29,875 nucleotides of DNA from a virus (lineage: Duplodnaviria; Caudoviricetes). The translations under genes and the position numbers were made by a program. Location of the stretch: the IMG/VR virus record IMGVR_UViG_3300005805_000325, positions 1 to 29,875 of that record; one strand, written 5' to 3'. Below, piece after piece: positions 1-29,875 of the stretch (within the stretch, counting starts at the first letter, position 1; each line of letters starts with the position of its first letter). A model generated the notes under the pieces. It saw only the letters and a program-made list of their open reading frames with translations, was not told the origin of the DNA and did not search any database.

Positions 1-2
1 CG

Positions 3-155
3 ACTGCTTCCTCCGCTGACGTAGCGGCACAGCAGCAGTCTGCCCTTCAGAACAACGCCGGTCGCTTCGGGTTCAAGGCTTCCCTGCTCAAAGATGGGCA
101 GAAAGCCGAGTCCTCCAACAGCGCCACGGGTAGCGGTTCCCTGCTTGGTTCCTAA
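3..155 (+). CDS. 3' end of a small virion-associated protein preceding the portal (partial)
   Basis: Frame 3 is open from the window edge to TAA at 153-155 (…NNAGRFGFKASLLKDG…GSGSLLGS*). An SLLG-type ending just before the portal is typical of this podovirus module. Confidence 0.6.
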   Translation, partial: TASSADVAAQQQSALQNNAGRFGFKASLLKDGQKAESSNSATGSGSLLGS

Positions 156-161
156 TCACGC

Positions 162-1919
162 ATGGCAAAGACATCCGATGTTGTTGCCGAGTTGACTGTT
201 CCCAAAAAGGAGAACAGCAAGAGCGAGCTTGCTGCCGGGATCGTCTCCCGTTGGAGCAAGCTGGAGGCAGATCGCAACTATTGGATGTCCCAATGGCAGC
301 AGATTGCGGAGCTAGTGATGCCCCGCAAGAGCTACATCCTCTCGACGACTGTCACCCCCAACAGCGAACGAGAGGCCCGTCTGTACGATTCAACAGGCGT
401 CCGCGCCAACCAAGTCCTTGCCGCTGGTTGCATGAGCTACATCACGCCGGCGGATAGTCGCTGGTGTTCCTTTGATGCTCCCTCCGAGATTGAGAACGGG
501 GACGGAGTGCAGGAATACTTCGCAGAAGTGACGGAAATCGTCATGGAAACCTTGGCTCGGAGCAATTTCCACCAGGCAATCCATGAATTGTATTTGGATA
601 GGGGATGCTTCGGCACGGCAGTCCTCTTTGTGGAACCCGGTGAAAAGCTGCCTATCACCTTCACCAACGTCGATGTAGGCACCTTCTGCATCAGCGAGAA
701 CTACGAGGGCTATGTGGACACCATGTTCCGCCGGCTTGAGATGACCACCCGCCAGATTGTCCAGCAGTTCGGCATTGAGAACGTCAGCGATGCCGTCAGG
801 AAGTGCTACAACGATGCCAACGGCCGGGGCATGGATGAGAAGTGGCACATCATCCACGGAGTCTATCCCCGTGAGGAAGGCAAGCGTGACAAGAAGAAAT
901 ATGACGGGCCGAACAAGCCTATCGCCAGTTGCTACGTCGAGGAGAAGAGCAAGCACGTTCTCCGCGAGAGTGGCTACGACGAGTTGCCTTTCATGGCTAC
1001 GAGGTATCTGAAATGGCAGAAATCGGCCTACGGATGGTCTCCCTCATGGGTGGCGATGCCTGACCTTCGTCAGTTGAATTTCCTCCAGAAACAGATGGAT
1101 GCCCTAGCCGAGCTTGCCGCCTTCCCACGCATCCTTGCTCCTGACTCTCTGGAGTCCTCCATTGACCTCCGAGCCGGTGGAGTGACCTACTTTAATGCCG
1201 CAGATCCCAATGCCCGTCCTATCGAATGGGCTACGCAGGGACGCTATGACATCGGCCTGGAGCGTGTCGCGCAGAAGCAGAACGACATCAAGGAAGCCTT
1301 CAGCGTTCCCCTCTTCCAGATGTTTAGCGCCGAGGAATCAGCGGCACCCAATCGCATGACAGCAACGGAGGTCAATGCCCGGAATGCCGAGCGTCTGGCC
1401 CAGTTCTCGCCCACCTTCTCCCGTCTCACGACCGAACTGCTTACCCCCCTCCTTCAGCGGGTCTACGGCATCTTGGCAAGGAACGGTGCATTCCCCCCAC
1501 CCCCGGAGGCTCTTATCCAACAAGGGCCAACGGGGGAACTCTTTATTCCCGAACCGAAGGTCAACTTCAACTCACGCATTGCCCTTGCCGTCAAAAATCT
1601 GGAGCAAGGCGCGACCGATTCCACCGTTCAGAGGGCAGCGGCACTTGCCTCTGTGACCCAAGACCCAAGCATCTTCGACAACTTCGACACCGACAAGATG
1701 GTGCGCGAGTCCGCCCTAGCCTCTGGCATGGATAGCGAATACCTCCGTCCGCAGGAACAAGTCGCCCAGATGCGCCAGCAGAGGGCGCAGGCCCAGCAGC
1801 AGATGCAGGAGATGCAGGCCCAGCAACACGCCGCCGAAGTCGCCGCCAAGGTGGGAGGTATCCGAGGTGACTCCGCCCTCGTCCAAGGCGTCCAGTCCCA
1901 AATGGCTTCCATGATGTAA
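162..1919 (+). CDS. Portal (head-to-tail connector) protein, T7 gp8/BPP-1-type
   Basis: 585 aa. Motifs LYDSTG…LAAG, SNFHQAIHELYLD…FGTA, YGWSP, MTATEV…RNAE and RLTTELLTPLLQRVYGIL; Gln-rich C-terminal helix. Confidence 0.93.
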   Translation: MAKTSDVVAELTVPKKENSKSELAAGIVSRWSKLEADRNYWMSQWQQIAELVMPRKSYILSTTVTPNSEREARLYDSTGVRANQVLAAGCMSYITPADSRWCSFDAPSEIENGDGVQEYFAEVTEIVMETLARSNFHQAIHELYLDRGCFGTAVLFVEPGEKLPITFTNVDVGTFCISENYEGYVDTMFRRLEMTTRQIVQQFGIENVSDAVRKCYNDANGRGMDEKWHIIHGVYPREEGKRDKKKYDGPNKPIASCYVEEKSKHVLRESGYDELPFMATRYLKWQKSAYGWSPSWVAMPDLRQLNFLQKQMDALAELAAFPRILAPDSLESSIDLRAGGVTYFNAADPNARPIEWATQGRYDIGLERVAQKQNDIKEAFSVPLFQMFSAEESAAPNRMTATEVNARNAERLAQFSPTFSRLTTELLTPLLQRVYGILARNGAFPPPPEALIQQGPTGELFIPEPKVNFNSRIALAVKNLEQGATDSTVQRAAALASVTQDPSIFDNFDTDKMVRESALASGMDSEYLRPQEQVAQMRQQRAQAQQQMQEMQAQQHAAEVAAKVGGIRGDSALVQGVQSQMASMM

Positions 1920-1941
1920 CGACCCTTCAACCATTCCGATC

Positions 1942-2217
1942 ATGCCGACACTTACTGACAGAGACCTAGAAATCCAACGCATTGCCGCAGCCTACTCATA
2001 CTTTGAGACCGATGCCGGCAAACTGGTCATTGCAGACCTTGAGAAAGCCTTTGGCATCAATGTGCCGGCCTTCCTTCCCCAAGACGGCAGGGCATACGAC
2101 CCCATTCACGCAGCTATCCGCGACGGTCAGAGGAGCGTTCTCCTCCATATGAAGGCCGTCGCAACCAAACACAACAATGGCGAGACCACGAAAAAACCCG
2201 ACCCCAAGCGAGAATGA
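1942..2217 (+). CDS. Small conserved head-module protein (Bbp19-like)
   Basis: 91 aa between portal and scaffold; F.TDAGKLVIADL…DPIHAAIRDGQRSVLLHM pattern. Confidence 0.7.
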   Translation: MPTLTDRDLEIQRIAAAYSYFETDAGKLVIADLEKAFGINVPAFLPQDGRAYDPIHAAIRDGQRSVLLHMKAVATKHNNGETTKKPDPKRE

Positions 2218-2368
2218 AATCCCTGAACCAGAGCAATCCCCCCTACTGGGAGACCTGACACCCGATTACGTCCTCTGGTTCAAGCAGACGCACTCCCGCG
2301 AGGAGTTCATCGAACGATATTCCGAACGCATCCCGACCGACTACCCAACAACCCATCAAATCGACTAA
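2177..2368 (+). CDS. Hypothetical protein
   Basis: 63 aa starting MARPRKNPT; fills the gap, and its TAA abuts the next ATG. Confidence 0.6.
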   Translation: MARPRKNPTPSENEIPEPEQSPLLGDLTPDYVLWFKQTHSREEFIERYSERIPTDYPTTHQID

Positions 2369-3277
2369 ATGATAACATCTGACGCCATTGCCGCAGACCC
2401 CGTGGACGGAAACGCCCTCTTGAGTCAGCAGGCTAACACCCCACCCCCTAGCACCCCCTCACCCATTGGGGACAACCTCCTCTCGACCCCGGCACCAGAG
2501 GCACCCGCCTCCAATTCGCCTTGGGTCAACGACAAGGGAGAGTTTTCCGAGGGGTGGCTTGACCGGCTCCCGAAGGAACTTGCCGAACACAAGCAGATCC
2601 TTGGTCAGTTCAAGGACATCGACGGGGCGCTCAAGACCCTCGTGAGCCAGCAGAAGATGCTCGGCAAGAAGGCTGATGCCCTTATCATACCTGACGATAA
2701 GGCTACTCCCGAAGAGAAGGCCGCATTCCTCAAGAAGCTCGGAGTGCCAGATTCGCCCGAAGCGTACCAACTCCGCCCCAAGGATCTCCCTGCCGGCTAC
2801 GAGTGGGATGATAACATCGCCAAAGAGTTCAACACCCTCGCTCACCAGAACGGGATCACCCCGCGCCAGATGGATGCCCTCATGTCGCGCTATGCGGCAT
2901 TTGAAGCGCAGAAGGCCGAAGCCGCCGCCTCCCAGCAGAAAGCCGAGATGGAAGCCGGTCGCAAGGCTCTCGCTGAAGCGTGGGGCGACAAGTACGATGT
3001 GGAATTGAGCGTTGCCCGTCGAGCCGCCCAAGTCGCCGGCGTCGATGTCAACAGCAAGGGGTTCTCTGATCCCTCTGTGGTGCTGGCCTTCAACCGCCTC
3101 GCCAGAATGATGTCTGATGACAAGATCGTGAACTCGGACACAGCGGGCACGATGATGGCAGGCAAGGCCCGTGCGATGGACATCATGACCAACCCACAGA
3201 ACTCCCTCTACACCCGCTACAAGTCGGGAGACAAGGAAACCGCAACCCTGGTCGCAGACCTTCTGAAAAATGGATAA
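2369..3277 (+). CDS. Capsid scaffolding/assembly protein
   Basis: 302 aa; Pro-rich N-terminus, KLGVPDSPEAY, HQNGITPRQ and ALAEAWGDKYD motifs; lies between portal and capsid. Confidence 0.8.
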   Translation: MITSDAIAADPVDGNALLSQQANTPPPSTPSPIGDNLLSTPAPEAPASNSPWVNDKGEFSEGWLDRLPKELAEHKQILGQFKDIDGALKTLVSQQKMLGKKADALIIPDDKATPEEKAAFLKKLGVPDSPEAYQLRPKDLPAGYEWDDNIAKEFNTLAHQNGITPRQMDALMSRYAAFEAQKAEAAASQQKAEMEAGRKALAEAWGDKYDVELSVARRAAQVAGVDVNSKGFSDPSVVLAFNRLARMMSDDKIVNSDTAGTMMAGKARAMDIMTNPQNSLYTRYKSGDKETATLVADLLKNG

Positions 3278-3581
3278 CCAATACGACAACGAGAGAAAGG
3301 GCGTCCTCTTCCTCAAGGGAAGCGAGAACCCGAAAGCCCCCAAGTGGTCGGGCAAGATGACCCTCAAAGGCATCGAGTACCAGATCGCCGCATGGGAGAA
3401 GATGTCCAAGTCGGGAAAGGAGATGCTCACTATCAGCATCACCGACAAGCCGGCAGGAGGCAGCTATGCCAACTCCCCAAGGCGTGATGACTACCCTCCC
3501 TCGCCTGCTCTGGTCGCTCACAACAAGGCCAAGGCCAACGGCTACCAGAAGCAACACGAAGAAGACGACATTCCGTTCTAA
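3270..3581 (+). CDS. Putative single-stranded DNA-binding protein (small OB-like fold, acidic DDIPF tail)
   Basis: 103 aa; ENPKAPKWSGKMTLKGIEYQIAAWEK core, flexible linker, C-terminal EEDDIPF identical to the bacterial SSB C-terminal tip. Confidence 0.7.
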   Translation: MDNQYDNERKGVLFLKGSENPKAPKWSGKMTLKGIEYQIAAWEKMSKSGKEMLTISITDKPAGGSYANSPRRDDYPPSPALVAHNKAKANGYQKQHEEDDIPF

Positions 3582-3607
3582 CCTTTAGCTTGGTTGGTTC
3601 ATGCACA

Positions 3608-3643
3608 AGCCCTCACCGGGAAACTGGTGGGGGTTTTGCTTTT
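3608..3643 (+). terminator. Intrinsic terminator after the SSB-like gene
   Basis: CCCTCACCGG-GAAA-CTGGTGGGGG stem-loop followed by TTTTGCTTTT; G-U pairs favour the + strand. Confidence 0.8.
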
Positions 3644-3653
3644 GCCCTAATAA

Positions 3654-3733
3654 TTTGACATATAAATCATGCTATACCCTAAAGGGTGTATTTTTTGACA
3701 TACAGGGCATTTTATTCCCTATCGGGTATATTT
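3654..3733. repeat. Two imperfect 40-bp tandem repeats, each TTTGACATA…TATWCCC-N4-GGGTRTA
   Basis: Unit 1 at 3654-3693, unit 2 at 3694-3733; 18-bp palindromes at 3673-3690 and 3713-3730. Confidence 0.8.
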
Positions 3734-3923
3734 TGGCATTATTACTGGTATGTACTAGGTAATGTCAGCTATAGCTTCCGTTACCGGCCTTTATGTCCGC
3801 TAAAGGAAACCTTACTTGTTAAAGAAACGCATCGGTATCTTTAACAGCTAACAAAGTTATTAAAGATTGGCAGTCGCCTTGAGTGTTTAGATCCGTGCCT
3901 TGAGATTCACCCATGAGGGGAAT
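3734..3923. promoter_or_regulatory. Cluster of further operator-like palindromes and short repeats
   Basis: ATTAC…GTAAT (3741-3763); AGCTATAGCT (3767-3776); ATGTCMGCTAWAG twice (3762, 3793); TGTTAAAGA-N12-TCTTTAACA (3817-3846); GCCTTGAG twice (3876, 3897). Confidence 0.5.
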
Positions 3924-3994
3924 TTGGTTGCGGTGGCTAAACCATGATAAGATCCCTAAACTTGCTATAACCATTTCCGTGACGCCACGAAAAA

Positions 3995-4063
3995 GGTCGG
4001 AGGGGGATTTGAACCCCCATACCCTCCATTGGGAGGGATCTTGCCCCCTTTAGATCATCCGAC
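3995..4063 (-). ncRNA. tRNA-like cloverleaf with a 4-nt loop in place of the anticodon loop
   Basis: Minus strand reads GTCGGA-TG-ATCT(AAAGGGGGCA)AGAT-CCCTCC(CAAT)GGAGGG-TAT-GGGGG(TTCAAAT)CCCCC-TCCGAC-C. Canonical T-arm, 6-bp acceptor, no encoded CCA. Confidence 0.75.
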
Positions 4064-4069
4064 AAAAAA

Positions 4070-4150
4070 GGTCGGAGGAGGATCAGGTCGCTACTACTCC
4101 CGATATGGCCGAAAAGCCAACCAGTTTCGCCCCTCATTGCCTCCCCCGAT
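4070..4150 (-). ncRNA. Structured ~80-nt RNA of unknown class
   Basis: 10-bp closing stem TCGGGGGAGG/CCTCCTCCGA and an inner CTGGT-TGGC…GCCA-T-ATCGG hairpin. Same 3' end (CCTCCGACCTTTTT) as the tRNA-like element. Confidence 0.55.
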
Positions 4151-4158
4151 TTTTGTAT

Positions 4159-4205
4159 TGGCAGACGCCCTTATCAGGGGCGCAGGGGTCACGCACCTAC
4201 TGCCA
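4159..4205 (-). ncRNA. 47-nt three-way-junction RNA containing a tRNA-Ile(GAU)-type anticodon arm
   Basis: TGGCAG/CTGCCA closing stem, TAGG/CCTG hairpin, then CGCCC-CTGATAA-GGGCG (4166-4182). Confidence 0.55.
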
Positions 4206-4228
4206 GTCTTTCGTGAATCTGAAATTGG

Positions 4229-4274
4229 GCGTGGGGTGAAGGGATGACCTTCTCGCGCCGGCGCTTCCCCACGC
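4229..4274 (-). ncRNA. 46-nt three-way-junction RNA
   Basis: GCGTGGGG/CCCCACGC 8-bp closing stem with GCG(CCGG)CGC and GAAGG(TCATC)CCTTC hairpins. Confidence 0.5.
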
Positions 4275-4281
4275 AACGCCA

Positions 4282-4309
4282 ACTCTACAAATCATTTCAG
4301 AAAACGCAA
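4282..4309 (-). promoter_or_regulatory. Putative sigma70-type promoter for the antisense RNA cassette
   Basis: TTGCGT-N16-TAGAGT on the minus strand; the predicted start falls at about 4274-4275, the 5' end of the first structured element. Confidence 0.45.
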
Positions 4310-4329
4310 TCTTTTTGTGCGAATTATCG

Positions 4330-4358
4330 TTGACGTGTTAGGTGAGTGATGTTAGGTG
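4330..4358 (+). promoter_or_regulatory. Putative capsid (late) promoter
   Basis: TTGACG-N17-TAGGTG with a TGTTAGGTG direct repeat; the structured leader starts about 12 nt downstream. Confidence 0.4.
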
Positions 4359-4370
4359 GTTAAATTGTCA

Positions 4371-4478
4371 ACTTGAGGGACAACCTCTCTGGCGATTGCC
4401 AGTAGCAGATCCGAGTAGAGTGGACATCCCCGATGTTAAGTGATCTCGAAAGAGGCAACCATTTATTCGGATGCAAGT
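4371..4478 (+). ncRNA. Structured 5' leader of the major capsid gene
   Basis: ACTTG/CAAGT closing helix; 14-bp helix 4409-4423/4459-4472 with G-U pairs; hairpins CTGGC/GCCAG, ACATC/GATGT and CTC-GAAA-GAG. Confidence 0.6.
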
Positions 4479-4512
4479 AAAACCCTACTCAAACCCCTAA
4501 CTACTCACGAAT

Positions 4513-5433
4513 ATGCTACAGATTCCCGATCACTACGTTATCCAGTACGAGACCAACTGGCAGCACCTCCTTCAGCAGATGGAGAGCCGCCTCAAGGAGA
4601 AGACCAAGTTCGTCAGCGCCTCTGGTGCCGCCGTCCGCTTCAACCAGTATGGACTCACCTCCATGTCCCAGGTCACGACCCGCAATGCCACAACCCCTAC
4701 GGCAAACAGCGACCTGCCGACCCGTTGGGCCTACCCCGTCCCCTACGACATCGCCAATCGCTTCAGCGAGTTCGACAACCTTTTCCTCGGAAGCGTTGTC
4801 CTGCCCACCTCGGAGTGTATGCAGTCGCAGGCCGCAGCCTACGGTCGTCTGGTGGACAAGATCCTCATTGATGCGCTCACCGCATCCGCGACGATCACCA
4901 ACACAGCCAACACCTCCGCTGGTTTTGGTCTGAACAACACCACAACCACCGTTGCCCTCCCCGCAGGACAGTCGGTCGCTGTGAACTACGTCCCTGCCGG
5001 CGGAACCGCTACCAACAGCGGTCTCACCATCGGCAAGCTCCGCGAGGCCAAGCGCATCCTTGATGCGAACGAAGCCCCCGCAGAGGATCGCGTTCTCATC
5101 GTGTCGGCCAAAGAAATCAGCGATCTTCTCGGCACGACCGAAGTGACCAGCAATCTGTTCAACAGCGTCCGCGCCCTTGTGGACGGCGATGTGGATCAGT
5201 TCCTTGGTTTCAAGGTTGTTCGCTCCGAGCAGTTGAACATCGCCTCAAACGTCCGCACATGTGTGGCATACCACAAGAATGCGGCAGTCGTCGTGGATGG
5301 CGGCAAGAAGTCCTACATGGACGTTCTGCCCACCCAGAGCCATGCCCTCCAGATCCGCAGCACAGCGGTTCTCGGTGCGACCCGTCTCCTTGAGAACGGC
5401 GTTGTGAGCATCCTGGCCGACACCACCAAGTAA
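4513..5433 (+). CDS. Major capsid protein (BPP-1/HTVC010P-like)
   Basis: 306 aa; HYVIQYETNWQHLLQQMESRL start, AAAYGRLVDKILIDAL, GLTIGKLREAKRILD, VRALVDGDVDQFLGFK and GATRL motifs; strong codon bias; followed by a terminator. Confidence 0.92.
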   Translation: MLQIPDHYVIQYETNWQHLLQQMESRLKEKTKFVSASGAAVRFNQYGLTSMSQVTTRNATTPTANSDLPTRWAYPVPYDIANRFSEFDNLFLGSVVLPTSECMQSQAAAYGRLVDKILIDALTASATITNTANTSAGFGLNNTTTTVALPAGQSVAVNYVPAGGTATNSGLTIGKLREAKRILDANEAPAEDRVLIVSAKEISDLLGTTEVTSNLFNSVRALVDGDVDQFLGFKVVRSEQLNIASNVRTCVAYHKNAAVVVDGGKKSYMDVLPTQSHALQIRSTAVLGATRLLENGVVSILADTTK

Positions 5434-5446
5434 GTAATCACAAGTC

Positions 5447-5487
5447 GGGGGTGGGGCGTCCAGCGAGGCGTCCCACCCCTTTCTTTT
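5447..5487 (+). terminator. Intrinsic terminator after the capsid gene
   Basis: GGGGTGGGGCGTC-CAGCGA-GGCGTCCCACCCC followed by TTTCTTTT. Confidence 0.85.
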
Positions 5488-5503
5488 ACAACTCGAAAAA
5501 CCT

Positions 5504-6094
5504 ATGGATTCCACGACCATCTGCAACCTTGCCCTCTCGAAAATTGGCGATCAGATGATTATGTCGTTGGATGATCCGAGCATTGAAGCTCGGTTCTGCA
5601 AGCTGCACTACGCACCTACGCTTGCCTCACTTTTGCGGATGCATGATTGGAATTGGGCCGTTGGCATGACCCAGCTTGCCCAGCTTTTGACGCCTCCCCC
5701 CTTTGATTGGGATTACTCCTACCAGCTTCCCTCTGATTTCGCTCGTATCCTGACGCTCAACGCCTTCCAAGCCAATGAGCCTTACTGCAACTTCGACATC
5801 ATCGGTGACAAGCTGATGACCGATGAAAGCACGGCCTACATCACCTACGTCAAGAGTGCCGTTGACCCAAATCTCTTTGACCCCATGTTCGTGGAGCTTC
5901 TGGCGCTCGCTATAGCCGCCAAGCTCGCCAAGCCCCTTGGAGGGAGCATGGACATCAAGCAGCGCCTTGAACAGGACTTCAAGCAGATGCTTGGGGAATC
6001 CCGGAGGATCGACGCACAGGACTCCTATCCCCGCCGCAAACCGATGTGGCTTAACTCCGACCTCGTTCAGTCACGCTATAACGGAATCTACTGA
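5504..6094 (+). CDS. Tail tubular protein A / adaptor (T7 gp11, P22 gp4 type)
   Basis: ICNLALSKIG…I.SLDD…EARFC…LLRMHDWNWA, YQLPSD and FDPMFVELLALAIAAKLA motifs. Confidence 0.88.
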   Translation: MDSTTICNLALSKIGDQMIMSLDDPSIEARFCKLHYAPTLASLLRMHDWNWAVGMTQLAQLLTPPPFDWDYSYQLPSDFARILTLNAFQANEPYCNFDIIGDKLMTDESTAYITYVKSAVDPNLFDPMFVELLALAIAAKLAKPLGGSMDIKQRLEQDFKQMLGESRRIDAQDSYPRRKPMWLNSDLVQSRYNGIY

Positions 6095-8733
6095 TGATTA
6101 GTCAGTTAATCTCATCGTTCAACTCTGGCGAGTGGTCTCCCTACCTAGAGTCGCGCACCAATCTGGACAAATACCGCAACTCCTGCAAGGTACTGGAGAA
6201 CTTCATCATTACCCCTTACGGGCCGGCGAATCGTCGCGCAGGGACAGAATACCTTGGGGCCGCGAAGACATCGGCTACCCGTTGCCGCCTGATCGGTCTC
6301 GACATCTCCGACACCAACCACATCGTCATGGAGCTTGGTGTGGGCTACATCCGCTTCTGGAAGAACGGGGCGCTGATTACCTCCAGCGGCTCCCCCGTCG
6401 AGGCAGTCCAAGTCGATTACCTCAATGCCTTAACCGGCCTGACTCCCGTCCACCCTTACCAAGAGGCAGACCTACGGGCCGTCCAAGTCTGCCAGATCAA
6501 CAACCTTGTCTACTTCTCCCACCCCTCCTACCCGCCGCAGCGTCTCCGCCGCCTGTCAGATACTTCTTGGCAGATTGGCGAGGTTCCTTTTGGAGATCCC
6601 TCCATCCGAAATAACTGGGCGCCGATGCTCGATCAGAACGTCACGACGACGACGATCACGCCTTCTGCGACCACCGCATCTCTATCTGGGGTAACTTTCA
6701 CCTTTGCCACCACAACGGTCACGGCAACATCAACGGGTCACAACCTCTACAGGGGGCAGTCCATCACGGTCTCTGGTGCCGCGACCAACTACAACGGCAC
6801 ATGGACTGTTGCATCAGTAATAGATGCCAACAGGTTCACTTTCGTCGTGACAACGGCACCGACCGCCGCATCAAGCGGAACAGTCACTTATCCGATTGCC
6901 CCTCAAGCCGGCAGCACCATTACCCTGACGGCATCCAGCGGGATCTTCCAGAGTGGTCATGTCGGGAGCTACTTTGAACTGGCTCACCCCAATCCAGTCA
7001 CTTTTATCAGTCAAAACATTGACTCGACCAATGCCACAAGCTCCACCATCAGGGTGCTTGGAAAGTGGTCTCTCCAGACCTTCGGCACATGGACTGCGAC
7101 CGTGGACTTGCAGGCATCCACCGACAACGGCACGACTTGGAAGACAATACGCACCTACCAAAGCAACGGGGACTTCAACGCCACATCCAACGGAGAGGAG
7201 GAAGTCGAGACCCTGCTTCGGCTTGTGGTTTCGGGTTTTGCAACCACCAGATACCAGGACGGGACGGCAATGCCGACAACATCGAGCTTTGCCCCCCGTG
7301 TCATGCTCTCCCCGATTGACCCGACTCTCCGGGGATTGGTCAGGATCACGGGATTCACTAGCGCAACCTCGGTCACGGCACGGGTGCTAAAGTCACTCGG
7401 AGGCACCGGCGCCACCTCGCAATGGCGTGAGGGAGCCTTCTCCGCAGTCCAAGGCTACCCTGCCGCAGTCGCCCTCCACGATAGTCGCATCATCTACGCC
7501 GGCACAGGAAGTAATCCCTCCTCGCTTTGGGGCAGCTACAGCAACGACTTCCAGAACTTCAAGCAGGGAGCCTATGATGCCGACTCATGGTTCTTCACCT
7601 TGGCCTCCACCACGGGAGGTCAGATCCAATGGCTTGTCTCCAAGTCGGCACTCCTGATCGGCACGACCCTTGACGAGTGGTCGATGCAGGCGAGTGACCA
7701 GACCCGCCCGATCACTCCGACGAATGTCAACGTGCGCCAGCAGTCCCACTACGGGTCATCTAGCCTAGGGGCGCAGATCATCAACGACACGGTGTTGTAT
7801 ATCCAGCGGATGAACCGCAAGATCCGCGAACTCATCTACACCTGGTCAAGTGAGTCTTGGGTTTCCAATGACATCACCGCTTTAGCCGAGCATACGACCC
7901 GGACAGGGATCGTCGAGAACGCCTACCAGAGGGTTCCTGACGCGATCCTCTGGTTCGTGCGGGGAGATGGTCAGTTGGTCTCCATGACCTATGAGCGTGA
8001 ACAGCAAGTCGTCGGATTCGCCCGTCACATCACCGATGGAGTGGTGGAGAGTGTCGCCACGATCAACGGCACAAATGCCGAGGATGAAGTCTGGCTACTG
8101 GTCAGACGCACGATAAATAACCAAACCGTGCGTTACGTCGAACGGCTCAAGCTCGGATTGCGTGATGCCTTGGACACCGCAGACAAGAGCAACTGGTGGT
8201 ATGTGGACAGCGGGGTGCTTCGGACATTCGGCACACCCACCGCAACCATCACCGGCCTCTCCCATCTTGAGGGCAAGGCAGTCTCCGTCTGGGCAGACAA
8301 TGCCGTGGGGTCGCTGATTGTCTCGCAGCCGACCGTAGTAGGTGGACAGATTACTTTACAGATTCCCGCCTCACGGGTGCTTGTCGGACTCCCCTTCACC
8401 TCGACGCTAGTCCCGCAGAGGGTGGACACCAACCTACAGGACGGCACAAGTCAGGGCCGGCGCATGAGGATTCCGAGGATGAATATCAAGGTCTACCAGT
8501 CCACAGGCGGGGAACTCTCCACCGATGGCGTCAACTGGTTCCCCCTGGTGAGCCGAGTCTTGACCGACAACATGGATTCCTCTCCCCCCGTGCTGAATGG
8601 CTACGAGAGGGCATATGCCTCCTCAAATTGGGCCGATGGGGTGGATCTCTATGTGCGTCAGACCCAGCCGGTTCCCTTCACGGTTGCCGCCTTGGTGCTG
8701 AACTTTGAGGTGAGCGAGGCCACGCAGAACTAA
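6094..8733 (+). CDS. Tail tubular protein B / nozzle (T7 gp12, P22 gp10 type)
   Basis: 879 aa; SFNSGEWSP…RTNL.KY, HPSYPPQRL, GYPAAV…RIIY, VVGFARH and GLSHLEGK motifs. Confidence 0.9.
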   Translation: MISQLISSFNSGEWSPYLESRTNLDKYRNSCKVLENFIITPYGPANRRAGTEYLGAAKTSATRCRLIGLDISDTNHIVMELGVGYIRFWKNGALITSSGSPVEAVQVDYLNALTGLTPVHPYQEADLRAVQVCQINNLVYFSHPSYPPQRLRRLSDTSWQIGEVPFGDPSIRNNWAPMLDQNVTTTTITPSATTASLSGVTFTFATTTVTATSTGHNLYRGQSITVSGAATNYNGTWTVASVIDANRFTFVVTTAPTAASSGTVTYPIAPQAGSTITLTASSGIFQSGHVGSYFELAHPNPVTFISQNIDSTNATSSTIRVLGKWSLQTFGTWTATVDLQASTDNGTTWKTIRTYQSNGDFNATSNGEEEVETLLRLVVSGFATTRYQDGTAMPTTSSFAPRVMLSPIDPTLRGLVRITGFTSATSVTARVLKSLGGTGATSQWREGAFSAVQGYPAAVALHDSRIIYAGTGSNPSSLWGSYSNDFQNFKQGAYDADSWFFTLASTTGGQIQWLVSKSALLIGTTLDEWSMQASDQTRPITPTNVNVRQQSHYGSSSLGAQIINDTVLYIQRMNRKIRELIYTWSSESWVSNDITALAEHTTRTGIVENAYQRVPDAILWFVRGDGQLVSMTYEREQQVVGFARHITDGVVESVATINGTNAEDEVWLLVRRTINNQTVRYVERLKLGLRDALDTADKSNWWYVDSGVLRTFGTPTATITGLSHLEGKAVSVWADNAVGSLIVSQPTVVGGQITLQIPASRVLVGLPFTSTLVPQRVDTNLQDGTSQGRRMRIPRMNIKVYQSTGGELSTDGVNWFPLVSRVLTDNMDSSPPVLNGYERAYASSNWADGVDLYVRQTQPVPFTVAALVLNFEVSEATQN

Positions 8734-8778
8734 CTTACTTGCTTTTTCTCTTTAACTCGCATACGAAATCACTCTTAA

Positions 8779-9222
8779 ATGGAACTTGCTAATATCCTAG
8801 GCACTAGGGAGAAGATGAATGTGGTGGAGGCGTTTTGCGCCTCGCAACCACAGATCAACTTGCCCTTGGAGCATCGGTTCACTCCGGGGATGTATATCCG
8901 CACCATCCATATGCCTGCCGGCACGGTGGTTACGAGCAGGACGCACCTCACAGAGCATCCCTTTGTGGTTCAGCGTGGAGTCGTTGATGTCTACGACGAG
9001 CAGGGAAAATGCGAGAGGCTTTTCGCCGGTCACATCGGCATCACCAAGGCCGGCACAAGGAGGGTACTCCTGACTCATGAGGATTGCGTATGGACTACAT
9101 TCCACGCGACTGACAAGACCGACCCGGATGATATTTCCAAAGAGATTACCACTTCAGAGAATGACCAGTTACCAGAAGGGTTCCGTCATCTTTGCTTTGA
9201 GAGTAAGGGGGTTCTAAAATGA
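8779..9222 (+). CDS. Cupin-fold protein
   Basis: HRFTPGMYIRTIHMPAGTVVTSRTHLTEHPFVVQRG…GTRRV…HEDCVWTTFH: a beta-rich cupin pattern with His ligands. Confidence 0.65.
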   Translation: MELANILGTREKMNVVEAFCASQPQINLPLEHRFTPGMYIRTIHMPAGTVVTSRTHLTEHPFVVQRGVVDVYDEQGKCERLFAGHIGITKAGTRRVLLTHEDCVWTTFHATDKTDPDDISKEITTSENDQLPEGFRHLCFESKGVLK

Positions 9223-9896
9223 GCTTTGCCATCGTCGCAGTATCGGGGGCCGTGATCGGTGCAGCCGGCACCGCCTATTCCGCCTACTCCTCCAGCGAGG
9301 CGCAGAAGCGCAATGCCCGTTTGGGCAGGGCAAGCGCCCAGGCGCAGGGTCAGATCGCCCGATACCAGAACGAACTCAACTACAAGGTGGCAATGGCGCA
9401 GAGTCAGCAATCCGCCAACAACGCCAAGGTGCTTCACCAGTACGCCCGTTCGCAGGAGGTACAGGGGTTTGAGCAGATTAACCGATCATACCAGCAGGAG
9501 GAGATGGTTGCGAGTGCTGTAGAGGCGCAGTACGGAGCAAGCGGGATTGCCGCCGACACGGGAAGCCCTCTCATGGTCGAGGCCCACAATGCAGGCATGG
9601 CGCAACTTGCGCGGATGGATTCAGCTTATAAGACGAACCTCTCCGCCTTGGATACCGATTGGAAAGGTAAGATGGAAACCTACCAGAGTCAGGTGCAGGC
9701 AGAGATGGCGAAGCAGTACCAATACGGAATGCAGATGGCGGATTGGGAAGGTGGGGCAATGGCAAATGCCGCCTATAACAACGCCATGACCGCAGCCAAC
9801 AACGCCCAGATCAGCGGCTACCTTGATGTTGCCACAAGCCTTCTTTCCGATGGCATAGGCATGATGAAACCAAGCACCGCTAAAGCAACTCGCTAA
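9219..9896 (+). CDS. Internal virion (ejection) protein, gp14-like position
   Basis: Hydrophobic Ala/Gly N-terminus, Gln/Ala helical body, A.YGASG…GSPL motif. Confidence 0.75.
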   Translation: MSFAIVAVSGAVIGAAGTAYSAYSSSEAQKRNARLGRASAQAQGQIARYQNELNYKVAMAQSQQSANNAKVLHQYARSQEVQGFEQINRSYQQEEMVASAVEAQYGASGIAADTGSPLMVEAHNAGMAQLARMDSAYKTNLSALDTDWKGKMETYQSQVQAEMAKQYQYGMQMADWEGGAMANAAYNNAMTAANNAQISGYLDVATSLLSDGIGMMKPSTAKATR

Positions 9897-9900
9897 CCAT

Positions 9901-11805
9901 ATGGCTGTTATCAGACTAGAAGACATCCCCAACGCTCCCGACCTTTCCTCGATGTCGGCTCCGCAAGTCAACAACGTCAACTTGCCAAATGTGGAACTTG
10001 GCGGCGCAAGGGCGGCAGTTGCACGTGGGTATGATGCCGCAATGCAGAACCCAGCAAATGCCGGGGCCATTGCCAATTCCATCTACAAAGGCGCTGATGC
10101 TGTCTACAAAGGGGCCAAGACCCTAGCCGACAAGCAGCAGGAGCTAAACGACAATGCGGCATGGGCCGAGTTCTCCACGAATTACTCGCTTCAGAAGGCA
10201 GATTTTGAGGATTCCCTTTCGCAATCCAACCCCGCGACATGGACAAGCGCCTATGCCAACTTCCGGGCCAAGAACGTCGATCCCGCATGGCAGGCGCTCC
10301 CTGTATCGGTTCAGCAGAAGCGATATGGTGAATACTTGAATCTGACTTCTCAAGATCAGGTCAAGATCAGTCACGCCGCATTCCAGAAGAACATTGCCGA
10401 CTCCACGGCAAAGTCCCTGACCGACATCAATCTTTCCCTTGAGAATCACCAGTACGATCAAGCGGAATCCAAGGCGAGCGAGTTGTTTGCCATCAATGCA
10501 ATCTCCGCCAAGGAGCATGAATCAATTCTCTCCAAGGCCGCATCGGGGAAACAAATTTCGGGCCTCTATTCGCAGGCCGCGCAAGATCCATATGGGGTTT
10601 CTGCGTTTAAGATGGCAACGCGAATTGAGACCGCCATTAACACCGACACCCCCCTTGAGGGCGCTGACAAGATCCCCCGTTCGATGTACGAGGGAATGAA
10701 GGACAACTTTGAAAAACTTGGAAAAGTCAGGCAGCAAAAACTTGTCTGGGACATGACGATGGATGATTCACTCAAGACCCCGGAGGATGTGGTGAAAGAC
10801 CCTAGGTTCAGCAGCATTCGGGACGAGAAAGACAGGGAAGCCCTCAAGAATCGCGTGGTCAACTCCAGACTGACAACTCCCGTCACGCAGGCGGCAGATT
10901 CCGAACTCATGGGGATGCTTGATAGGTTCCCGCAGGACAGGAACAACGCAGGGCAAGAGGCTATTGAGATCCAGCGCAGGATCATGAACGAGGCAAGTGG
11001 GCCTATGGCTTCCCATCTACTCAAGTCGCTGGATGACATCCGTCAGGACATGGCGGATCATGGAGGCAATCGAAAGATGGAAAGCGAACTCAAGAAGTAC
11101 GCTTCCGAGCGCCTTCACGCGATGACGATTGGTGGAATGTTCGGGGAGTACCCGCAATCGCCGTCAGATGCATTTGACCCTGTGTGGGCTAACAAGAAGA
11201 TCCAAGCACTCGGACGCGAAGCCGACCTGATGCAGAAGATCATGGCGGAGTCGCCCAAGACCCGTCAGGACATTGACGAACTCATCGGAAAGACCGTTAC
11301 CCCCGTTGAGGCGCTTCGTGGTGGCGCTTCCCTAATTGGCAAACCCCCGGAGAAACCAAGTTGGCTGAACCATCCCATTGACCGATGGAACTACAAGCCC
11401 CCACAGGCTTCCAATGATGCGGGAGAGTCCGCCGGCAAGATTACCAAGTACGGATACGAAAAACCGGGAGAGGAGGACTACGATTCCAATTCTGCCCGTG
11501 GGATTGGAGCAAAAGACAATAAGCTGACCCCAGGTGAGAGCGTTGCCCTCTCCCCTGACCTAGAGAAGTCCACCGGCGCCAAGATCGGGGATAAGGTGGC
11601 AATCACGATTATTGATAAGAACGGCAATCCCAAGCGCCTCGTTAAGAACTTTGACGACCGCACTATGCAGGATAAGGAAGCAATCAAACGCTTCGGCAAA
11701 CCTCTTCGCGGTCGCGTGGACATCTACTCACCAGACGGCAATCAACCCCTCGACGGGGTACGAGTCGCCAAGGTGGAGAAATACACCGAGGACGGGCAGG
11801 GATAA
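9901..11805 (+). CDS. Internal virion protein (gp15-like position) with a C-terminal 3D/DPBB muralytic-like domain
   Basis: 634 aa, helical; C-terminus ITKYGY…VALSPD…IGDKVAI…DDRT…RGRVDIYSP resembles the 3D (MltA-C)/RlpA domain pattern. Confidence 0.7.
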   Translation: MAVIRLEDIPNAPDLSSMSAPQVNNVNLPNVELGGARAAVARGYDAAMQNPANAGAIANSIYKGADAVYKGAKTLADKQQELNDNAAWAEFSTNYSLQKADFEDSLSQSNPATWTSAYANFRAKNVDPAWQALPVSVQQKRYGEYLNLTSQDQVKISHAAFQKNIADSTAKSLTDINLSLENHQYDQAESKASELFAINAISAKEHESILSKAASGKQISGLYSQAAQDPYGVSAFKMATRIETAINTDTPLEGADKIPRSMYEGMKDNFEKLGKVRQQKLVWDMTMDDSLKTPEDVVKDPRFSSIRDEKDREALKNRVVNSRLTTPVTQAADSELMGMLDRFPQDRNNAGQEAIEIQRRIMNEASGPMASHLLKSLDDIRQDMADHGGNRKMESELKKYASERLHAMTIGGMFGEYPQSPSDAFDPVWANKKIQALGREADLMQKIMAESPKTRQDIDELIGKTVTPVEALRGGASLIGKPPEKPSWLNHPIDRWNYKPPQASNDAGESAGKITKYGYEKPGEEDYDSNSARGIGAKDNKLTPGESVALSPDLEKSTGAKIGDKVAITIIDKNGNPKRLVKNFDDRTMQDKEAIKRFGKPLRGRVDIYSPDGNQPLDGVRVAKVEKYTEDGQG

Positions 11806-11806
11806 C

Positions 11807-12118
11807 CTACTTGAAGGTCAGCACCGAGGCAGTTTCTCCGCTTGGAAGCGTGATGATGGAGTAGTCTACCTTGGAGGGTGATGCCGCCCATTGGACATTC
11901 GGATCAACTGGCTTGGTGGTGTATTCAGCACCAGATGACAATTTAGGCCCACCCACTACTTCCCTATCTGGAATATCCACGGTGCCGACAGACGTTGCGC
12001 CCCCGCCCTTGCATTTGTCTAAAGGGTAGACCCTCCATTCCTCTTCTTCCCAAGTCCTCCCTCCCGCCATCGCATTTCCAACGAGAAGCATCGCAATGAG
12101 TATCGGCATGGTCTTCAT
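11807..12118 (-). CDS. Small exported protein (antisense moron)
   Basis: 103 aa with signal peptide MKTMPILIAMLLVGNAMA; exactly fills the gap between two ejection genes; TTGACA upstream on the minus strand (12149-12154). Confidence 0.7.
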   Translation of the reverse strand: MKTMPILIAMLLVGNAMAGGRTWEEEEWRVYPLDKCKGGGATSVGTVDIPDREVVGGPKLSSGAEYTTKPVDPNVQWAASPSKVDYSIITLPSGETASVLTFK

Positions 12119-12157
12119 GGGATGAACATCGCTCCGCTAACGGCATGGTGTCAAGGG

Positions 12158-12193
12158 ATTCCTCTTGCCTCTAAACTAACATCAGAGTAATTG
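12158..12193 (+). promoter_or_regulatory. Putative late promoter, copy of the ATTCCTCTTGCC…AACTAAC motif
   Basis: TTGCCT-N17-TAATTG; the 12-mer and AACTAAC recur at 19235-19258. Confidence 0.5.
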
Positions 12194-12204
12194 TTCAGCT
12201 TCTC

Positions 12205-15200
12205 ATGGATGAATCTGACGCTTTAACCATTCAAGACCCGCCCCCTCAAGACACTCTGATGGAGGCGCCTCCCCAGCAGGAGCAGACACCCCTTCCATCC
12301 CCCACGATGGCGGATGCAAGAATACTGGATGACGAGCGAATCAGAACCGAAAAAGCCAGCGCCATGCGGACAGAGACCGCCTTGCTTGCCAAGGTTCTGC
12401 CTGACAAGAGGGGTGATTCAGAGGAGCTAAAAGCCCTTCGTGATAAGGCCATTACGACAGGAGACCCGCAGATGTTCATGGATAGGGCCGTGAGTTGGAG
12501 GGCTACCGCCGCCATGTTAGGCGTCACTCCCGACTCGCTGGATGATCGGAACTACGAACTCTACAAGAAGCAAATCGCCTCGCAGATGAAGGTTCCCGTG
12601 CCCTCTACCGATGGCGGGTACAGGGATCTACTTTCCGGGTACTTTCAGAAGGAACACGCGAAGGCGACCGCATTTGAGTCTATCCCTGCAATGGTCATCA
12701 CCAACCTCGACCAAGAGGGAGGCGCCGGCAAGTCAATGGGCATCCTTGAGAGGTTCAATGAGTGGAAGGCGCTCAACGCCGATGCCGTTGCCGGGGTGCC
12801 TGACGCCGAGGCATTGAGCCAGTTCAGCAAGAGCTACCAATCTGCACGTTCCGAGATGAACGGGCAGTTCGCCCCGCTTGCTCGGCAGATTGTGGACGCC
12901 TTTGGGAACAAGCCAATGGGTGAACAGGAAGTCTCCGAGGTAAAGAATGCACTCACGCAGACTGCCAACGCCGATCCTATCCTCAACGCACTAGGAGTCA
13001 CTTCTAGGGAAAACTTCGTCAAGGACGAGGACAAGGCGACTCCGATCATCGAGCAACTCACAAGCCTTTCTGCAGAGGACAGGAAGAAAGTCTACCAACT
13101 CGCCGGCGCCTTGGAGAGAGCAAGGAACCCCCAGCAAACAGGCTTCCTCGCCTCACTCTACAGCATGGGGCAGGCATTCTCCCGTGCCGCCGACAGCAGC
13201 GTTATCCCTGACGAGCAAGACCCGCAAAAGGCGCTTCGCAACAGGATCGGGCTAGAGCTTAAAGACGCCGCAAAGAACGTGGTCAATCCCATGCTCTACT
13301 CCGACAAGGTGGGCTACGAAAGCACCGGGACATTCCTCACCAAAGTAGGCCAGGGAGTAGCAGGTGCAGGCAAGTATGTGGCGGCGTCAGCACTTGCCGG
13401 CCCCGAGGTCGGGCTTGCCTACATGGGGGCAAACATCGTTGCCGAGCAACAGAACCGCTTGCTTCTTCAGAATCCCGACATGACGCCTAATGAGGCGCTG
13501 GCCTATGGTGCCGCAATAGCCGCCCCACAGACTGCCCTCATGAGCATATCACTTCGGGGAATGACGGGGGCTTTCCCCTCCATTGAGCGAGCGATTGAGA
13601 AAGTGGCATCTGGTGCCGTTTCCAAGTACGCCCTAAATACCGCAATCTCTGGTGCAGGATTCACGGGAGCCGGTGTAGTCGAGGCGATTGGGGACTCTGT
13701 GATCCATGAGATTGACCCAGAATGGAACAAGGACTCCGAAATCGGGCGCGACTTGCACAGGGTCTTTGTGAACGCACCGCAGGATTTTGCAATGGCGGCA
13801 GTCTTTAGCCTCTTCCATGCCGGCAAGCCCGTGGACAGGGAAGCCCTTAATAGGATTGCTGAAGACCCCGCCAACCTCGTTAAACAAGGACTCTCGCAGG
13901 AGGCCGCAGAGCGAGTTGCCGCCACTCCTCCAGAGACGCGACCAGAGACTCTTGCCGCCGAGTTGTCCAGCGTCACCCCGGAGCAGAAAGAGCAGGGCAT
14001 CCAGCTTTCAGAGAGAGAGGCGCAGAAAGCGCAGGTGTTAGCCCAAGACCCCGCCGCGCCCAAGGTTGAGACCTTGCCAGATGGGAAGATTGCCGTCATT
14101 TCCCCTGATGAGAAGGGCAATCATCAACCCGTCTTTGTGACTGATGACCCGCAGGCCGCGCATCAAGCCCTCACACTTGCCCTAGACGAACACGCCGCAA
14201 AGAGAGCCGAGACCGAGCCGACAAACGATTGGACTACAGCAACAGAGGAGGGTTCAAATCAAGATTTAATCAATTTAATCAAGATTGACTCAAAAGAAAA
14301 TCAATCGGGTCTTGATAATCAAGCGGTTACAAAGAATTTTGATTCAAATTTTAATCAAGTTGAGTCAAATAACGATTCAAATCTTTCTGACCAAGAAAAA
14401 GCAAGGGAATGGTATCAAAATTATATCAACGAAAACCTTATGCCAACATGGGGGACAACCGAAAGGGCAAGCGTCTCCGAAGCAAAATCTGATAACGGCA
14501 GAATGGATCGTGATGCAGTATTAGAAATTAACCGATTAATGTCTAATGGAGACCCAATTCCCAAAGAGCTAGGTGATAAAGTCGGGGCTAATGGATTTGA
14601 TGGCTATACATTTAATGAAGCCTCTAATCTGTTTGAAAAATCCCTTCACCCCAACGAGACTCTTCCTGACACAGAGAAACCATTCCCAACTACACGGGAA
14701 GAAGTTCAAGCGCAGTTGGATGATCTTCTAAAGAAACGTGAAGAGGAAGCTGCCGCACCAGCAGAACCAGAACAAGAGCCAGAGTTCGGCCCAGAAGCCC
14801 CGGCGCCAGAACCAGAACCACCAGCGGAACCAAATCCGCTAGAGGAAGCGCCGGCTACCACAGAAGAAAAGACGGCCCCAAAAGCTGCAAAAGGCAAATC
14901 CAAGGGAAAGAACAAGGAAGCCGATGGCATCACAGATTTTGGCGAGAAAATCGAAGGGGCAAAGAAAGACCTTTGGCAGAGGTATGAGGCGGCAATGCAG
15001 GCCGACCTTCCAAGTGACGTTAAAGACATCACGATTTCAAAACACTTCCCAGAACCCGATTACGGAAAACTGATTGAGGGAGGTGCTAACCTTGAGCGAG
15101 TAGCCGCAATGAAGGCGATCCGCGACCTTATCCCTCGCAAACCGGCAAACAGATACAAACTGGCGAGGTGGGGCGAATTGGTTAAATCCCTACACGATTC

Positions 15201-18200
15201 GTTGAAACTTGTGGTTTCGCCAGAATCACAGATTTCAAATGAAAGGCTGAATGAGTTGTTGGGCCAATCTCCAGCTATTGCCGGTAAGGTCGATTTATAC
15301 AGAGAGTTGGGTTATCCTGCATTCCTTGGGGCTAAAGATTGGAGAGTGGATCAAAGCCGCGATGGGATGTATTTCAACGGGCAAAAAATAAAGCCGGGGA
15401 CGCTTATCACGACCACTTACTTTAAGGATAGATGGATGTCCATTCACTCCATGAATCCAGACCCGGCAGAGGCAATGAAAGATGTGGCGGGTCAAATCAA
15501 ACAGAAAGTTGAGATTCAGCAGCAGGCCACCGGCGGGGCGGAGAACAAGGGAAAAAAAATAGCCTTTAATGCTTATCGAGACAAGGAAACCGGCAAGGTT
15601 TTTATCGGAAGAAAAGGATTAACGAGCATCATCCGAATCAAGACGGGATTTGACACGCCAAAAGAGGCTTTCCGATACATCGAAGATAACCACGCTGATC
15701 TTTCAACTCTCTGGGAGGGAATGAAAACCCAGACCACGGGGAGAAAAGACACCAACGCTGAACGCAAGGGCAAACCACAACGCACAGGCGACATCACCCC
15801 CGACACTTTCTCTGAAGCTTTTGGATTCCGTGGCGTCCAGTTCGGCAACTACGTCGAAGGATCACGCCGGCAAACTGACCTAAACCATTCTTTTGATGCC
15901 CTCATGGATCTTTCCGAGGCTCTTGGTTTATCTCCTAGGGCTTTGTCATTGGATGGGCAACTCGGAATGGCTTTTGGCGCAAGAGGCAAGGGAAAAGCGA
16001 TGGCTCACTATGAACCCGATAATGTTGTCATCAATCTGACAAAGGCAGGTGGGCCTGGATCGCTTGCCCATGAGTGGTTCCACGCTGCAGACAACTATTT
16101 CAACCGGCTTGATAAAACAGGCAATTCAGATTGGAAAAGCCGCGAGTTTTCTTACGCATCAGACAACGCAAAGCCCCCCGTCAATATGCGCCCGGAAGTA
16201 TGGGCGGCATTCAAGACTCTGCGCGACACACTTGCAAAGGGAGAGTTCTCAAAACGGGCAAAGGATTTAGACGAACTGCGGAGCAAGCCTTACTGGGGAA
16301 CAACCGTTGAAAAAGCAGCAAGGGCTTTTGAGTCGTATATCAAAGATCGCCTTTCAGAAAAAGGGATTACCAACGACTACCTTGCCAACATTGACGAGGA
16401 AACAGGGGCTTACCCAACCAAGGAAGAGTTAGATGGCGGGATTAGGCAGGCATTCGACGGCTTATTCAACGCGATTGATGACACGGAATTGCCTAAACTT
16501 GCGGCGTCCATTAAAACCCGTCTCAACCTTGGAAGAGTTACCGGCGAGAGCGGAGGCATTGACCCAACTATCCTTGAAGATATTGCCGACTACGGGACTA
16601 GGATCTTTGAGAAGGGAATGGAATTCAAGGGATGGGCTGGAAGGATGCTTAATGACCTTGGCGACAGCGTTAAGGGAGTGCTGGCAAGAATATGGGAAGC
16701 CTACAAGTCGCTAGGCAACGCCGGGGCAATCGGAGGGAAGGCAGATGATTTTGCAAGGCGTGTTGAGGGGCAACAGCCCCGTGGCGAAAAGGCCAGGGCC
16801 TTCTTCACCCCTGACGCAGAGAATGGAAACAAAATCCCCCCTCCCCTAACCCTCAAGGACAAGGCAAAGATCGCAGCCGGCAAGATTGCCTCTGCCGTGC
16901 GCGACCTTCCCGCCGATAGCGACTTCAAGCGTGAAGTTCTCAAGTGGAGTGCCAGAAGCCAAGGCAGCACCAACGAAATCGAACGGGTTCAAAAGAGCAT
17001 AGAGAAGTCTGTTCCTGACGCCGCAAAGCGTGACGGCATCACTAACTGGATCGAGGCAGGCGGAGACAAGAATCTCCTGCGTGAACGTGCGGCAGCGACC
17101 GTAGACGCCAAGCTGAAGGCCGGCTACAAGGCCGCGCTGAATCTGACCCCAGAGGAGTTAGCCGTCGCCAAGAAAGTTCAGCAAACCTTCAGCGTTTTAG
17201 AAGGCCGCGCCAAGAAGTACGGCATTGATATGGGTCATAGGGAGAACTATGTTCCTCATGTCTTTGAGCAGGAACCGCAACCCCCATCTGGCACCTCACC
17301 CAAACGACTCTCGGAGTTCTTCAAGTTCAGCCAGACCCGTGTGTTTGACTCCTACTTTGAAGGGGAGCAAGTCACCGATAAGGACGGCAACCCCGCCCCG
17401 TATAAGGCCCAGACCAAGGACATTGCGAAGCTCCTTGGGCTTTACATGAACGACATGAACAACGCGATCAATTCGCGCCGGTTTGTGGCGGACTTAAGCA
17501 AGGGGAAGGCGTCGGATGGGAGGCCAATTCTATCACCTCGCGGAAGCGGAACCACGGTTGAGGGAGAGCATGGCGAGGGAACGGTTCATCTAATTTATCC
17601 AGATTCAGCGAAAGAGGGGCATGAGGACTACGACGATAAGATTGACCAACCAGCATTGAAATCATGGGTATTTGTTGGCAAGGACGATATGGGTAAAAGC
17701 ATTCTTCAGCATGGAGACCTAGCGGTTCACCCAGAGGTGGCCGCAACATTCAAAAATATTCTTGGTACATCCGCCATCACCAAGTGGTTGCAGACCAAGA
17801 CAGAGAACCCATTCCTCAATGGAGGCAAGTGGGTAGCCGACAAGTTCATCAAGGGTCAAGGCATCGTGAAGGGAACGATGCTTTCCTTCTCCCCGTTCCA
17901 CCAGGTGCAGGAAGGCATCCACGCACTAGGTCACAGAGTCAATCCCTTCACCGACATTCCAAAGATCGACCTCCGAGACCCCAAGCAGGCGGATGCCGCC
18001 GCGCATGGGTTGATGATTGCCCATGACAGGCTTTCCCAATCCCTCTTCATGGAGGGAGTCGGAAGCAATAACTCCAACTTAATCACAATGGGTCTCCGCA
18101 AGATCGGATGGGGACTCACCACGGAAGCCGCCGACAGGGTGGACGCCTACCAGCATTGGCTCTTTAGCCAGTATATCCCAGGCCTCAAGCTCAAGACCTA

Positions 18201-19233
18201 CGAGCATATCCTTGAGCGCAACATGGAGAGGTACAAGGACGACCTCGCAAGCGGAGCCGCATCGGAGTGGCAAGTGAAGGTGCTGTCTGCCAAGCAGAGC
18301 AACGCAGCCTACGGTCATCTGAACTACACGGAGATGGGTCATAACCCCACGATCCGCCATGCCATGCAGATTGCCCTTCTTGCCCCTGACTTCCTAGAGG
18401 CCCGCTCTAGGTTCGTGGGGCAGTCCCTTAAAGCTCTTGCTGGTGCAAAAGTTGGATCGGAGCAACTTCAAGCCTTGGCATTCCTTGCGGCAACGCAGTT
18501 CGTTGCGGCAACGATTCAGAAGGTTCTCACCAATGATGATGCCGAGTTCGATCACCCGTTTGAGATGCGCTTTGGCAATAAATACTACGGGATGCGTTCC
18601 GTTCCAGAGGACATCTACAAGCTCTTTGGAAACCCACAAGGTTTCATTGGTGGACGTATCTCCCCCATCTTTGGACGCTTCTTTCAAGAAGGCGTCTTTG
18701 GGGTGAACTACCGAGGCGAGCGCACAAGCGCAGGAGACGCCATTGCCGACATCATGGCCGGCATTGTCCCCCTGCCTATGCAGACACTCACCCGCCAATG
18801 GACGACAGGCGGCAAGGTCAACCCGATCTCGCCACTTGAGCAGATCCTATCTGCTACCGGCATCCAGGTGCATAGGTATAGCCCGATTACAAAGGTCTAC
18901 CCCCTCGCCCATGATTGGGTCAAAAAGAACCACCCAGAGGATGAGCAGAAGGGAACCTATCCCGTCAGCAAGTACCAGCAACTACGCTATGCCCTAGAGG
19001 ACAACGACACAGAAGCCGCCAAGAAGGAAATTGACCGGCTTGTGGAGGGCGGCATGAAGAAAGCCGACATCGGTAAGGGATTCAAATCCAGCGTCAATCA
19101 TCCCTTCACGGGCAGCAAGGATCATGACCATGAGTTCTACAAGTCCTTGGACGAGGATGACAAACAGAGGTTTGATGCGGCAGTTGAGCGCAGGAAGGAA
19201 ATCCTCCGCAGATTTCAGTCTTTAGGTCACTAA
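12205..19233 (+). CDS. Large internal virion/DNA-ejection protein (gp16-like position), polyvalent, with an LPD5-LPD1 HExxH module
   Basis: 2342 aa; hydrophobic Ala/Gly segments in the N-terminal third; ITDFGEKIEGAKKDLW, FGFRGVQFGNYV, LGMAFGARG…AHYEP…INLTK…GSLAHEWFHA and YW…EKAARAFESYI motifs. Confidence 0.85.
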   Translation: MDESDALTIQDPPPQDTLMEAPPQQEQTPLPSPTMADARILDDERIRTEKASAMRTETALLAKVLPDKRGDSEELKALRDKAITTGDPQMFMDRAVSWRATAAMLGVTPDSLDDRNYELYKKQIASQMKVPVPSTDGGYRDLLSGYFQKEHAKATAFESIPAMVITNLDQEGGAGKSMGILERFNEWKALNADAVAGVPDAEALSQFSKSYQSARSEMNGQFAPLARQIVDAFGNKPMGEQEVSEVKNALTQTANADPILNALGVTSRENFVKDEDKATPIIEQLTSLSAEDRKKVYQLAGALERARNPQQTGFLASLYSMGQAFSRAADSSVIPDEQDPQKALRNRIGLELKDAAKNVVNPMLYSDKVGYESTGTFLTKVGQGVAGAGKYVAASALAGPEVGLAYMGANIVAEQQNRLLLQNPDMTPNEALAYGAAIAAPQTALMSISLRGMTGAFPSIERAIEKVASGAVSKYALNTAISGAGFTGAGVVEAIGDSVIHEIDPEWNKDSEIGRDLHRVFVNAPQDFAMAAVFSLFHAGKPVDREALNRIAEDPANLVKQGLSQEAAERVAATPPETRPETLAAELSSVTPEQKEQGIQLSEREAQKAQVLAQDPAAPKVETLPDGKIAVISPDEKGNHQPVFVTDDPQAAHQALTLALDEHAAKRAETEPTNDWTTATEEGSNQDLINLIKIDSKENQSGLDNQAVTKNFDSNFNQVESNNDSNLSDQEKAREWYQNYINENLMPTWGTTERASVSEAKSDNGRMDRDAVLEINRLMSNGDPIPKELGDKVGANGFDGYTFNEASNLFEKSLHPNETLPDTEKPFPTTREEVQAQLDDLLKKREEEAAAPAEPEQEPEFGPEAPAPEPEPPAEPNPLEEAPATTEEKTAPKAAKGKSKGKNKEADGITDFGEKIEGAKKDLWQRYEAAMQADLPSDVKDITISKHFPEPDYGKLIEGGANLERVAAMKAIRDLIPRKPANRYKLARWGELVKSLHDSLKLVVSPESQISNERLNELLGQSPAIAGKVDLYRELGYPAFLGAKDWRVDQSRDGMYFNGQKIKPGTLITTTYFKDRWMSIHSMNPDPAEAMKDVAGQIKQKVEIQQQATGGAENKGKKIAFNAYRDKETGKVFIGRKGLTSIIRIKTGFDTPKEAFRYIEDNHADLSTLWEGMKTQTTGRKDTNAERKGKPQRTGDITPDTFSEAFGFRGVQFGNYVEGSRRQTDLNHSFDALMDLSEALGLSPRALSLDGQLGMAFGARGKGKAMAHYEPDNVVINLTKAGGPGSLAHEWFHAADNYFNRLDKTGNSDWKSREFSYASDNAKPPVNMRPEVWAAFKTLRDTLAKGEFSKRAKDLDELRSKPYWGTTVEKAARAFESYIKDRLSEKGITNDYLANIDEETGAYPTKEELDGGIRQAFDGLFNAIDDTELPKLAASIKTRLNLGRVTGESGGIDPTILEDIADYGTRIFEKGMEFKGWAGRMLNDLGDSVKGVLARIWEAYKSLGNAGAIGGKADDFARRVEGQQPRGEKARAFFTPDAENGNKIPPPLTLKDKAKIAAGKIASAVRDLPADSDFKREVLKWSARSQGSTNEIERVQKSIEKSVPDAAKRDGITNWIEAGGDKNLLRERAAATVDAKLKAGYKAALNLTPEELAVAKKVQQTFSVLEGRAKKYGIDMGHRENYVPHVFEQEPQPPSGTSPKRLSEFFKFSQTRVFDSYFEGEQVTDKDGNPAPYKAQTKDIAKLLGLYMNDMNNAINSRRFVADLSKGKASDGRPILSPRGSGTTVEGEHGEGTVHLIYPDSAKEGHEDYDDKIDQPALKSWVFVGKDDMGKSILQHGDLAVHPEVAATFKNILGTSAITKWLQTKTENPFLNGGKWVADKFIKGQGIVKGTMLSFSPFHQVQEGIHALGHRVNPFTDIPKIDLRDPKQADAAAHGLMIAHDRLSQSLFMEGVGSNNSNLITMGLRKIGWGLTTEAADRVDAYQHWLFSQYIPGLKLKTYEHILERNMERYKDDLASGAASEWQVKVLSAKQSNAAYGHLNYTEMGHNPTIRHAMQIALLAPDFLEARSRFVGQSLKALAGAKVGSEQLQALAFLAATQFVAATIQKVLTNDDAEFDHPFEMRFGNKYYGMRSVPEDIYKLFGNPQGFIGGRISPIFGRFFQEGVFGVNYRGERTSAGDAIADIMAGIVPLPMQTLTRQWTTGGKVNPISPLEQILSATGIQVHRYSPITKVYPLAHDWVKKNHPEDEQKGTYPVSKYQQLRYALEDNDTEAAKKEIDRLVEGGMKKADIGKGFKSSVNHPFTGSKDHDHEFYKSLDEDDKQRFDAAVERRKEILRRFQSLGH
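14251..14385. repeat. AT-rich cluster of AATCAA and TTGA-N-TCAA motifs inside the coding sequence, with one IHF-consensus match
   Basis: AATCAA six times, TTGANTCAA three times, palindrome CTTGATAATCAAG (14311-14323), WATCAANNNNTTR at 14317-14329. Confidence 0.55.
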
Positions 19234-19234
19234 C

Positions 19235-19270
19235 ATTCCTCTTGCCGAGCGAACTAACTTTAGTTAGTAG
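19235..19270 (+). promoter_or_regulatory. Putative late promoter with an internal palindrome
   Basis: ATTCCTCTTGCC; TTGCCG-N17-TAGTAG; AACTAA-CT-TTAGTT inverted repeat (19252-19265). Confidence 0.5.
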
Positions 19271-19278
19271 TAGCGGCA

Positions 19279-20394
19279 ATGTCCGTTTCTACGACCAAAA
19301 CAAGCCAGTCCTTCAGTACGGGAGGGGGTGTAACCACCTTTCCCATTACTGAATTTCCCTTCTTGGATGCGGACGAATTACTTGTTGTTAGGAACACCGC
19401 AGGGGTGCCTACAACGCTTGTAAAAGATACGGATTACACGGTCTCTGGGGGCAATAATAGCACGGGAAGCATAACAACCCCTTCGGCTATAGCGGCAGGA
19501 TCTACCCTGATTGTGACTAGGGTTACGAAGAAAACCCAACTAACCTCTTACACGACCGGCGACCGCTTCCCTGCTACGACCCACGAGAGGGCATTGGACA
19601 AGCTCACCATGCTTGTGCAGGAGGCCACGGCAAATAACCTCCCTGCTACTGCCACCGCATCAGGAACTGCCCCGTATGTTCTTCAAGCCGCCTCTGCCGG
19701 CGCAACCCCGTCATGGGTTCCGCAATCTGCTGGCGGTATCGCTGCTGGTAGCATTACCAACACCATGCTCGCGGGTGGCATCACTCCGAGCAAGCTCTCC
19801 ACGGGTGGCCCTGTCTGGGACGCTTCTGGCAACCTGACTGCAACCTCGTTTGTCGGCAACATCACGGGAAGCATTACCGGCAACGCCGCTACTGCTACTA
19901 GGTTGGCAACCCCCCGCACCATTGGCCTCTCTGGTGATGTGACGGGAACCGCCTCCTTTGACGGGTCAGCTAATGCTACTATTGCCGCAACGATTGCTTC
20001 TGTTGGAACTTCCCAGATCGCAAACAACTCCGTCACCGCCGCGAAGCTCGGAAGCACGGAGAGGCTTCAGATTTGCAAGGCGTGGGTTAACTTCAATGGA
20101 ACTGGAACCCCCAGTATACGCTCGTCATACAACACGAGTTCTATCACGAAGAACGGGACAGGAGACTACACAGTTAACTATTCCACGGCGATGGCTGATG
20201 CGAATTATTCAATAACAATTACAACTGTTGGATTAAGTAATACTGCATCTTCAATTAATGGAGTTGTAAAGGGAGCTTCTACAAGTGGAGCATCAAATAA
20301 AACATCATCTGCTGTATCAATACTTACTGGCCCAACTTCATCCAATGGGGTTTTTGATGTAGCCGAAGTTAATGTAGCTATCTTCGGAAACTAA
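19279..20394 (+). CDS. Tail fibre with a podovirus N-terminal anchor domain
   Basis: TTFPITEFPFL…L.V…DYTVSG…HERALDKLTMLVQE anchor; RTIGLSGDVTGTASFDGS shaft; KAWVNFNG…SSITKNGTGDYTVN tip. Confidence 0.88.
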   Translation: MSVSTTKTSQSFSTGGGVTTFPITEFPFLDADELLVVRNTAGVPTTLVKDTDYTVSGGNNSTGSITTPSAIAAGSTLIVTRVTKKTQLTSYTTGDRFPATTHERALDKLTMLVQEATANNLPATATASGTAPYVLQAASAGATPSWVPQSAGGIAAGSITNTMLAGGITPSKLSTGGPVWDASGNLTATSFVGNITGSITGNAATATRLATPRTIGLSGDVTGTASFDGSANATIAATIASVGTSQIANNSVTAAKLGSTERLQICKAWVNFNGTGTPSIRSSYNTSSITKNGTGDYTVNYSTAMADANYSITITTVGLSNTASSINGVVKGASTSGASNKTSSAVSILTGPTSSNGVFDVAEVNVAIFGN

Positions 20395-20396
20395 TT

Positions 20397-20804
20397 ATGC
20401 CCTTCATCACCTACCCCCAAGCTAACGGACAAGTCGCAGTCATTATCCCTTGCGGTGATGTGAACGACTGCATCAAGGATGTTCCTGAAGGATTGCCCTA
20501 CAAGATCGTGGATGTTCTCGAAATTGAGAACGACTACTTCAACGCCTACGAGTTTCACGCCGAACACGGAGCCGAGGTCAACATCGACAAGGCGAAGGCA
20601 CTCCACTTGGACAAGTTCCGCGAGGCTCGCAAACCGATCCTATCAAGGCTCGACGTTGACTACATGAAGGCCATCGAGGTGGAAGACTCCGTGAAGGCAT
20701 CCGCTATTGCCGTCCAGAAACAGGAGCTACGCGACATCACCAAGATCCCCCTCCCCGACACGCTCCCAGAAATCAAGGAAACTTGGCCCGACATTCTCAA
20801 CTAA
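20397..20804 (+). CDS. Tail fibre assembly/chaperone-like protein
   Basis: Directly follows the fibre; VAVIIP…KDVPEG…KIVD and REARKPIL..LDVDYMKA.E…KQELRDIT motifs. Confidence 0.65.
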   Translation: MPFITYPQANGQVAVIIPCGDVNDCIKDVPEGLPYKIVDVLEIENDYFNAYEFHAEHGAEVNIDKAKALHLDKFREARKPILSRLDVDYMKAIEVEDSVKASAIAVQKQELRDITKIPLPDTLPEIKETWPDILN

Positions 20805-20816
20805 CCCTCCACGACC

Positions 20817-20942
20817 ATGCCCTCACTCGAAACTCACCCCCAGACTTCCGACAAGCTCACCATCGAAACCTTCAGCGAGGTCGAGAAACCCGTTGAAGCT
20901 CCCGTTGAGGAAGCTCCTGCACCCGTCGAGAAAAAGAAGTAG
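20817..20942 (+). CDS. Small acidic hypothetical protein (41 aa, below the ORF-track cutoff)
   Basis: MPSLETHPQTSDKLTIETFSEVEKPVEAPVEEAPAPVEKKK*; fills the gap and ends 3 nt before the next ATG. Confidence 0.6.
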   Translation: MPSLETHPQTSDKLTIETFSEVEKPVEAPVEEAPAPVEKKK

Positions 20943-20945
20943 TCC

Positions 20946-21368
20946 ATGTCCGACTTCCTCAATCCGCATCTGACCCGTCCTGCCGTCCGCTGGACAAGTG
21001 GCGATGCCCTTCCTGCCGTGGAGCAGACAGGGCCGGCAGCACCCCTCCTAGTGGACTCTACCACGGGGAGGTTGCTTGTGGATACGGAGGCGAACCTCTC
21101 CGCAGACCTCTCGGATATTGAGAACAAGCAGGACACGACCAACGCCCTCCTGACCACGACTGCGGCAGATGTCGCGCTCATTAAAGGCAACAGCACGAAA
21201 GTCCCCGGCTTCAACCTCCCTTCCTACGACTACATTTCCTGTAGTTACACCAGCGGCAATCTCACGGGTGTCGTCTATAAGTCTGGCGGTTCTAGCGGCA
21301 CGACAGTCGCCACCCTGACCCTCGGCTACGACGGCAGCAACAACCTCACCTCGGTCACGAAGTCGTAA
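20946..21368 (+). CDS. Putative virion structural protein
   Basis: 140 aa; coiled segment, then PSYDYI…GNLTGVVYKSGG…VATLTLGYD…LTSVTKS beta domain. Confidence 0.6.
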   Translation: MSDFLNPHLTRPAVRWTSGDALPAVEQTGPAAPLLVDSTTGRLLVDTEANLSADLSDIENKQDTTNALLTTTAADVALIKGNSTKVPGFNLPSYDYISCSYTSGNLTGVVYKSGGSSGTTVATLTLGYDGSNNLTSVTKS

Positions 21369-21370
21369 GT

Positions 21371-22366
21371 ATGGCTTACAAGTTCAATCCATTCACGGGG
21401 AACTTCGACGATAGCGGAAGCGGCGGTGCCACCACGGACGCCTCGCTCCTGACTAGTGGCACCCTTGACGATGCACGACTATCCAGCAACGTCTCGCTCG
21501 ACAACCAGAACAATAACTTCACCGCAGGACAGACGATCGCCGCCGCCGCGAACACAAGCGCGCTAACGGCTTCCTACAGCGTCACGGGGGTCAACACGAC
21601 GGCCCTCGTCGACTTGTCGGGAACGTGGAACACGACGGGTGTTGCTAGGGGAATCTTGCTCAACATCACCGACACAGCGAGTGCGAGCGGATCGCTCCTA
21701 GCTGATTTCAGAGTCGGTGGAACGAGTCGGTTTAGCGTGAATAAGGCAGGAACGATTGATTTTGCAGGCAATCAGGCATCACTCGTTGGGTTGGGCTTTT
21801 CGTCTGGTGGTTTAGGCAACGCAGTGCAAACCACCGTAAATGGAGCTGGTCATTTTCTTGTTGCCGCAAACAGAGTCAATCTTCCAGTCGGTTCAGTATT
21901 TGGATGGGTTTCTGGAACAGGGCTACAATCCGCAGCAGACACAATCCTCGCCCGAGACGCGGCCAACACGCTTGCCCAGAGGAACGGCACGAATGCACAG
22001 ACCTTCCGTCTCTACAACACCTTCACGGACGCCTCCAACTTCGAGCGCGGGTTCATGAGGTGGAACAGCAACGTCCTCGAAATCGGCACCGAGGCAGGCG
22101 GCACGGGTGGGAGTAGACTCCTAAAACTTCAGTCTGCAATACAAGTAGACATCTTTACCTTTGGCACAATTCGGGCAGCAAGATTTTCAAGCGGTCAAAC
22201 AGTGATTTACAACGCTCTTTCGTTTGGTGGAGGCACATTATCTACAAACCCTACATCTAGCGATCTGCCAGCGGGGTCTGCTCAAGTCTTTAAGAACTCC
22301 ACATCTGGAGTCGTTAGCCTCTGGTACAACGACGGCGGAACGATGCGCTCCGTAGCCCTCTCTTGA
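21371..22366 (+). CDS. Second fibre/spike-like structural protein
   Basis: 331 aa, Thr/Ser/Gly/Asn-rich; MAYKFNPFTGNFD start, ASLLTSGTLDDARL and LARDAANTLAQRNGTNAQTFRLYN blocks. Confidence 0.65.
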   Translation: MAYKFNPFTGNFDDSGSGGATTDASLLTSGTLDDARLSSNVSLDNQNNNFTAGQTIAAAANTSALTASYSVTGVNTTALVDLSGTWNTTGVARGILLNITDTASASGSLLADFRVGGTSRFSVNKAGTIDFAGNQASLVGLGFSSGGLGNAVQTTVNGAGHFLVAANRVNLPVGSVFGWVSGTGLQSAADTILARDAANTLAQRNGTNAQTFRLYNTFTDASNFERGFMRWNSNVLEIGTEAGGTGGSRLLKLQSAIQVDIFTFGTIRAARFSSGQTVIYNALSFGGGTLSTNPTSSDLPAGSAQVFKNSTSGVVSLWYNDGGTMRSVALS

Positions 22367-22369
22367 TTT

Positions 22370-22543
22370 ATGAACAACATGACCCCAACCGAAGCCCTGC
22401 AACTCATCTCCGAAGCTCTGGAGCCACGCAACATCAACGCCATCTCCCGCCAAGGCTTCATCGCCATCCAACAGGCAATCGAAGTCCTCGCCGCCGCGAT
22501 CAAGCAACCCGAACCCTCCGAAGACCATGCAACTAACGATTGA
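22370..22543 (+). CDS. Hypothetical protein (57 aa, below the ORF-track cutoff)
   Basis: MNNMTPTEALQLISEAL…FIAIQQAIEVLAAAIKQPEPSEDHATND*; fills the gap. Confidence 0.6.
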   Translation: MNNMTPTEALQLISEALEPRNINAISRQGFIAIQQAIEVLAAAIKQPEPSEDHATND

Positions 22544-22784
22544 CCCATCCCGCCTCTCCGGCCTCACCGCCATCGTCTCGCGACTCAATGCCGCCGAAGG
22601 TGCCGAGCCGACCACTCCCGAAGCCTACCTACAGGCCCGTGTGGAGGAAGTCCTAGCCTCCTACGATGCCGCCGAGGTGCAGCGCGTCATGCAGGAAAAC
22701 GAAGATGCCTTCCGCGCCGCAGCACTCCTGCCCGCCGATGTCCAACAGCAACTCCGCGACCTCATCGCCCAGCACTCGGCATAG
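22527..22784 (+). CDS. Hypothetical protein
   Basis: 85 aa, helical, tightly packed with neighbours. Confidence 0.65.
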   Translation: MQLTIDPSRLSGLTAIVSRLNAAEGAEPTTPEAYLQARVEEVLASYDAAEVQRVMQENEDAFRAAALLPADVQQQLRDLIAQHSA

Positions 22785-23009
22785 ATGAAACTCCTCCGCG
22801 ACCTCTGGCTTTTAATTCGTTGCTACCCTGTCGCAAGGCGCAGGGTTCTTAAGCTCTCCGAAGACCGATACCCTGGAGTTGTCCGCACCCAGATTGCGTA
22901 CAACGAGGTTCGCACCGAGCTTATCAAGAAAGGCTACAAGGACGATAACATCACCGGCGCAGTCATTTATATTGCGGTTTCTCTTGCCTATTTAACATCA
23001 GTCAGGTAG
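22785..23009 (+). CDS. Hypothetical protein with a C-terminal hydrophobic helix
   Basis: 74 aa ending ITGAVIYIAVSLAYLTSVR; its ATG abuts the previous TAG. Confidence 0.6.
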   Translation: MKLLRDLWLLIRCYPVARRRVLKLSEDRYPGVVRTQIAYNEVRTELIKKGYKDDNITGAVIYIAVSLAYLTSVR

Positions 23010-23019
23010 ACGATGTTAA

Positions 23020-23298
23020 ATGAGTAGTTCAGCAACGCTTCCACACCCCTTTTCTATTGCCGTCTCCGCCATCGGAGCAGGGGCCGGCATCGTTGCCTGT
23101 CTGACCTACTTTACCATCTACGCAGTCCTTCCAAGCCGCATGGAACGGGTAGAGAAGGCGAACGAGTTGCAGGATGTCCGCATCGCCGAGATGCAACAGG
23201 ACAACGCCCAGAGGCGCGAGATGTTAGCAGCGGCACTCGCTACCCTTCAGCAGATAGACATGAGGACTAAACGTATCGAGGACAAGCTGCTAAAATAG
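23020..23298 (+). CDS. Membrane-anchored coiled-coil protein (lysis region)
   Basis: One N-terminal TM segment, then a heptad-rich tail ending RTKRIEDKLLK; upstream of the holin. Confidence 0.6.
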   Translation: MSSSATLPHPFSIAVSAIGAGAGIVACLTYFTIYAVLPSRMERVEKANELQDVRIAEMQQDNAQRREMLAAALATLQQIDMRTKRIEDKLLK

Positions 23299-23304
23299 AC
23301 TTTT

Positions 23305-23706
23305 ATGTACGATGTACCGGGCATGATTAAAGCCGGTCTTGAGGTTCTGGATAAGGTGATCCCAGATGCCGATGCCAAGAACAGGGCAAGGGAAGCCTAT
23401 GAACTGGAGGTGCTGAAACTCGCCCAACAGGAATCAGCGGGGCAGACCCAAGTGAATGCTGTAGAGGCGGCATCCTCGTCAGGGTTCGTAAGCTCATGGC
23501 GCCCCTTCGTGGGATGGGTGTGCGGATTCGGGTTTGCGTGGGCAACGCTAGGGCAACCCATCTTCTCGTTTGTGTATGCCCTGTGGACGAAGCAACCGGC
23601 GCCCGTGATTGCCCTGCCTACCGACATTCTGATGACCACCCTTCTAGGAATGCTGGGTCTCGGTGCGCTCCGCACGGTTGAGAAGATCAAATCCGTAGCA
23701 CGATGA
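23305..23706 (+). CDS. Holin, GTA 3TM-type
   Basis: LDKVIPD…GQTQVNAVEAASSS.FVSSWRPFVGWVCG…LLGMLGLGALRTVEK motifs; overlaps the endolysin start. Confidence 0.85.
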   Translation: MYDVPGMIKAGLEVLDKVIPDADAKNRAREAYELEVLKLAQQESAGQTQVNAVEAASSSGFVSSWRPFVGWVCGFGFAWATLGQPIFSFVYALWTKQPAPVIALPTDILMTTLLGMLGLGALRTVEKIKSVAR

Positions 23707-24149
23707 TCGACGCACGTTCCCAACGCAACCTCGACACGCTCTTGCCCAAGGTTAAGCCGGTCATGGAGGCATTCGTTCTGGAAGCCAAGAAATACTTCCA
23801 AGAGAAGGGCGTCGATTGTGTCGTCATCTGCGGAACCCGTACCTACGCAGAGCAAGATGCCCTGTACGCTCAAGGCCGCACCAAGCCAGGTAACATCGTC
23901 ACGAAAGCCAGAGGCGGCGAGTCGCGACACAATTTCGGCCTCGCAATCGACCTTGGGTTATTCGTGGAAGGCAAGTACCTAGGCGACTCCCCGTTCTACG
24001 ATCACATCGGCAAGATTGTCGCCAAGTTCCCACAACTGGAATGGGGCGGGTCGTGGAAGTTCGTGGATGAACCGCACGTTGAGTTCAAGGCCGGCCTCAC
24101 GCTTGCTCAAATGCGCGAACGGGTAAAGACCGGCAAGCCTATCGTCTAA
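23703..24149 (+). CDS. Endolysin, peptidase M15 (L-Ala-D-Glu peptidase type)
   Basis: RTYAEQDALYAQGRTKPG…SRHNFGLAIDL…WGGSW..DEPHVE; the Zn ligands H, D, H are present. Confidence 0.92.
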   Translation: MIDARSQRNLDTLLPKVKPVMEAFVLEAKKYFQEKGVDCVVICGTRTYAEQDALYAQGRTKPGNIVTKARGGESRHNFGLAIDLGLFVEGKYLGDSPFYDHIGKIVAKFPQLEWGGSWKFVDEPHVEFKAGLTLAQMRERVKTGKPIV

Positions 24150-24337
24150 TGAACAACGAGACCGCATCCAACTGCTTGCAAGAAATCCTAGAGGCTATTG
24201 ACGGGGGTGCAGAACCCCGTGTCGTAGGGGCTACCGCAATCTCAAACAGGGACGCGATCCGCAAGGCAGTCAAAACGCTCAAGCCAAAAAGCCGCCCCCG
24301 TGAATCCAACGAGGATGAGGATTACTACTACTTCTAA
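24149..24337 (+). CDS. Hypothetical protein
   Basis: 62 aa with TAATG coupling on both sides; acidic/aromatic tail EDEDYYYF. Confidence 0.6.
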   Translation: MNNETASNCLQEILEAIDGGAEPRVVGATAISNRDAIRKAVKTLKPKSRPRESNEDEDYYYF

Positions 24338-24654
24338 TGACACCAGAAACAGACGCAGAAGACATCTGGGGTGACGCATCGCAGAAAGGCATCGCCAAGT
24401 ACCTACGGGGGCAGTCAGAGCATCGCACGGCATTCTGGAGTGCAGGCGCCGAGTGGTATGCCGACCAGTTAGAAGACGAAATACTCGACTTGGTGAGTTA
24501 TTTTCACCACCTCCGCAAAAGGCTGAAGGCGATCCGCGCCGTCTCCGAACTCATGGCAACCGATGAGGTCGGCCTACACGAAGCGGCTGCCATGCTCAAA
24601 GACCTCACCGACTCTCACCCTCCTCGGCACCGCCACAAGCAATCAAGCGACTGA
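24337..24654 (+). CDS. Possible all-alpha NTP pyrophosphatase (MazG/dATPase-like)
   Basis: KYLRGQSEH…W…QLEDEILDLVSY, an acidic ExxD helix. Confidence 0.45.
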   Translation: MTPETDAEDIWGDASQKGIAKYLRGQSEHRTAFWSAGAEWYADQLEDEILDLVSYFHHLRKRLKAIRAVSELMATDEVGLHEAAAMLKDLTDSHPPRHRHKQSSD

Positions 24655-25403
24655 TGGCGAATATCAACCACAAGTGGAAGCGGCTCATGGCTGTTTCATG
24701 CTCCCATGCCCGTTATGTGGACAAGGAAGCATGGGCAACCGTCTTAAAGTTTCAGTCAACCTTTAAGCCAAACTTAACAGTTCACCTGGGCGATTTCGTA
24801 GACCTCACGAGTCTGATGAGTGGTGCCAAAGGCGTCTCGGAAGCCGAGCCGTTGATCCCCGACATTGATACCGGCCTGCAACACCTCCGAGAGCTACGCC
24901 CTCAAATCGTGCTTTGCGGAAACCATGAAGTCCGCGCCTTCAAGCTCCGTTCCTCGCCATCCGCCCCGGTAGCGTACGCTTCCCACAAAATCGTGGAGGC
25001 AATGGAAAATTGCGCCTCAAAAATAAAGGCCCGTCTCGTCCCATACGATGGCGTCTTCCAGATGGTCGATATTGCCGACATCGGATTCCAGCACGGGGTG
25101 CTATTTAACGAGATGGCGGCACGGGACACCGCAGAGGCTTTCTGCAACACGACACGCCGCAAGGTCGTCTTCGGACACACCCATAAGGTCTCCATCCAAT
25201 CGTCGCGCACCCTCACAGGAGGCACAGGCTACAACATCGGCACCCTTACCCAGAGAGGCGGCATGGATTACGCAAATACCCGCCGCGCCACCCTCGCGTG
25301 GACGCAAGCCTTCCTATGGGGGGAATACTGCGAGGAGCTTAACCAATCATCGCTTCACATCACCCAACGCAACCCCAACGAGACATGGCGACTGCCCCTG
25401 TAA
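24654..25403 (+). CDS. Calcineurin-like metallophosphoesterase
   Basis: Motifs VSCSH, HLGDFVD, GNHE, QHG and FGHTH in canonical order. Confidence 0.9.
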   Translation: MANINHKWKRLMAVSCSHARYVDKEAWATVLKFQSTFKPNLTVHLGDFVDLTSLMSGAKGVSEAEPLIPDIDTGLQHLRELRPQIVLCGNHEVRAFKLRSSPSAPVAYASHKIVEAMENCASKIKARLVPYDGVFQMVDIADIGFQHGVLFNEMAARDTAEAFCNTTRRKVVFGHTHKVSIQSSRTLTGGTGYNIGTLTQRGGMDYANTRRATLAWTQAFLWGEYCEELNQSSLHITQRNPNETWRLPL

Positions 25404-25633
25404 AAACCGCAAACGACTGGCTTGCCATCCTCTCCAACGCCGGCAAGGTTCCTGACGAGGTGCCACCAGGGTTTAAGACCGTTGAACAAATCAGTAAGGA
25501 GACCGGCAAAAGCTCAACAATGGTACGAAGGCAACTCAACGAGGCCGTGAAGCTCGGCCTAGTCGAGAGGCGCAAGTTCGTCATCACCACCGGCTACAAA
25601 TTGTACCCCGTGCCTCACTTTCGCACCCTGTGA
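25385..25633 (+). CDS. Winged-helix DNA-binding protein
   Basis: KTVEQISKETGKSSTMVRRQLNEAVKLGLVER, an HTH plus wing. Confidence 0.7.
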   Translation: MATAPVKTANDWLAILSNAGKVPDEVPPGFKTVEQISKETGKSSTMVRRQLNEAVKLGLVERRKFVITTGYKLYPVPHFRTL

Positions 25634-26079
25634 TAATCATCCGCGAGGCTTCCCCCTCCCTCCTTCCCGTGAAGGTGGAAAAGGAAGTCTTGCGTTTAGA
25701 CAAGGCGATCTTTGCAGGGTCTCCCAAGGTTGAGCTAACGGACGCTTGGTGGTGGCTTGTCCGCAACGACGAAGGCAAGCCGATTGCCTTTGCTGGGATG
25801 AGACCCGCAATCATGGACTGTCACAAGGGCATGGCATACATGGTCAGGAGTGGAGTCATTAAAAGCGAGAGAGGCCAAGGCATTCAGAAGAAGCTCATCA
25901 AGGCCCGCATCAACCTAGCTCGACGCCTCGGATTCTCTGCCGTTGTGACCTACGTCATGGATTGGAACCTAGCCTCTGCCAATAGCCTTATTGGGTGCGG
26001 TTTCAAGCTCTACAAGCCCAAGGTTCAATACTACGGGAAAGACGTTTTCTATTTTAGGAAGGCGCTGAAGGATTCATAA
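25630..26079 (+). CDS. GNAT-family acetyltransferase
   Basis: Acetyl-CoA motif A V…RGQGIQKKLI and motif B NLASANSLIGCGF; GTG start overlaps the previous stop. Confidence 0.85.
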   Translation: MIIIREASPSLLPVKVEKEVLRLDKAIFAGSPKVELTDAWWWLVRNDEGKPIAFAGMRPAIMDCHKGMAYMVRSGVIKSERGQGIQKKLIKARINLARRLGFSAVVTYVMDWNLASANSLIGCGFKLYKPKVQYYGKDVFYFRKALKDS

Positions 26080-26130
26080 GTGATTACGGTCTAGAATCTG
26101 TAAGTCGTCGCATAGAGGCTCTTTGCGAAT

Positions 26131-26160
26131 CGCTTGTTTACTTTAATCAATAAGCGTTTT
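26131..26160 (+). terminator. Possible terminator ending the late/lysis transcription unit
   Basis: CGCTTGTT-N10-AATAAGCG then TTTT; a second imperfect palindrome at 26108-26128. Confidence 0.45.
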
Positions 26161-26200
26161 GACTAGATGCAATTTGGGGGATGGTTGGTATGTTGACGGT

Positions 26201-26662
26201 ATGAACTCGCTACAATACCGACGCGGATCAACTTGCTACGCAACCACGGGGCCGTCCCCGTTAGACAGAAAGTTTTTCCGTATCATGTTGCGGCGTGAAA
26301 ACCGCATTCGCCTCAAGGAGCTATTCACGCTAGAGGTAGATGGAAAGGCCGTCCCCGGCGAAGTCAACCCGGACGGGAAATGTTTTTGGCGCATGGTAAA
26401 AATGGTGGATGGCGTAGAATATGGGGCACCATACCAAGCCGGCGGATTTGCTTCCTGGTTGCGTCTTTACCGCAAGCCGAAAGGCGGGAAGCGCAAAGGC
26501 GCAGGCCGCAAGAAGGGTGGGGGCAAAGGCAGAGTCCAGCAAAGCAGATCCATTTGTCTATCACTCGACGATTGGGCCTTCTTTGATCGGTTGTGCAACG
26601 AAAAGTCGAGAGGGAGGTTTGTAGTTAAACTGCTGAAATCGTACGAGTTGCAACAGAAGTAA
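26201..26662 (+). CDS. Putative DNA-binding regulator (unknown N-domain, GGKRKGAGRK hook, RHH-like C-terminus)
   Basis: I prefer the ATG at 26201 over the track's TTG at 26159 because TGGTATGTT (extended -10) lies 6 nt upstream. C-terminus SRSICLSLDDWAFFDRL…SRGRFVVKLL. Confidence 0.6.
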   Translation: MNSLQYRRGSTCYATTGPSPLDRKFFRIMLRRENRIRLKELFTLEVDGKAVPGEVNPDGKCFWRMVKMVDGVEYGAPYQAGGFASWLRLYRKPKGGKRKGAGRKKGGGKGRVQQSRSICLSLDDWAFFDRLCNEKSRGRFVVKLLKSYELQQK

Positions 26663-26710
26663 AAAAAGTTACTTTTTTTGTTTACAAGATTCTGTAGGTA
26701 GGCTTTATTC

Positions 26711-26741
26711 GTCTCCGTCATGTTTACGGAGACCAGTTTTT
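26711..26741 (+). terminator. Hairpin/terminator between the two regulator genes
   Basis: GTCTCCGT-CATGTTT-ACGGAGAC then CAGTTTTT. Confidence 0.55.
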
Positions 26742-26806
26742 ATGTTGTAAACGCGATCCCCTCTCTGACGGGTTGCGATAACTTCATATAACGATCTCTG
26801 TAATGT

Positions 26807-27013
26807 ATGTCATGGATAGTGGAACCCAAGAATCTTAACCTCATGCCGATACAGAAACCAAAAAATATCAACTTTCGGGCTTCCGAAGAATTGTACCAAA
26901 CCCTCCAAACGGAGGCCACTCGAACCCACCGATCCGTTGGGGCATTTGTCCGAGCGATTTTGGAGATGGTTTTAATGCCTGACCCAAATGAGACCGAGGT
27001 CAATGAGAGCTAA
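26807..27013 (+). CDS. Ribbon-helix-helix (CopG/Arc-like) regulator
   Basis: KNINFRASEELYQTLQTEATRTHRSVGAFVRAILE; the true start may be the later Met at 26843. Confidence 0.75.
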   Translation: MSWIVEPKNLNLMPIQKPKNINFRASEELYQTLQTEATRTHRSVGAFVRAILEMVLMPDPNETEVNES

Positions 27014-27095
27014 AATGACCAAGCTCGACCTCATCGCCGCCGGCGCCTTGTTCACGATGCTCGTCCTGTCACTTGCGGCAACCCGCTTCAAATGA
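27003..27095 (+). CDS. Small membrane peptide (30 aa)
   Basis: MRAKMTKLDLIAAGALFTMLVLSLAATRFK*; ATGA-coupled to the next ORF. Confidence 0.5.
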   Translation: MRAKMTKLDLIAAGALFTMLVLSLAATRFK

Positions 27096-27193
27096 TCCGC
27101 GCCTTTTTCCAGCACCTTCGCTCTTGGTGGGCCGCGCAGTCGCCCGACAAGCGCCCCTCCTACATGACCTACAATTCCTTTTTGCAGCGTTAG
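27092..27193 (+). CDS. Small amphipathic peptide (33 aa)
   Basis: MIRAFFQHLRSWWAAQSPDKRPSYMTYNSFLQR*; ATGA overlap. Confidence 0.45.
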   Translation: MIRAFFQHLRSWWAAQSPDKRPSYMTYNSFLQR

Positions 27194-27239
27194 TAGTTAG
27201 TCCAACCCAAACACAACAAACCGAAAACATACCGACACC

Positions 27240-27380
27240 ATGACACCATACTACATCACAGGAGCCTTCTGCCTATCTGGGCTTATCGGCTTCTTCTTTG
27301 GTCGCATCACCGCAAGGGATGAGTACGAACCCTACAACGAGAGAGAGGCCAAGGGATTGCAGTCCCCTGACCTCAAGTAG
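27240..27380 (+). CDS. Small single-TM peptide (46 aa)
   Basis: MTPYYITGAFCLSGLIGFFFGRITARDEY…*; preceded by a long A/C-rich leader like other real starts here. Confidence 0.55.
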   Translation: MTPYYITGAFCLSGLIGFFFGRITARDEYEPYNEREAKGLQSPDLK

Positions 27381-27413
27381 CCCGGAGAACCCTTCTAAAA
27401 GAACCCCGAAGCT

Positions 27414-28244
27414 ATGAGTAATTCATCCAATACACAGCTTGCGGTCAAGCAAGCAGAAGTCCCGTTCAGCGACATGGAGCGCATGGCGCAGGCAATCGCC
27501 AAAAGTGGTTTGTTCGGTCTCAAGTCACCAGATCAGGCAGTCGCCCTAATGCTAGTGGCGCAGTCTGAAGGCCGACACCCTGCATCGGTCGCCGCAGAGT
27601 TCGACATCATCCAGGGACGCCCTGCCCTCAAAAGTCAGGCGGCATTGGCAAGGTTCCAGACTGCCGGCGGCAAGATCCAATGGCTTGTCAGGAATGACCA
27701 CGAATGCACGGCAGAGTTTTCGCACCCTGCCGGCGGCACCCTTCAAGTCTCTTGGACTATGGATCGCGCCCATGCTGCCGGTCTCACGGGCAAGCAGACA
27801 TGGAAGCAGTACCCAACTGCCATGCTCTCCGCTAGGACGGTTGCAGAGGGAGTCAGGGCCGTATTCCCCGCCTGTCTGAATGGCGTTTATCTAGCCGAGG
27901 AGGTGCAGGACTTTGATTCCCGCCCCGTATCCACCGGCAAGTTCCAAGCAGTCAAGGCGGCACTCCCTCCAGTTGAGGAGAAGGTCATTGAAGGCGAGGT
28001 GCTTCAAGTCGTTGAGACCCCCAAGGTTGAGAAGGTCGCCCCTCTGGATCAGGTCTACGAGTTGGCAGAGACCGACAAACTCACCGAGGATCAGGTTCTC
28101 GCCTTCCTCCGTAGCAAAGACCTCATCAACTCGGAGGTGGAATACCTCGCTGATGTGAAGGACACGCTTCTGAAGCGTCTGGTTAAAAACTGGAGTCAAG
28201 TGGTCGCCTTCGCAGTCGGCGCCAGCATGGAGGAGGCAGCATGA
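27414..28244 (+). CDS. RecT-like single-strand annealing protein
   Basis: MERMAQAIAKSGLFG…DQAVALML…IIQGRPAL…AAGL..K.TWKQYP.AML.AR…R.VFP..L.GVY..EE. Confidence 0.8.
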   Translation: MSNSSNTQLAVKQAEVPFSDMERMAQAIAKSGLFGLKSPDQAVALMLVAQSEGRHPASVAAEFDIIQGRPALKSQAALARFQTAGGKIQWLVRNDHECTAEFSHPAGGTLQVSWTMDRAHAAGLTGKQTWKQYPTAMLSARTVAEGVRAVFPACLNGVYLAEEVQDFDSRPVSTGKFQAVKAALPPVEEKVIEGEVLQVVETPKVEKVAPLDQVYELAETDKLTEDQVLAFLRSKDLINSEVEYLADVKDTLLKRLVKNWSQVVAFAVGASMEEAA

Positions 28245-28411
28245 GCTACGACGAATACCAAGTGTTTATTGCCGATGCGTTGGCTGCCGCTTGTGAGTAT
28301 TTAGACGGAGAGGGCGGAACAAAACGCGAAGACTTGGGCTTGATTGCAGCATTTCTTACCAGCGTCCAGTTGTTCAGCAAACTCGTACCAGAAGAGGAGG
28401 ACGAAGCATGA
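28241..28411 (+). CDS. Small acidic hypothetical protein (56 aa)
   Basis: MSYDEYQVFIADALAAACEYLDG…PEEEDEA*; GGAGG RBS; ATGA overlaps on both sides. Confidence 0.7.
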   Translation: MSYDEYQVFIADALAAACEYLDGEGGTKREDLGLIAAFLTSVQLFSKLVPEEEDEA

Positions 28412-29418
28412 GCCGGCATCACCCCACCCTCTCGCCTTCAAGTTTGGACAAGAAGGCCGCTTGCCTGCACTTCACGGGCAAGCCTGTAGGCAAGGCAGCG
28501 AATCGTGGAACCGAACTCCATGAGAAGTTGGCAGACGCCTTCAACCGCCGCGAGACCCCTTCTGACCCCCTTCTCAAGAGGGCGGCAGATCGGGCGAGGA
28601 ACTATATCGCTTCGGTGCAGGGCATTGAAGAGGAGGTGCAACTCCTCGACAACGACCTTAACCAGATCAGCTTTGGAACGGTTGACCTTTGGGGTCACTC
28701 GCAGGATGGAGGGCTTGTCCTTCTGGATTGGAAGTCGGGGGTGCAGTCGCCCGAAACCTACCTTCACCAGATGGCGTTCTATTCCCTCGCCCTCATGGAG
28801 CAGGAGGACATGGATGAATGTCAGGCGGTCATTGTCCCGATTGACAACGACGATTCCGAAGCATTCGCAACGAGCTTCACCCGTGAGTCGGCGGAAGAGT
28901 TGATCTACCCGCTGATTGAGAGGATCAAGGGCATGGAGGAAGGCCCGAAGGAGAACCAGTTCTGTAACTGGTGCGCGAAGCGGAAGGAATGCCCTGTATG
29001 GACTCTTCCCGCTGCCGAGGCAATCACGCCTGTTCGGGAAAAGCTCCTCTTCACCCAGGATGATGCGCTTGAGAGGCCAGAGCAGTATATGGACGCCTTC
29101 AAAAAACTTGAGGGCATCTTTGAGTCATGGGGCATCAAGGAGGCGCTGAAAGCCAAGCTAGAGGCCGGCATCGAAGTCCCCGGATGGAAGCTCCAGACCC
29201 GCAAGGGAGCAGCATCGGTGAACGATGTTGAGGCAGTCCTACGAGAAGTCGTGGAACGGATCGGGTATGCGAAGGCATCCAAGTTCGTCTCCATCAAGGC
29301 CGGCGAGATGGTGAAAGCATGGTCGGCCTACACATCGGGGGATCTCCCTGCCGGTGTCGAGGTCATCGAAGGCGAAGGAACAACCGCACTTGTGCAGGCG
29401 AAAGGAGGTGCCAAGTGA
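28408..29418 (+). CDS. PD-(D/E)xK exonuclease, Cas4/DUF2800-like, with probable Fe-S cysteines
   Basis: LSPSS…C…GTELH, GTVD…LLDWKSG, Q...Y and CNWC.KRKEC motifs; next to the annealase. Confidence 0.85.
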   Translation: MSRHHPTLSPSSLDKKAACLHFTGKPVGKAANRGTELHEKLADAFNRRETPSDPLLKRAADRARNYIASVQGIEEEVQLLDNDLNQISFGTVDLWGHSQDGGLVLLDWKSGVQSPETYLHQMAFYSLALMEQEDMDECQAVIVPIDNDDSEAFATSFTRESAEELIYPLIERIKGMEEGPKENQFCNWCAKRKECPVWTLPAAEAITPVREKLLFTQDDALERPEQYMDAFKKLEGIFESWGIKEALKAKLEAGIEVPGWKLQTRKGAASVNDVEAVLREVVERIGYAKASKFVSIKAGEMVKAWSAYTSGDLPAGVEVIEGEGTTALVQAKGGAK

Positions 29419-29645
29419 GCAACAGCAATCCCACCCAAGCCCAGGTGATTCTGGATCATCTCCTATCTGGCAAGCCCCTGACGGCGCTGGATGCCCTCAA
29501 CGAGTATTCCTGCTTCCGCTTGGCGGCAAGGATACACGAGCTACGGAGGGCCGGTCACGACATAGAGGAAGTCATGGTTTCTTCCAAGGCCGGCAAGCGC
29601 CATGCGAGTTACTTCATCCGCACATTCCAACTGGAGGCAGCATGA
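29415..29645 (+). CDS. Helix-turn-helix protein (HTH_39-like)
   Basis: GTG at 29415 with AAGGAGG RBS; TQAQVILDHL..GKPLTALDAL….CFRLAARIHELR..GHDI. Confidence 0.8.
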   Translation: MSNSNPTQAQVILDHLLSGKPLTALDALNEYSCFRLAARIHELRRAGHDIEEVMVSSKAGKRHASYFIRTFQLEAA

Positions 29646-29875
29646 GCGTATGCGCGAACTACACCTCTTCGCTGGAGCCGGTGGAGGTATCCTTGGCGGA
29701 CACCTTCTCGGACACACAACTGTCGCAGCAGTTGAAATCGAACCCTACTGCCAGCAAGTCCTCAAGCAGCGACAAGCAGACGGCATCCTCCCAGGCTTCC
29801 CAATCTTCGGAGACATCCGAGATTTCAACGGGATCGAATGGAGGGGCTAAGTCGATGTCATCGCCGGGGGGTTCC
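29642..29875 (+). CDS. Ser-rich ORF overlapping the methyltransferase in the +1 frame (partial, open to window end)
   Basis: ATGA-coupled start with GGAGG RBS; MSVCANYTSSLEPVEVSLADTFSDTQLSQQLKSNPTASK…SMSSPGGS, 78 codons with no stop. Confidence 0.6.
   Translation, partial: MSVCANYTSSLEPVEVSLADTFSDTQLSQQLKSNPTASKSSSSDKQTASSQASQSSETSEISTGSNGGAKSMSSPGGS
29650..29875 (+). pseudogene. C5 cytosine DNA methyltransferase N-terminus interrupted by an in-frame TAA
   Basis: Motif I LHLFAGAGG, VEIEPYC and GDIRDF, then TAA (29848-29850), then in-frame VDVIAGGF (start of motif IV). Confidence 0.75.

Follow-up and report, generated by a model that had tools for sequence, protein, structure and literature searches.

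The known RNA counter-defences of phages are single RNAs acting against single systems. RNA anti-CRISPRs are said to be non-coding RNAs of phages that act in trans as mimics of the defence RNAs of the host. The same mode of action is described for viral sgRNAs in the available part of the report (10.64898/2026.06.01.729453), and the pseudo-ToxI of PhiTE is a phage RNA that, according to excerpts of its description, mimics an antitoxin (PMC3475682). Each of these three is one RNA type directed against one known system. The locus described here differs in that several unrelated folds stand under one predicted promoter. It lies in a 29,875 nt stretch of phage DNA (IMG/VR record IMGVR_UViG_3300005805_000325; hereafter the window), where four small modules, M1 to M4, are encoded on the minus strand.

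PARIS, retron-Eco7 and PrrC are defeated by phage tRNAs that replace or outnumber the host tRNA that is cut, as stated in the accessible sections of two reports (PMC11464382, PMC11555353). Such tRNAs decode, whereas M2 and M4 of the cassette apparently cannot. Rows of non-canonical tRNA-like RNAs are also found in the irregular-tRNA polycistrons that Mukai et al. located near toxin–antitoxin genes, with some members charged and unused in translation (PMC5389517, available in part). Those are described there as whole cloverleaves with anticodons from presumed acidobacterial DNA, whereas the cassette mixes in non-tRNA folds and its locus is viral.

T4 RNAC and RNAD, which we take to be sited in the T4 tRNA cluster and to undergo tRNA-like processing, show a further likeness to the modules. 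In the portion of the literature at hand (PMC9697503) they are small RNAs of the phage whose function is unknown. The cassette differs from them in exchanging many module types between phages, and a cultured-phage collection contained no sequence match. The abiF RNA antitoxin (RF03085) is absent from the window and neighbours M2- and M4-type modules in other phages, where the copies are single and without a toxin gene. Type III antitoxins are tandem repeats upstream of a toxin gene; the cassette is made of four different modules, and no sizeable gene lies downstream on its strand. A YrlA-type Y RNA had no Rfam match in the window and TROVE (Ro60) was present in 0 of 24 records, while the sole CRISPR repeat match in the window, CRISPR-DR60 at 3709–3745, reached 24.7 bits against a cut-off of 45. 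In the literature we found neither the modules nor an exchangeable multi-RNA cassette described; the catalogue PMC10690425, covered in part and without hits there, may list M2–M4. At least three RNA families, namely M2, M3 and the anticodon-less tRNA bodies, lack an entry of their own in Rfam 15, and they would remain new structured families even if the cassette had no role in defence.

The predicted promoter and the exchange of modules

The window belongs to an HTVC010P-type podovirus and encodes a head–tail adaptor (portal), protease/scaffold, single-strand DNA binding protein (SSB), major capsid, tail and recombination proteins. The cassette resides in the 930 nt of intergenic DNA that separate the SSB gene (3270–3581, plus strand) from the major capsid gene (4513–5433, plus strand), whose product is 30–38% identical to capsids of HTVC010P-type phages. 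An intrinsic terminator predicted 3′ of the SSB gene (3607–3636, plus strand) marks the locus boundary, and on the other side a candidate divergent capsid promoter with its −35 box at 4330 precedes a structured capsid leader (4330–4512, plus strand). Because of this terminator and candidate promoter, the cassette RNA is expected to have no overlapping mRNA. The first-pass annotation had called the cassette antisense, which is right for its orientation on the opposite strand and probably not for an overlap with an mRNA.

The predicted cassette promoter (4282–4309, minus strand) consists of a −35 box TTGCGT (4309–4304), a 16 nt spacer and a −10 box TAGAGT (4287–4282), with a predicted start at G4274, and is kept in close relatives. 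As the first-pass annotation had noted, it is aimed at four closed domains, here placed at 4274–4229, 4207–4157, 4149–4070 and 4063–3994 of the minus strand. A sigma-70 consensus scan of the window left this promoter uncalled, 7 of the 12 consensus bases matching. The folding z-score of the cassette is −2.66 for the minus strand and −2.07 for the plus strand, those of the individual modules are −1.44 (M1), −1.56 (M2), −2.47 (M3) and −0.73 (M4), and among 20 control windows there was one with a better fold than the cassette (z −3.88 versus −2.16). Single-sequence support for the cassette, as given by the folding z-scores and the promoter scan, is therefore weak; what raises it above chance is the comparative evidence from relatives concerning the promoter, M2, M3 and M4.

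Thirteen distinct junctions between promoter and first module match the promoter pattern, which required known module starts and permitted spacers of 16–18 nt; the spacer is 16 nt in all of them. The first base of the first module lies 5–7 nt past the −10 box, and this holds for four different first modules. Four of the 13 junctions, which have TTGACA or TTGACT, belong to phages of other groups. This fixed spacing is the best evidence for the cassette promoter. Applied to metagenome contigs, the promoter pattern gave two loci and no new make-ups.

Of 28 related loci recovered, we compared the 26 that extend to the upstream side of the capsid gene. Close relatives retain promoter and terminator while the modules between them differ. 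In a capsid-gene tree of 20 rows, a single well-supported clade of eight phages comprises five cassette make-ups, the labels of which were assigned by hand. Two relatives (L004 and L005) align with the window at 4282–4501 (95.9%) and 3996–4155 (98.1%) and nowhere between, and M1 and M2 have therefore been replaced exactly from the promoter to M3. Using 22 signatures picked by eye, 41 arrangements were seen over the loci compared, in a loosely fixed order; structure was tested for M2–M4, and the remaining signatures are simply recurrent. The cassette is dispensable, given that four relatives (L018, L019, L022, L025) hold a relic of it and eight more distant loci (L013–L017, L026–L028) lack it. 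As far as sequence comparison can tell, slot and promoter are conserved, modules are exchanged, the structures of M2–M4 are under selection and no reading frame is conserved. The exchangeability of the modules, which is beyond the reach of one sequence, is the main feature of the locus, and the replacements come from a pool common to unrelated phages. A small protein encoded by the frames of 62–72 aa over the cassette was rejected, these frames not being conserved.

Among the recurrent elements is an irregular tRNA-Trp(CCA), for example at 3189–3264 (minus strand) of L001 and in many other loci, usually as first module. Its CCA is encoded, its linkers hold extra bases and its anticodon stem is long; ARAGORN calls it, yet it falls under the Rfam cut-off. 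In the cassette of L082 (2257–2318, minus strand), upstream of M3, the twister ribozyme model has a degenerate match of 45.3 bits, below its cut-off of 67.2.

Structure of the modules

M3 (4070–4149, minus strand) folds into a long stem; its two-strand core is conserved and its apical hairpin can be exchanged. The core is made up of a CA bulge, G.G, AGG/CCU and an AGCGA loop. In the window M3 ends in ACC and a U tract, such a tract following 30 of 42 variants. A small hairpin at 3975–3991 (minus strand), preceded by a U tract, is like those found 3′ of M3 in other phages. The two-strand core pattern occurs at 58 viral loci belonging to 13 flank groups with 38–63% G+C; 12 of these loci are in the window's own phage group. 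They represent, after later additions, 42 distinct variants, of which 37 were aligned. In this alignment 97.5% of 629 cells are paired, a level that none of 500 shuffles attained, the slid controls giving 36–60%. Both sides change in 11 of the 17 pairs, with 69 double-sided cells against 13 in shuffles; six core pairs were fixed by the search pattern and are hence uninformative on covariation. G-U pairs fill 59 of the 629 cells and favour the minus strand, in agreement with what the first-pass annotation had read from G-U pairs. The frame starting from the M3 ATG runs for 4–66 codons and leaves the core in all three frames, which speaks for a non-coding element. No Rfam match to M3 was obtained in the window or at the loci scanned.

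A counterpart of M3 was also sought in hosts and not found. The genome collection yielded five pattern matches, three without the stems and two on contigs read as phage DNA, and among 151 genomes there was one match, on a contig already read as phage DNA. The three matches without stems were dropped as chance; their 22–31 bits with the M3 model are owed to the fixed motif. A Phycisphaerales bin of L105 was not accepted as host evidence.

The M3 core looks like a kink-turn, a reading that was first favoured and then downgraded. We compared it with what we take to be the kink-turn consensus, a 3-nt bulge followed by tandem G.A pairs, which fits the pattern-selected M3 set by construction. Four variants (the second copy in L045, L134, L148 and L150) have lost the A that a kink-turn requires, and two of these keep Watson–Crick or wobble pairs in another register. 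The alternative register has the CA bulge, two pairs, G.G, AGG/CCU and then a G/AGCGA loop. M3 may be circularly permuted in L067 and L077. It carries no tRNA element, and by eye its apical hairpins share no common anticodon-type loop. One apical loop, in L097 near 2001–2055 (minus strand), looks by eye like the Ser(UGA) anticodon loop, the other variants being different.

M2 (4157–4216, minus strand) forms, in a comparison of four sequences, a three-way junction that includes an Ile(GAU)-type anticodon arm (4183–4165). This arm is the sole Ile(GAU)-type hairpin in the window and is identical to that of E. coli tRNA-Ile(GAU) (ileV) at 15 of 17 positions, both differences being compensatory. 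There is no T-arm or full cloverleaf, so that M2 is indeed the anticodon arm without T-arm of the first-pass annotation. Homologues occur at six loci, amounting with the window to four distinct sequences, in which 98.9% of 88 cells are paired. Four of the 22 pairs change on both sides, two of them in the anticodon stem, and the loop is invariant; the search pattern had included this loop, along with a portion of the closing stem. A pseudoknot is the fold of type III antitoxins; in M2 a possible one of 5 bp with 4216–4212 is invariant in all four sequences and shows no covariation. Since this upstream 5-mer is invariant and can pair with the other loop, M2 probably starts at 4216. Neither ARAGORN nor Rfam calls M2. 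The M2 pattern originally gave 32 loci, 26 of which were dropped as chance matches; a relaxed pattern gave 24 loci without new homologues, the exact pattern none, and the M2 model found nothing in 50 M3-bearing records. There was no convincing match in plasmids.

M4 (3994–4063, minus strand) is a tRNA body with D- and T-arms, a 14-nt anticodon arm with a 4-nt loop and no encoded CCA. It scores 33.3 bits with the Rfam tRNA model (RF00005, gathering cut-off 29) and is the only module that passes the Rfam scan of the window, as a marginal tRNA. Likenesses by eye to hammerhead, HDV-like, twister, TPP, SAM, SRP and 5S RNAs were dropped; none came near its Rfam cut-off in the window. Among 11 distinct M4 variants the T-stem, with four stem sequences, is always fully paired, while the anticodon arm measures 14–16 nt in all of them and never the canonical 17, which the pattern permitted. 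The tRNA body without a normal anticodon loop that had been noticed first is thus M4. In other phages the place of M4 is taken by M7, of which six variants have loops of 4–7 nt. M7 (L006, L007, L020, L067, L074, L077) is, like M4, a tRNA body lacking an anticodon; its T-stem is bulged and its acceptor stem extended. In both types the anticodon loop is free and the elbow is kept, which argues for selection on the elbow rather than on decoding.

M1 (4226–4274, minus strand) has an 8-bp closing stem around two hairpins with CCA directly after it, an end that resembles the G-1:C73 end of tRNA-His. Homologue searches brought no relative, one candidate match having no closing stem, and the M1 structure rests on one sequence. 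The covariation expected among relatives was thus obtained for M2 and M3, with the T-stem of M4 kept, and does not extend to M1.

Solitary abiF RNAs and the possible role of the cassette

An abiF RNA (cut-off 37) is found directly upstream of M2 in four of six M2 loci, with 55.4 bits in three and 46.5 bits in one, and a fifth locus has a sub-threshold copy of 33.2 bits. The RNA ends 6 nt before M2. Four of the loci are near-identical, so that this adjacency corresponds to about two lineages. In L111 and L112, an abiF of 30.6 bits, below the cut-off, lies directly upstream of an M4-type body. None of five such records contains an Abi_2 protein; these are fragments of 8–50% completeness, and Pfam may miss divergent toxins. 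The abiF model has no match in the window, and no copy above the cut-off was present in 50 M3-bearing records (one sub-threshold) or in 50 controls.

Unannotated solitary copies also exist in cultured phages: at 58 bits in Acj61 (L184, 1796–1832), at 50.8 bits in the scaffold–capsid gap of CRP-143 (L187, 1802–1839), and, as a sub-threshold match, within the tRNA cluster of phage Mimi (L186, 1803–1833). In four of four whole records no Abi_2 gene was seen. Rfam gave no support to an abiF-like blast match in Bacillus phage P59; the tRNA cluster of this phage holds a Skipping-rope RNA above the cut-off (L185, 1731–1800, plus strand). According to the part of the report available (10.1101/2025.04.15.648962), an RNA with the abiF motif acts in trans, binding AbiF and neutralising it, and for this reason a lone phage copy is most simply seen as an antitoxin mimic like pseudo-ToxI. 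The abiF RNA of cyanophage S-CREM1 had been noted before, in a text whose accessible part does not treat it as an antitoxin mimic (PMC9964418). The copies in cultured phages make the mimic idea directly testable. The abiF beside M2 is the only functional anchor of the cassette, by guilt by association, and such solitary copies next to M2 homologues lend indirect support, by analogy, to a counter-defence role.

The claim of separate structured non-coding modules behind a predicted promoter, forming a polycistronic set on the minus strand, is supported by the comparison of sequences. Our preferred reading, to which we give slightly less than an even chance (about 0.45), is that the cassette is an exchangeable multi-RNA counter-defence kit, made as a predicted single precursor, in which each RNA would bind or bait a host defence protein that recognises RNA. 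Host RNA polymerase would start at G4274 and head away from the capsid promoter. The tRNA-processing enzymes of the host would probably release small RNAs from it: RNase P would cut ahead of the tRNA-like M4 and of the stems ending in ACC or CCA, and nucleases would trim the A/U linkers between modules; by virtue of the proposed cut ahead of it, M4 could double as a 3′ processing tag for M3. M2 would present its Ile(GAU) loop as bait, M1 and M4 tRNA ends or elbows, and M3 a fixed protein-binding core, all modules acting in trans as abiF RNA does on its toxin. Modules could be exchanged when phages recombine at the promoter and at modules they have in common, a process that the RecT-like and exonuclease genes of the phage would serve. 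Against this reading stand the lack of abiF in the window and of above-threshold copies in the 50 M3-bearing records, the roughly two lineages behind the abiF–M2 adjacency, the failure to find M3 in a host or M2 convincingly in plasmids, and the relatives that have a relic or no cassette.

Small RNAs of this kind escape protein-based searches for anti-defence genes, while the swappable promoter slot offers natural presence/absence contrasts among near-identical phages and the modules are short, synthesizable baits for finding host proteins. A wider picture, which we regard as tentative and less probable, is that of an RNA anti-defence island drawing on a pool of about 18 exchangeable small RNAs that mimic host antitoxin RNAs or the tRNA parts recognised by effectors. 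If it is true, M2, M3 and their neighbours would be baits that expose undescribed RNA-controlled or tRNA-directed defences, in the way abiF points to AbiF.

The modules might also work outside immunity, as stable host-takeover RNAs that tune translation or RNA turnover through the synthetases, modification enzymes, ribosomes or RNA-binding regulators to which they bind. Modules often adjoin working tRNA genes (Gln, Asn, Met), and the inner motif of M3, which we take to be loop-E-like, has its G-A pair in 12 of the 42 variants. T4 RNAC and RNAD, too, are expressed RNAs of unknown function in the available part of their description (PMC9697503). We nevertheless consider this explanation rather unlikely: the content changes quickly among near-identical phages, as would be expected of an arms race more than of a housekeeping target, and the abiF RNAs in the same rows are left unexplained.

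In the first-pass annotation all four modules were taken for tRNA-part decoys, aimed at anticodon nucleases and tRNA-modifying toxins. The Ile(GAU) arm of M2 with its 15 of 17 identities is consistent with this, as is the recurrence of M4, M7 and the irregular tRNA-Trp in the slot. M3, the best-conserved module, is however not tRNA-like and its apical hairpins show no shared anticodon-type loop, so that the description is too narrow; the loop at which an anticodon nuclease cuts is missing from M4, none of whose 11 variants has a canonical anticodon arm. The published counters, moreover, as far as the available text goes, supply working tRNAs and not bait (PMC11464382, PMC11555353), and such a general decoy function is improbable.

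It is slightly less probable still that only M3, perhaps with M2, is the effector and that M4 and M7 are RNase P handles giving the upstream RNA an exact 3′ end. In 12 of the 42 variants M4 or M7 comes after M3 at a distance of no more than 45 nt, and where either occurs it closes the row of core modules; an elbow kept beside a freely varying anticodon loop would suit a handle. Against this, the tag is absent in 30 of 42 M3 variants, M4 stands alone behind the promoter in L021, and CCA is encoded in 3 of the 11 M4 variants. Equally improbable is decaying tRNA-cluster debris or a set of DNA-level palindromes without RNA function. This would agree with the low folding z-scores, with the relics and absences among relatives, with an M1 that has no homologue and with the broken acceptor pair in the M4 copy of L001, but can hardly account for the M3 pairs that changed on both sides and the 59 G-U cells found on a single strand, for the recurrence of modules across 13 flank groups that are unrelated, or for module starts locked to the promoter.

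Other elements of the SSB–capsid gap

The capsid-gene leader contains covarying stems between 4355 and 4490 (plus strand), with double-sided changes in 11 of 29 predicted pairs among 11 sequences, and a G(G/A)CAACC motif occurring twice, at 4379 and 4454. This stretch, which has no Rfam match, is a candidate translational operator. Between the leader and the cassette promoter, L007 (1893–2513, minus strand) and also L008 have an inserted gene of 206 aa with an HNH-like motif, read by eye, and L012 has a different insert at this place.

Beyond the cassette, further AT-rich blocks (3645–3970) are common to other cassette-bearing phages; they are partly palindromic and may be RNA or DNA elements. 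They include three to four copies of a palindromic motif, TCTTTAA(C/T)A, at 3815–3870, which is found nowhere else in the window and could represent operator sites. Strong folding was also seen on the minus strand of the capsid gene, at 4701–4985 (z −3.88, 30 shuffles).
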